DNA from: a virus
DNA length: 39,784 bases
Strand: one strand, 5' to 3'
Virus record (IMG/VR): IMGVR_UViG_3300045988_082269
Coordinates: 1-39,784 of that record
The notes below the pieces were generated by a model. The model did no database searches, was not told the origin of the DNA, and saw only the letters and a program-made list of their open reading frames with translations. This document shows, one piece after another, positions 1-39,784 of the stretch (position 1 is the first letter of the stretch; every line of letters begins with the position of its first letter). The translations under genes were made by a program, and so were the position numbers.

Positions 1-119
1 CCTGCCCCTGCGGAGCATAATTCCGATCGCAGGCGATCCGGAAGCTGCACACGGTATTTCCGTTCTGGGTGGTGCGCAGCTCCGGATCAGCGATAAGACG
101 CCCCATGATCGCTACTACA
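1..119. repeat. Terminal direct repeat, copy 1 (identical to 39666..39784); contains the 5' end of ssb (ATG at 104-106, minus strand)
   Basis: Base-by-base identity read between the two window ends. Confidence 0.95.
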
Positions 120-425
120 TTGAGCATATCTCAGATAATCCTTTCCGACCATCTCCATCCACTGGCGGTGGTCATAAACAGCCTCGAAACTCCGCTGGGC
201 TTGTTTCTTGAGGTATAGCCGGAGCCGGTGGTCGAAATGTGCGCTGTATCCCGGCTCGTTGTGGTGCCGGTGGCACAGCCAGACCTTCAGGCCATACTGC
301 TCGGCCATCGGGCGGAGCGGGCCGTTGAGCACATGATGCTCTTCGAGGCCTTGCACCGTCACAACGCCGTACAGCATCCGACAGACGTAACACTCCCGCC
401 GGGTCTGCATAATAGAATCAGCCAT
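87..425 (-). CDS. Small Cys/His-rich nuclease-like protein (HNH/zinc-finger type), 112 aa
   Basis: ORF 87..515 trimmed to the internal ATG at 423-425. Motifs CYVC...EEHHV...CHRHH. Overlaps both neighbouring genes, suggesting translational coupling. Confidence 0.55.
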   Translation of the reverse strand: MADSIMQTRRECYVCRMLYGVVTVQGLEEHHVLNGPLRPMAEQYGLKVWLCHRHHNEPGYSAHFDHRLRLYLKKQAQRSFEAVYDHRQWMEMVGKDYLRYAQCSSDHGASYR

Positions 426-801
426 GTTTGGTCTCCTTCGGCGGTTTTGGTTGTTCCATCCAGTGGGTGACCTTCGTGTGGGCCAATCCGCCGCTCCAAT
501 CGTCCCAGCCGACAAAGCTTTCAGATATCACGTACCGGACATTTGCAACGATTCGTCCGTTCTCCGTGTATGTCAGGAGCCGTTCACTGATCTCACACTT
601 CGGCGGATAATCATCGTCCTCGGTCGCTTGATGCAGCGGAGGAAGTTTACTTGCAGGCGTCCACAATCCGGTGGGGTAGATTTGGCTTGCAATAAGCATC
701 AAATTCGCCACACGATCGCTTTCCTCCTTGCTTGTGCAGTGGATGGTCACATCGTATGCGCCGTCAGAATTATATTTTATAACCATGTTTCCATCCGCCA
801 T
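418..801 (-). CDS. DUF551-like phage protein, paralog 1 of 3, 127 aa
   Basis: ATG at 801 lies 10 nt after AGGAGG. The C-terminal THWMEQPKPPK tail resembles the tails of the 36450..36917 and 36978..37397 products. Confidence 0.6.
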   Translation of the reverse strand: MADGNMVIKYNSDGAYDVTIHCTSKEESDRVANLMLIASQIYPTGLWTPASKLPPLHQATEDDDYPPKCEISERLLTYTENGRIVANVRYVISESFVGWDDWSGGLAHTKVTHWMEQPKPPKETKHG

Positions 802-1352
802 TACCTTGGCACCTCCTGCCACTCCTGCCAGTAGGCGGTCACATTGGGGTCATTGACGCCCATTTCCGCCAGCCGGTCAAAAATTCGGTTGATAAAATCT
901 GTCATCTGGGCTGTCGAGAAGCTGCTGGAGCCCATGGACACCTTCACGGTGCATCGGTCATTGTCCAGCAGCTCGACAACGTGAACCAGCTTGAACGCCT
1001 GCCGCACCGCCGGGAGAGCTTTCTGCGGGACCTCGAGGAAGTAATATTCCAGCCCGAACTCTTCCAGCATCTCGATGTAGCAGTCCTCCGGCGAGATCCC
1101 GCCGCCCTGCCCGGCGTTGTAGGCGTTCGCCATGATGGTCAGCAACGCCCACATCATCCGGTTTTGCTCGAGCGACCGCTTCCGGCGGTATCGCTCGAGG
1201 GTCACGGTCAGACGCAGCGGCTCGCCGTGTGCCAGATCGTCCAATTTCTGGCGAATCTGGGTTTCCACAAACTCCACCGAGTTCTCCACGGTGACGTGCT
1301 GCGTTTTTGGATCGTAGATCACCGGCAGCTTGCCAATCAGGTCTTTTCCCAT
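801..1352 (-). CDS. ninB: NinB/Orf-family recombination mediator, 183 aa
   Basis: Core RSLEQNRMMWALL matches lambda NinB RSLDQNRKLWACL. Sits in the early recombination module. Confidence 0.7.
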   Translation of the reverse strand: MGKDLIGKLPVIYDPKTQHVTVENSVEFVETQIRQKLDDLAHGEPLRLTVTLERYRRKRSLEQNRMMWALLTIMANAYNAGQGGGISPEDCYIEMLEEFGLEYYFLEVPQKALPAVRQAFKLVHVVELLDNDRCTVKVSMGSSSFSTAQMTDFINRIFDRLAEMGVNDPNVTAYWQEWQEVPR

Positions 1353-1948
1353 AGGGCTTTCTTTCCGTCGGCCAGCTCGAACTGCACCATGGTGATCCGG
1401 CCGGCCTCATCCCGGGCGAAGCGATCCACCCGCAAAGATGTGTTCAGCCGGTAACGTTCCAGCTCGCCTTGAATGATCGGCACCTGCGTGCTCTTGAGCA
1501 GCAGGTTTCCCAGCTCCATCACGTCGCGCCCTGCGCCCCAGATGGACGCCGCCGCCAGAAAACTGGTCGTGGTGCGCATCAAGGCAGGGTCACGGCAGGG
1601 GAGCGGGATCGCGGCAGCGTCCTTGTAGACATACTCCCCGGTCGCCGGGCAGTACACGCCGACCGCGCACCACAGCTGACCATCCGCGAAGTATTGCCGC
1701 TTGCACCACCCGCCGGGGCCGTAGGTATCGTCCAGAATTTGCCGGACGGAAGGCTCCCGGGGGATGACCCGGACGCGGACGGCATCCTCAGATGTCTCCA
1801 CGATCAGCACGACGCACTCCTCCGGGGCTGTCTGGCGGGGTTTCGGAAGTTCGACGGGGAATTTAACGTCTGGGACAGAAACGGCGTTACAGCCCCCCGC
1901 AGGGTGCTTTGCAGGCGTTCTGCGGGATGCAGACTTTCCGGTTGCCAT
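1337..1948 (-). CDS. Hypothetical early protein, 203 aa (possible recombination partner of NinB)
   Basis: ATG 1946-1948 is preceded by GGGAGGTGG. Overlaps the ninB start by 16 nt. No motif recognised. Confidence 0.6.
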   Translation of the reverse strand: MATGKSASRRTPAKHPAGGCNAVSVPDVKFPVELPKPRQTAPEECVVLIVETSEDAVRVRVIPREPSVRQILDDTYGPGGWCKRQYFADGQLWCAVGVYCPATGEYVYKDAAAIPLPCRDPALMRTTTSFLAAASIWGAGRDVMELGNLLLKSTQVPIIQGELERYRLNTSLRVDRFARDEAGRITMVQFELADGKKALWEKT

Positions 1949-1962
1949 CAACACCACCTCCC

Positions 1963-2142
1963 TCAGTAGGGGCTGGAAACGGCAACCGTTGCCATTTCCG
2001 CCGGGGTGTAGTCCTCAAGGACGTGCCGAAGCTCGTGCACGATCTCATTGATCTTTTCGGGTGGGATCTCCGCCATCCGCAGCGCGGTGATGGTGTAGCC
2101 GATCACGCTCTGATCGTAGGTGGGGGTGTTGTCCTTAGACAT
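1963..2142 (-). CDS. Hypothetical protein, 59 aa
   Basis: ORF trimmed to ATG 2140-2142, downstream of repeated GAGGAGG motifs. Confidence 0.55.
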   Translation of the reverse strand: MSKDNTPTYDQSVIGYTITALRMAEIPPEKINEIVHELRHVLEDYTPAEMATVAVSSPY

Positions 2143-2434
2143 CCGTGCCAGCCTCCTCAGCCTCCTCAGCCTCCTCAAGCGTCGCAACGTCCTCAGCATC
2201 TGCCGGATCAGCGTTAGTATCGTAGCTGTACACCAGCAGGCGGACGTCACGCTCTACCAACGTCCGGCAGTAAGAGCAGGCATCTCGTGCCTCTTCTACG
2301 GTCAAGACGGCTGCGGACTTGTCCAGCGGACCGTTCGCAAGCATCTGATACATTGCACGCCCCATCGCCTTGGCGTCCTTGCTGTACTTTCGGCGATAGG
2401 AGGGAGAAGATGCAGTTTTGCAAGTTTCGTACAT
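2135..2434 (-). CDS. Hypothetical protein with acidic EEAEEAEEA C-terminus, 99 aa
   Basis: ORF 2135..2509 trimmed to the ATG at 2432-2434, preceded by GAGG. The upstream ATG at 2509 has no RBS. Confidence 0.55.
   Translation of the reverse strand: MYETCKTASSPSYRRKYSKDAKAMGRAMYQMLANGPLDKSAAVLTVEEARDACSYCRTLVERDVRLLVYSYDTNADPADAEDVATLEEAEEAEEAGTDV
2149..2177. repeat. 9-bp tandem repeat CAGCCTCCT x3 (minus strand GAGGAGGCT)
   Basis: Read directly. Encodes EEAEEAEEA and gives three SD-like GAGGAGG copies upstream of the 1963..2142 start. Confidence 0.9.
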
Positions 2435-2463
2435 AATGCTTACCTCAACTTTCTTATTTTCTC

Positions 2464-2514
2464 GCGCTCTCGCGCTGGCAGCGGCTCTTTTTTTGGCACC
2501 TGCCGCCATTGGTG
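2464..2514. repeat. 51-bp direct repeat, copy 1 (49/51 identical to 2738..2788)
   Basis: GCGCTCTCGCGCTGGCAGCGGCTCTTTTTTTGGCACCTGCCGCCATTGGTG. Lies about 30 nt upstream of the 2434 start codon. Confidence 0.9.
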
Positions 2515-2527
2515 TGAAAGCGGAAAT

Positions 2528-2704
2528 TCAGCTCTGAAGTCCTTCCTGCATAGCCGTTTCCAGAAGATGCTGGAGATCCTCCAGAATGTTCTCATAGATT
2601 TTTTTCTCCCGGTCGGAGATGCGTTCATCTTCCAGACGGCACTGATACTTGCCTATCAGATAGCCGATCCGCTCGCGGGTACGCATTCCATGCTCACTTG
2701 TCAT
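2528..2704 (-). CDS. Small hypothetical protein, 58 aa (below the ORF-track cutoff)
   Basis: Hand translation gives MTSEHGMRTRERIGYLIGKYQCRLEDERISDREKKIYENILEDLQHLLETAMQEGLQS. GGAGG lies 9 nt upstream of ATG 2702-2704. Confidence 0.5.
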   Translation of the reverse strand: MTSEHGMRTRERIGYLIGKYQCRLEDERISDREKKIYENILEDLQHLLETAMQEGLQS

Positions 2705-2737
2705 TTTGTGCTGCCTCCATTTTTGGGCTGTTTTTTT

Positions 2738-2788
2738 GCGCTCTCGCGCTGGCAGCGGCTCTTATTTTGGCACCTGCCGTCATTGGTG
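2738..2788. repeat. 51-bp direct repeat, copy 2
   Basis: GCGCTCTCGCGCTGGCAGCGGCTCTTATTTTGGCACCTGCCGTCATTGGTG. Lies about 34 nt upstream of the 2704 start codon. Confidence 0.9.
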
Positions 2789-2797
2789 CGCCGGGGA

Positions 2798-3037
2798 TCA
2801 TTGGCAGTATTCGCTGTGGTCTTCCAGCCCCAGCAGGTAATCCGCAGAGACTCGATACAGACGGCACATATCCGCCAGCAGCTCCAGATCCGGCTCCGTC
2901 CTGCCTTGCTCATAGCTCTGGAGTGTATAGATACCAACGCGCAATTCTTGTGCTGCACCCCTCTGCCGGAAGCCGTGTACCCTCCGCAGGTCTTTCAACC
3001 GCTGGCCGAACCGCCGGTCAAAATCAGTACGTCCCAT
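2798..3037 (-). CDS. XRE-family helix-turn-helix regulator, 79 aa
   Basis: FGQRLKDLR...QELRVGIYTLQSYEQGRTEP...SADYLLGL is a canonical Cro/CI-type HTH. Confidence 0.8.
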   Translation of the reverse strand: MGRTDFDRRFGQRLKDLRRVHGFRQRGAAQELRVGIYTLQSYEQGRTEPDLELLADMCRLYRVSADYLLGLEDHSEYCQ

Positions 3038-3040
3038 ACC

Positions 3041-3277
3041 CTAGTACGTCCTATACTCTTGATCCAGCAAGGTGTCGAGTCGGATGGTGTTTCCGTGCCC
3101 CTTGCCCTCTTCTCCGGCCATGTTCGCCCATCCGTCCGGGTACCGCTTGCGGACGTACCGCGCCGGGATCCCCATACAGACGGAGACCTGCTCCAGCGTC
3201 AGCCGGATGCACCCGTACCGCCCGAAAATGGCTTTGTAACTCTCGTGCCACGCTTCGTTTCTAGTCGATTTCGCCAC
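3041..3277 (-). CDS. Small putative DNA-binding protein, 78 aa
   Basis: HTH-like segment LTLEQVSVCMGIPARYVRKRY. Tightly packed in the early operon. Confidence 0.5.
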   Translation of the reverse strand: MAKSTRNEAWHESYKAIFGRYGCIRLTLEQVSVCMGIPARYVRKRYPDGWANMAGEEGKGHGNTIRLDTLLDQEYRTY

Positions 3278-3596
3278 GTTCTCTCAGCTCCTTCTGTCTG
3301 CGTTCAAATTCTACCTGTTGGCCGTAGGTGCGGCCGGCAGCAATGGCGCGGGCGCACACGCTGTTAATGGTGTTTTCCGCTGCCGGTTTCGCTTTGCGTT
3401 TCGGCGCGGGAGGCATCCATTCTTTCCAGTCCTCGTCATCAGATGGGGTGCTCCGGAGATAGGCCTGCCGCCGGAGGTGGTTCTCCACGTCCTTGTGCTT
3501 GCGGCAGGGCGTGCAGTATAAGCGCGTCGCGCCGACATTCTCCATCACCTTGCCGCAGATCGCACAGCGGCGGGTAAAGCTTGTCCGATCGCTCAT
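3261..3596 (-). CDS. Zinc-ribbon protein, 111 aa
   Basis: ORF trimmed to ATG 3594-3596. CAICG...CTPCRKH four-Cys motif. ATGA overlap with the upstream gene. Confidence 0.6.
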   Translation of the reverse strand: MSDRTSFTRRCAICGKVMENVGATRLYCTPCRKHKDVENHLRRQAYLRSTPSDDEDWKEWMPPAPKRKAKPAAENTINSVCARAIAAGRTYGQQVEFERRQKELRERGEID

Positions 3597-3814
3597 CCTC
3601 GTGCCGTCCTTTCCATCCGCCGCTTCTGGGCGGAACGACGCCGGGCATTGTCGGCGCGTTTGTAGGCATCCCACCGCGCCAGCAGGTACGGCGCGGCCAG
3701 AATCAGCGGCGCGGCCAGAAAAACCAGCGCAAACTGCTCGATGCACGCGGCCTGATATGCGGTGGCACCCAGTGCCATTTCCAGATCCGCGAAGATCCAC
3801 CCAGTTGCCATCAT
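3593..3814 (-). CDS. Small membrane protein, 73 aa
   Basis: ORF trimmed to ATG 3812-3814. Hydrophobic segment FALVFLAAPLILAAPYLLA followed by a basic tail. Confidence 0.55.
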   Translation of the reverse strand: MMATGWIFADLEMALGATAYQAACIEQFALVFLAAPLILAAPYLLARWDAYKRADNARRRSAQKRRMERTARG

Positions 3815-3987
3815 AACAACACGACCTTTCCAAGCTTGTACGCCAACGCCAGCGCGATGACGATATACAATATCCAACCGGCCAGCACCTTGCGGCTTGG
3901 GCGTTGTGCGCTGATCAGCACCAACATCATCATCCCGCCGCCAGCCAAAAAACACATGACACAGTTTAAGATCCCATCGAAGGTCAT
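3811..3987 (-). CDS. Small membrane protein, 58 aa (below the ORF-track cutoff)
   Basis: Hand translation gives MTFDGILNCVMCFLAGGGMMMLVLISAQRPSRKVLAGWILYIVIALALAYKLGKVVLL. Two hydrophobic helices. Its stop overlaps the next start. Confidence 0.5.
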   Translation of the reverse strand: MTFDGILNCVMCFLAGGGMMMLVLISAQRPSRKVLAGWILYIVIALALAYKLGKVVLL

Positions 3988-3990
3988 CGG

Positions 3991-4173
3991 CTACACCTCG
4001 ATTCCCAACGCCTTGGCGATCGGCTCCTTGGGGTAATCGTTGGGATAGCGGCCTTGCATATACAGGCGGACCGCGTCATACCCCAGCCCAGCCCAGCGTG
4101 CCAGATCCCGATACGTCCATTTCCGGAGGGTCAACTGCTTCTTGACCTCTGCCCGGAATTCGAGATTCGTCAT
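3991..4173 (-). CDS. Cro-like small HTH protein, first gene of the early operon, 60 aa
   Basis: HTH segment WTYRDLARWAGLGYDAVRLYMQG. RBS AAAGGTGG. Divergent from the CI-like repressor. Confidence 0.65.
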   Translation of the reverse strand: MTNLEFRAEVKKQLTLRKWTYRDLARWAGLGYDAVRLYMQGRYPNDYPKEPIAKALGIEV

Positions 4174-4203
4174 ACTTACTTACACCACCTTTTGACAGTT
4201 TGG

Positions 4204-4232
4204 ATAAAAAATCACTATAAAAACATTGCCAA
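4204..4232 (-). promoter_or_regulatory. Candidate early promoter (-35 TTGGCA, 17-nt spacer, -10 TTTTAT)
   Basis: Read on the minus strand, about 25-30 nt upstream of the Cro-like start. Confidence 0.4.
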
Positions 4233-4316
4233 GCCGGGGAAAAGGTAGTAAACTAATATTTGCGGATATCAGATACACCAAAAAACCATCTTGGCAATAT
4301 TTCGAGCCGGTCTCAG

Positions 4317-4367
4317 GCGGGGAACGTCGGAGAACCGGTAAGGACAGATGCTCCGGAACAACCCGCC
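4317..4367. other. Nested GC-rich hairpin in the 354-bp switch intergenic region
   Basis: GGCGGG(4317-4322)/CCCGCC(4362-4367) enclose CGGAG(4328-4332)/CTCCG(4351-4355). Confidence 0.5.
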
Positions 4368-4482
4368 CGGTCGTTTCGGTCTCTGGCCTCAAATCCTGAA
4401 CCTTGAAAGGAGGAATCCATCAAGGGTCTGCACCCGGAAGGTAGAGGTGTGGGTCAATCACATCTCTCGGGTACGCTCTTAT

Positions 4483-4488
4483 TATAAT
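4483..4488 (+). promoter_or_regulatory. Perfect TATAAT -10 box upstream of the CI-like repressor (poor -35)
   Basis: TATAAT lies 40 nt upstream of ATG 4528 and overlaps the first TTCACAT half-site. Confidence 0.35.
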
Positions 4489-4522
4489 TCACATTGATTC
4501 ACATTTCAAGGTGTAATGTGAA
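4488..4522. promoter_or_regulatory. Candidate operator half-sites, TTCACAT x3
   Basis: TTCACAT at 4488-4494 and 4498-4504, with inverted ATGTGAA at 4516-4522. GATTCACAT/ATGTGAATC is a perfect 9-bp inverted repeat. Confidence 0.55.
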
Positions 4523-4527
4523 TCTTT

Positions 4528-4905
4528 ATGAATTTTGGCGTTTTACACAAAAATGAGGTGGCAAATTTGTTTTATGAAAATTTCAAACGGCAATGCGAAA
4601 AAATTGGAAAGCATCCGTCAGTTGCCGTTAGTGAACTGGGCTTCAACAAGTCAACAGCGGCGAAGTGGAAAACCGGCGTTGTTCCCCAGATTGGGAGCCG
4701 CAAGAGGATCGCCGACTATTTCGGAATCTCTGTCGAGGAATTGATGGGCGAAAAAAAAGAGCCCGCCGGGAAGGGCGGGCTGGGATTGGAGTGGGGAGAT
4801 ATAGAGGAGGCCTACAAAAACGCGACCCCGGAAGCGCGTGCAGCAGCCAAAGCTGCCGCACTTGCCGTGCTGGAAAATGGAAAAGCTGCCGGGAAGGGGG
4901 AATAG
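4528..4905 (+). CDS. CI-like XRE-family repressor, 125 aa
   Basis: HTH segment VAVSELGFNKSTAAKWKTG...IADYFGISVEEL. Divergent from the Cro-like gene. Confidence 0.75.
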   Translation: MNFGVLHKNEVANLFYENFKRQCEKIGKHPSVAVSELGFNKSTAAKWKTGVVPQIGSRKRIADYFGISVEELMGEKKEPAGKGGLGLEWGDIEEAYKNATPEARAAAKAAALAVLENGKAAGKGE

Positions 4906-4906
4906 C

Positions 4907-5260
4907 ATGGACTTTGAACAGATCGTGCTGTCCAGGCAGGAGCTAGACGACCTGCGCCGGATCGCACAGGAACCGGTCAAGAGCACAGATGGATGGACGA
5001 ACCGTGCAGAGAGATTGCTAAAGTTGGATCTCATCCGCAGTGATCCGGATCTGGAAATACTGCCCCGAATCGGATACGTCTACTCGCTATCGGATACCGG
5101 GAAATCATATCTGCAATATCTTGACCGCAGAGAGCGAGAAAAACAGGCCGAAAGTGACAGATCAGCCCGGTCGCTCAAAGAGGCTCGGCTCGCAAACAAA
5201 ATATCAATCTTTGCGCTGATCGTCTCTGTTATCGCCCTGATCGTCTCGATCTTCCGCTAA
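4907..5260 (+). CDS. C-terminally membrane-anchored protein co-transcribed with the repressor, 117 aa
   Basis: ATG 4907 lies 2 nt after the repressor stop, with GGGAAGGGGG upstream. C-terminal TM segment ISIFALIVSVIALIVSIF. Confidence 0.6.
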   Translation: MDFEQIVLSRQELDDLRRIAQEPVKSTDGWTNRAERLLKLDLIRSDPDLEILPRIGYVYSLSDTGKSYLQYLDRREREKQAESDRSARSLKEARLANKISIFALIVSVIALIVSIFR

Positions 5261-5554
5261 AGAATGCACCACGCGGGAAAAGACTTCCGCGTCGAACGAA
5301 TCTCTCAGACGAAGATACAGAAGGTCAGGAAGATACATGGCGGTCTGATATGGAATTTTTCGTTCGGTCATGACCTGCATGAACTCCTCTGCAAGGTCTT
5401 TCGCTTCCTGAGGCGGCGGGGCGTCCTTGTGAAGTCCTATGTGGTAATCGTAGAAGCTTCCGCTGACAGAGCAAGTGGGGAGAGTCGGAAATCGTTCCCG
5501 CCATTCCTCCGCATCATTTTTTTTCGTTGAATTTTTGGGGGCAAAATCGAACAT
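5204..5554 (-). CDS. Hypothetical protein, 116 aa; convergent 57-nt overlap with 4907..5260
   Basis: ATG 5552-5554 lies 8 nt after AAAGGA. Protein-like composition. No motif recognised. Confidence 0.5.
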   Translation of the reverse strand: MFDFAPKNSTKKNDAEEWRERFPTLPTCSVSGSFYDYHIGLHKDAPPPQEAKDLAEEFMQVMTERKIPYQTAMYLPDLLYLRLRDSFDAEVFSRVVHSLAEDRDDQGDNRDDQRKD

Positions 5555-5834
5555 AGAATTGTCCTTTCTGGCACTGGGTGAGCAGTCGTACTTGCGCTTT
5601 TAGTGTACTTTTTCCGGGCGAAAAAATCAATTCTCTTGTCAGGCAACCGTTTTTGCGTCAAATTCCAGAAGAACACGAAGCACCGTCTCCCAGAGTTCCG
5701 GATGCGCTTGCAACAGATCCAAAAATTCGTTGTCTGACATTTCAAAACACTTCCTTTACGTCGTATGGTTGTTAATTACAACTGTATATTACAACTAATA
5801 ACAGGCAAAATCAAGAGGAAAAGAGGAATCCGCA

Positions 5835-6722
5835 ATGAAAATTGTAAAAAATGGTCAAAGATTGGCCGCGGCAGTCTGCCTCGCGGCGGTGGTATCCGGT
5901 GGTGCGTTGCCCGCGCTGGCCGTCAACCCCGCCGGGTATACCTCGCTGACTCAGGCGGAAGAAGTCAACTCAATCACCCCAGAACAAGTGGAAGAACTAA
6001 TCAATGAGATTGGGGTCGTTACACTAGAAAGCGCAACTGCTATCGAAAATGCGGAAAAATCTTATGAAGAGCTTGCGGATAATTGGAAACCAATGGTATC
6101 GAACTATTCTGTATTGCAAAATGCACAAAAAGAACTTCAGGATTTGCAAGTTGATGATTTGACGCAAAAATTATGCGCAGGATTGTACAAAGAGCACGAC
6201 GACGTAGAAAATTATGATTGCTATTTGTGGGCCGGGTGGCCTAAAACAGACCAAATAAATTTTGTGATGCCTTATTTTTGCGTTTCTCCTCAAAACGGAA
6301 TTGAGCCTATTCGCATGATGTATGGTTCTTACAGAAGCAATTGGCTTTTTTTAAACGAAGTGGTTTATTCCGTTAATGGAGAAATCTATCGAAAAACTCT
6401 TGATACTTCAAAAAGGTTTTCAAAAACAGTTGTAGAGTTTAAAAATGTTTACACATGGGAAAAAATAGATGAGATTGCGGATCAAAAAGAAATTGAAATG
6501 CTTAGAAAAGCAACTGTTGCCGAAGATCCAGTAATTCGTTTGAAAGGAGACGGTGGAAAAGTCGATTTGCACATTACAGGACTTTACGAAAATTACAACA
6601 AGTCGTTAACGGCCTTTTTAAACGCCTATGATAGCCTGATGGCTGCGTCACCAGAAGTACAAGCAAGAGCATTGGCAAATGTACCTTCCCACAAATCTAA
6701 CAGCAAATTTTTTAGATTTTGA
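5835..6722 (+). CDS. Secreted protein of unknown function (AT-rich moron), 295 aa
   Basis: Signal peptide MKIVKNGQRLAAAVCLAAVVSGGALPALA|VNP. RBS GAGGAA. Visibly lower GC than the flanks. Confidence 0.75.
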   Translation: MKIVKNGQRLAAAVCLAAVVSGGALPALAVNPAGYTSLTQAEEVNSITPEQVEELINEIGVVTLESATAIENAEKSYEELADNWKPMVSNYSVLQNAQKELQDLQVDDLTQKLCAGLYKEHDDVENYDCYLWAGWPKTDQINFVMPYFCVSPQNGIEPIRMMYGSYRSNWLFLNEVVYSVNGEIYRKTLDTSKRFSKTVVEFKNVYTWEKIDEIADQKEIEMLRKATVAEDPVIRLKGDGGKVDLHITGLYENYNKSLTAFLNAYDSLMAASPEVQARALANVPSHKSNSKFFRF

Positions 6723-6727
6723 CGCCG

Positions 6728-6746
6728 GGTGTCCACTGTGGACACC
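6728..6746. repeat. 19-bp perfect palindrome GGTGTCCACTGTGGACACC, copy 1 of 3
   Basis: Read directly, 6 nt after the stop of 5835..6722. Confidence 0.95.
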
Positions 6747-6764
6747 TGAAATTTCAAAAAGCAT

Positions 6765-6791
6765 CCCCCGCCGCCGGAGAGACGACGGGGG
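6765..6791 (-). terminator. Intrinsic terminator of the minus-strand small-gene operon
   Basis: Stem CCCCCGCCG/CGACGGGGG (one mismatch), followed on the minus strand by ATGCTTTTTGAAATTT. Confidence 0.55.
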
Positions 6792-6858
6792 AAGTTATTA
6801 TTCTGGTAGGCCAAAAATCAAGCCCAAAAGGACAATCGGCCATGGATTCTGAGCTTTT

Positions 6859-7107
6859 TCAAAATCCAAAATTAGATGTGCAAAAGGGATGAGCATCTCT
6901 GTATGCCTGCTCAACATCGACCGCACTCAGATCAACTTTCGCCTCAGTGGACAGCTTGCGGGCAACTGCCTGCAAAATTTCGATCCGGGCGTTGAGATCG
7001 GTAACGCTTGCGCCGTTGGTCTCCAACTGCTTGAGCCAATTTGTTGCATCGGCAAGCGCACGCTTGTGGTTTTCGGCGGCGTTCGCAAAAATTTCTTGGT
7101 AATCCAT
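6859..7107 (-). CDS. Small hypothetical helical protein, 82 aa
   Basis: ORF trimmed to ATG 7105-7107, after GGAGG. Confidence 0.55.
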   Translation of the reverse strand: MDYQEIFANAAENHKRALADATNWLKQLETNGASVTDLNARIEILQAVARKLSTEAKVDLSAVDVEQAYRDAHPFCTSNFGF

Positions 7108-7128
7108 GTGCAGTACCTCCAATCAGTT

Positions 7129-7359
7129 TTATCCCCGGCAATCGCCGGTGGAATCGGTGGGAATAATGCGGCCATTGATGCAGCGCACCCGGTCGCCGGG
7201 GTTGCGGCCGGCCGAAACGTCCTTGACGGCCTGCTCAAGGATCTGCTCGGCTACCTCATAAGCAGAGCCGTCCGATCCAGCCCGCGAAAGGTGATAGACC
7301 AGCTTCAGCGCGGTCTGCTGGGAAAAGTCATAGAGCATCTTTTCGGCAATCTTAGCCAT
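7129..7359 (-). CDS. Small hypothetical protein, 76 aa
   Basis: ORF trimmed to ATG 7357-7359, after GGGAGG. Confidence 0.55.
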   Translation of the reverse strand: MAKIAEKMLYDFSQQTALKLVYHLSRAGSDGSAYEVAEQILEQAVKDVSAGRNPGDRVRCINGRIIPTDSTGDCRG

Positions 7360-7361
7360 GG

Positions 7362-7475
7362 TCAGTCCTCCCAAGGGTTGCGCGTGCGGTTCGGGCTTTG
7401 CGGTCTGGATGCGGGCATACCGTCGATGATCTCCATGTCGTCCGGCACCGCCGGGAAATTTCCGTTGTCATACAT
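7362..7475 (-). CDS. Very small ORF, 37 aa (below the ORF-track cutoff)
   Basis: Hand translation gives MYDNGNFPAVPDDMEIIDGMPASRPQSPNRTRNPWED. AGGAGG lies 9 nt upstream. The stop lies 2 nt before the next start. Confidence 0.4.
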   Translation of the reverse strand: MYDNGNFPAVPDDMEIIDGMPASRPQSPNRTRNPWED

Positions 7476-7532
7476 ACAATTCAACCTCCTGTCGATTGTT
7501 TTTTGATGTTTCTGTTATAGCACAATCGGCGG

Positions 7533-7545
7533 ACTAGAATCTAGT
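7533..7545. promoter_or_regulatory. Palindromic candidate operator ACTAGAATCTAGT
   Basis: Perfect 6-bp arms in the divergent intergenic region between the small-gene trio and the XRE/integrase operon. Confidence 0.4.
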
Positions 7546-7613
7546 TCCAATTTTTGGTCGAAATGGAAAGCATATCGTGCGAAACGGCAAAAAAGTGGGA
7601 AAGGAGCAAAGAA

Positions 7614-8234
7614 ATGGATGAATACAGACGTCGAGTCGCAAAAGTATTGCAAATCGCACGCGCAAAAAGCGGCCTCAGCCAAGAGCGACTTGCCCGAAAA
7701 ATGGGAGTCAGCAAGACGACCATCGCCAACCGGGAGCAAGGAGTCGTGCCGACAACGTTGGATGAGCTGATCCGGTGGTGCGTCTGCTGCGGCGTCGCCG
7801 CAAAACGCTATACGGACGCCTGCGTTCACCCCGGGCTGCTCGAGAGGCTGAACGACAGCCCGACAGATGCCGAAAAGCGGGAGATCCTGCATCAGCTTGT
7901 GGATGAAATGTCCCCCTACGAGGTGGACGCGTGGTGCTACCTCTATTACGGCGACCACGGCTCCGATCCGGTAGGCGTCATCACCGAGATGCTGGCTAAT
8001 CTGCACACCCTGCTCCGGGATCGCGTCGTGATCGTCAGCATAATCATTAAATTTTATGAGCTGTGCCAGAGGATGCACATCGACCCCGACATCAACGGCG
8101 TGCATCCGATCATGGACATCCTGTATCAGGCTCGAGACTGCGGAGAGGCCGCAATCGGCAAGCAGGCAAGCAGCTACTCCATCAACAAGGAGGACGTGGA
8201 CAATGCCAAGACCCCGAAAAGGCCAGCGCGCTGA
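7614..8234 (+). CDS. XRE-family HTH regulator with an unknown C-terminal domain, 206 aa
   Basis: ATG 7614 follows AAAGGAG. HTH segment LSQERLARKMGVSKTTIANREQG. Overlaps the integrase start by 32 nt. Confidence 0.7.
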   Translation: MDEYRRRVAKVLQIARAKSGLSQERLARKMGVSKTTIANREQGVVPTTLDELIRWCVCCGVAAKRYTDACVHPGLLERLNDSPTDAEKREILHQLVDEMSPYEVDAWCYLYYGDHGSDPVGVITEMLANLHTLLRDRVVIVSIIIKFYELCQRMHIDPDINGVHPIMDILYQARDCGEAAIGKQASSYSINKEDVDNAKTPKRPAR

Positions 8235-9354
8235 CGGCCTATATCAATGCAAGCGCAAGATGCCCGATGGCAAGTATAAGGTCTTCTATGGCCACACCAA
8301 GACCGAGGCGGAGGGAAAATATATTGAGGCTCTGCGGCAGAAGCAGGAAGAGCAGGCCGCTGCGGATCTTTTCGAGACCGTTTCCGCGAAATATTGGGAG
8401 AAGCTTCTGGGGCGCATCAAGCCGGGCACAGATAGTACCTACAAGTCCAATTATGAGCGGTGCGTGGCATACTTTGCGGGGAAGCACATGGACGAAATAA
8501 CGCCCGCAATGGTCGCCAATTTTGGTCAGCGTCTCAAGGATGAGGGGCTTTCGACCAGCACCATCCGCAACGGAATGAGCGTGCTGCGGGGAATCCTGAA
8601 ATTCTGGCGGCTGGACAGCGGATCCTCTTATAACCCGATGCAGGATGTTTCCGCACCCGCCGGGAAACCCGCCGTGGAGCGTGAGCCGCCCACCGACAGA
8701 GAGCTTGCGCTGTTCCGTGCGCATCCGGAAGGCTTTGGGCTGTGCGCATGGATGCTCATGTACACCGGTTGCCGCTTGGGTGAGCTCATCGCCCTGCAAT
8801 GGGATGACATCGACTTTCAGGCCGACAAAATATACATAACTAAGAACGTTTCTTGGGCTGGCGGCGGAACGCGGATACAGACGCCCAAAACATCCAACGG
8901 AGTCCGCACCATCCCCCTGCTGCCACACCTCAAGCAGCTGCTCGAGCCGCTGAAAGCCGCGCCGAAAGTCTATGTCATCGGTGGGCTGACAAGACCTTTG
9001 ACAGATGCCGAATACCACAACCGGTGGCTCCAATACTGCACGTCACTGGGGCTTGTGCGCCCAAGTGAGAGCAAGACCCGATACAGAGACAAGCGGCGTA
9101 GCGCAAAAGCAGCCGTCAGCCCTCTTCCGCCGGTCATGGAGCCGACCGTTACCGCGCACCAATTCCGGCACTCGTTCGCGTCTGACCTCTACGACGCCGG
9201 TGTGGGCGTGTTAGAGGCCAAAAAAATTATGGGTCACTCCGACATAGCGACAACCTACAAGATCTACACCCACATCCGGGAGCGTAAGCTCAAAGACGCC
9301 ACCCAAAAGATGATTGCTTACTATGCCGAGAATGACCCCAAACGCGAAAAGTAG
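8203..9354 (+). CDS. int: Tyrosine recombinase (phage integrase), 383 aa
   Basis: ATG 8203 follows AAGGAGG. C-terminal catalytic signature HQFRHSFASDLY...GHSDIATTYKIYTHI. Confidence 0.9.
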   Translation: MPRPRKGQRADGLYQCKRKMPDGKYKVFYGHTKTEAEGKYIEALRQKQEEQAAADLFETVSAKYWEKLLGRIKPGTDSTYKSNYERCVAYFAGKHMDEITPAMVANFGQRLKDEGLSTSTIRNGMSVLRGILKFWRLDSGSSYNPMQDVSAPAGKPAVEREPPTDRELALFRAHPEGFGLCAWMLMYTGCRLGELIALQWDDIDFQADKIYITKNVSWAGGGTRIQTPKTSNGVRTIPLLPHLKQLLEPLKAAPKVYVIGGLTRPLTDAEYHNRWLQYCTSLGLVRPSESKTRYRDKRRSAKAAVSPLPPVMEPTVTAHQFRHSFASDLYDAGVGVLEAKKIMGHSDIATTYKIYTHIRERKLKDATQKMIAYYAENDPKREK

Positions 9355-9407
9355 TGTAAAAGTAGTATAATCATGATAATCAACGATTCAACGCGCCCCG
9401 AAAAAGC

Positions 9408-9428
9408 TTCGACTCCTGCTGGCGCAAC
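9408..9428 (+). other. tRNA 3'-end mimic (T-loop TTCGACT, T-stem CCTGC, acceptor TGGCGCA, discriminator A): candidate attP core
   Basis: TTCGACTCCTGCTGGCGCAA read directly. The 5' half of a tRNA is absent. Confidence 0.4.
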
Positions 9429-9438
9429 TTGAAAGAAA

Positions 9439-9490
9439 CCCGCATGATTACTGGATATTCCAGAAGTCATGCGGGCTTTCTTGTTGCTTT
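9439..9490 (+). terminator. Intrinsic terminator after int and the tRNA-like core
   Basis: Stem CCCGCATGA (9439-9447)/TCATGCGGG (9467-9475), followed by CTTTCTTGTTGCTTT. Confidence 0.65.
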
Positions 9491-9569
9491 CAGGTTGCGG
9501 TTAGTGCTGCGTACTCGCATATACTAACGTGTTTTTGCGGGCGAAGAGTAGTAATCAGGTAGTAGTAGA

Positions 9570-10214
9570 TCAGTCTGCGTCCGCGATGCACTCCCAATAG
9601 ACAGCTGCCTTGCCGTCCACCGCGTCTTGGTCGCGCAAAAATGCGGCAGTCATATCGGCGTAAAAATTGGGATTGTCCACGCTGTAAGACTTGGCGACCT
9701 TGCTGTAATCGCTGTACATCATGTTGAGCACCGCCCAAAAATCGTCCTTGTTGCAGTCAAGGCCGCGCTGAGTCATAAGCTGGACGGCCTGCTCATACGG
9801 CCAATGTGCACCGGTTGTGCCGTCGGCGTTGACCATTTTTTCTGTCCACTCCTTGGCCTCATCGTGGGTCAAGTGCTGTCTGGGCATTTTGACCGTCCGG
9901 CTGGATGCGCCGCCGTGGTCGTACTGGCCGCGGGTGTGTTCCCAGTCGTCTCCCTGCGCAAAACCGATGCGAGGCATACGGCGGTCATAGTTATCCGCGT
10001 CCGGATAGCGGGGCATGGGGTCAGGGTCAATATACCGGTTGTTTTCCCGGATTTCCCACGAGCGGCGAGGCTCCCGTTCGCCCTCTTCCAGCCGACGCAG
10101 ACGACGTTCGAGGTCGCGCTCTTTGCGCTCGCGCTCAACCTCGGCCGGATCATATTTCGGGGTGTTGCTGTGGTCTCGCAGCATCATCATACGGCGAAAA
10201 TTAGTCTTGCCCAT
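9570..10214 (-). CDS. Cargo-operon protein 5: highly charged R/E-rich N-terminus plus globular C-terminal domain, 214 aa
   Basis: RBS GAGGAGG. 13-nt gap to the upstream gene. No motif recognised. Confidence 0.7.
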   Translation of the reverse strand: MGKTNFRRMMMLRDHSNTPKYDPAEVERERKERDLERRLRRLEEGEREPRRSWEIRENNRYIDPDPMPRYPDADNYDRRMPRIGFAQGDDWEHTRGQYDHGGASSRTVKMPRQHLTHDEAKEWTEKMVNADGTTGAHWPYEQAVQLMTQRGLDCNKDDFWAVLNMMYSDYSKVAKSYSVDNPNFYADMTAAFLRDQDAVDGKAAVYWECIADAD

Positions 10215-10227
10215 AATCTACACCTCC

Positions 10228-10599
10228 TCAAGAAATGGACGCAGGCGCACCAGCGTGGGAACGGCAGAAGCAGCCAAGATACTTGAACGTGCCGGTGCCG
10301 GTCGCAGACGTTGCCACACGGGTAGCATAGCGGGTGCGGGCGTGGATGCTCTCAGCGGTTGCCTGAGCGCAGTTGCAGTCTGTCAGAGGGTATGTGGTCG
10401 TACCTGCGCCGATGGTAATAACCACAGGGGCGTTGATGGTGGTCGTGTCCGGGATGCTCTGGGCAACCACGATGCAATACTTCTCTCCGTTCTGGTATGC
10501 GCCAGCAGGGATGTTGATGGTCAGCGTGTCATTGGCGAACGTGACCGCCTGACTGACGACCAAGTGCGGGCAGAGTTTGCAGCTTGTTTTGCAAGCCAT
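10228..10599 (-). CDS. Cargo-operon protein 4: small Cys-bracketed beta-rich protein, 123 aa
   Basis: RBS AGGAGG. N-terminal CKTSCKLC, internal CNC and C-terminal GCFC. Loosely reminiscent of CotY/CotZ/ExsY-type Cys-rich spore-surface proteins. Confidence 0.7.
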   Translation of the reverse strand: MACKTSCKLCPHLVVSQAVTFANDTLTINIPAGAYQNGEKYCIVVAQSIPDTTTINAPVVITIGAGTTTYPLTDCNCAQATAESIHARTRYATRVATSATGTGTFKYLGCFCRSHAGAPASIS

Positions 10600-10613
10600 A
10601 ATGTTTTCCTCCT

Positions 10614-10649
10614 AAAAAATCAGGGGCAGAGGTGTCTTACCCCTGCCCC
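10614..10649 (-). terminator. Strong intrinsic terminator between cargo genes 3 and 4
   Basis: Minus strand reads GGGGCAGGGGT-AAGAC-ACCTCTGCCCC, then TGATTTTTT. The next RBS follows immediately. Confidence 0.7.
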
Positions 10650-10684
10650 GATGGTTCACCCGGTGTTATCGGGGAGTGTGTTGG

Positions 10685-11554
10685 TTAGCAGCCGCAGCAG
10701 TTCACGCCCACGTTGGGGTTTGCCACCTGATAAGCGGGAATCGGACGAGGATTGACCCGGTTCAGGATGGTGTCGGTCTGCTGGGACATCACGGTGGTCA
10801 GAAGCGCATTCTGCCGATCCTGAGAAGCGGCGAACTTCAGGCTCTGGTTCTCAGCGGTCAGAGTTGCGATCTTGTCCTGCGTGAAGTAGTCCATCATGCT
10901 GCGGAAGTTGGCGTTGCAGTTGTCCACGATGGCGCGGGCGTTGTCTGCGATAGCCTGACGGGTAGCACAGTCCTCCGTTGCGATGGTATACTTCAGGTCG
11001 CCGATCAGCTGCTTGTTCTCGCAGCAGCAAGATGCAAGCTGCGTGGCAAGTGCGGTCTGCCCAGCCTGCCGTGCGTTGCCTTCCTGCATGATGGCAAGGC
11101 TGATGGCATTGTCGCCGTTGGACACGCTGCGTTCCAGACCGTTCACAAGCTGTGCGTTCTGGTAGCCAAGCTGACAGATGGCCTGATTGGTGCCAGCAAA
11201 TCCGCCAGCAATAGCGGCGTTGAGGGTGTTCATCTGTGCGAGTTGGTCATAGCCCAGAGAGCAGATACCGCTCTGGATGCCTGCCAGAGAGCGGGAGGTA
11301 TCCTGCTGGTAGAAGCCTTCAGACAGAGCTGCGCGGGTGTCTGCACCGCCCTGACCAGTTGCGCCAGTGCCGACCAGATAGGGGATGTAGCTGTTCATGC
11401 CGTTGTCACCACCGTTCCGGCCATAGCCGTTTGTACCCCAGCCGAAGATGATAGCGAGGATGATGACAGCCCACAGACCTTCGTTGCCGAAGAATCCGCC
11501 GTTGTTGTTGCCGCCGTCCTGCCCAGCCAGATAGCCAGTTGCAAAATCGTCCAT
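10685..11554 (-). CDS. Cargo-operon protein 3: Gly/Asn-rich N-terminus, single TM helix, long Cys-punctuated helical ectodomain ending in NCCGC, 289 aa
   Basis: ORF trimmed to ATG 11552-11554, after GAAAGGAG. TM segment LWAVIILAIIFGW. Cys motifs ICSLGY, ICQLGY, SCCCEN and a terminal CCGC. Confidence 0.7.
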   Translation of the reverse strand: MDDFATGYLAGQDGGNNNGGFFGNEGLWAVIILAIIFGWGTNGYGRNGGDNGMNSYIPYLVGTGATGQGGADTRAALSEGFYQQDTSRSLAGIQSGICSLGYDQLAQMNTLNAAIAGGFAGTNQAICQLGYQNAQLVNGLERSVSNGDNAISLAIMQEGNARQAGQTALATQLASCCCENKQLIGDLKYTIATEDCATRQAIADNARAIVDNCNANFRSMMDYFTQDKIATLTAENQSLKFAASQDRQNALLTTVMSQQTDTILNRVNPRPIPAYQVANPNVGVNCCGC

Positions 11555-11675
11555 AACAAAACTCCTTTCAGTTTTGCGTATGCTATCCCACCGCCGTATG
11601 CGATGGGCGAAGCCAAACAAAAGCGGTTTTTGTCAAGTCCGCAAAACTGAGAAGCGTTTCGCTTAGAGGGATGTG

Positions 11676-11927
11676 TTATCGGGGCAGCGTCAGATTCAGG
11701 ACGCTTGCCAGCTGGTTCAGGTCGATGCCACGCTCTTTGGCAAGGTTCTGCGCCATCGTTCGGAGCTGTGCTTCGTTCTTGCCTTGAATCAGGTTCAAGC
11801 CCTGCATGATAGGAGCATTCTGCCCGCTCAACTGCTGGATAAGCCCCATCGGGTTTTGTCCAGCGCGAGCCAGATTTGCAAGCTGCATGATGGGGCTGTG
11901 AGTAATCATATCAAACGGAGAGGGCAT
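11676..11927 (-). CDS. Cargo-operon protein 2: small Q/L-rich protein with repeated PIMQ motif, 83 aa
   Basis: RBS AAGGAG. 3-nt gap to the upstream gene. Confidence 0.65.
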   Translation of the reverse strand: MPSPFDMITHSPIMQLANLARAGQNPMGLIQQLSGQNAPIMQGLNLIQGKNEAQLRTMAQNLAKERGIDLNQLASVLNLTLPR

Positions 11928-11930
11928 CGC

Positions 11931-12449
11931 TTATTCTCCTTTCTTCGCTGCGGCAGTGGGCTTAGAAAAGCTCTTCTGCCACTTTTCCAGCTCATCCAGC
12001 CTGTGGACGAGAGTGCTATACTCCTCAGTAGGCACATACCGCTGTGTCGGTGCAGCGGTCTTTTGTGCCTGCTGCGCCTGCATCTGCTGCCATGCTTCCG
12101 GGCTGTAAAACTCCTGCACATAGGATTCACAGGTGTCCGGGTTGAGCCGCTTGCAGTAGATCACGCCGCTGCGCAAGTCTGGGCAGTAGGTCGGTCTGCC
12201 GTACAGATCAGACGGTATTGCCAAAAACTCCTCCTTGCTGGACACAGGTCTGCCAAGCAGCCAGCCGCCGTCCTGTGCCGACTGCTGAACAGGCTGTTGC
12301 CCATTCATCGGCTGCGGACGCTGCGGTTGTGCCTGCTGCATCTGCGTACTCGGTAGGGGAGCGGCAAGACCTACCGTTCCCATGCCGCCGTAAGGATTGA
12401 CAGGCTGTTGCGGAACGTAGGGCGTTCCGGGTGTCGGATAATAGCTCAT
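11931..12449 (-). CDS. Cargo-operon protein 1: Pro/Gln-rich N-terminus plus Cys-containing C-terminal domain, 172 aa
   Basis: ORF trimmed to ATG 12447-12449, after AAGGAGGG. Confidence 0.65.
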   Translation of the reverse strand: MSYYPTPGTPYVPQQPVNPYGGMGTVGLAAPLPSTQMQQAQPQRPQPMNGQQPVQQSAQDGGWLLGRPVSSKEEFLAIPSDLYGRPTYCPDLRSGVIYCKRLNPDTCESYVQEFYSPEAWQQMQAQQAQKTAAPTQRYVPTEEYSTLVHRLDELEKWQKSFSKPTAAAKKGE

Positions 12450-12495
12450 AAAACATCCCTCCTTGTGCATCCAGTGTATCGCATCGGCAAAAAGT

Positions 12496-12525
12496 GAAGG
12501 ACAACGAAGGTACAACGAAGGACAA
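12496..12525. repeat. Tandem 10-11-bp repeat GAAGG(T)ACAAC x3 in the divergent regulatory region
   Basis: GAAGGACAAC GAAGGTACAAC GAAGGACAA read directly, 47-76 nt upstream of the 12449 start. Confidence 0.85.
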
Positions 12526-12599
12526 AAAAGCGTCCACACTGCGAAAGGACAGCGTGGGAAAAAAATACGTTCAACGGGTATAATATTTTTGAAAAAATC

Positions 12600-12628
12600 T
12601 TGACTTTTGCGCCCAATGGGTGTATATT
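12600..12628 (+). promoter_or_regulatory. Sigma-70-type promoter of the dual-HTH/AP2 operon (-35 TTGACT, 17 nt, -10 TATATT)
   Basis: Near-consensus hexamers with a 17-nt spacer, 53 nt upstream of ATG 12682. Confidence 0.65.
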
Positions 12629-12681
12629 ATAGACAGTAAAGGAAACCAAAATCGCACAACTTTGAAATGGAGTGAACAAAG

Positions 12682-13278
12682 ATGGCAACTGCAAAAGAAA
12701 TTGGAATCGGAATAAAGAATGCCCGTCTTGCCGTCGGTATCACGCAAGCAGAGTTAGCTCGTAGACTTGGCGTTACCCCTCAAGCCATCAGCCAATATGA
12801 ACGAGGAGAAAAAAAGCCTAAAATTGAAACAATCAAAAAAATAGCAGATGCATTGGGTGTAAGTTGGTTTCAACTATCTCATCTTGATGATTTGGCTGCT
12901 ACTTCTGAGGCAAGAGTTTTGGACAAAAAGGAAGTATACCAAAGTATAGCGGTTGATCATACTACCGCTGAACTTTTTGTTATGGCTTCTGAACCGGAAG
13001 CATCCCGTGTGGCGTTTTTCAACAACGTGACCATGACTATCCCGGACGATGCTTCCGGCTGCATCGACATGGACGCCGAAAAGGAGCGGCTGTCCGACAT
13101 CTGGGATCTGGCGCACCTGTCCATGCGGGAGCTGATCTCCCGCACCGGCCTGTCGCAGACCGCTTTTGCAAAATGCGCGGGCATCCCGCTACGCACGGTG
13201 CAGAACTGGTGTGCCGGAAGCCGGGACTGCCCGGCATACGTCAGATTTTTGCTGGCGGAGCACTATAAGTTGCTGTGA
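12682..13278 (+). CDS. Dual-HTH regulator (N-terminal XRE HTH plus a second C-terminal HTH), 198 aa
   Basis: N-terminal ITQAELARRLGVTPQAISQYERGEKKP. C-terminal LSMRELISRTGLSQTAFAKCAGIPLRTVQNW. The N-terminal half is AT-rich and the C-terminal half is GC-rich. Confidence 0.75.
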   Translation: MATAKEIGIGIKNARLAVGITQAELARRLGVTPQAISQYERGEKKPKIETIKKIADALGVSWFQLSHLDDLAATSEARVLDKKEVYQSIAVDHTTAELFVMASEPEASRVAFFNNVTMTIPDDASGCIDMDAEKERLSDIWDLAHLSMRELISRTGLSQTAFAKCAGIPLRTVQNWCAGSRDCPAYVRFLLAEHYKLL

Positions 13279-13288
13279 GGTGGCCGCT

Positions 13289-14026
13289 GTGACGAAAATT
13301 TCTCCCGGAGACCGCTTCGGGCACTGGACTGTCCTTGCCCCGTCTCCGTCCCGCCCCTATTACTTTTTCTGCCGATGTGATTGCGGCAGTGTAAAGGACG
13401 TCTACCGCAGCAGCCTGCTGCAGGGCACCAGCACCTGCTGCCCCTCCTGCTCCCACCGTACCCCCAGCGGCGCAAAGAAGGCCGCAAGGAAGGGGCTTTC
13501 CAAAGCCGCCCTCGCCGCCGCCCAAAAAAAGTACACCGGAACCACCGTCTCCGGCTGGCAGATCCTTGACGTGCTTCCCTCGTCAGGCACCCGCCGGGGT
13601 CTCCGGTGTCGGGCAGTCTGCCCTGTCTGCGGCAGACCCACCATCACCGCTCTGGGGCGGATCACAGCCTCAAACCACATCCGAAGATGCTCCGGATGCA
13701 GCCACGACATCTCCAAGCCCTCTGGTGCCCTCCATGTAGTCGCCTATACGGATGGTTCCAGCCTCGCCAGCGTCCGCAAGCGTCTGGATGGCACCATCAA
13801 CAAAAACTCCTCCACCGGCGTCAACGGCGTTACCCTCCGTCCGGATGGACGCTATCACGCCTATATCAACTTCCGGCGCAAGCAGCTGCATCTCGGCAGC
13901 TACCCCAATCTGGAAGCCGCTGCCGCCGCCCGGAAAAAGGCAGAAGCGGCGATTTATGGCGAGTATCTTGACCAGCATGAAGGCTGGGAAGAAGAGCTAA
14001 AAGAAAAGCTGAAAGACAAAAAATAG
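13289..14026 (+). CDS. AP2/ERF-like DNA-binding protein with two N-terminal four-Cys zinc-ribbon repeats, 245 aa
   Basis: GTG 13289 follows GAGGTGG. Repeats GHWTVL...CRCDCG...CCPSCSH and SGWQILDV...CPVCG...CSGCSH. AP2-like GVNGVTLRPDGRYHAYINFRRKQLHLGSYPNLEAAAAAR. Confidence 0.7.
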   Translation: MTKISPGDRFGHWTVLAPSPSRPYYFFCRCDCGSVKDVYRSSLLQGTSTCCPSCSHRTPSGAKKAARKGLSKAALAAAQKKYTGTTVSGWQILDVLPSSGTRRGLRCRAVCPVCGRPTITALGRITASNHIRRCSGCSHDISKPSGALHVVAYTDGSSLASVRKRLDGTINKNSSTGVNGVTLRPDGRYHAYINFRRKQLHLGSYPNLEAAAAARKKAEAAIYGEYLDQHEGWEEELKEKLKDKK

Positions 14027-14031
14027 AAAAA

Positions 14032-14061
14032 CCCCCGATGCTCCAAACGGAACACCGGGGG
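14032..14061. terminator. Bidirectional terminator between convergent genes
   Basis: Stem CCCCCG/CGGGGG, with TTTTTCTATTTTTT following on the minus strand. Confidence 0.6.
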
Positions 14062-14066
14062 GTGCT

Positions 14067-14348
14067 TTACTCAAAAACTTTTGCAATGCCTTTTAGCCGG
14101 TAGCCTATCGCCGTCCGGCTGTAATGTGTTCGTGCTGCAATGTCCGGCAGAGGGAGCCGCTCAACGTACCGCAGTAAGGCTATCTTACGGTCTACCCTCC
14201 CAAGCGGTGTGCTTTTGATGGCGGCGGTCATCTGCTGTCGGTCAAGTCCTTGCAGCGCAGCGGGCAGCACCACACGAGCCGCCGCCACAGGCAGCACCGA
14301 GCCAAAAAGGTTGCGGCAGCTGTCCGGCGTTACGCACCATAGTGCCAA
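14067..14348 (-). CDS. Sigma-70 region-4-like HTH protein, 93 aa as drawn (TTG start); possibly the 3' part of a longer frameshifted gene
   Basis: VDRKIALLRYVERLPLPDIAARTHYSRTAIGYRLKGI resembles sigma region 4/ArpU-type HTH. No good RBS at its own start. Confidence 0.6.
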   Translation of the reverse strand: MALWCVTPDSCRNLFGSVLPVAAARVVLPAALQGLDRQQMTAAIKSTPLGRVDRKIALLRYVERLPLPDIAARTHYSRTAIGYRLKGIAKVFE

Positions 14349-14520
14349 GCACGGAAAACCGGTGACAAAACGTCACCATTTTGACAACGTCGGCAAAATG
14401 GTATGTTTTCGTGAGGCCGCGAAAACGTGCGCAGACCATTTTCGTGATGTGCCGAAATTGCTCTTGTGCGGCGTACATCTCGGTAAAGCCACCGTGATGC
14501 TCGTATGTAGTGCTTTCCAT
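14242..14520 (-). CDS. Hypothetical ORF, 92 aa; strong RBS, but its 3' third overlaps 14067..14348 in another frame
   Basis: AAGGAGG lies 6 nt upstream of ATG 14518-14520. The C-terminal 30 aa are low-complexity, and the ORF is rich in inverted repeats. Confidence 0.45.
   Translation of the reverse strand: MESTTYEHHGGFTEMYAAQEQFRHITKMVCARFRGLTKTYHFADVVKMVTFCHRFSVLGTMVRNAGQLPQPFWLGAACGGGSCGAARCAART
14361..14443. promoter_or_regulatory. Cluster of nested and mutually exclusive inverted repeats (attenuator-like)
   Basis: GGTGAC-AAAAC-GTCACC (14361-14377). ACCATTTTG (14375-14383)/CAAAATGGT (14394-14402). GTTTTCG (14405-14411)/CGAAAAC (14420-14426). A third ACCATTTT at 14436-14443. Confidence 0.5.
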
Positions 14521-14530
14521 GGTATCCTCC

Positions 14531-14797
14531 TTACAGCTGCTTGATGCAGCGATTGGTCAGCTTGCTGTATACATCCTCGTACAGCTCCTGCTTATCGCCG
14601 TTGTAGGTGTACTCAGCATAGATACCGTCACCGTTCACGGTGGTAGACAATAGTGCCTTGTAGTTCTGGAGCGTCTTGCAAGCCCAGACCACAAAGACGT
14701 TTTCGAGGGTGATTTTGGTCTCGCGGTGCGCGTTGTACCACTCAACCAGTGCATTCTTGCACACGCTTTCGTATTCTGCCATACCGGTAATAATCAT
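14531..14797 (-). CDS. Hypothetical phage protein, 88 aa
   Basis: ATG 14795-14797 lies 9 nt after AGGAGG. This is the C-terminal part of the long shadow ORF 14531..15334. Confidence 0.6.
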   Translation of the reverse strand: MIITGMAEYESVCKNALVEWYNAHRETKITLENVFVVWACKTLQNYKALLSTTVNGDGIYAEYTYNGDKQELYEDVYSKLTNRCIKQL

Positions 14798-14811
14798 AAT
14801 GTGTTTCCTCC

Positions 14812-15060
14812 TTACTCCTTTCCCTGCATCTGATTGAGGACGTGATCGGCGTGGATGGCGGCAGACGTGAAGGAGTTGTTCTCCCACCACGCCACGAGGG
14901 AAGCGACGACGGTGATGCCGGTGGTGATGATCTGCTCCAGCTGCGCCGATTCGATGGGGAGCGGGGAGTGGCCGGTTGCGCTCAAAATCTGATTGGTCAG
15001 TGCCAGCGCGAGGACGGCGGTGCGTGCAATGGTTCCGGCGGAAATTTTGTTGGTAGTCAT
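14812..15060 (-). CDS. Holin (phiLC3/SPP1-type), 82 aa
   Basis: ATG 15058-15060 follows AAAGGAG. Two TM segments and the WWENNSFTSAA signature. Confidence 0.75.
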   Translation of the reverse strand: MTTNKISAGTIARTAVLALALTNQILSATGHSPLPIESAQLEQIITTGITVVASLVAWWENNSFTSAAIHADHVLNQMQGKE

Positions 15061-15074
15061 GGTGTTGTCTCCTT

Positions 15075-15404
15075 TCAGTTGTCGTGGATCGGCAGCGACT
15101 TTGCGCGGTTGTAAAGCTCCGTGCCGGTACCGTTGCCGCCAAGTCTGTGATAACTGTTGTATAAATACTCGATGTTTTTGAGGCCGGTCGTGTCGATCCG
15201 GCCTTGCTCGATGTAGTGCTGGCACGCCTGATACAGCCGGTCATGCAGGATGGCAAGCAAGCCCTCCTTGATGGCCTTGCGTTCGGCGTCGTCTGCCTTG
15301 ACTCGCTTCGCCAGCCGTCGATATCCGGCCACAAGCCCCGCGCTGATAAGCCCGAAAAGCCATGTCGCCCAGTAGTCGAGGGTGGTCTTGAGTAGCTGCT
15401 CCAT
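15075..15404 (-). CDS. N-terminally membrane-anchored protein in the lysis cassette (possible second holin or antiholin), 109 aa
   Basis: ATG 15402-15404 follows GGGAGGGG. TM segment YWATWLFGLISAGLVAGY, then a soluble helical domain. Confidence 0.6.
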   Translation of the reverse strand: MEQLLKTTLDYWATWLFGLISAGLVAGYRRLAKRVKADDAERKAIKEGLLAILHDRLYQACQHYIEQGRIDTTGLKNIEYLYNSYHRLGGNGTGTELYNRAKSLPIHDN

Positions 15405-15409
15405 CGGTA

Positions 15410-16072
15410 TCACCCCTCCCGGAGCATGTCCAGCCCCTTTTTTGCGATAATGGCGGCGTAGTCCTTGTAGGCGTGGGAAAGGTCTGCGTTGCCCGTGATG
15501 CCCGGCACGCTGGCGGTGCTGGTATACTGCCACATCCCAAAAGGCCATGCCGGGGTCGGCTTGTCGTCGTGGTATGCAGCCACCCACACGTCGTACTTGC
15601 GCAGTGCAGCCCCGCCCATGTACAGCCGGGTCTCCCCGAAGTTGAGACCTGTGTAGAGCAGGGCATAGAAGCCCCACTGCTCGATGGTCGCCAGCGCATA
15701 CGCGGTCAGGTCGGTCAGTGCCTGCTTTCTGAGCTTCTTGAGCTTGTTGTCCTCCACATCCACGCAGACCGGCAGCTCGAAGGTTTTCCCGGTCAGCGCA
15801 GTTTTGAGCAGAGCCAGCTCTGCGTCGGCACTGGTATGCGAGACGGCGTAGGTGTAGTAGTACACGCCCACCGGGATCCCCAGCCGCTTGCACTCGGCAT
15901 AGTTGCGCTCAAACGTCGGGTCGATGTACAGCCCGTCCTTGCGCTTGCTCAGCTTGCTGTTGGTGGATACCGTCTTGAGCATCACACCGTCAATCTTTCT
16001 GCTGGCCTTGACCGCATCCCAGTTGATATCGCCCTGCCAGCGGGAAACGTCTAATATGGTTTTTGCCATCAT
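15410..16072 (-). CDS. Endolysin, glycoside hydrolase family 25 muramidase, 220 aa
   Basis: DVSRWQGDINW, GVYYYTYA and VCVDVED motifs typical of GH25. No separate wall-binding domain is evident. Confidence 0.85.
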   Translation of the reverse strand: MMAKTILDVSRWQGDINWDAVKASRKIDGVMLKTVSTNSKLSKRKDGLYIDPTFERNYAECKRLGIPVGVYYYTYAVSHTSADAELALLKTALTGKTFELPVCVDVEDNKLKKLRKQALTDLTAYALATIEQWGFYALLYTGLNFGETRLYMGGAALRKYDVWVAAYHDDKPTPAWPFGMWQYTSTASVPGITGNADLSHAYKDYAAIIAKKGLDMLREG

Positions 16073-16111
16073 GTCACGTCCTTTCTGTTAGTGAGATAAG
16101 GCTTCCTTTAG

Positions 16112-18793
16112 TTAATAGGCAAATTCTCTATTTTCGCCTGCTCCAATGCGTACAATTTTTACTTTTCTTTCTTTTTTATTGATGCAAAAAATGTCAAAGC
16201 ACTGTTCGCTTGTAGTCCCAAGCGTTCTCGTCTGTGCGCCTTCTTCTCGGATAAAGCAGTCGGCGTTAGTCACAACCATGTGTGTGCCATGCCACTCAAT
16301 AAGTGCATCTCTGTGCGTATGTCCAGCAAGCCAACACACAAGTGTGCCTTTGTGTGCAGAGAATTCTTCCGTTTTTGACGTGTATCCGCTTATGACTTTC
16401 CCAATTTTTTCAGCATTTACAACCAGTGTACTTGTCCCAAAAGGCCGTTCTGAAGATGTCCATAGTGGCACATGAGAGAAGACAACGCATAGCCAATCAT
16501 TGGAGGGAAGATTTAAAGAGCTTTTGAGCCATGCAATTTGTTCTTCGCTTATGGAAAAATACCACTCTTTATTATATTTGGATATATCCAAGCCGTCAGC
16601 ATAGTCCATACAGTTCACGGAAATGTAACGGATTTTATTGGTTTTATCGTCGGAATAAAAATACGTTCCATTTCCGTTTTCAGGATACACAATTTCCGAT
16701 TTTGCCTTTTCTTCATCAGAGCGATAATACAAATTGTACGCTTCATCGGTGGAGATATTGTATTGATTTTTTCCACCATATGCCCATTCATGATTTCCTA
16801 TAGTCTTTAGCATTGGCACGTCAAAGAACAAATCGCGAAGCTCTATCATGTCATCAACAATAGCGTTTTTGCCTTTCTCGTCTGAATTCCATGCAGTCTG
16901 CCAATCTCCTCCTCCAAGAATGGTTTTTATCGCACACGATGTTTTAATTCGTCTCATAAGAGCAGGCGAATGTTTTGTGTTCCGCTGAATGTGAATGTCT
17001 GTGATAAATGCAAATGCAAAGCTGTTAAAGCTAGCAATATTTTCAAGAACTTCTTTTTCTTTCTGAGACATATAATCTCTATAATAATCGGGTATATGAA
17101 AACGATTATTAACCACATAAACATGGAGATATTTATGCACTTGGCCCGCAGATATAGGGGAATTATCTTTGTTCCGAATTAAAATCGTATAATATCTCTC
17201 TGGATACACATTGCAATAAAATGTTCCATCAAGCCATACGCCAATGTTTGCTGCGAAGTCTTTATACATATATCTCTTAGAGTAAGTGCCATCTTCTAGT
17301 ATAAATTCTTCGACTTCTACGTCAATTGTGTCTGGAGAGGAAATCATAATAGTTTCTTTTTGCGGAGGGCTGAACAAACTTGTAACAACTCGAATGTCTG
17401 ACGGCGTAAAAGGGATAGTAATATTTGTTGCTTGATTATAAGTAAACGTATTTGTTATATCAGCACAATACGGTTTAGCAACAACGTCATGCGATTTTTT
17501 GCTCAAGGCAGCCATTACAATATCTTCGCCAGTTGGAACATCTTCAAAATCGGTATTGCTATCATTTTGTATGGATAACCAAAGCCCAGTATCTTCCTTA
17601 CGGATCATTACTTCTTTAGTCCATACGTCTTTGTATGAAATATTAAATTTTCCTACGCATTTGATTTTGATGTCACAATTTGATTTTGGGCAGTATAGTG
17701 CCGCTCTTTTTGTGGTATTTGGGACGTAAGCTGAATCCAATTTTTTATTATTGACTGTACCTTTTAGGATAATTATTGGATATACGTCAACATCCTCTCC
17801 GTTATCAGAGGTATACAATGGGGCTCCTTGAATTTCATCAGCAGATATACACGCGCTAATCAACAGTTCATTCTGGCCTGGAGTTAAATAACCCGTTGAG
17901 ATTGCGATGTATTTTGCATTTTCTGGCTTGATGACATACATCTTAGATTTGATGACGTTGTTTGAAGAACTGTTTTTCACATATCCAACAGTTTTCATGC
18001 TTTCATCAAGGAACGTCACAAAATTCGTATATGCAGGAGAAGACGCTGTTACAATATATCTGTTTGTATTATATGGAGACAAATCGAAATACCATGTATA
18101 ATAGGCCGTTTGAGAAAAGTCTCTGTCCAAATAATAACTGCCTTGTACAACTTTTTGTGCACCTAAATTAACCAGATTCCTTTTTGCATTGCTAACTAAA
18201 TCTTCCTTTATCTCCCCAACCGCATCCCCCGTCGCTTTCGCATCCGCTGCCTTGCCTTCCAGCTTGAGGGTTGGATCTGTGACAAACTTCGCCGCTGCAT
18301 CCTCCGCCCGTTTCTGGGCGTCCTGACAGGCGGTGACGTAGGCCGTCCACTGATCCGACGTGAGGCCGGTGACGTAGAAAAACGACCGCACAGACACGGG
18401 GTCAACGTAGGGCGCACCGGTGACGCGGCAGATGATCGGAAAGGTATTGAGCTTGTACCCAGTGTTGTTGACCACGCAGAGGGAGACCGCCACCTTGCCG
18501 TTGACGCGCAAAGCCTGCTCTGCAAGCTCGAGGGTGACGACGTTGGGGCTGCTGCTGGACACCACGACGGCCTTGCGGGTTCCGCTGGACAGCTGGATGG
18601 TGTCATACCAGCCGGTGTTGTTGGCACCTTGGCCGTGATACTCCACGGTATAGACCGCGCCGCTGGGCGCGGAGTACGGCACGCCGCCGTCGTAGAGCGT
18701 GAGGCCAATAAACCGGCTCTGGGAGTCGGACTGCATGACGTCGATCACCTGCGGCAGACCCGGGTTATTGAAATCAATTGTGATATTGTGCAT
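16112..18793 (-). CDS. Receptor-binding/baseplate protein: BppU-like N-terminus, AT-rich central region, C-terminal metallophosphoesterase domain, 893 aa
   Basis: ATG 18791-18793 follows AAAGGAGG. N-terminal ITIDFNNPG...DSQSRFIGLTLYDGG. C-terminal motifs ITDIH, GGGDW, GNHEW, SHVP and GHTHRD (about 17020..16112). Confidence 0.8.
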   Translation of the reverse strand: MHNITIDFNNPGLPQVIDVMQSDSQSRFIGLTLYDGGVPYSAPSGAVYTVEYHGQGANNTGWYDTIQLSSGTRKAVVVSSSSPNVVTLELAEQALRVNGKVAVSLCVVNNTGYKLNTFPIICRVTGAPYVDPVSVRSFFYVTGLTSDQWTAYVTACQDAQKRAEDAAAKFVTDPTLKLEGKAADAKATGDAVGEIKEDLVSNAKRNLVNLGAQKVVQGSYYLDRDFSQTAYYTWYFDLSPYNTNRYIVTASSPAYTNFVTFLDESMKTVGYVKNSSSNNVIKSKMYVIKPENAKYIAISTGYLTPGQNELLISACISADEIQGAPLYTSDNGEDVDVYPIIILKGTVNNKKLDSAYVPNTTKRAALYCPKSNCDIKIKCVGKFNISYKDVWTKEVMIRKEDTGLWLSIQNDSNTDFEDVPTGEDIVMAALSKKSHDVVAKPYCADITNTFTYNQATNITIPFTPSDIRVVTSLFSPPQKETIMISSPDTIDVEVEEFILEDGTYSKRYMYKDFAANIGVWLDGTFYCNVYPERYYTILIRNKDNSPISAGQVHKYLHVYVVNNRFHIPDYYRDYMSQKEKEVLENIASFNSFAFAFITDIHIQRNTKHSPALMRRIKTSCAIKTILGGGDWQTAWNSDEKGKNAIVDDMIELRDLFFDVPMLKTIGNHEWAYGGKNQYNISTDEAYNLYYRSDEEKAKSEIVYPENGNGTYFYSDDKTNKIRYISVNCMDYADGLDISKYNKEWYFSISEEQIAWLKSSLNLPSNDWLCVVFSHVPLWTSSERPFGTSTLVVNAEKIGKVISGYTSKTEEFSAHKGTLVCWLAGHTHRDALIEWHGTHMVVTNADCFIREEGAQTRTLGTTSEQCFDIFCINKKERKVKIVRIGAGENREFAY

Positions 18794-18977
18794 TGTTGTC
18801 CTCCTTTTCGGCCTTGACATACGCGCCGTTGATGTACCGGTAATCGCTCAGGCTGCCGGGCGGCAGGGTGTCTACATAAGTCGCACCTTCCGGCAGGGTT
18901 TTCAGCGCATAGTTCGGGTCGATGCTCCCTGCCGAGGTAATTTCACCCGTACCGGGGAGAAACGTTATCAGATACAT
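18774..18977 (-). CDS. Small tail-associated hypothetical protein, 67 aa
   Basis: RBS GAGGTGAG. Lies between the Tal and RBP genes. Confidence 0.55.
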   Translation of the reverse strand: MYLITFLPGTGEITSAGSIDPNYALKTLPEGATYVDTLPPGSLSDYRYINGAYVKAEKEDNNAQYHN

Positions 18978-18986
18978 TTGCTCACC

Positions 18987-20597
18987 TCACAAGAAACCGA
19001 TGATGATGGATGGAATGCAGCAGGCTTTGTTTTCGTGGAGCTTCGCGCCCAGCGGGATTTTTGATCCGTCGGGCAGGGAAATTTCGGACGATGACAGCCA
19101 GCCGCCCGCGCCGAACGTGATGCCGGTCTTTTTGACGACGAAATCCCGCACGCGGGGATAGTCCCAAGTGTAGGTTGCCCGGACGGTGCGGTTTTCGTCC
19201 ACGACGGCGATCGTCCACTGCACACTGTTGTTGTCCAGCGTTCCGCTGTCGAAAATTCCACCCAAATTGTCGATGAACCCCACCGCAATGGCAGCATAGC
19301 TGCTCAGGTCGATGGTCACGGTGGTGTTTTTGGTCATCCCGTCGGACGGCTTGCCGTTCGTCCAGAGGGCTACCGTGTTCCGGATCCCTGAAAACTGCAA
19401 GCCGTCGTTGTTGATGGTGTACTTATAGCCGCCGGTGCCGAAATTGACCGCTCCGCCTTCCGTCTCCTCGATGTAGTCGGTCGCCACCCGGCTTGCGTCG
19501 GTCGCCCGGTCGTTGGAAGTGGTGATCTGACTCTGCTGCCGGACGATGGTGCGGGCAAGGGTCTGCTTTGCGTCGCCCAGGGAAACGTCCTCGTACTGAT
19601 CTTTCAGCACGTCGTAATCGGTTTTCGTCACCCGGGCGGTCGCACTGATCCCAAGCCGCAGAAAGCGCACCTCGACGGTGTCTCCCCGCAGCACTTTTTC
19701 GGCGTCGGCTGCGCCGCTGTACTCCACGCACTTTTCCAGCTGCACCCACTTGGCCGTGATGCTGACTGTCGGCTTCGCCATATCGTTTTTTGCGATGAAC
19801 TCCGCCGCGGTCTTTTTCATGCTGGCGTTGGAGGGTGCCTTTTCGTAGTAGCTGGACAAGTCCAGCGGATAGATCTTTTTCCGGGTCGCACCGGGCAGGA
19901 TCTCGATGGGGTCGATCGAGTAAAATTTTTTGCTTTTCTCACTCGACCAGTAGGGGAAAACGTGGGTGTACATTTCTTCGATGTTCTTTTCCTGCGTCGC
20001 ATCCAGCAGATTCCGGCCATAGGCGATCCGGACGCCCCGGTTGACTTCGGCTTTCTCCCGGAGCACACAGGTCAGACCATCAAAGCTCCAGATCCCGCCG
20101 TAGGTTTCCGCAAGGTTGCCGTTGGTATTGCCAAGGATGGCAGCACGCAGGGTCATCGGTTTTGCGACCGAAAAGCTCGCCTCCTTGTCATAGGCGGCGG
20201 AAATCTCGAAAGGGCAGTCACCAATGATGCTTTTTTTGAGCTGCGTGATGGCCGCCGACAGCTTTTTGGCCGAAAACGGCTTGACGATGCAGCCGTTGAG
20301 GTCATACGAGAGATGGTGCGCATACACCTGTACACGCCCATCGTATGGCCGGGAGATCCGATAGATCCGGAAGAGCTGCATTCCCTCATAACTGGACGGA
20401 CGGGCTGAAATCAGCCGATCCTCCACAAGATCCTCGAAATGCACTCCGATGACCGGGTAGATCATGCTCAGATCATAGGCTCCGTTTTCCTCGCAGCTGA
20501 CCTTGCACTCCAAAGCGTCGGTCAGAATGCCGTAGCCATAGTTGGAAATCGCCGTTGTGTCGGCGGAATAGAGCGCGGGTCGCAGTTCTGGCCTCAT
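18987..20597 (-). CDS. Tail-associated lysin-like/tail tip protein (Tal, prophage tail endopeptidase family), 536 aa
   Basis: ATGA overlap with the Dit stop. The N-terminal region resembles phage minor structural protein N-terminal domains. Its position follows Dit. Confidence 0.75.
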   Translation of the reverse strand: MRPELRPALYSADTTAISNYGYGILTDALECKVSCEENGAYDLSMIYPVIGVHFEDLVEDRLISARPSSYEGMQLFRIYRISRPYDGRVQVYAHHLSYDLNGCIVKPFSAKKLSAAITQLKKSIIGDCPFEISAAYDKEASFSVAKPMTLRAAILGNTNGNLAETYGGIWSFDGLTCVLREKAEVNRGVRIAYGRNLLDATQEKNIEEMYTHVFPYWSSEKSKKFYSIDPIEILPGATRKKIYPLDLSSYYEKAPSNASMKKTAAEFIAKNDMAKPTVSITAKWVQLEKCVEYSGAADAEKVLRGDTVEVRFLRLGISATARVTKTDYDVLKDQYEDVSLGDAKQTLARTIVRQQSQITTSNDRATDASRVATDYIEETEGGAVNFGTGGYKYTINNDGLQFSGIRNTVALWTNGKPSDGMTKNTTVTIDLSSYAAIAVGFIDNLGGIFDSGTLDNNSVQWTIAVVDENRTVRATYTWDYPRVRDFVVKKTGITFGAGGWLSSSEISLPDGSKIPLGAKLHENKACCIPSIIIGFL

Positions 20598-21310
20598 AGC
20601 GTCCACCACCTCGGGGTCAGCAGGACAGCGGTGATCCCGCCGCTCCAGCTGATAACATTTTCACCCTCCGGCAGGGAGGGGAGCATCCCATAGATGCGAT
20701 TGTTGGCCGACAGTCCGCTCAAGGTGTAAGCGTTCTGGTTTTCGCCATCCACCACGATCTGCGTATCAGAGTAGGTGCCGACGTCCAGCGTCTCGCCGTT
20801 GATGCTCAGCGTGCCGGTCTCGCCGTTGCCGGAGATGACCAGCTCCGGGAGAGCCGTCTGCTGGAATGGGTTCCGGAGCTTCTGGCCGTTGGTCAGGAAT
20901 CCCGACCGCTGGCCGTCCACTGAAAAGTGCCGGGGGTCGCAGTCGAACTCTACCGTGAACCGCCCGTACTTGTTGAGCACGTTGGTGATGTCGCCGACCG
21001 TTGCGGTCGCGTTGTAAAAAAATCCGGGGTCGTAGCTGTCAGCCAGCCGGTGCGCACCCGGTGCTCCGGCCAGCCAATTCTTGACCGACCGTGCCACCGC
21101 TGCTGTTGGCTCATTGCCGTGATAGTAGATCTCATAGGATACCTTGATGTTATCGTAGTAACCCAGATCAGCGTGGAGCTTGCCGTTCCGCCCGCCCACC
21201 TCGTACTCCTCATATTTTGGAGCCGGGGTCGGGATCTTGGGCTTGTGCTCGATGTGGCAGTAAAACGCACGGCTGCTGTGGTCGTTATAGTACAGGTAAT
21301 GGTTCGCCAA
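20594..21310 (-). CDS. Distal tail protein (Dit), 238 aa, TTG start
   Basis: TTG 21308-21310 lies 9 nt after CAGGAGG. Position is directly after the tape measure gene. The upstream ORF extension runs antisense-like through the TMP end. Confidence 0.7.
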   Translation of the reverse strand: MANHYLYYNDHSSRAFYCHIEHKPKIPTPAPKYEEYEVGGRNGKLHADLGYYDNIKVSYEIYYHGNEPTAAVARSVKNWLAGAPGAHRLADSYDPGFFYNATATVGDITNVLNKYGRFTVEFDCDPRHFSVDGQRSGFLTNGQKLRNPFQQTALPELVISGNGETGTLSINGETLDVGTYSDTQIVVDGENQNAYTLSGLSANNRIYGMLPSLPEGENVISWSGGITAVLLTPRWWTL

Positions 21311-24134
21311 TGCTTGCAGCCTCCTGATTGATCTTCCATTGCAGCCGCTCGAGGACAGAGTCCGCAACTTCTTCCGCACTCTGACCGGGTGCGGCATAGA
21401 CTTGCACCGTGACTCCGCCCATCCGGACGGTGCGGTTGTTGGTGGTCTGGGATGCAGCACCGGTCTGGCCGACGTCATACTGGAGCTGCATCTGGAGCTG
21501 GCCGCTCAGATCAGCGGCAGCATCCCGGATCTTGTAGGTGTTTTTCCGGATTCCTTCTGCCATGCCCTCGACCATGTCTGGCATCCACGTCTCATACTCG
21601 GTCAATGGACCGACGTCGGGGCAGGAAAAATGCAGGAAGCTGGAAATCGTCTTGCCAATGTCGGAGGCCGCGGCTGCAATCTCCGGAGCGGCCTTTTCCA
21701 TGCCGCCCGCCATGCTGGTGACAAGGTCGCCGCCCCAAGTATCCGCATCTGTGCTGATCGCCGTGCCCAGCAGGTTGCCGATTACGCCGATGATCGCGCC
21801 GGCCGCTGCTCCGTAAGGGCTGCCGGTCAGCTTGTATCCACTGATACCGCCGCTGACCGCACTGCCCGCCAGACTGACAAGGTTGATATTATCCCAGAAG
21901 CTGTCATCTGCCCGGTACCCCTTGGTAAGGTCGGAAAACCAATTCCCGAGCGGACTGTTGCTCAGGTTGTTGGCTACGTTCTCCAGCCCGCCCAGCTTGG
22001 TATCGAGATCAAGGATGAATTTTCTGAACCCGCCGACCGTGCCCTGAATGCCAATGATTTCGTCATTGAGATCGGTGGATTTTTCCTGTATGTCTGTCAC
22101 CACGCCGTTGACGTAGGTTGTTGTTCGTTCAACGGTCTGTTTCTGGCCGTCCACGATTGCGGTATAGCAATCCGTCACAACGTCGGTCATGGACGTTACG
22201 CTGTCCTTGACCTCTCCGGTTTCCGCATCGACCACTTTCGAGATTTCCTTCGTGCTCTGAGTTGTCCGTTGGACAGCACCAAGAACGCCCTCCTGACCAT
22301 AAATCATTTGGGTCTTGGTGCCGACCGACTTTTGGCTCAGAGCGTCAACGTCCTCGCTTGTGGTCTTGGTAGTCTGCACCACGCCGTCAAGCAGGGTGTC
22401 CACCTGCTTAAAATTTTTCTGGACGCCGTTCACCATTTCCGTCCATGTCCGGGTGATGGTCTGGGCTGTCTCGGTGGTGGTGCCCTTGAGCTTTTTGGTG
22501 GTGCCGTCGTAGACGTTGTAGGTATTGTCGGCGGTCTCCGTTACCTGCTTGATTGCACCGACAATGTTGCCGGTACCCTCAAGCATCTGGGTAGAGGTGT
22601 CGGTGACACTTTTTGCCAGCTTCTTCTGATCGGCAGCGGCTTTTTTCTGAGTGGTGGTGCCGCCGCCCCCGCCGCCACCACCACCCCCGGTGTCTCCACC
22701 GGTCGTGGTTTTCGGGTGCAGCCGGTCATACTGTTTCCCTTGGCTGTATTTTCCGCTGTTAAATTCTTCCAGTGCTTTTTTGTGCCGTTCGTCAGCCTTT
22801 TTTTGCTCGTCGGCGGCTTTGCGGTACTCCTCGTATGTGTCATACCCGGAGTAAGCCTCTTTCCCCAATGCCTTGTTGAGCTTATAGCTCAACTGGTCGA
22901 GCCAAGAAATGGAGCTGGTCGCAAACGACTCGAAACCAGCCTTGAGGTTGCTGATCGGACCCATGCAATCGGTGATCGCGTCCGCCAGTCCGATCCATCC
23001 GCCGGTATCGTATGCGTCTTGCGCGGCAAGCACAAAATCGTTGGCGTTTTCGACCATCATTTTCAGGCCGCTGGTCAGATCCTCGGTCATAACGCCCGCC
23101 AGCTGGGTCGCGTTGTCCTTGAGGGTGTTCCACTCGCCATTCAGGGTCTCGCTCTGGGTCTGCATCGCGCCGTAATACCGCCCGCCCTCACTGGATGCGT
23201 TTTCCAGAGCAGCGGTCAGAAGGTCATAGGTGACGGTCATTTTTTGGACTTCCGCCGTGGATTTTCCGGTGTAGTCCGCCAGGATGCCGTACACGTCGAT
23301 GCCCGCGTAGGCAAACTGCTTGATGTCTGCCGACGTCGCTTTCCCGGCGTTCTTGATCTGCTGCAAATTCTGCGCCATCCGGCTCAGTTCTTCGTTTCCA
23401 CCGCCGGTAGCCGAAACCGCGTCGCCCAGTGCGAGGATGGTCTGCCGGGAAGATTCCGCGTCCACGCCCGCAGAGATCAGAAGCTGGTTTGCTTTGGTCA
23501 ATCCAGCCGTGTCAAAGGGTGTTTTTGCCGCGTCCTCCTTGATCTGATTGAGGACCTCGACCGCCTGATCCTCGCTCCCGAGCATAGTGGTGAGGGCGAC
23601 CTGATACTGCTCGATCTGGGCATTGTAAGCAACGCCTGTCTTGACAACTTCCGTTCCTGCATCCAGTGCCGCCTTGCCAATGGTCTGGAAAGCTGACGCA
23701 AGCAGCTGCCCCTTTGCGACGGAAGCCGTCATTCCGGAAAGGTCGGTATCTTTGGCTGCGTCTGCAAATTCACCGAGTCCATTTTTTGCGTCATCCAACC
23801 GGTTTTTCAGTTTGGCAAGCTCTGCCGCCGACTTGTTGACGGCGGTCTGGTACGCCGATACCTCGACACCTCCATCCTTGTATTTCTTTTTGGCCGCATC
23901 CAACATATGATTTTGGACGGCAAGTGCGCTCTGTTGTGCTTGTATCTGCTTTTTCAGGACGGCGGAGATGGAGGCGGCGCGTTCCTGTGCGGTGCTGTTC
24001 CGCCCCAGTGAACTGGTTACGACATCCAGCTCCGCAGTGTATTCTTTCTGCTGCTGGATGATGTTTTTCATCTGCTTTCGGTATTCGGCTTCGCCCTCAA
24101 CGCTGATTTTGGGGCCGATATCGGTTTTTGCCAC
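21285..24134 (-). CDS. Tail tape measure protein, 949 aa
   Basis: GTG start after AAGGAGG. Long helical protein with the conserved TMP core (GKATSADIKQFAYAGIDVYGILADY) and a Gly10 run. Confidence 0.9.
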   Translation of the reverse strand: MAKTDIGPKISVEGEAEYRKQMKNIIQQQKEYTAELDVVTSSLGRNSTAQERAASISAVLKKQIQAQQSALAVQNHMLDAAKKKYKDGGVEVSAYQTAVNKSAAELAKLKNRLDDAKNGLGEFADAAKDTDLSGMTASVAKGQLLASAFQTIGKAALDAGTEVVKTGVAYNAQIEQYQVALTTMLGSEDQAVEVLNQIKEDAAKTPFDTAGLTKANQLLISAGVDAESSRQTILALGDAVSATGGGNEELSRMAQNLQQIKNAGKATSADIKQFAYAGIDVYGILADYTGKSTAEVQKMTVTYDLLTAALENASSEGGRYYGAMQTQSETLNGEWNTLKDNATQLAGVMTEDLTSGLKMMVENANDFVLAAQDAYDTGGWIGLADAITDCMGPISNLKAGFESFATSSISWLDQLSYKLNKALGKEAYSGYDTYEEYRKAADEQKKADERHKKALEEFNSGKYSQGKQYDRLHPKTTTGGDTGGGGGGGGGGTTTQKKAAADQKKLAKSVTDTSTQMLEGTGNIVGAIKQVTETADNTYNVYDGTTKKLKGTTTETAQTITRTWTEMVNGVQKNFKQVDTLLDGVVQTTKTTSEDVDALSQKSVGTKTQMIYGQEGVLGAVQRTTQSTKEISKVVDAETGEVKDSVTSMTDVVTDCYTAIVDGQKQTVERTTTYVNGVVTDIQEKSTDLNDEIIGIQGTVGGFRKFILDLDTKLGGLENVANNLSNSPLGNWFSDLTKGYRADDSFWDNINLVSLAGSAVSGGISGYKLTGSPYGAAAGAIIGVIGNLLGTAISTDADTWGGDLVTSMAGGMEKAAPEIAAAASDIGKTISSFLHFSCPDVGPLTEYETWMPDMVEGMAEGIRKNTYKIRDAAADLSGQLQMQLQYDVGQTGAASQTTNNRTVRMGGVTVQVYAAPGQSAEEVADSVLERLQWKINQEAASIGEPLPVL

Positions 24135-24148
24135 AGTCCGTCACCTCC

Positions 24149-24744
24149 TTACTCGATTTTTTCCAGATCGTCCATGTCCAGATAGACCTTTTGATCTGCG
24201 CCGTTCTCGATCTGCATACACGCCATATAGTCCAGCATCTGGCCGAGAGGACAAGCGAGCACCTGCGGCTCGCTCATCCCCAATTTCCGGCCAAAATAGA
24301 GGAACCACGTTGTGTTCAGCTGGATCACATGGCGTTTTCCGCGTTTTTTGGGCTGTTGTCCTTGGCCACCTCGACCTCACGGGCAGAACCGACTCGCATA
24401 GCCGTGAGGCAGGCTGTCCACAGCTCCAGCATCTCGTTTGCGGACAGGACGTCGGAAAGCACTTCATCTGCCGGAAGTTCCGGGATGTCGTCGATCGGCT
24501 GGCCGGTCAGCAGAGCCGTGCCCGCGAGATAGCTTCGACCGGCCTGCGCCAGCGGCCGCGCAGCCTTGAGGATGGAGCGCATCAACTCCGAAATTTCGTT
24601 TTTGTCAGCGTGCCCTGCAATGCAGTTGACCACACCGGTGACGGAGCCAAACTCTTTCTCGAGAGCAGCGGACGAACCAATGCTCAGACAGAGCGGATAG
24701 CGCACGCCCTTGATGTCAGCCCACGCAATATACTTGTCATCCAT
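24149..24744 (-). CDS. Tail assembly chaperone G-T fusion, made by -1 programmed frameshift at 24343-24349
   Basis: The hand-translated -1 frame is open from the slippery site to TAA 24149-24151 (...KRGKRHVIQLNTTWFLYFGRKLGMSEPQ...DDLEKIE). Confidence 0.7.
24325..24744 (-). CDS. Tail assembly chaperone (gpG-like), 139 aa
   Basis: Position between the major tail and tape measure genes. Acidic C-terminal region. A slippery site lies near its 3' end. Confidence 0.8.
   Translation of the reverse strand: MDDKYIAWADIKGVRYPLCLSIGSSAALEKEFGSVTGVVNCIAGHADKNEISELMRSILKAARPLAQAGRSYLAGTALLTGQPIDDIPELPADEVLSDVLSANEMLELWTACLTAMRVGSAREVEVAKDNSPKNAENAM
24343..24349 (-). promoter_or_regulatory. Slippery heptamer A AAA AAC for -1 ribosomal frameshifting
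   Basis: Zero-frame codons CCA AAA AAC, six codons before the G stop. Confidence 0.7.
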
Positions 24745-25367
24745 CAGACCTCACCCCCGAGAACCTTCTTGACAAACGCGATTGCATCCGCGCGGGTGGT
24801 AAATTCCGTCTTGGGGATGATCTTCCACCGCGCCATCGAGCTGTCGTCGCGCATGATGGTGAAATCGAGGCTCTGGGTCTGCCAGTCGATCTGGTCGCCC
24901 TTGGTGGTCAGATCGTCGCCCGGCACCTTGAAGCGGATCTTGGTCAGGATGATTGCCTTCCAAGTGCTCTTGCCGTTCCGCTGCACCATCTTGACCGCGC
25001 CAAGGCCGAGGAAGGGCGGATTCATGCTTTCGCCGTACTCGTAGGTCTCTACGCTGGTGCCGCCGGATACCTCATAAGTGTTTCCGGTCGCAAGCCCCAT
25101 GATGAAGGCTTCCTCATCCGAACTCAGGCCGTCCACTGCGATGGAGCCGGAGCCGTCCGTGAAGGCGGAGCCGGTCTCGGTTTCGGCCAGAACATCGTCG
25201 GCATAGAAATTGTTGTCGTCGCTGGTGGAGATGTCGGTGCTCATGCTGACACTCCGCCCCAGCTTGCGGACACTGGTATATTTGACCGTGTTTTCCTCCG
25301 CAGAGTAGAGCGCAACATGGATATCAGAAAAGCCGGTTGCGACGCCGCCGCTTACATTTGCTGCCAT
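24744..25367 (-). CDS. Major tail protein, 207 aa
   Basis: Strong RBS AAGGAGG. Position and size fit. Preceded by a terminator hairpin. Confidence 0.8.
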   Translation of the reverse strand: MAANVSGGVATGFSDIHVALYSAEENTVKYTSVRKLGRSVSMSTDISTSDDNNFYADDVLAETETGSAFTDGSGSIAVDGLSSDEEAFIMGLATGNTYEVSGGTSVETYEYGESMNPPFLGLGAVKMVQRNGKSTWKAIILTKIRFKVPGDDLTTKGDQIDWQTQSLDFTIMRDDSSMARWKIIPKTEFTTRADAIAFVKKVLGGEV

Positions 25368-25390
25368 TTTTTGTCCTCCTTAAAAAATGA

Positions 25391-25417
25391 GGGAGGTGTC
25401 CACTGTGGACACCTCCC
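25391..25417 (-). terminator. Hairpin/terminator containing palindrome copy 2 (core 25395..25413)
   Basis: GGGAGGTGTCCA-CTG-TGGACACCTCCC, a 12-bp stem, followed on the minus strand by TCATTTTTT. Starts 6 nt after the stop of 25423..25944. Confidence 0.7.
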
Positions 25418-25422
25418 GGTGA

Positions 25423-25944
25423 TTATTCTTTGGTCAGAGCCGCGATCTGCTGCTGCACAGTCACGGCTATCTTGTCTTCTGCGGTTTTCTTGACTTTTTC
25501 CACCGCAGGCGCGATGAAGGGGGTCTTGTTGCGGACAAGGCTTCCGCTCTCGACGCTGCGGGCGATCAGCGCGTTGGGCTGGCCGTTGGGATACTTCTCG
25601 GTCTTGATGGAGTTGTACCCGTCGAAACCAATTTTGGTATTCCACGCCTTGCCCTTGTATTCCATAACCGCGACGCCGAGACCGTCTTTCAGGCCCTGTG
25701 CCTGTTCTTTGGTCACGCCGTCCAGCATTTCGCCAGACGCTTTCGCCTTGTCGCTCAGGTAATAATATTTTTTCCCTTCCGGGAGACTGTGGACGGTGAT
25801 CCCATCAATGGATTGGCTGATCGCATCGGCCACCACCTTTGCGCCCTCATAGACAGCCATTTTGCAGATGTCGTCCGTGTGGTCGCTGAGGTTTTCCAGA
25901 TTCCGCAGGTACTCAGCCGCTTTCTTCGACGTGATCCGTGCCAC
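25423..25944 (-). CDS. Tail completion/neck protein (HK97 gp10-like), 173 aa, GTG start
   Basis: GTG 25942-25944 follows GGGAGGTGA. Position is upstream of the major tail gene. Confidence 0.6.
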   Translation of the reverse strand: MARITSKKAAEYLRNLENLSDHTDDICKMAVYEGAKVVADAISQSIDGITVHSLPEGKKYYYLSDKAKASGEMLDGVTKEQAQGLKDGLGVAVMEYKGKAWNTKIGFDGYNSIKTEKYPNGQPNALIARSVESGSLVRNKTPFIAPAVEKVKKTAEDKIAVTVQQQIAALTKE

Positions 25945-26266
25945 AATCCGTCACCTCCCACAGCCACTCATAATGCCAGAAGCGGGTATTGGATTCGTCC
26001 GGCCACTTGCCGTTGCAGCTCCACGCGATGTTGTCGCGGCTGTTCAGCGACGCCTCGAACGCCTCCGCCCACGGGTCGAACTCCTGCGTGGTATACAGAT
26101 CGGTCGAGCCGCGGTGTACCCGCTCGCAGTGGGACCCGTCGGCCAGAAGGTCACGGGGCGCGGATTCCTGCCAGACGAAAAAGCGATCCGATTTCAGCCG
26201 CCCGCCGTGGCTGACCTGATCGGTCACGGCAGTGTGGGCGGCAATGATGCAGTCATACCACGCCAT
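25913..26266 (-). CDS. Head-tail joining protein (family not recognised), 117 aa
   Basis: ORF trimmed to ATG 26264-26266, 9 nt after GGAGG. Confidence 0.55.
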   Translation of the reverse strand: MAWYDCIIAAHTAVTDQVSHGGRLKSDRFFVWQESAPRDLLADGSHCERVHRGSTDLYTTQEFDPWAEAFEASLNSRDNIAWSCNGKWPDESNTRFWHYEWLWEVTDCGTDHVEESG

Positions 26267-26660
26267 TGCTGTCATCCTCCAATCTCCGGTCAAAATCCGC
26301 CTCGACCGCCCGAAGCGACAGATCCAGCGCAGGCGGCCAGCAGTCCTCGACGGCCTGCACCGTGTCAATGCGGTACTTCTGGCCGTCCTCGGTCTGTGCC
26401 ACGTCCTGACTCGAGATCGCCGCTGCCGGACGCGGTACCCGGATCACCCGGATGATCTCCGCCATGTTTTCGCGGCTGAGATAGAGGCGGTTGATCCCCA
26501 GCCGTTTTTCTTCGTACCGAAGCGTCACTTTGGGGGTCAGCCGGATCAGCGGATGGCGTCCAGGCTTGGCGGCGTCGCTGGTCGAAAAGATTTGCACCAC
26601 GCCGCCGTTGAAATTCTGGCTGATCTCAGCCGTCGGGCGGGTCGGGAGCTTCCGCGCCAT
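26253..26660 (-). CDS. Head closure/head-tail adaptor protein, 135 aa
   Basis: Position and size in the connector module. Overlaps both neighbours. Confidence 0.6.
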   Translation of the reverse strand: MARKLPTRPTAEISQNFNGGVVQIFSTSDAAKPGRHPLIRLTPKVTLRYEEKRLGINRLYLSRENMAEIIRVIRVPRPAAAISSQDVAQTEDGQKYRIDTVQAVEDCWPPALDLSLRAVEADFDRRLEDDSNGVV

Positions 26661-26955
26661 ACGCCGTCACCCGCCTTTCGTTCTGAGCGGCCAAAATCAG
26701 ATGCCGATAGTTGTTCTCGAAGATATCCGCTGCACCGTCGCGGGCGTAGCGGATGTAGTCGAGCAGCAGGCTCCGGGCAAGACCGGGCAGAGTGTAGTCC
26801 TGCTCATCGCCGATCTTTCCGTTGAGGTAGGCCATGCCGCCGGTCGCAATGTCCCAGATCTTCGCGTCCATCTTGTCGTCAGCCCAAGTCAGATCAAGAT
26901 AGTTCTTGATGCCCGGGAGCAGCACCGGCCGCAGGTCGTCCAGTGCGGTACTCAT
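26626..26955 (-). CDS. Head-tail connector protein (gp6-like), 109 aa
   Basis: Start overlaps the capsid stop (TGATG). Position is directly after the major capsid gene. Confidence 0.65.
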   Translation of the reverse strand: MSTALDDLRPVLLPGIKNYLDLTWADDKMDAKIWDIATGGMAYLNGKIGDEQDYTLPGLARSLLLDYIRYARDGAADIFENNYRHLILAAQNERRVTAYGAEAPDPPDG

Positions 26956-28442
26956 CAGGATTTCGTGACCGTGACGGTGTAGGTCTTGGTGGTGGTGCCA
27001 TCCTCAGCGGTCACGGTAATGGTCACGGTGTTGGAGCCTTCCGCCCAGGTTGCAGGTTTGCCGTTGTCGATCTCGACGCTGCCGACCTTGACCTTGATCT
27101 TTGCAGAGGCAGATGCCGGAGTTGCAAGGATGGTATTGGTCGATGCAGTGGTGGCGGCAGTGTAGCTCACAGTGCCAGCCGCAAACTCAGGCGACAGGGT
27201 CAGACTGCCGATCTTCAGGGCGATCAGCGTTGCATCGTCGGAGGCAGTCGGCTCAGGAACGGTGGTCACGCGGTAGGAGATGGGGCGCAGGCCGGAAATA
27301 TCCAGATGCAGGAAGGCATTGTTGTCCAACGGCAGGCCGTTTGCGTACAGCTTGGCCCTGTACATACGCTGATCCTCGAGGAAACGCACGCTGTCGTCAT
27401 ACTCAATGCGGCCATTTTTACCCATGCCGACCGCCGCGAAATACTGGCGGCCCATGCCGAACACAGCCTCGCCGCGGGAAAGTGCAGCGGTCTGGATTAT
27501 AGTGATGGGGTAGGGCAACACGTCGTTGCGGTAGGTGCCATCCGGCGCACGGACGGTCGTGGCAGGCATGACCAGCTGGAAATAATCCTGCGGGTTGACC
27601 AGCAGGATCAGATCGTTGGTCTTGCGGTTTTTGCCGTTGGCGGTCACGACGACCAGCGAAATCAGATTGCCGAGGGTTTTCGGCTCAAAGTCCGTCACCT
27701 TGATCTTTGCCTTTTCGGGGTACTTGCCGCCGACCACGGCAACGTTTGCGCCGACGTCGCGGATCATGCCGATGGGCTTCTTGTCGCCGTCGCCGGCCAC
27801 AACGCCGGCTTCGAGGCCGTTGGCACTGGCCTCGGCCAGAATTGCGCGGATGTAGTAATCCAGCCAAGCGGGGCCAAGGTCGAGCATGGCGTTGCAGACC
27901 GGAATGAACGCCGACAGCTTGAACAGGCCCGCGTCGATCTCCTTAAAACCGGAGGTCAGCTCCTTAATGATGGAGTCGCACAGGTCGCCCCATACTGCCT
28001 CCTGATAGCCGTCGGTGTTGACCATCATGCGGATCGCGCCGCCGGTGGTCGTAAACTGGATGTGGCTCAGCAGCGGGTGCTCAGAGCGCAGGTCATCCAG
28101 TACGCTGGAGATGATGGTTTCAGGCATAACGACACTCAGGTTCTCCAGCTCCTGCTTGGGGTTGGCCGAACGCGCAGCCTTGGCGAACGCCTGATAGTAG
28201 TTGGATTCCTCGGTGGTCAGCTGGCGCACGCCCCGGGCCTGAAGAACACTGCCGTCAAAGGACTGGTGCAGACCGTCGATCTCGCTCTGGCATTCGTTGC
28301 CGATTTCCTCGCCAATGGCGGTCATCAGCTGATCGAACGAAGTCGCAAACTTCTCGCTGTCGTTGTCCTTGATTGCCTGCTGGAACGCCTCCCGCAGGGC
28401 AGTGATCTTCTGGTTCTTCTTCCAAAAGTCCTTGAGATTCAT
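26955..28442 (-). CDS. Major capsid protein (HK97-fold) with C-terminal Ig/cadherin-like beta-sandwich domain, 495 aa
   Basis: Position after the protease. N-terminal delta-like helical region. C-terminal LTLSPEFAAGTVSYTA...VTITVTAEDGTTTKTYTVTVTKS. Confidence 0.8.
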   Translation of the reverse strand: MNLKDFWKKNQKITALREAFQQAIKDNDSEKFATSFDQLMTAIGEEIGNECQSEIDGLHQSFDGSVLQARGVRQLTTEESNYYQAFAKAARSANPKQELENLSVVMPETIISSVLDDLRSEHPLLSHIQFTTTGGAIRMMVNTDGYQEAVWGDLCDSIIKELTSGFKEIDAGLFKLSAFIPVCNAMLDLGPAWLDYYIRAILAEASANGLEAGVVAGDGDKKPIGMIRDVGANVAVVGGKYPEKAKIKVTDFEPKTLGNLISLVVVTANGKNRKTNDLILLVNPQDYFQLVMPATTVRAPDGTYRNDVLPYPITIIQTAALSRGEAVFGMGRQYFAAVGMGKNGRIEYDDSVRFLEDQRMYRAKLYANGLPLDNNAFLHLDISGLRPISYRVTTVPEPTASDDATLIALKIGSLTLSPEFAAGTVSYTAATTASTNTILATPASASAKIKVKVGSVEIDNGKPATWAEGSNTVTITVTAEDGTTTKTYTVTVTKS

Positions 28443-28470
28443 GGTTTTTTCTCCTTTTTCTTGTATTGAG

Positions 28471-28498
28471 AAAGCCGCACCCTTTCGGATGCGGCTTT
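28471..28498 (-). terminator. Stem-loop between the protease and capsid genes (partial terminator or mRNA stabiliser)
   Basis: AAAGCCGCA/TGCGGCTTT, a 9-bp stem. Confidence 0.5.
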
Positions 28499-28510
28499 AC
28501 GGCTGAATTA

Positions 28511-29188
28511 TCAGATTTTGGCAAACAGGTCAAAAAGCGTCGGTTTCTTTTGCTCCGGCTCTTTCGGGGGAGCGGGCGGGGCAGGCGGAGCCAGCATCTG
28601 CCGGACGATCAGATTGCGGACGCTCTGCGTCGCTGTCTTACTGTCGCCCTGTTTCTGGATGCTGGTAGCAAGACCCATTTCAAGCACCGCCTCCGGCGCA
28701 TACCACGTCTTACTGTCGATGAGGTCGCGTGCGGCCTGCTCGCTCATGCCGGCCGCAGTAAACGCGCCCAGACCGATCTCGGTCAGCTTGTCCAGCTCAT
28801 CGGCCGCTTCCCGCAGGTCTTCCGCGTATCCATACTGTCCGCCGATTACCGGGTGGAAGTAAAACGCGCTGACATTGTTCGCCACGCGCTCATCACCGGC
28901 CAGAAACGGATAAATCGCAGCACTCGCCACAAACCCATCGGCATAGGTCTTGACACGGGCGTTTTTGTTCCGGATCGCGTTGTAGATCGCAAACCCTTCC
29001 GAAACCTCGCCGCCGTAGCTGTCAACGTGGACATTGATTTCGGCCAGATCTCCGGCCTTCTGCAGCTGCTGAGCCAGACGGTATGCGCTGGTATCGCTGT
29101 CCAGATACGGGTAAGACGTGATATCCCCGAAAATGTAGATGTCAGCCTGTTCGCCAGACTGCTGGAAATCGAAATACGGCTTAGGCAT
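28511..29188 (-). CDS. ClpP-family (S14) prohead protease, 225 aa
   Basis: VDSYGGEVSEGFAIYNAI resembles the ClpP active-site region. Position lies between the portal and capsid genes. Confidence 0.85.
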   Translation of the reverse strand: MPKPYFDFQQSGEQADIYIFGDITSYPYLDSDTSAYRLAQQLQKAGDLAEINVHVDSYGGEVSEGFAIYNAIRNKNARVKTYADGFVASAAIYPFLAGDERVANNVSAFYFHPVIGGQYGYAEDLREAADELDKLTEIGLGAFTAAGMSEQAARDLIDSKTWYAPEAVLEMGLATSIQKQGDSKTATQSVRNLIVRQMLAPPAPPAPPKEPEQKKPTLFDLFAKI

Positions 29189-30407
29189 TTTGCCCCTCCT
29201 TCTGCTGTGAGGTCGCCGCTCTTGCGACTTCCTCGATCGTTGCGATGTTTTTGGTCATCCAGTGCTTGTCCGCCCAGTCATACGGCAAGGGTTCCTGTCC
29301 GCACTTGGTTAGGATGTCGTTGATGCTCCACACCGCCGACCCAACGATTTTCTCCACGTTGGCGGCGTTGGCGAACATATCAAAATGCTGGATGGTGGAT
29401 GTATCGACCAACACCCGGAATCCTTGCTTCCAGCCGTCCAGACCGAAAAGTTTTCGGTTGCACTCTTCGCCGATCTGCGCGGCAAGCGGGTCGATGGCCG
29501 TGGTCAGCCACAAGCTGATCGCGTCTGACATCCCGGCCACATTGCCCAGAAGCAGCACCGGAGGGATCCCGAATCCCCGAGCCGTAAAAGTGAAAATATC
29601 ATCGACCAGTGCCCGGATGTCGCGGGTATCTTTTGCCGACGTGTTCCCACCGAACGGTTGAAAATCGAAGCCATCAAACTCGGGCAGGATGCCGGAATCG
29701 CTGTGCAGAAACGGTTTATACCGCGATTCCAGCATTTCCGCAAACTTCTGCTCGAAATCGTTCTTCCCGCTGGCGACCTGCCCGACATGAACTTTCATGT
29801 GTTGGCCGTTATTCCACGCATTATTTTTCATCGCGGTCTGGATCAGCTTGTTATAGCTGTTGTAGATTGCATCGACCACGTTTTTGATGTTCCGGTTGTT
29901 GAGCGTCAGATGCAGCACTTCCGACTCTTTCAGTCTGCGGGTGTTGGGCTCGTTGCCCAGCTGCACGCTCTCATAGATTTTTTCCCGCGTAGGATAATTC
30001 TCCGGGGGCGTCCAGTTGTCCGCCGTGACCAGCATCAACCGCAGATTCTTTTGGACGGGAACGATCAGCACCTCGTTATAGGCATAGAGCCGAAAAATAG
30101 CATTTTGCCAGAAAGCAGTGCTGTTTTCGTTGAGGTTCGGCTCGACGTTGAGCATATAATAATAGTCGTTTTTTGCTTCTGCCCGCCCCTCAAACGTTTT
30201 GAACTCACAGTTGGCAATGGCTCGAGCAATCAAATTGACGCAGCACCCAAACGCCAGCTCCCGCAGTTGCAGCTCTTCGCGGTAGTAGAGCCAATCGTCG
30301 CAGGTGCTCACCGACGTTTTGCCAGTTACAGGATCCCACTTTTCATAGTTGATTTTCTGCTGGGGGACTCCGTCGAATACCCCCAGTTCCCATTCTTTTC
30401 GTGTCAA
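29181..30407 (-). CDS. Portal protein (HK97 family), 408 aa, TTG start
   Basis: TTG follows AGGAGGG. Position is after terL, and the size fits. Confidence 0.8.
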   Translation of the reverse strand: MTRKEWELGVFDGVPQQKINYEKWDPVTGKTSVSTCDDWLYYREELQLRELAFGCCVNLIARAIANCEFKTFEGRAEAKNDYYYMLNVEPNLNENSTAFWQNAIFRLYAYNEVLIVPVQKNLRLMLVTADNWTPPENYPTREKIYESVQLGNEPNTRRLKESEVLHLTLNNRNIKNVVDAIYNSYNKLIQTAMKNNAWNNGQHMKVHVGQVASGKNDFEQKFAEMLESRYKPFLHSDSGILPEFDGFDFQPFGGNTSAKDTRDIRALVDDIFTFTARGFGIPPVLLLGNVAGMSDAISLWLTTAIDPLAAQIGEECNRKLFGLDGWKQGFRVLVDTSTIQHFDMFANAANVEKIVGSAVWSINDILTKCGQEPLPYDWADKHWMTKNIATIEEVARAATSQQKEGQNA

Positions 30408-30418
30408 CGTTCGCCCTC

Positions 30419-32086
30419 CTACCAGCAGATTGCGCCGATTTTCGGCAGCTGTACTTGACCGGTTCCCAATTCACTCTCGATTGCAATGCTTGCAACGAGA
30501 GCCATAAAGGGGTCGGTTTTCCGGCTTTTGGCCTCGATTTTTGCATAGATGAAATTTCCGGTATCCACGCCCTGACTCCGGCTGCTCCGGACGCGCTTGG
30601 TGTTGTTGGTCGCCCATCGCAGGTGAGGGGAGTCGCCCCAAGTGAACAGCTGCCGGTCAAAGCAGTCCTGAATCACCGGATCGGCTTGCATAATGTCGCT
30701 TGGGCGGATCAGCTTGACCCGGGATTTGTCTTGCGCGTCAAATCCGATACTCTGCATCGCTTCCGCCATCATGGTGTACCGGAAATGGTCAAGCGCAATT
30801 TTTTTGACGGTGTATTTTGACGCTGCATTTCGGATGAAGTCGGTCAGCAGATACGGGGAGATGCTGACATCGTCCACATAGGTGCAGCAGCCCATCTCGC
30901 ACCAATGTTTCCACGGTGCCTTGATCCGGGTGAGCGTCTTGCTCTGGGCACAGATCCATGCGTGATTGATATCATACCGATCATCCCCGCGCCGGAAATG
31001 CAAGTTGACCGCCGCCCAGTCGTTCAGCTCGGCGTAGTCGATGCCGACGGTACACGTCCAGCCGGTCATATCCGGAAGGGGGCGGTTTGTGAGCCGGATC
31101 TTTTCGTAGTCCGTTACGGCGATTTCTTTCGCTCCGTCCCGGATACCCATCCGCTTCGTAATAAAATCCCCGTTCTGTTCCGGGTGATCTAACCAGTCAT
31201 GGTATTCATCGCGCGTCTCCTTCCACAAGTCTGGCAGATAGGGGAGGGAGGGGTTGGCTTTCGGCCAGTTCTGCTCATCATGCACTTCGTCTTTCGAGTC
31301 CAGACAGCAGATGTACGGCAGAAAGCCCCGATCCTCTTCACCCTCAAATAGAATTCTTCGGCCACGAGCCAGATAGTCATCCAGCGGCCCGTCGGACACG
31401 TCTCCATTCGACGTGAAAAAACCGACCCGAGGCTCCGCGACTTTGCCTTGGCCGGTGATGAAAACTTTGATATTGTCGTAATTTTGATATTGGTGAACTT
31501 CGTTGAAGATCACCGCGCCGGAGCGCATACCGTCGCGCCCTTTGGGGTTGTTGGTACGGCCTTTGACCTCGCCCAGATTCTTGCGGCCTCTCAGAATCTC
31601 CTTGGTATGGTAATAGTACTTTGACAGCTTTGCCTCGTACTTTGGATTTTCCAGAGCTTCCACAATATCCTTGACGGGGGTGACGGCCTGTTCCTCGTTG
31701 TTGGCGCAGATATCGACGTTGTAATGGTTCACCGTATTGTAAGGGCTGATAAGCGCGGCGGATGAAAGAGCGATCACGCCGTCTTTTCCCGCACCACGCC
31801 CGACCATCCCGAACAGCGTTTTGAAGCGGGGGCTTCCGTCGGCATTGTATGTGCATAGCCAGAGGCCCAGCACAAACTTTTGCCACGGAAAAAGCCGTTC
31901 ATAAGGAAAATACCGGGCGAGTCCAAAATATTTTTGCATTCGCTCGGTATCCACATGGATGTTTTCAGTTTCAAAAATTTTGCGGATCAATGCGGCCAGC
32001 GCGTGCTGCTCCCTGTTGGCCCGCGGGTTGTCGGCCTCCACCTGCTCGATGTATTCCAGAATCTCTGGTGGGATGTTACAGCTCAT
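30419..32086 (-). CDS. terL: Terminase large subunit, 555 aa
   Basis: ORF trimmed to ATG 32084-32086, which overlaps the terS stop. Walker A-like GRGAGKDG. Confidence 0.9.
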   Translation of the reverse strand: MSCNIPPEILEYIEQVEADNPRANREQHALAALIRKIFETENIHVDTERMQKYFGLARYFPYERLFPWQKFVLGLWLCTYNADGSPRFKTLFGMVGRGAGKDGVIALSSAALISPYNTVNHYNVDICANNEEQAVTPVKDIVEALENPKYEAKLSKYYYHTKEILRGRKNLGEVKGRTNNPKGRDGMRSGAVIFNEVHQYQNYDNIKVFITGQGKVAEPRVGFFTSNGDVSDGPLDDYLARGRRILFEGEEDRGFLPYICCLDSKDEVHDEQNWPKANPSLPYLPDLWKETRDEYHDWLDHPEQNGDFITKRMGIRDGAKEIAVTDYEKIRLTNRPLPDMTGWTCTVGIDYAELNDWAAVNLHFRRGDDRYDINHAWICAQSKTLTRIKAPWKHWCEMGCCTYVDDVSISPYLLTDFIRNAASKYTVKKIALDHFRYTMMAEAMQSIGFDAQDKSRVKLIRPSDIMQADPVIQDCFDRQLFTWGDSPHLRWATNNTKRVRSSRSQGVDTGNFIYAKIEAKSRKTDPFMALVASIAIESELGTGQVQLPKIGAICW

Positions 32087-32423
32087 CGTCCTCTTCCGGC
32101 TTTGCCGCCATAAACTTGTAAGTCTGGACGATCCGCAGCAGCGTCGAAACGGTGGAGTTGGCTGCACTTGCGGTCTGTCCATAGGCCTGAATCGCTGGAT
32201 TTGGAACTTCGCGTTCCGTTCCCCGGGGAGTGACCTGAATGATGGTCATCCCGTTGGCTTTGATGTCAGCTTGAGACTTTTCCAGCAGATCCAGCTGATC
32301 GAGATACCGGTCAAGCGTGGTGCGGTACAGGAAATTTGTGTCGCATCCGGCAGCTTTGGCCGCTTCCTCGATTTCAGCGAGTTCGGCCTGATACTTTTTT
32401 CGGGCGTTTTCCACTTTCACCAT
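32076..32423 (-). CDS. terS: Terminase small subunit (P27-like), 115 aa
   Basis: ORF trimmed to ATG 32421-32423. Size and position lie between HNH and terL. Confidence 0.7.
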   Translation of the reverse strand: MVKVENARKKYQAELAEIEEAAKAAGCDTNFLYRTTLDRYLDQLDLLEKSQADIKANGMTIIQVTPRGTEREVPNPAIQAYGQTASAANSTVSTLLRIVQTYKFMAAKPEEDDEL

Positions 32424-32572
32424 GGTGATTTCCTTTCTGTCCGGCTTGTACAATATGACGGAGTTTCCCGCGCGTGCGCGTGCGCGCAACTCCAGCTGGA
32501 AAGTCAGGGCACCCTCCGAGTATAGGGGGTAGCCTGCTGGCGGGTTTTTCCAGACGGGGGGGGGTGTGCTGC
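32424..32572. other. Candidate cos/packaging-initiation region
   Basis: 149-bp gap between HNH and terS. Contains the 19-nt alternating run CGCGCGTGCGCGTGCGCGC (32469-32487) and a G9 run (32556-32564). Confidence 0.35.
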
Positions 32573-32929
32573 TCAGTCCCAGCGTTCACGAGTCAGCGGC
32601 GGTGCGTGCGCCGACTTGTGCAGCCGTTCCGGGTGGCAGACTGTCTCGTGGCAGTCCTTGCACACGCTGATAAGGTTGCGTTGTGCTTTGCCGTCGGCGT
32701 CTCGATACCAGATATCCAGTGCTTTGTCCGGTGCATCCTTGACGTGATTGACATGATGCACCAACTCGGCGCGTTTGTATCTGCCGCGCTGCTTGCAGAT
32801 CTGGCACTCGTGCTGATCCATGTCGAGTACGCGGTGTGACAGCCCGACCCACTGCGAAGTGCAATAGAATGGATGTACATCTCCGGACGCGATCAAAGAC
32901 CGGAGCCAATTTAAAAACTGTTCGGTCAT
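32573..32929 (-). CDS. HNH endonuclease (packaging-associated), 118 aa
   Basis: ECQICKQRG...HHVNHV...CKDCH motifs. Adjacent to terS. Confidence 0.85.
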   Translation of the reverse strand: MTEQFLNWLRSLIASGDVHPFYCTSQWVGLSHRVLDMDQHECQICKQRGRYKRAELVHHVNHVKDAPDKALDIWYRDADGKAQRNLISVCKDCHETVCHPERLHKSAHAPPLTRERWD

Positions 32930-32946
32930 ATTTGTATCCTCAACAA

Positions 32947-33019
32947 TGCCGCGTGCAGGAGTTGAACCTGCAACGATCCGGTTATGAGCCGGGTGCTCTG
33001 CCTGTTGAGCTAACGCGGC
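32947..33019 (-). tRNA. tRNA-Met (anticodon CAU; could instead be lysidine-type Ile2), 73 nt, no encoded CCA
   Basis: Hand-folded. Acceptor GCCGCGT/ACGCGGC, D-stem GCTC/GAGC, anticodon loop CTCATAA, T-arm GCAGG-TTCAACT-CCTGC, discriminator A. Confidence 0.8.
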
Positions 33020-33070
33020 ACAACAAAAACCTCCCCGATGCACATCACACATCGAGGAGGTTCAAATAAA

Positions 33071-33319
33071 TCAACATATACCCGCCGTGTACCAGCAGCA
33101 GGTTTGCGCCGGATAACAGGCCGACGCACCTTGTGTACAGCCGCGGCCTCCGATCTCTGCCCTCGGCTCACGCTTCGTGCGGCTCGCCTGAAAACCGATA
33201 CTCCAGACGATGCACACGAAATTGCTTTTAAATGCCCTTTGAAAAATTTCCCGGAATACAGGTGCAAGCACGCAGCTTTTTGCACGAAGTCGAAACAGTT
33301 TGCTGAAAAGCTCAAGCAT
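33071..33319 (-). CDS. Questionable small ORF, 82 aa, with Cys-rich tail (…GCTQGASACYPAQTCCWYTAGIC)
   Basis: ATG 33317-33319 lies 7 nt after GAAAGGAG, 21 nt downstream of palindrome copy 3. The composition is atypical. Confidence 0.3.
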   Translation of the reverse strand: MLELFSKLFRLRAKSCVLAPVFREIFQRAFKSNFVCIVWSIGFQASRTKREPRAEIGGRGCTQGASACYPAQTCCWYTAGIC

Positions 33320-33339
33320 TGATTGCACTCCTTTCTTGA

Positions 33340-33358
33340 GGTGTCCACTGTGGACACC
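33340..33358. repeat. 19-bp perfect palindrome GGTGTCCACTGTGGACACC, copy 3 of 3
   Basis: Read directly. The T7 run lies on the plus strand, not on the gene strand. Confidence 0.95.
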
Positions 33359-33546
33359 CGCCGGGGATTTTTTTGTGGTTTCGGGTGCGCCGCTGGATTT
33401 TGGAGCGGACGGCGCAATATCCATTGAGCACGGTGGAAATTTCAAAATGCCGTGCTATGCTTCCCGCCGGGATGTCTCACCACAATGATGACGGTTCATT
33501 GGCTACTCCCAATGTCCGTATTATGATTATAGCACATCAAAAATGC

Positions 33547-33609
33547 GCAATCCGGGCAAATCGTGCATTTCGGTCATTTTGTGCGTTTTGCTGCAATCCG
33601 TGCATTTCG
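33547..33609. repeat. Imperfect direct repeats GCAATCCG...CGTGCATTTCG
   Basis: 33547-33572 (with a 7-nt insert) and 33593-33609, in an AT-rich non-coding stretch. Confidence 0.7.
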
Positions 33610-33715
33610 TGTACGGGAATTACGATGTTACGAGGAACACACTTTTGAAAGTATGACTTATTCGAGCCGATTTTACCTATTTCCCTTGAATACTTTGAAA
33701 AATGTTTTAGATTTT

Positions 33716-33964
33716 CTATAATTTCTCGTTTTGTTCTCGCAAATCGCGTCCGCAAACAGGACAGAAATTGGGATACCAAAAATCGGCACCGCCCTCATAA
33801 TACGGTCCAATATAAATTTTTCCGTTTTTATCCGCGCCAATAACAAGGTAAGTGTACCACGATTCCTTATTAAGGATTTTCTGGCTTTTTTCTTCGTCGT
33901 AGCAAGTTTTTCCGTTTAATGGATGCTCATAAAATCGGGGAATTATTTCACAATACTCACACAT
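33716..33964 (-). CDS. Zinc-ribbon protein, 82 aa
   Basis: ORF trimmed to ATG 33962-33964, which overlaps the upstream stop. CEYC...CPVC motifs. AT-rich. Confidence 0.6.
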   Translation of the reverse strand: MCEYCEIIPRFYEHPLNGKTCYDEEKSQKILNKESWYTYLVIGADKNGKIYIGPYYEGGADFWYPNFCPVCGRDLREQNEKL

Positions 33965-34622
33965 CAGCATCCTCCAATATAGTTTCGATTTCATTGTTCA
34001 GCCACGTTACCAGCGCATAGGTCGCGTGTTGAATTTTTCTTTTCAGCTTGATAGGTTCCTGATCCAGAAGAGGTGAACCATCATCGTTGTTTCGCCACCA
34101 CAGCCGGTTCCAATTCGGGCAGGATGGATTTTCGCAGTCGTAGTAATGGGCAGAGAATCCTTTCCATGTTGGTTCTAACCAATCGTGGTACTTTCGGAAC
34201 TTGCACCCCGCACACGGGTTTGCAGGCTCTTCCTCTTTTGCTACTTTCCGCCTCCACTCTTCGGCTGTGAGCGTTTTGACCCGTTTGATTTTATCTTTTG
34301 GATGGTCTTTGAGCCAGATGGGGCAGGTGTGGTCTTCACAGCATTGCTCAAAAACTTCATCATCCGCATATAACGACGTAAGATTTGAGCAGCCTTCGCA
34401 TGGGTCGGAAGAATCTTTGCACATCTCGTAGTGCAGTTGGTTTATCGTGTCAGAATTTTTTCTTTCAAGGTCATCTTTTCTCATAGTCTCAATATAGGCG
34501 TATCGGGAAGAATCCAGATAATCCTTTATTTCTTGATCTAATCCTGCCGCCCGAATTTGTTCCATAGTAATCAGGCCGCACTTCAAATCACTTGCAAGCC
34601 GTCGAAAGCCTTCATCTGTCAT
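33957..34622 (-). CDS. Cys-rich hypothetical protein, 221 aa
   Basis: Multiple CxxC/CC motifs (CEGC, CCEDHTC, CAGC, CENPSC). AT-rich. Confidence 0.65.
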   Translation of the reverse strand: MTDEGFRRLASDLKCGLITMEQIRAAGLDQEIKDYLDSSRYAYIETMRKDDLERKNSDTINQLHYEMCKDSSDPCEGCSNLTSLYADDEVFEQCCEDHTCPIWLKDHPKDKIKRVKTLTAEEWRRKVAKEEEPANPCAGCKFRKYHDWLEPTWKGFSAHYYDCENPSCPNWNRLWWRNNDDGSPLLDQEPIKLKRKIQHATYALVTWLNNEIETILEDADV

Positions 34623-34653
34623 TATTGGTCTCCTTTAAATGCGCTGTATTTCT

Positions 34654-34851
34654 CTATATTTCATTTATCGGGAGTCCGCAATTAGGGCAATATAAAAGTT
34701 GGGTTGTTCCGTTACTGTTCATGGAATATATTAGATTATCATCTCTATGATACCACGCTATTGTAGAGCACCCGAAGGACACATATCCGCCAAGTTCTTC
34801 CAAAGCGTCTTTAGATTGTCTAATAAAATCACACACAGGACAGTTTTTCAT
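34654..34851 (-). CDS. Small zinc-ribbon protein, 65 aa
   Basis: CPVC...CPNC motifs. Confidence 0.6.
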   Translation of the reverse strand: MKNCPVCDFIRQSKDALEELGGYVSFGCSTIAWYHRDDNLIYSMNSNGTTQLLYCPNCGLPINEI

Positions 34852-34856
34852 TTGCC

Positions 34857-35300
34857 TTACCTCACATTCTTCTTAATCCACCGATCCACTCGACTTCGGA
34901 TGGCTTCAGAGCCGACATCAATTCCCTGCTCCATAAACTCAACCGCAACTTCTTGCGGTTTCTTGCCCTCGATGCAGACCGCAGAAAGCATCGCGCGAAG
35001 CTCCACATCCTCGCAGCTTTCCACAAGCCGGACGGCCTCGGTGTACTCTGCCCGCTGCTCGCGGTTCTTTTTCCGGAGATATCGGATCTCTTCTTCCCGC
35101 CGGGAAAACGCTGTATCCGTTCCGGTCACGGTGGCATGGCCGATGATGCAGGCGTTTCCCTCACCGCGGGAAGACTTGACCACATCGGATGCACTCTGAG
35201 GACCTTCGGCCTGCATCGCTTCCAGCCGCTCGATCCGCAGCTTGCGTCTCTCGATATCGTATGGAATAGCGTACAGTTTCCGAAACTCTCGCGGTGTCAT
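34857..35300 (-). CDS. Putative phage transcriptional activator (sigma region-4-like, DUF1492/ArpU-like), 147 aa
   Basis: RBS GAGGAGG. C-terminal ELRAMLSAVCIEGKKPQEVAVEFMEQGIDVGSEAIRSRVDRWIKKN is HTH-like. Confidence 0.5.
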   Translation of the reverse strand: MTPREFRKLYAIPYDIERRKLRIERLEAMQAEGPQSASDVVKSSRGEGNACIIGHATVTGTDTAFSRREEEIRYLRKKNREQRAEYTEAVRLVESCEDVELRAMLSAVCIEGKKPQEVAVEFMEQGIDVGSEAIRSRVDRWIKKNVR

Positions 35301-35316
35301 CCGATTGCCTCCTCAT

Positions 35317-36453
35317 TTATTGCAAGTCAAGATAATTTGCCAGACTTATCAATGCGTCGTTATATAGTTCCCATCCGATCGTCTTGAACATTCCGTCGTT
35401 CAGGATGATCGCGTACCGCTCGTGTTCGCCCGGTGCAAGGCCGTAAGCATCCCGCTGCGTGTCACACAATTTCCACAGATATGCCCCGCCGGGAAGGGAA
35501 TGCTTGTAAAAATCCAGCTGTAACGTCCACAGATTCCTCTCAAACTCCCAGACGGCGTTCTTGCTCAGCTCTTTTTCGGCCAGTTTAAGCAGGGTACTGT
35601 ACCCACGTTTTTCTGGTTCAGCCGGTACGGTTTCCATGACCTCGTTCGGACTGTCATGGGTTTCTGTGGCTTTCGCTGGCATTCTATGGGCTTCTGCGGC
35701 TTCCCGATGGGCTCTTTCCACCATCTCGATAGCTTCCGGTGGAAGGTTCCACTCTGCATAATCCGGGTTCTGCGGTAACGTTTTCGGCGGTTCGTTTTTT
35801 GGAGGTTCCGGCTGCTTTGCTTTTCGTTGGGTTTCGGCTACGCTCTGGGCGTACCGGTAAGCTTCCATCAAGCCGATTTCGCCCCGGTGCAATTTGCCCT
35901 TGATATCCTCGGTGCAGTTGGCGGAAATTGCATTCAGCCGGGCAAGGGTTCCGCTTCCTTCGCCCAGAATCTTGCACAAGGCGTCTCTGACTTTGCCCTC
36001 CAGCTGTCCGGCCTGCTTTTTTGCGGTCAGTGCATCTTTCAGGGCTTCATACTGCGCCAGACGTTCGCCGTCGGTCAGCTCCCGCGCTGTTGCGTTGGCC
36101 GTAATCAAAGCGATTCGGTCATCCAGCTCGCCCTTGCTCTCGAGGATGATGCAGGGCAGGGAGGAAAACCGGTCATCACCATTGTCCAGCAGCTCTTGGC
36201 ACGCCGTCAACCGACGCTCGCCGCCGATCAGCTTGTACGTCATGCCGCCCGTTTGCACAACTTCCAACGGTTGGCGCACGCCATTTTTCCGGATATCCTC
36301 GGCCAGCTGGGAAACATCGCCTACATGGTAGATTTTGTTATCTGGATTCGGGATGATCCAGTCGATCGGCAGCATCTCCACCTGCATCGGCACCCCCGCC
36401 GGGTCAGAGCCTTGCGTATTCAGCAGGCCACTCAGTAATCCTACGCTGCTCAT
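35317..36453 (-). CDS. parB: ParB/Srx-domain protein with an unknown C-terminal domain, 378 aa
   Basis: ORF trimmed to ATG 36451-36453. ParB N-terminal box IGGERRLTA. ATGA coupling to the upstream gene. Confidence 0.8.
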   Translation of the reverse strand: MSSVGLLSGLLNTQGSDPAGVPMQVEMLPIDWIIPNPDNKIYHVGDVSQLAEDIRKNGVRQPLEVVQTGGMTYKLIGGERRLTACQELLDNGDDRFSSLPCIILESKGELDDRIALITANATARELTDGERLAQYEALKDALTAKKQAGQLEGKVRDALCKILGEGSGTLARLNAISANCTEDIKGKLHRGEIGLMEAYRYAQSVAETQRKAKQPEPPKNEPPKTLPQNPDYAEWNLPPEAIEMVERAHREAAEAHRMPAKATETHDSPNEVMETVPAEPEKRGYSTLLKLAEKELSKNAVWEFERNLWTLQLDFYKHSLPGGAYLWKLCDTQRDAYGLAPGEHERYAIILNDGMFKTIGWELYNDALISLANYLDLQ

Positions 36454-36473
36454 TTTTGTTCTCCTTTCGGCGG
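36449..36473. repeat. 25-bp junction repeat CTCATTTTTGTTCTCCTTTCGGCGG, copy 1 (identical to 36977..37001)
   Basis: Read directly. Spans the DUF551 C-terminus (PPKGEQK), its stop and the parB start. Confidence 0.95.
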
Positions 36474-36917
36474 TAAAGGCATCCATCCCACCACAGGACA
36501 GTCTATCTTGTTGTTGTAAACATCGTCCGGGTTGAAGTGGCGGTATTCCCACCATCCTTCCGGGATTCGGTAGTCATCCCGTTCCTCGTCGTATGTTCCC
36601 CAATCGGGGAGATCTTCCCAATTCCATTCGCTGTCCTCGGAGAAAACATTTCCGTCCTCGTAGTGCGCCGTTGTAATGCCCAGATAGTCATCACGCCGGT
36701 ACAAAACCAGCACTTCGGTTTCGACCTTCGGAGGATTTTTGTTGGGGTCGTTCCACAGTGGTATTATTTTTTCTGAATCAATAATTGGCAGTTTTTTCAG
36801 TTCGTCAATTTCGATTTCAACAGACTCTTCGCAAGTAAGAACTTCCGTAGTGTCTCTGAGAGATTTCAGCTCTTCCTTGAGTTGTTTCAGAACAGGCTCA
36901 ATATCGACCAGTCTCAT
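36450..36917 (-). CDS. DUF551-like protein, paralog 2 (cassette B), 155 aa
   Basis: ATG 36915-36917 lies 8 nt after GGAGGG. C-terminal VVGWMPLPPKGEQK. Confidence 0.7.
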   Translation of the reverse strand: MRLVDIEPVLKQLKEELKSLRDTTEVLTCEESVEIEIDELKKLPIIDSEKIIPLWNDPNKNPPKVETEVLVLYRRDDYLGITTAHYEDGNVFSEDSEWNWEDLPDWGTYDEERDDYRIPEGWWEYRHFNPDDVYNNKIDCPVVGWMPLPPKGEQK

Positions 36918-36975
36918 TTCATTCACCCTCCGCAATTTTTTTGACCGCCGCGGCCAGCTGCTTATACTGTGCGCT
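36895..36975. repeat. 81-bp junction repeat, copy A (78/81 identical to 37375..37455)
   Basis: Contains a relic of the parA 3' end, its stop, the RBS and the first 8 codons of the DUF551 gene. Confidence 0.95.
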
Positions 36976-36981
36976 ACTCAT
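36919..36981 (-). pseudogene. Chimeric 20-codon mini-ORF MSSAQYKQLAAAVKKIAEGE (parB start fused to parA C-terminal tail)
   Basis: Its ATG overlaps the stop of 36978..37397 exactly as the parB ATG does at 36450-36453. The last 18 codons match the parA C-terminus. Confidence 0.6.
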
Positions 36982-37001
36982 TTTTGTTCTCCTTTCGGCG
37001 G
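36977..37001. repeat. 25-bp junction repeat, copy 2
   Basis: Identical to 36449..36473. Confidence 0.95.
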
Positions 37002-37397
37002 TTCTGAAATCCACATCCAATGGGTAACGTCATCCAACGGAATGCACTCTCTGCTTTCCATCCAGTCTGGTTTTCTTTCTTCTCCGCAAGAGCTTTGCCA
37101 AAAAGCAATCAATCGGTCTCCGTCCGCACACGCTACCAATACGTCCTCTGATTCTGGCGGAAGTGCATCTTCCACCCTAGTCCATAATTTTTTTGTAATG
37201 TCTTCTGTTTTGACCAAAGGAGCTTTTTCAAGGCTATTTGCAAGTCCGTTCAAAAAGTCGGACAGTCCTTCCTTGATTACAGCCTTGTCTTGGCATTCTT
37301 TTGTTTTTATTTTTCTCAAATTTTCGGCAGATTTTTTGATGTTCTCAACGGAAGATTTCCATCCGGCGACAATAGGCTCAATATCGACCAACTTCAT
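36978..37397 (-). CDS. DUF551-like protein, paralog 3 (cassette A), 139 aa
   Basis: ATG 37395-37397 lies 1 nt after the parA stop. C-terminal THWMWISEPPKGEQK. Confidence 0.7.
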   Translation of the reverse strand: MKLVDIEPIVAGWKSSVENIKKSAENLRKIKTKECQDKAVIKEGLSDFLNGLANSLEKAPLVKTEDITKKLWTRVEDALPPESEDVLVACADGDRLIAFWQSSCGEERKPDWMESRECIPLDDVTHWMWISEPPKGEQK

Positions 37398-37455
37398 TTC
37401 ATTCACCCTCCGCAATTTTTTTGACCGCCGCGGCCAGCTGCTTATACTGTGCGCT
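37375..37455. repeat. 81-bp junction repeat, copy B (the authentic parA 3' end)
   Basis: Offset is exactly 480 nt from copy A. Confidence 0.95.
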
Positions 37456-38193
37456 CGACGGAATGTTGGGCGTGTGCCGGTGCAGCGGCTTATGCGCTGC
37501 CTTGGCTTCCTTGACCTTGACGCTGTAGTTGATCCGCATCACGCTGCCATCCTCGTTCCGGAAAGCCGGAATGGGAAGATTTGCGATCTGATTGACGGTC
37601 TGCATTGAGTACCGCCCCCGGTCATACTTGGTGGCAAGCACGCCCATGACCTCAAGCTGCGAGTTGTACCCGTGCTGGACGTCTCGCACCTGATCCATGA
37701 TCTCGGCCAGACCGTCTAACGCCCATTCGTCGCAGTCCACCGGGATGATGACCCAATCGGCAGCGACCAGAGCGTTGATGGTCGCCATGTCGATATCGGG
37801 TGGGCAATCGAAAATGCAGTAGTCATACTCGCTGCGGAGCGGCTCAAGGGCATTTTTCAGCCGGTCGGCCTGCGGGCGGCGGACGTCGAACATGACGTTT
37901 TTGTTTGCCAGAAGCATGGTCATGTTGCTGGGCGCAATGTCCACGCCGGGGAAATCGGTGTGCCGGATCACGTCGGGCAGCTTGACCCGGAGTTCCAGCA
38001 CGTCGCCCATCGTGTCCGTCGTATCCGAAAACCGGTTGAAAAACTTGGTGCTGTTGGCCTGCTTGTCCAGATCCATGACCAGCACCCGCCGGGAATGCAA
38101 TTCGGCGAGGATGCAGGCCAGATTGCAGGCGGTGACGGACTTGCCGACGCCGCCCTTGAGGTTGATGATTGCGATCTTGTTCATGTTGACCAT
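37399..38193 (-). CDS. parA: ParA/Soj-family partition ATPase, 264 aa
   Basis: ORF trimmed to ATG 38191-38193, after AAGGAGG. Deviant Walker A box KGGVGKS. Confidence 0.85.
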   Translation of the reverse strand: MVNMNKIAIINLKGGVGKSVTACNLACILAELHSRRVLVMDLDKQANSTKFFNRFSDTTDTMGDVLELRVKLPDVIRHTDFPGVDIAPSNMTMLLANKNVMFDVRRPQADRLKNALEPLRSEYDYCIFDCPPDIDMATINALVAADWVIIPVDCDEWALDGLAEIMDQVRDVQHGYNSQLEVMGVLATKYDRGRYSMQTVNQIANLPIPAFRNEDGSVMRINYSVKVKEAKAAHKPLHRHTPNIPSSAQYKQLAAAVKKIAEGE

Positions 38194-38216
38194 TGTGATG
38201 TTTTCCTCCTTGTGGG

Positions 38217-38396
38217 TTATTTTCCGTTTTTGCGCTTGAGGCGTTCGGCCGCAAGCTGAATGTCCGTCCACCGCTCCTCGAACCAGATTCGGAAGGGCGG
38301 ACAGGTGCGGTATGCGCTGTTGGAGCAGATCTTTCCGCACGCCTCGCAGTTTCGGCAGGGGCTGTCCGGCATACTGAGCGTGATTTTCTTAGCCAT
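38217..38396 (-). CDS. Small Cys-rich protein, 59 aa
   Basis: ORF trimmed to ATG 38394-38396, which overlaps the upstream stop. CRNCEACGKIC motif. Confidence 0.55.
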   Translation of the reverse strand: MAKKITLSMPDSPCRNCEACGKICSNSAYRTCPPFRIWFEERWTDIQLAAERLKRKNGK

Positions 38397-39321
38397 CCGC
38401 TGTACCCGCTTTCCCGATCCTTCGCAGCGACTGCGACAAAAGCACTTTCTGCGGGATGTCCGGTGCAGGGGACTGTGCCGGCCGGTTGGCAACGGTGGCG
38501 TTTCCCTGTGCCTGATAGTAATGCTCCATGGTGATCGGCGCGTTGAGGATGGTGGTTCTCAAGTATGCCTTGATGTTTTTCACTGGGTTCTTCGTGCTGG
38601 ACAGTGCGTCCATGATGTACTCAATGTGCTGGCTTGTCAGCATATCCAGACGCTTCCGGATGCTGGCGGTCAGCTGGGGATACTGCCCGATGGTCTGTGT
38701 CGGCAGCGGGCAGTTGTACATCTCCACGATGTTGTTCAGGATCTCATCCAGCATCTCCGGGTCGTACCTTGCGGCCAGCGTATCCAGTTCCAGTCGGTTG
38801 CGGAAATGATCCAGAGATTCCTGCCAGTCGGATGTTGTTCCATCCATCCTCTGGCCGTCGGCCTGATAGATAGATTTCCCTATAGATTTCTCTATATATT
38901 TCTTCCGTGAAATTTTTTCACGGGTCTGAGGGAAATTTTTTCCCGGGTCTGGTGACGTTTTTTTCACCGGTGAAGTTTTTTCACCGGTGAAGTTTTTTCC
39001 CGGGTCTGCGTCTCCCAGCGTCATAGTTTCAACGCCCGGAACGGTCCGGTAAACGTTACGCTCAACGCCTCCCTCCATCTCCTTGCGCATCTCCACAACG
39101 CCCATACTGACCAGCTCCGCAAGAAAGTCCTTGACCGAACGCTGTGTTACGCCAAGCCAATCGGCAATATAGAGTGATCCGCCCCGATACCAGCTTTCGC
39201 CGTCCTGCGAAAATCCATAGATCACAGCAAGTGCCATCGCCTTTGCAGGCTTGAGCTTGAGATTGTCTATCATCCAGCGTTGGATGACGACATACTGGCT
39301 CTTCTTCTTTTTTTCCTTCAT
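38389..39321 (-). CDS. Putative replication initiator/replisome organiser with N-terminal winged-helix domain, 310 aa
   Basis: ORF trimmed to ATG 39319-39321. Position is next to ssb. Iteron array lies inside the coding region. Confidence 0.6.
   Translation of the reverse strand: MKEKKKKSQYVVIQRWMIDNLKLKPAKAMALAVIYGFSQDGESWYRGGSLYIADWLGVTQRSVKDFLAELVSMGVVEMRKEMEGGVERNVYRTVPGVETMTLGDADPGKNFTGEKTSPVKKTSPDPGKNFPQTREKISRKKYIEKSIGKSIYQADGQRMDGTTSDWQESLDHFRNRLELDTLAARYDPEMLDEILNNIVEMYNCPLPTQTIGQYPQLTASIRKRLDMLTSQHIEYIMDALSSTKNPVKNIKAYLRTTILNAPITMEHYYQAQGNATVANRPAQSPAPDIPQKVLLSQSLRRIGKAGTADG
38871..38902. repeat. AT-rich TA(G/T)ATTTC x3 repeats adjacent to the iterons (possible unwinding element)
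   Basis: TAGATTTC at 38871 and 38883, TATATTTC at 38895, with 12-nt spacing. Confidence 0.6.
38909..39008. repeat. Five iterons, G(A)A(A/G/C)(T/G)TTTTT(T)C(A/C)C(G/C)GGT(CTG/GA): candidate origin of replication
   Basis: Copies at 38909-38928, 38932-38951, 38954-38973, 38972-38990 and 38989-39008. They encode the repeats DPGKNF and (E/K)KTSP. Confidence 0.7.
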
Positions 39322-39345
39322 ACACGCCCCCCCCCGATGGGGCAA

Positions 39346-39771
39346 TTAAAACGGCAGGTCTTCGTCGTCGCTTATAACGGCAAAATCATCGTTGCTGCCC
39401 TGTGCGTAAGCTGGGGCAGGCTCCCGGTAATCCTTGGGCGGTGCTTCACCGCCGTCATCGACCTTCTCGGCCTTTTTCGCCCCGGCAAAGCTGATATTAT
39501 CGGCCAGCACTTCCACCGCCGTCCGCTTGCTGCCGCTCTTGTCCTGATAATTCCGGGTCTGCAAACTGCCGGAAACGGCAATCAGACTGCCCTTGCGGAA
39601 GTACTTGCAGACAAAATCCGCTTGATGACGCCATGCCACGACGTCGATGAAATCCGCCTGCCGTTCCTGCCCCTGCGGAGCATAATTCCGATCGCAGGCG
39701 ATCCGGAAGCTGCACACGGTATTTCCGTTCTGGGTGGTGCGCAGCTCCGGATCAGCGATAAGACGCCCCAT
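39346..39771 (-). CDS. ssb: Single-stranded DNA-binding protein, 141 aa
   Basis: OB-fold N-terminus (GRLIADPELRTTQNGNTVCSFRIA) and acidic C-terminal tip DDEDLPF. Confidence 0.9.
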   Translation of the reverse strand: MGRLIADPELRTTQNGNTVCSFRIACDRNYAPQGQERQADFIDVVAWRHQADFVCKYFRKGSLIAVSGSLQTRNYQDKSGSKRTAVEVLADNISFAGAKKAEKVDDGGEAPPKDYREPAPAYAQGSNDDFAVISDDEDLPF

Positions 39772-39784
39772 GATCGCTACTACA
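39666..39784. repeat. Terminal direct repeat, copy 2 (identical to 1..119)
   Basis: Base-by-base identity read between the two window ends. Confidence 0.95.

What the first reader, a model, noticed from the sequence alone, without database searches (positions are those of the whole stretch)
6728..6746. Identical 19-bp perfect palindrome GGTGTCCACTGTGGACACC at three distant intergenic sites
Exact copies occur at 6728..6746 (6 nt after the secreted-protein gene), 25395..25413 and 33340..33358. The second copy lies between the neck gene and the major tail gene and is extended to a 12-bp stem. The third lies 21 nt upstream of the first RBS after the early/late gap, ahead of tRNA-Met, HNH and the terminase genes. 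Only the 25395 copy has a T-run on the transcribed (minus) strand, as a terminator should. The 33340 copy has its T7 run on the opposite strand, and the 6728 copy has none. A shared terminator role therefore does not explain 19/19 identity at all three sites. Alternatives are the binding site of a dimeric phage regulator, an RNA stem-loop recognised by an antiterminator or processing enzyme, or a small mobile palindromic element. Two of the three copies sit immediately upstream of late-gene RBSs.
Basis: seen in the sequence. Interest (0 to 1): 0.65.

Follow-up and report, generated by a model that had tools for sequence, protein, structure and literature searches.

The report
Dispersed ParB binding sites in phage
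The three identical palindromes are most likely docking sites (parS-type centromere sites) for the phage's own ParB-like partition protein, and at least one also folds into a transcription-terminator hairpin; this is a new example of a known kind of system, not a new kind of element.

Summary
GGTGTCCACTGTGGACACC occurs exactly three times (0.01 expected), always between genes. Only copy 2 is a textbook intrinsic terminator (12-bp stem plus U-tract on the transcribed strand).

The 7-8-bp arms GTGTCCA(C)/(G)TGGACAC are frozen across more than 100 related human-gut phages that are only about 70% identical in DNA. This holds in samples chosen without reference to the motif. The central 1-3 nt, the stem extensions and a neighbouring RNA helix all drift. 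Structure alone therefore cannot explain the identity, so something reads the sequence.

The phage encodes ParA (g59) and a ParB/Noc-family protein (g56) with a GERR box and a near-invariant helix-turn-helix. No clustered parS lies beside them.

Distant homologues of this ParB (25-40% identity) sit near the same kind of palindrome, GTG(T/C)CC-N5-GG(A/G)CAC. They occur in unrelated phages, in Clostridium phage Saumur, in C. perfringens pCP13 (two perfect copies flanking parB at 25% GC) and in P. sordellii pCS1. No other protein is shared by these loci, and control loci lack the motif.

Best reading (about 0.6): these are dispersed ParB-binding sites, as in phage-plasmid N15, that double as RNA hairpins. 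Binding has not been tested.

The parts
6728..6746 (.). Palindrome copy 1, between convergent genes g18 (secreted protein, +) and g19 (-). As RNA on the + strand it forms a 10-bp hairpin without a U-tract.
   Evidence: The position is conserved: 22 of 23 g18-like genes (29-49% aa identity) in relatives have the palindrome downstream, 19 of them within 20-300 nt.
25391..25417 (-). Palindrome copy 2 (core 25395-25413), extended to a 12-bp stem and followed by UCAUUUUUU. It is an intrinsic terminator or attenuator between the Neck1-like g43 and the major tail gene g42.
   Evidence: -24.2 kcal/mol. All 17 loci whose major tail protein is at least 68% identical carry the same core at this position, with covarying stem extensions.
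33340..33358 (.). Palindrome copy 3, in the roughly 200-nt leader of the late operon. It lies 8 nt upstream of the RBS of the first late ORF and has no U-tract on the transcribed strand.
   Evidence: Anchoring on the neighbouring leader element P2 gives perfect arms in 56 of 64 leaders. In 53 of 54 family loci a copy lies 0.8-4.1 kb downstream of the parB-like gene.
35317..36453 (-). g56, a ParB/Noc-family protein. It has a ParB N-terminal domain with a GGERRLTA box and a helix-turn-helix region. It is the proposed reader of the palindrome.
   Evidence: Pfam PF02195. It aligns to Spo0J 1vz0 and Noc 7nfu over residues 24-172. Residues about 111-175 are nearly invariant across the family, while the rest is about 50% identical.
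37399..38193 (-). g59, a ParA-type Walker ATPase and the partner of g56.
   Evidence: Pfam AAA_31, CbiA, MipZ and ParA. It lies directly upstream of the ParB-like gene in distant phages and plasmids.

Best explanation
The 17-19-bp inverted repeat GTGTCCAC-N-GTGGACAC is the cognate DNA site of the phage's ParB-like protein g56. It is a parS-type site, comparable to N15 IR and KorB OB sites, and it is present at three dispersed intergenic positions.

Inferred mechanism: a g56 dimer reads the two half-sites with its helix-turn-helix. By analogy with other ParB proteins it probably loads as a clamp and spreads from the site. Together with the ParA ATPase g59 it would then position or partition extrachromosomal copies of the phage genome. 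It may also dampen transcription through the late leader and the head-tail junction.

The site is a GC-rich perfect palindrome in transcribed DNA, so it also folds as an RNA hairpin. Where a stem extension and a U-tract have been added (copy 2 here; copies 1 and 3 in many relatives) it works as an intrinsic terminator.

Protein recognition explains the frozen sequence. Dual use explains the terminator look.

What is shown: sequence conservation, co-occurrence with ParB-like genes, and the hairpin/terminator anatomy. What is inferred: binding, partition and any effect on transcription.
For: (1) Sequence-specific constraint.
- Samples chosen without reference to the motif have perfect arms: major-tail anchor 17/17; leader P2 anchor 56/64; g18-like anchor 22/23; parB anchor 53/54.
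- These phages share only about 70% nucleotide identity with the window.
- Variants fall on the central 3 nt and the outermost pair. Stem extensions covary.
- In the same leader alignment, helix P1 has 5 pairs with double compensatory changes, while the palindrome's arms are almost invariant (one substitution, U to C, among 12 sequences).
- The site also occurs in frame inside an endolysin gene, coding VSTVDT, and in leaders without U-tracts.

(2) A reader is present.
- g56 is a ParB/Noc-family protein with a GERR box and an HTH. Its HTH segment is nearly invariant. ParA g59 accompanies it.
- No clustered repeats lie in the parA-parB region. The repeats at 38909-39011 lie inside the initiator-like gene g61 and look like origin iterons.

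(3) Co-occurrence across deep divergence. ParB-like homologues of 25-40% identity lie near perfect palindromes GTG(T/C)CC-N5-GG(A/G)CAC:
- L432: GTGTCCAACTTGGACAC.
- L433 and L434: GTGCCCAANTTGGGCAC, one copy in the parA-parB gap.
- Six low-GC phage loci: GTGTCCGAATCGGACAC.
- Phage Saumur: a near-copy (one mismatch) in the parA-parB gap.
- pCP13: two exact GTGTCCCCGGGGGACAC copies flanking parB-PCP03. A pCP13-like plasmid has one in the parA-parB gap.
- P. sordellii pCS1-5: two copies flanking parAB.
- Shuffles expect 0-0.01 per locus.
- Controls: 212 kb of distant major-tail loci have none. A 57-kb phage family without this ParB has the motif only inside a lysin gene.
- ParA and ParB are the only window proteins detectably shared with those loci.

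(4) Precedent. N15 has four dispersed sites, GTGCGACC-NN-GGTCGCAC, with a variable centre (PMC7205306).
Against: - No binding experiment exists. All the evidence is association, and the loci were fetched through ParB homology.
- The phage also has a tyrosine integrase, and relatives occur integrated in chromosomes, so the need for partition is unclear.
- One family locus, L385, has the ParB-like gene but no ParA and no palindrome in 21 kb.
- The window's own recognition-helix region differs from the family consensus at about 5 residues, yet the site is unchanged.
- Many copies carry covarying stem extensions and U-tracts, which shows selection at the RNA level as well.
- The inner arm bases stay complementary within each lineage. 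This fits a hairpin as well as a symmetric dimer.
- A published but untested 'putative parS' of pCP13-type plasmids lies elsewhere, in 117 bp between parB and PCP03 (PMC4459074).
- Two phages that lack this ParB carry the site inside their lysin gene.
Confidence: 0.6

Rival explanations
1. The copies are plain intrinsic terminators or RNA-stability hairpins. Only the structure matters, and the identity reflects common descent or copying.
For: Copy 2 is a canonical terminator. About 33 of 76 distinct contexts in relatives have a U-tract on at least one side, and the stem extensions covary. More distant phages have unrelated terminator hairpins at the same neck/tail position.
Against: Copies 1 and 3 lack a U-tract on the transcribed strand. 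The arms stay invariant at about 70% genome identity, while a structure-only helix in the same leader covaries. The site also occurs inside a coding region. The same outer hexamers recur beside ParB homologues in 25%-GC plasmids. Other strong terminators in the window use unrelated stems.
Confidence: 0.1
2. The element is an RNA hairpin recognised by a phage RNA-binding protein, such as an antiterminator, a processing enzyme or a translational repressor. It acts in the late leader and before the major tail gene.
For: Two copies sit just upstream of strong ribosome-binding sites. The leader is a conserved structured RNA with helices P0-P3. Being palindromic, the element gives the same stem whichever strand is transcribed.
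Against: The loop (the central 1-3 nt) is the variable part, whereas RNA-binding proteins usually read loops and bulges. No candidate RNA-binding protein is shared with the distant lineages and plasmids that carry the motif. In pCP13 and pCS1 the sites flank parAB rather than late genes.
Confidence: 0.1
3. The element is a recombination linker or mobile cassette boundary, like the PeSL elements of T4-type phages. Identical short sequences at module junctions would promote modular exchange.
For: Sequence similarity breaks next to the palindrome in several comparisons. Examples are different upstream genes in L248 and L251 versus L241, different first late genes after the leader copy, and variable N-terminal parts of the lysin. 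PeSLs are conserved promoter-terminator motifs implicated in shuffling (PMC4122927; PMC2839356).
Against: Mosaic breaks are expected at any gene boundary. No promoter is attached to the hairpin, which PeSLs require. Seventeen base pairs is short for homologous exchange. This model does not explain the association with ParB-like genes in plasmids and unrelated phages.
Confidence: 0.1
4. The element is the operator of another phage regulator (an immunity repressor acting as a roadblock, or the late activator), or a host REP-like element.
For: The site is palindromic, so it suits a dimeric HTH protein. The phage has Xre-type HTH proteins g21 and g28 and a PHROG-36 regulator g55.
Against: g21 and g28 are poorly conserved (about 50% identity, or found in few loci), while the site is invariant. 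g53-g55 have no detectable homologues in the distant motif-bearing loci. Isolated half-sites are not enriched. In the genome scan only one phage-like MAG contig had several T/A-centred copies in homologous contexts; the rest were scattered hits, mostly in high-GC genomes. About 15 kb of host flank beside integrated relatives holds none. A second phage family that shares a 92-98% identical gene cassette does not use the motif in its intergenic regions.
Confidence: 0.1

Closest known systems
Dispersed SopB centromere sites IR1-IR4 of the phage-plasmid N15
   Same: Both have several identical palindromes with 8-bp arms and a variable centre, scattered over a temperate phage genome that encodes a ParA/ParB pair. 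N15 has GTGCGACC-NN-GGTCGCAC (PMC7205306); this phage has GTGTCCAC-N-GTGGACAC. From my own recollection of Ravin, Rech and Lane 2008, which I did not read here, some N15 sites lie near late-control elements and the Sop system aids late gene expression.
   Different: The ParB clade differs (ParB/Noc-like rather than SopB). The centre has 1 nt rather than 2. The phage also carries an integrase and has integrated relatives. Some sites are built into terminator hairpins. Binding is untested here.
KorB and its OB operators on plasmid RK2 (established knowledge, not read here)
   Same: KorB is a ParB-family protein that binds an odd-length palindrome with a free central base (TTTAGCSGCTAAA). Its sites are dispersed over the replicon, at promoters and far from them. 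It serves in both partition and transcriptional silencing.
   Different: There is no sequence relation of site or protein beyond the ParB fold. No KorA-like partner was identified. Repression is only a possibility here.
parAB region of the pCP13 / pBCNF5603 family of Clostridium perfringens
   Same: The ParB is homologous (34% identity over residues 3-210), ParA is adjacent, and the GTGTCC...GGACAC palindrome is of the same type. pCP13 has two exact copies.
   Different: It is a plasmid, not a phage. The sites flank parB rather than being spread over 40 kb. The literature proposes a different, untested 117-bp parS (PMC4459074).
PeSL promoter-terminator cassettes of T4-type phages
   Same: Both are conserved stem-loops at gene boundaries in mosaic regions, and both may favour modular exchange (PMC4122927).
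   Different: PeSLs are composites with an early promoter. Their stems are short and vary in sequence between phages. They have no link to a DNA-binding protein.
Stoperators of cluster A mycobacteriophages (own knowledge)
   Same: Both are many copies of one short site in intergenic regions of the lytic genes, read by a phage protein.
   Different: Stoperators are asymmetric 13-mers, depend on orientation, and are bound by the immunity repressor. This site is symmetric, and the immunity-type HTH proteins here are not conserved.

Membership tests
ParABS partition system (ParB-CTPase type) | ParB N-terminal domain with the arginine patch GxxRxxA | tested here: met
   PF02195 matches residues 24-116. 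GGERRLTA aligns with the GERR of Spo0J and H. pylori ParB. R80 and R81 are invariant in alignments A1 and A2.
ParABS partition system (ParB-CTPase type) | Central helix-turn-helix DNA-binding domain | tested here: met
   The alignment to Spo0J 1vz0 and Noc 7nfu runs through the HTH region (query 25-171). The GK/RVRD..ILG.S.G..ARLNAI segment is conserved. This rests on sequence only.
ParABS partition system (ParB-CTPase type) | Partner Walker-type ParA ATPase in the same locus | tested here: met
   g59 matches AAA_31, CbiA, MipZ and ParA. In distant relatives ParA lies directly upstream of ParB.
ParABS partition system (ParB-CTPase type) | A cis-acting palindromic site specifically bound by the ParB | tested here: inconclusive
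   Motif and ParB clade co-occur strongly across about 8 lineages, with controls. Binding itself cannot be tested with these tools.
ParABS partition system (ParB-CTPase type) | The replicon is maintained extrachromosomally and needs partition | tested here: inconclusive
   The contig is circular or terminally redundant and has an initiator-like gene with iterons. It also has an integrase, and relatives are integrated in chromosomes.
ParABS partition system (ParB-CTPase type) | CTP binding, clamp loading at parS and spreading | not testable with these tools
   This needs biochemistry or ChIP-seq.
Intrinsic (Rho-independent) terminator | GC-rich stem followed directly by a U-tract on the transcribed strand | tested here: met
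   Met for copy 2 only: a 12-bp stem, then UCAUUUUUU. Not met for copies 1 and 3.
REP/BIME-type host repeat | Tens to hundreds of copies in the host chromosome | tested here: inconclusive
Among 120 stretches only a phage-like MAG contig had several relevant copies. Host flanks of about 15 kb had none.
PeSL cassette | A stem-loop fused to a conserved early promoter | tested here: not met
   No conserved promoter adjoins the three copies. The flanks differ between the sites.
N15-type dispersed centromere | Several identical inverted repeats with a variable centre, dispersed over the phage genome | tested here: met
   There are three copies, at 6.7, 25.4 and 33.3 kb. The centre is C, A, T or G in relatives. 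Relatives average 3.6 copies per 40 kb.
N15-type dispersed centromere | The sites and the Par proteins influence late gene expression | not testable with these tools
   Only position is suggestive: the late leader and the head-tail junction.

The most novel reading that the evidence does not exclude
The ParB-like protein and its palindromes form a KorB-like switch built into transcription signals. ParB bound or clamped at the late leader, at the head-tail terminator and at the moron boundary would silence or gate late transcription in the lysogen. It could do this as a roadblock, or by preventing or favouring formation of the terminator hairpin. The same sites would also partition the excised or replicating genome. 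On this reading the system couples segregation and late-gene control in integrative gut phages.
Probability: 0.2. Interest if true: 0.7.

Novelty: new member of a known kind. Interest (0 to 1): 0.5.

Why it matters
If correct, this work gives a concrete, testable centromere-site consensus, GTG(T/C)CC-N5-GG(A/G)CAC. The consensus would apply to a ParB clade spread through Clostridia. That clade includes a large family of uncultured human-gut temperate phages, Clostridium phage Saumur, the pCP13 family of C. perfringens, and the pCS1 plasmids of P. sordellii that carry the lethal toxin TcsL.

None of the 17-mers searched appears in the searchable literature. The only published proposal for pCP13-type plasmids places parS elsewhere, without a binding test.

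The finding also shows how a protein-binding palindrome can be mistaken for a terminator, or co-opted as one. And it raises the question of why integrative phages keep a ParAB system with sites placed at late-operon control points.

Tried and rejected
- Near-identity search against cultured phages found nothing. The terminase large subunit matches only uncultured faecal phages at 67-71%.
- Rfam found only the tRNA.
- The genome-collection scan with a free central base was swamped by scattered, mostly single hits, chiefly in high-GC genomes.
- cos-site idea: locus ends near the leader do not coincide, and extra copies elsewhere argue against it.
- The idea that the TTCACCGGTGAA repeats at 38.9-39.0 kb are the parS was dropped. 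They lie inside the initiator-like gene g61 and look like origin iterons.
- The idea that the late activator's upstream repeats (TGTCC units in relatives) and the palindrome share one reader was dropped. The window's repeats are TGCAC-type, yet its palindrome is unchanged.
- Isolated half-sites are not enriched.
- g55, g54, g53, g57, g58 and g60 were considered as alternative readers. None has a detectable homologue next to distant ParB-like genes.
- A single-protein locus search with g56 gave only 2 loci. The alignment-based search was needed.
- The L435/L436 near-matches lie in a coding repeat inside the ParB-like gene and were not counted as support.

Full report
**1. Observation**

GGTGTCCACTGTGGACACC occurs exactly at 6728, 25395 and 33340. 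No other match exists with up to 3 mismatches, and shuffles give 0.01. The element is a 9+1+9 inverted repeat around an unpaired centre.

The window is a complete circular or terminally redundant genome of about 39,665 bp: bases 1-119 equal 39666-39784. It carries one tRNA-Met.

**2. Anatomy of the three sites**

The gene map comes from my own heuristic caller, checked against Pfam and PHROGs.

- Copy 1 starts 5 nt after the stop of a signal-peptide gene (g18, +), which converges on g19 (-). As RNA it forms a 10-bp hairpin with no U-tract. A separate hairpin at 6764-6792 is the minus-strand terminator.
- Copy 2 lies between a Neck1/tail-completion gene (g43) and the major tail gene (g42). It extends to a 12-bp stem (-24.2 kcal/mol), followed by UCAUUUUUU and then AAGGAGG-ATG. 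It is a canonical terminator or attenuator.
- Copy 3 lies in the roughly 200-nt late leader. That leader runs downstream of an extended -10 element (TGcTATAAT, 33534-33526) preceded by 9-nt periodic repeats. The palindrome is 8 nt before the GGAG of a small conserved ORF, which is followed by a strong hairpin, tRNA-Met, HNH, terS and terL. It has no U-tract on the transcribed strand.
- Other strong terminators in the window use unrelated stems.

**3. The arms are frozen across a diverged phage family**

Of the 119, 111 share roughly 70% nucleotide identity with the window. No cultured relative exists. The window matches a human-gut metagenome scaffold.

Exact-match sampling is biased, so I re-sampled using anchors that do not depend on the motif:

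| Anchor | Result |
|---|---|
| Major tail protein, at least 68% identical | 17 of 17 carry the core upstream. The centre is C, A or T. Stem extensions covary (ggga/tccc, agaa/ttct, ggaa/ttcc). |
| Major tail protein, at most 47% identical | Unrelated hairpins, or none, at that position. |
| Invariant leader element P2 | 56 of 64 have perfect 7-bp arms. Six share a one-base arm variant (GTGCCCA), one has two changes, one is a recombinant. |
| g18-like genes, only 29-49% identical | 22 of 23 have the palindrome downstream, 19 of them within 20-300 nt. |
| parB-like gene | 53 of 54 have a copy 0.8-4.1 kb downstream (median 2.1 kb). The density is 3.6 copies per 40 kb. |

Variants fall on the three central bases and the outermost pair.

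An internal control comes from a 12-sequence leader alignment. Helix P1 has five pairs with double compensatory changes, while the palindrome's arms are almost invariant, with a single U-to-C substitution.

In relatives the site also lies in frame inside a signal-peptide GH25 endolysin, where it codes VSTVDT. It also lies between HNH and terS. Of 76 distinct contexts, about 33 have a U-tract on at least one side and 43 have none.

Conclusion: many copies are real terminators, but structure alone does not explain the invariant sequence.

**4. What reads the sequence**

The phage encodes ParA (g59) and a ParB/Noc-family protein (g56). g56 has a PF02195 domain and a GGERRLTA box, and it aligns to Spo0J and Noc through the helix-turn-helix.

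All 34 family loci that reach at least 3 kb upstream of the leader have g55 and g56. Within the family, g56 residues about 111-175 (the HTH region) are nearly invariant, while the rest is about 50% identical.

The parA-parB region holds no clustered repeats. The repeats at 38909-39011 lie inside the initiator-like gene g61 and look like origin iterons.

The decisive comparison used an alignment of ParB-like proteins to fetch distant homologues. These loci share no alignable DNA with the window. ParA and ParB are the only window proteins they have in common. Each carries a perfect palindrome of the same build:

| Lineage | Palindrome and position |
|---|---|
| L432 | GTGTCCAA-C-TTGGACAC, in a leader after a TGGTATAAT promoter |
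| L433, L434 | GTGCCCAA-N-TTGGGCAC, once in the parA-parB gap just before the parB RBS and once 3.3 kb downstream |
| Six low-GC phage loci | GTGTCCGA-A-TCGGACAC |
| Clostridium phage Saumur | A near-copy (one mismatch) in the parA-parB gap |
| pCP13-like plasmid (25% GC) | GTGTCCCC-G-GGGGACAC in the parA-parB gap |
| pCP13 itself | Two exact copies: one in the parA-parB gap, one 7 nt after the PCP03 homologue |
| P. sordellii pCS1-5 | The same 17-mer 93 nt upstream of parA, plus GTGCCCCTCGGGGGCAC after the operon |
| Clostridioides plasmid | A copy with 7 of 8 arm pairs |

Shuffles expect 0-0.01 per locus.

Controls:
- 212 kb of distant major-tail loci have no such palindrome.
- A 57-kb Rep3/ParA/NikA phage family shares a 92-98% identical cassette with the window, so it is probably from a similar host. 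It has the motif only inside the lysin gene, in 2 of 7 loci.
- Isolated half-sites are not enriched in the window.

**5. Mechanism**

Most likely (about 0.6), the palindrome is the cognate ParB-binding site. A g56 dimer would read the two GTGTCCAC half-sites. By analogy with other ParB proteins it would nucleate a partition complex that ParA g59 acts on. It may also affect transcription where it sits: the late leader, the head-tail junction and the moron boundary.

Because the site is a GC-rich palindrome in transcribed DNA, it also forms an RNA hairpin. Selection has added stem extensions and U-tracts at sites where a terminator is useful.

- Shown: conservation, co-occurrence, and the terminator anatomy of copy 2.
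- Inferred: binding, partition and any regulatory effect.

**6. Caveats**

- No binding data exist.
- The phage has an integrase, and relatives are integrated in chromosomes.
- L385 has the ParB-like gene but neither ParA nor the motif.
- The window's recognition-helix region differs from the family consensus at about 5 residues.
- The inner arm bases stay complementary within each lineage. This fits a hairpin as well as a symmetric dimer.
- The pBCNF5603/pCP13 paper proposes a different, untested parS (PMC4459074).

**7. Comparison with known systems**

The closest precedent is the phage-plasmid N15, which has four dispersed SopB sites, GTGCGACC-NN-GGTCGCAC (PMC7205306). KorB of RK2 is also close: a ParB-family protein with dispersed odd-length palindromes and a role in silencing (own knowledge). 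PeSL cassettes (PMC4122927, PMC2839356) resemble the mosaic-junction aspect, but they require a fused promoter, which is absent here.

None of the 17-mers searched appears in the searchable literature.

**8. Verdict**

The element is a new member of a known kind, the ParB-parS system with dispersed sites. It has the added twist of dual use as terminator hairpins. Interest is moderate.

Noticed in passing
window 33320-33620 (minus strand): The late-operon control region has several parts. There are 9-nt periodic direct repeats (WWTGCACGR, about 33612-33541) upstream of an extended -10 element, TGcTATAAT (33534-33526). Then comes a roughly 200-nt leader. Its helices P0 and P1 covary among relatives. 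Element P2 (GCGCCG..CGGCGC, 33415-33387) is invariant, and the motif CCCGGCGGG occurs twice. In relatives the upstream repeat unit is TGTCC/TGTCAC instead. This looks like an activator-dependent late promoter followed by a conserved structured leader RNA with no Rfam match.
   Followed up: partly
window 33027-33063 (minus strand): A 17-pair hairpin followed by a U-rich run lies between the small leader ORF (33319-33071) and tRNA-Met. It may be a tR'-like terminator that late transcription must read through.
   Followed up: no
window 38909-39011: Iteron-like repeats (GACCCGGGAAAAAAYTTCACCGGTGAAAAAA, including the palindrome TTCACCGGTGAA) lie inside the initiator-like gene g61 (DUF6017). This is probably the replication origin.
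   Followed up: partly
window 36450-37455: Two paralogous small genes, g57 and g58 (g58 matches DUF551), sit between parA and the parB-like gene. They share an 85-nt repeat at 95% identity (36891-36975 and 37371-37455). In distant relatives parA and parB are adjacent.
   Followed up: no
window 9570-12449: The cassette g23-g27 has no known function. Four of its five proteins (g24-g27) are 92-98% identical between otherwise different phage families. The exact g26 protein is indexed in 2565 blocks of the public collection, including 57-kb Rep3/ParA/NikA elements and integrated prophages. It looks like a highly mobile accessory module.
   Followed up: partly
L021 8570-9364; L116 6766-7572; L358 about 7071: In relatives the palindrome lies in frame in a signal-peptide GH25 endolysin, coding VSTVDT between the signal peptide and the catalytic domain. 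This includes phages that lack the ParB-like gene.
   Followed up: partly
window 16000-18000: GC content falls to 36-41% inside the 893-aa tail or receptor-binding candidate g35, against about 55% elsewhere. This suggests a recently acquired host-range module.
   Followed up: no
L449 (pCP13) 1701-1717 and 3516-3532: Two exact copies of GTGTCCCCGGGGGACAC flank parB-PCP03 on the 25%-GC plasmid pCP13. The published putative parS is a different 117-bp stretch between parB and PCP03.
   Followed up: partly
L426 3289-9819: A different hairpin, CCTCCCCTTGCCAGGGGAGG, occurs 7 times (plus one variant) in a 10-kb viral contig of 62% GC. It is an unrelated multi-copy palindrome family.
   Followed up: no
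L362 and L363 (ENA scaffold YUJU15-1 scaffold_32): Two copies of the g26 module lie 39.8 kb apart on one 206-kb bacterial scaffold. One copy abuts host genes and the other abuts an integrase. This is consistent with a tandem or double prophage of this family.
   Followed up: no

Follow-up and report, generated by a model that had tools for sequence, protein, structure and literature searches.

Organization of the Locus

The window, meaning the whole 39,784-nt stretch of viral DNA analyzed here (IMG/VR record IMGVR_UViG_3300045988_082269), carries on its minus strand (12449..9570) a cassette of five co-oriented genes, g1 to g5, with intergenic gaps of 3, 121, 85, and 13 nt and an AGGAGG-like SD 5′ of every start:

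g1, 11931..12449, minus strand, 172 aa (ORF and sequence)
g2, 11676..11927, minus strand, 83 aa (ORF and sequence)
g3, 10685..11554, minus strand, 289 aa (ORF and sequence, phrog_16490)
g4, 10228..10599, minus strand, 123 aa (ORF, homologue alignment, AF2 model)
g5, 9570..10214, minus strand, 214 aa (ORF, Pfam PF25223)

These ORFs, gaps, and SDs had been described in an earlier sequence-only reading, and all of its sequence features were found at this position, including the quoted motifs: PIMQ twice, GGNNNGGFFGNEG, ICSLGY/ICQLGY, CCC, a terminal NCCGC, CKTSCKLC, and GCFC. That the five genes form a unit was borne out by their co-occurrence outside this phage, since the order g1-g2-g3-g4-g5 was seen again in about 80 loci of gut Clostridia and Bacilli, as g1, a small protein, g3, a beta-rich Cys protein of ~130–150 aa, and a charged or disordered protein. 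Upstream of the window copy lie, in this order, GH25, a TM protein, a phrog_263 holin, DUF6275, and a sigma-like gene, and the following elements surround or interrupt the cassette:

15404..15075, minus strand, second TM protein, directly following the GH25 endolysin
15060..14812, minus strand, phrog_263 holin (PHROG match), following the GH25 endolysin
14067..14348, minus strand, small sigma-70 region-4-like regulator (Sigma70_r4_2, E 0.002; phrog_36, E 0.001)
12450..12681, minus strand, upstream control region shared with a divergent HTH gene, with a hairpin and T-run and spaced repeats
10613..10649, minus strand, intrinsic-terminator-like hairpin and T-run between g3 and g4 (10649..10623 in the hairpin scan), an 11-pair stem with 8 GC, then TGATTTTTTA
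9436..9478, no strand assigned, 20-nt inverted repeat, bidirectional terminator-like, 85% complementary, between g5 and the integrase gene

Three sites thus have terminator-like hairpins: one precedes g1, one follows g3, and one follows g5. The hairpin between g3 and g4 is strong and lies just 5′ of the g4 RBS, as had been claimed, and the arrangement is conserved, an analogous hairpin and T-run of unrelated sequence being present 3′ of g3 in 33 of 64 related loci. The claim that the operon has its own regulatory region held in part: the 11-nt-spaced repeats AAGGACAACGA/AGGTACAACGA are found at 12497-12526, but no promoter resembling the sigma-70 consensus was detected upstream of g1 on the coding strand, where a terminator-like hairpin and T-run (12557..12534) stands instead. 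The divergent gene (12682-13278), proposed to be a dual-HTH regulator, does encode one strong HTH and a second, weaker one. It belongs to a plus-strand pair of HTH and HNH-endonuclease-like genes (12682-14026) inserted, in the window, between the sigma-like gene and g1; a strong terminator (14061..14032) follows the sigma-region-4-like gene, and relatives also have a terminator between this small gene and g1. In many loci, head-module copies among them, a homologous-looking HTH gene of 66–78 aa immediately precedes the cassette, and the sigma-region-4-like gene is probably the travelling regulator of the cassette.

At the opposite end, the integrase gene (8056-9354, plus strand) converges on g5, and the inverted repeat at 9436..9478 lies inside the presumed attP region, flanked by AAAAGTAGT(G/A) repeats. 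The att-proximal position of the cassette agrees with the tRNA gene found 3′ of g5 in integrated relatives, and it is from these tRNA genes and the converging integrase that we infer an attP beside the cassette.

The Predicted Membrane-Anchored Protein g3

The N-terminal part of g3, the anchor-stalk protein at the heart of the cassette, consists of an acidic Gly/Asn-rich tail, a Trp-flanked hydrophobic segment of 13–15 residues (~26–39), a Gly-rich linker, and tandem G-x-C-x-LGY repeats. Further motifs are an invariant CCC, a conserved LQAENQxLKxAASQ stretch that may be read as coiled-coil or helical, PxPAYxVxNP, and a Cys/Gly tail. The protein matches phrog_16490 (E 7.5e-39), a PHROG family annotated “unknown function,” and its family comprises over 7,000 clusters at 90% identity and 2,378 at 50% identity. 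The earlier view of g3 as a hydrophobically anchored, Cys-rich protein is upheld, and g3 alone among the five has a hydrophobic anchor; no signal peptide could be read from the sequences of g1, g2, g4, and g5, and neither a TM segment nor a lipobox occurs in these partners. Across 179 homologues, the median N-tail is 29 aa, with 0.35 K+R and 3.2 D+E. K+R are more numerous on the C side of the hydrophobic segment than on the N side in 53% of homologues, the reverse holding for 11%; in crAss-like and archaeal homologues the N-tail is longer and contains some Lys. Because the N-tail is short, acidic, and free of K/R, g3 is predicted to adopt an N-out/C-in topology with a cytoplasmic Cys-rich domain, and since no partner has a signal peptide, the complex would probably lie on the cytoplasmic face of the membrane. 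For the same two reasons the exported, disulfide-cross-linked surface layer that had been proposed is unlikely.

The g3 family shows mosaicism between the N- and C-halves. In one variant, P0068, residues 152–289 are fused, without the anchor, to a collagen-repeat fibre-like N-part, and this locus keeps g4 and g5 downstream; another homologue has a sub-threshold Baculo_PEP_C match (22.5 bits vs. a cutoff of 38). Two lysis identities were considered for g3 and rejected. As a holin it has no match among holin families in Pfam or PHROG, and it is not the sole TM protein near the endolysin, given the phrog_263 holin and the second TM protein. Spanins are type II (N-in/C-out) proteins of diderm hosts with an outer-membrane lipoprotein partner, whereas g3 is predicted to be N-out, its partners lack a lipobox or signal peptide, and most hosts are Clostridia.

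The Partner Proteins

A Y/P/Q-rich N-terminus, a conserved beta-type core of ~55 aa, and a C-terminal helix make up g1, which matches phrog_21718 (E 1.1e-8; annotated “unknown function”) and, faintly, a tail-fibre PHROG (E 0.043). No Pfam family was found among 64 members of its family, which by iterated HMM search immediately precedes g3 at 72 of 84 loci. The g2 protein, which starts 3 nt past the g1 stop, is a small M/Q/N-rich helical protein whose family, the type A allele, was found in 35 loci; elsewhere its slot is taken by a different Q/N-rich protein of 65–76 aa, with no homology between the two alleles by hhalign.

The beta-rich g4 is the type A allele of what we call the “cap” slot. 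Its 2,070 homologues, 63–85% identical in the aligned sample, share the invariant C7, C10, C42, and C77, so that the Cys brackets pointed out earlier are present as motifs but the C-terminal GCFC is not kept across the family. An AF2 model (pLDDT 73.6; beta strands and one helix) gave no significant fold match in the PDB, the best being OB-fold-like at E 0.6. In about 40 loci g4 is replaced by an unrelated family of ~140 aa, phrog_20016, without a Pfam match. By eye only, this allele looks like a BclA C-terminal domain; its profile (A5) found nothing among PDB sequences.

The N-half of g5 is charged or disordered with one long helix at 23–47, and its C-terminal part is a five-helix domain. The cassette has no recognizable function, as had been stated, but g5 does have a family match: its positions 109–206 match Pfam DUF7841 (PF25223; 92.2 bits vs. 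a cutoff of 25.2, E 3e-26). The AF2 pLDDT exceeds 90 for residues ~110–210, and fold searches retrieved only DUF7841 proteins from BFVD and nothing from the PDB. By HMM score, g5, g3, and g1 are members of DUF7841, PHROG 16490, and PHROG 21718, respectively, all families without functional annotation. No paper was found that mentions DUF7841 or phrog_16490, and the association of the three families within a single cassette is apparently undescribed.

For none of the five proteins did we find a match in sequence or fold to a characterized protein, or a homology or fold link to a holin, antiholin, spanin, or other lysis protein. Profiles A1 and A2 retrieved nothing from PDB sequences, Pfam revealed no enzymatic or NTPase domain, and in PADLOC-DB 2.0 no component of known defence systems was matched above chance level, the sole match being a chance-level one of g2 (E 0.026). 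Likewise, neither g4 nor the alternative allele matched the Pfam families of Ena (DUF3992), the BclA C-terminus, or C1q-TNF.

Alleles, Distribution, and Genomic Context

Only g1 and g3 are universal members of the cassette, and the g2, g4, and g5 slots hold alternative non-homologous alleles. For g2/g4, 18 loci are of type AA, 30 of BB, and 10 mixed, with no A–B homology by hhalign. The window carries the “type A” version of a mobile accessory cassette of five genes that is conserved in gut phages. Its hosts are mostly Clostridia, and the g3 family extends to crAss-like phages, to one cultured phage of Bacteroides uniformis, and to viruses of Methanomassiliicoccales; at least 10 crAss-like genomes have a g3-like gene adjoining DUF7841. 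A collection of 50,697 genomes yielded no homologue in any cultured phage whose host is an aerobe or facultative anaerobe, and the cassette appears only in phages of obligate anaerobes.

The cassette had been placed outside every canonical phage module; in relatives it lies either directly 3′ of lysis genes or within the head module, where that description fails. An endolysin domain is located at most 5.5 kb upstream in ~22–24 Firmicutes loci. The crAss-like genome cr116_1 has the cassette right after the holin and carboxypeptidase (endolysin) genes, with the gp31-like and major capsid genes following shortly downstream, the same site being empty in crAss001, and cr52_1 and cr6_1 have the order holin, LysB-like (LysB/FtsL-like) gene, DUF7841, g3-like gene. 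Phage-plasmids L086–L088 carry lysis genes followed by DUF7841 alone. The cassette is dispensable, because such relatives lack g1–g4, and its absence at the syntenic site in close relatives (cr116_1 vs. crAss001; L086–L088) is what is expected of a moron. In 12 loci it lies in the head module, between Phage_min_cap2 and scaffold/major capsid genes, with no lysis genes nearby. Almost everywhere it is co-oriented with late genes, and small HExxH “PolyVal”-type peptidase genes are frequent neighbours. In Bacteroides phage C3_41T2LP, the gene after the cap slot matches phrog_473, “virion structural protein” (E 1.4e-8), in its coiled-coil tail only.

This distribution bears directly on the role first suggested for the cassette, a disulfide-cross-linked envelope or spore-surface assembly of YjcZ-like and CotY/ExsY-like proteins delivered by the prophage as lysogenic conversion. 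The Cys/Gly-rich composition, the Q/P/Y- and R/Y-rich low complexity that recalls coat proteins, the many Clostridia hosts, and the att-proximal slot would all suit such a module, as would the BclA-like look of the alternative g4 allele and the sub-threshold Baculo_PEP_C match. The resemblance to YjcZ and CotY/CotZ/ExsY, however, was not recovered even at E ≤ 1, either in an NCBIfam scan of the five proteins (0 families) or in a Pfam scan of g3 and g4 for CotZ (no families), and g3 is also excluded as a YjcZ-type protein by its 289 aa, compared with tens of residues. A spore-specific role is contradicted by the reach of the g3 family into crAss-like, B. uniformis, and Methanomassiliicoccales viruses, with DUF7841 adjoining in crAss-like phages of Bacteroidota that are virulent, all of these being viruses of non-sporulating hosts. 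Together with co-orientation with late rather than lysogeny genes in most loci, the failure of the BclA-like allele to match PDB sequences, and the partners without signal peptides beside a predicted cytoplasmic g3 C-domain, this leaves the spore-surface assembly largely refuted and hardly credible.

Possible Functions of the Cassette

The reading that we favor, with low confidence, is that of a complex made late, tethered to the membrane, and connected with lysis or with events at the membrane. Here g3 would insert N-out/C-in, which would put its helical stalk and Cys/Gly tail at the cytoplasmic face. There the clustered Cys residues of g3, and the four invariant ones of g4, would act as metal ligands or remain in reduced form instead of forming disulfides. 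The disorder-rich g1, g2, and g5 would be cytoplasmic and serve as adaptors, and attenuation at the g3 terminator would make g1–g3 more abundant than g4–g5. Acting on the cytoplasmic membrane with or just after the holin and endolysin genes, the complex could adjust when lysis occurs or how intact the membrane stays, or it could interfere with processes on the inner side of the membrane, as an optional fitness module and not a core function. Such a role is consistent with the recurrent position directly 3′ of lysis genes, the conserved order, the very large g3 family, the swapped alleles, the conserved terminators, the g3 topology, and the dispensability, as well as with g3/DUF7841 adjacency in crAss-like genomes and the lone DUF7841 after the lysis genes of phage-plasmids. 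Several observations count against it: a canonical holin and endolysin are already encoded by the window phage; given the 12 head-module loci, lysis adjacency may mean only that insertion favors this site; no more than 13–15 residues make up the hydrophobic segment, the topology is predicted, and some homologues have Lys in the N-tail; the anchorless collagen-repeat fusion is more easily explained by a fibre than by a regulator in the membrane; no lysis protein is related by homology or fold; and the window copy is separated from the late operon and has no recognizable promoter.

The head-module loci and the P0068 fusion speak for an accessory virion component. In this case g3 would either form an oligomeric coiled-coil fibre or be a membrane-inserting protein that carries Cys knots and is ejected; the cap or head would be supplied by g4 or the allele that replaces it, and g1, g2, and g5 would be assembly factors or co-packaged proteins. 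The structure would be dispensable like head fibres, decoration proteins, or cargo injected with DNA. Co-orientation with late genes, the position of the cr116_1 copy, the peptidase neighbours, g3 half-mosaicism and cap-slot swapping as in fibre and receptor-binding genes, the phrog_473 neighbour, the faint tail-fibre match of g1, and the high copy number suggested by the post-g3 terminator all point the same way. We nevertheless regard it as somewhat unlikely, as no structural family is matched by sequence or fold, the phrog_473 match is limited to a coiled-coil tail, and the invariant Trp-flanked hydrophobic segment with its K/R-free N-tail looks like a membrane anchor. The whole cassette is moreover missing from the close relative crAss001, whose virion structure has reportedly been solved in detail, and it has its own regulator and flanking terminators and lies, in the window, beyond the lysis genes and next to the presumed attP. 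The flanking terminators and the att-proximal position would suit a prophage-expressed superinfection-exclusion or other defence moron, with g3 in the membrane and its cytoplasmic partners blocking DNA entry or aborting an incoming infection; an exclusion barrier and a defence system had been the alternatives named in the earlier reading. A control region divergent from an HTH regulator, the tRNA/att site right after g5 in integrated relatives, patchiness among close relatives, membrane anchoring, allele shuffling typical of conflict systems, and the faint (not significant) OB-fold-like matches of g4, maybe reflecting nucleic-acid binding, are in its favor. We consider it unlikely, given the lack of a PADLOC match or of enzymatic and NTPase domains in the five proteins, the position within late structural and lysis blocks of virulent crAss-like phages and in head modules, and the absence of a detected promoter for expression in the lysogen; exclusion proteins described so far are, in addition, encoded by single genes.

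Comparison with Known Systems

Among known systems, lysis-control accessories (T4 holin T with antiholins RI/RIII; P2 LysA/LysB; i-spanins such as lambda Rz) resemble g3 in being bitopic and in having conserved Cys and a sizeable conserved domain that is probably helical, and resemble the cassette in their small soluble partners, their genes beside the holin and endolysin, and their sometimes being optional for plaques; in cr52_1 and cr6_1 a g3-like gene even follows a LysB/FtsL-like gene. However, no sequence or fold similarity and no lipoprotein partner were found, the large domain of spanins and T4 T/RI is periplasmic whereas g3 is predicted to be N-out/C-in, and the cassette also occurs in monoderm and archaeal hosts, with five genes and three slots of swappable alleles. 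The exclusion morons HK97 gp15, lactococcal Sie2009, and P22 SieA are likewise self-contained with their own terminators, located in late regions or beside att, absent from close relatives, and membrane-anchored in their product, but they are single small prophage-expressed genes, in contrast to five genes that also occur in virulent crAss-like phages. Phi29 p16.7, a membrane-anchored coiled-coil protein organizing phage DNA at the membrane, shares with g3 an N-terminal anchor, a helical or coiled-coil stalk, and a cytoplasmic functional end (predicted for g3), and the g4 model has faint, not significant OB-fold-like matches; p16.7 is an early, single protein of 130 aa without homology, whereas the cassette lies in late regions. 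Fibres (phi29 head fibre gp8.5, T4 fibritin, collagen-like tail fibres, BclA-type exosporium fibres) follow the same anchor-stalk-cap logic, with Cys knots, alternative cap domains, and dispensability, and P0068 provides a natural collagen-repeat fusion. They differ in that g3 has a hydrophobic membrane-type anchor and the window proteins match no Collagen, BclA_C, C1q, or fibre family.

Implications

A broader reading, which we regard as rather doubtful, is a multi-protein machine common to phages of Clostridia/Bacilli, Bacteroidota, and methanogenic archaea, in which g3, as a helical stalk tethered to the membrane and bearing Cys/metal clusters, would control a late membrane event together with its swappable partners. 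If this is true, the cassette would be a previously unrecognized system in phages of all three major anaerobic gut host groups, for example one that gates the time of lysis by redox state or metal, or one that excludes other phages in a novel way.

The cassette and its signals

The cassette is made of five genes (g1 to g5), all on the minus strand of the window and separated by gaps of 3, 121, 85 and 13 nt, as the sequence-only reading had described, and an AGGAGG-type ribosome-binding site precedes each start, in agreement with the strong Shine-Dalgarno sequences it reported.

12449..11931, minus: g1, 172 aa
11927..11676, minus: g2, 83 aa
11554..10685, minus: g3, 289 aa
10599..10228, minus: g4, 123 aa
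10214..9570, minus: g5, 214 aa

The motifs quoted in that reading (PIMQ, ICSLGY/ICQLGY, CCC, NCCGC, CKTSCKLC and GCFC) are all found in the sequences; however, the C-terminal GCFC of g4 does not belong to its conserved cysteines, which are C7, C10, C42 and C77 instead. The terminator proposed between g3 and g4 is present as a hairpin with a T-run at 10649..10623, ranking second among the terminator-like sites of the region, and the repeats of the control region upstream of g1 are confirmed as AAGGACAACGA-type units with 11-nt spacing at 12497-12526. A terminator-like hairpin occupies the coding strand upstream of g1, and a sigma-70-type promoter is not detectable there on that strand. A divergent regulator gene does exist, although of the two HTH domains ascribed to it one is strong and the other weaker. 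Among the five products, g1 to g4 have no Pfam match, and g5 carries Pfam DUF7841 (92 bits).

Conservation, alleles and mosaicism

Co-occurrence of the five genes outside the window phage, whose lack the sequence-only reading had named as contrary evidence, is strong. Homologues of g3 form over 7,000 clusters at 90% identity in gut metagenomes, none with an informative source name, and at 50% identity the family still falls into 2,378 clusters, 393 of them at E<=1e-30. A scan with one genome per species gave 80 loci, the majority in metagenome-assembled genomes of gut Oscillospiraceae, Acutalibacteraceae, Lachnospiraceae and Bacilli, with cultured hosts including Anaerotruncus colihominis, Agathobaculum desmolans, Muriventricola aceti and Enterocloster hominis. 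Nearly all loci keep the same order, namely a g1 homologue of 130-190 aa, a protein of 65-83 aa, g3, a protein of 130-150 aa and one of 140-260 aa. By iterated HMM, g1 was found in 72/84 loci; window-type (type A) alleles are present in 35 loci for g2, 25 for g4 and 12 for g5. The alternative (type B) alleles are a Q/N-rich protein of 67-76 aa in the g2 slot, a beta-rich Cys-containing family of ~140 aa (phrog_20016) in the g4 slot, and in the g5 slot a protein running from helical through R/G/S/Y-rich disordered to helical, all unrelated to their window-type counterparts. Homology between the two types at these slots was rejected, with hhalign probabilities below 1%. The g2/g4 combinations are AA in 18 cases, BB in 30 and mixed in 10, and DUF7841 was seen only alongside window-type g4. 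The g3 gene is itself mosaic, with internal-deletion variants and N-half/C-half chimeras. A hairpin with a T-run lies 3′ of g3 in 33/64 loci, its sequences being unrelated.

In two proteins (P0300 and P0303), DUF7841 is fused to the product of window ORF 14242-14520 or to the sigma-r4-like gene, which implies that deletions removed g1 to g4 in close relatives. Frequent companions of the cassette are a papain/C39-like protein of ~125 aa (“NPNPH..VGDC..RA”) and an HExxH “PolyVal”-type metallopeptidase-like protein of ~105-150 aa; genes of one or the other kind stand in these related loci:

L033, L015, L024, L026 and L049: upstream genes
L084: 3886-4233 and 6466-6861
L090: 7770-8234

Surroundings in the window

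The cassette is preceded by a lysis block and a small sigma-like gene, and an integrase converges on its far end.

16072..15410, minus: GH25 endolysin, upstream of the cassette
15404..15075, minus: TM protein, 109 aa (phrog_4105)
15060..14812, minus: holin, 82 aa (phrog_263, E 2e-26)
14797..14531, minus: DUF6275 protein, 88 aa
14348..14067, minus: small sigma-70 region-4-like gene, with a strong terminator
8056-9354, plus: tyrosine integrase, converging on g5

In a list of ORFs the three short genes of the lysis block (14531-16072) are hidden behind longer ORFs in other frames. Between the sigma-like block and g1 stand an HTH regulator and an HNH-endonuclease-like gene, both on the plus strand (12682-14026), the latter encoding a Cys-rich AP2-domain protein (phrog_374/99), and the pair looks like a homing-endonuclease-type insertion. 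In relatives g1 comes straight after the sigma-like gene and a terminator; a terminator between these two genes is common.

At the other end of the cassette, three integrated relatives carry a tRNA after g5, on the strand opposite to it:

L007 5172-5245: tRNA
L010 10259-10331: tRNA (Anaerotruncus colihominis DSM 17241)
L016 3543-3613: tRNA

Directly following g5, this tRNA marks the prophage end (att site) beside the cassette. The att-proximal slot proposed earlier therefore stands in part: attP itself is only putative, and the cassette as the last block before att is a reasonable reading, given the converging integrase and the tRNA of the integrated relatives.

An Rfam scan gave no motif in the control regions of the window. 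RAGATH-31 RNA (RF03101), not present in the window, lies a short way upstream of the cassette in two type-A relatives (L056, 6780-6832, 75 bits, above the gathering score; L007, 2048-2100, 60 bits, E 2.6e-10), followed in both by a small extra ORF and then g1. Elsewhere in the window, a tRNA-Met (32946-33020, minus) lies within the phage genome close to the start of the packaging/structural block, and a 902-aa tail-region protein (16112-18820, minus) ends in a calcineurin-like phosphoesterase (Metallophos) domain, which two related loci also have upstream of their cassette.

Two genomic contexts

Across the loci the cassette recurs in two contexts, immediately 3′ of lysis genes or within the head module. 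The first is that of the window, where it is downstream of the GH25/holin block, and of ~22-24 Firmicutes loci where an amidase, GH25, NlpC/P60, CHAP or M23 domain is encoded no more than 5.5 kb upstream, as well as bajarodcaudo virus 5 and Dulem virus 33. In the crAss-like phages cr52_1 and cr6_1 the cassette genes come after holin and LysB-like genes, and cr116_1 carries the block as an insertion, with the endolysin on one side and the gp31-like/major capsid genes on the other; the corresponding site of its relative crAss001 is empty. The second context, in 12 loci including Dulem virus 35, lies between Phage_min_cap2 and the scaffold/major capsid genes. Rep3/ParA phage-plasmids (L086-L088) have DUF7841 alone after the lysis genes, and in phage-plasmid L093 (1699-3066, P0068), likewise after the lysis genes, a collagen-repeat, fibre-like N-part is joined to g3 residues 152-289, with g4 and g5 next in line. 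These variants, the empty crAss001 site and the shifting contexts indicate that the cassette is mobile and dispensable.

Distribution beyond Firmicutes

Many crAss-like phages have a clear g3 homologue, as do the cultured Bacteroides uniformis phage C3_41T2LP and Methanomassiliicoccales-associated viruses; these proteins have in common a Trp-flanked hydrophobic segment, a Gly-rich linker, CCC, an “ENSQLxLAASQQAQ” stretch, PxPAYV and a Cys/Gly tail. A DUF7841 gene directly adjoins the g3-like gene in at least 10 crAss-like genomes, showing that the linkage is kept across non-sporulating host phyla; the next genes encode a beta-rich Cys protein of ~140-180 aa and then one that combines a beta domain with a coiled coil. 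A spore-specific role is ruled out by this distribution. The hosts seem to be limited to obligate anaerobes.

In cr52_1 (L089, 3075-6964) several genes have in-frame stops under translation table 11, consistent with stop-codon reassignment. The cassette of cr52_1 is preceded, at a distance of a few genes, by one for a reverse transcriptase, likewise in vir215 and L087. A KG-x-[N/D]-P-x3-hydrophobic motif is common to g2, its type-B alleles and the N-termini of the g3-like proteins of L084, L089, L090 and L091. That g2 is a detached N-terminal extension of crAss-like/archaeal g3, through fission or fusion, was considered and set aside: the link consists of the KG-x-[ND]-P motif, and HMM searches did not support it.

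Protein families and folds

Apart from DUF7841, the five proteins match nothing in Pfam, NCBIfam or PADLOC, and the PHROG families that they match are of “unknown function”. Taken singly, 64 g1 and 36 g3 members gave chance coiled-coil matches in Pfam, one Collagen fusion and one sub-threshold Baculo_PEP_C. Single-sequence searches of PDB sequences gave nothing, and profiles of g3, g4, g5 and the alternative g4 allele had zero matches. The AF2 model of g4 (pLDDT 73.6) has strands and one helix; an Ena/BclA-type jelly roll with an N-terminal Cys connector was rejected for it, there being no significant PDB neighbour (best OB-fold-like, E ~0.6). The DUF7841 domain is modelled as a five-helix bundle (pLDDT >90), for which a known fold was likewise dismissed, the PDB search being empty (HIV matrix, E ~0.6), and a BFVD fold search returned other DUF7841 proteins only. 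No paper mentioning DUF7841 or PHROG 16490 was found in the literature.

Membrane topology

Only g3 has a hydrophobic segment, of 13-15 residues and Trp-flanked; g1, g2, g4 and g5 have neither signal peptide nor TM. Among 179 diverse homologues the g3 N-tail (median 29 aa) contains 0.35 K+R and 3.2 D+E; the C-side flank exceeds the N-side one in K+R in 53% of them and falls below it in 11%. Given these flank charges, the positive-inside rule and the known requirements of N-tail translocation, g3 is predicted to be N-out/C-in, with the caveats that the N-tail is longer in crAss-like and archaeal homologues and that the segment is short for a bilayer. With partners lacking signal peptide and TM, the simplest picture suggested by the sequences is a membrane complex on the cytoplasmic face, where its Cys clusters would be metal-bound or kept reduced.

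Possible roles

As to function, the tentative best explanation is a late-made, membrane-tethered accessory complex that would act together with the lysis genes or shortly after them. The role of holin was rejected for g3, the endolysin already having a holin (phrog_263) and another TM protein beside it. Rather doubtful is an accessory virion fibre or a set of ejected proteins, a reading favoured by the cassette copies in the head module, the collagen fusion of the g3 C-half, fibre-like mosaicism and a neighbouring Bacteroides-phage gene matching phrog_473; no clear homology to virion components, which the earlier reading had named as contrary evidence, was found. An unlikely role, less probable still, is that of a prophage-expressed moron for exclusion or defence, and a known defence system was rejected, PADLOC being negative for the cassette.

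The disulfide-cross-linked spore-surface module first proposed is highly improbable, being contradicted by host range, missing export signals and negative family tests, Pfam and NCBIfam at E<=1 giving no kinship to spore-coat (CotY/CotZ/ExsY) or YjcZ proteins.

Novelty and meaning

Conserved modules of unknown function are common in phage genomes. We rate this cassette as outside known kinds of system, since no characterised system shares its sequence, fold or architecture; its five proteins resemble nothing characterised, by sequence or predicted fold. The g3 family keeps a fixed set of partner slots in phages whose hosts belong to three phyla. Joining PHROG 16490 (the g3 family), PHROG 21718 (the g1 family), DUF7841 and the alternative alleles as one cassette would label tens of thousands of “hypothetical” genes, and two cultured test systems are at hand, the prophage of Anaerotruncus colihominis DSM 17241 (NZ_CP102255.1, ~1.67-1.69 Mb) and, on B. 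uniformis MB20-41, Bacteroides phage C3_41T2LP. A cassette so common and conserved probably reflects a general gut-phage step missing from textbook models, the candidates being control of lysis, handling of the membrane, accessory virion parts and exclusion.
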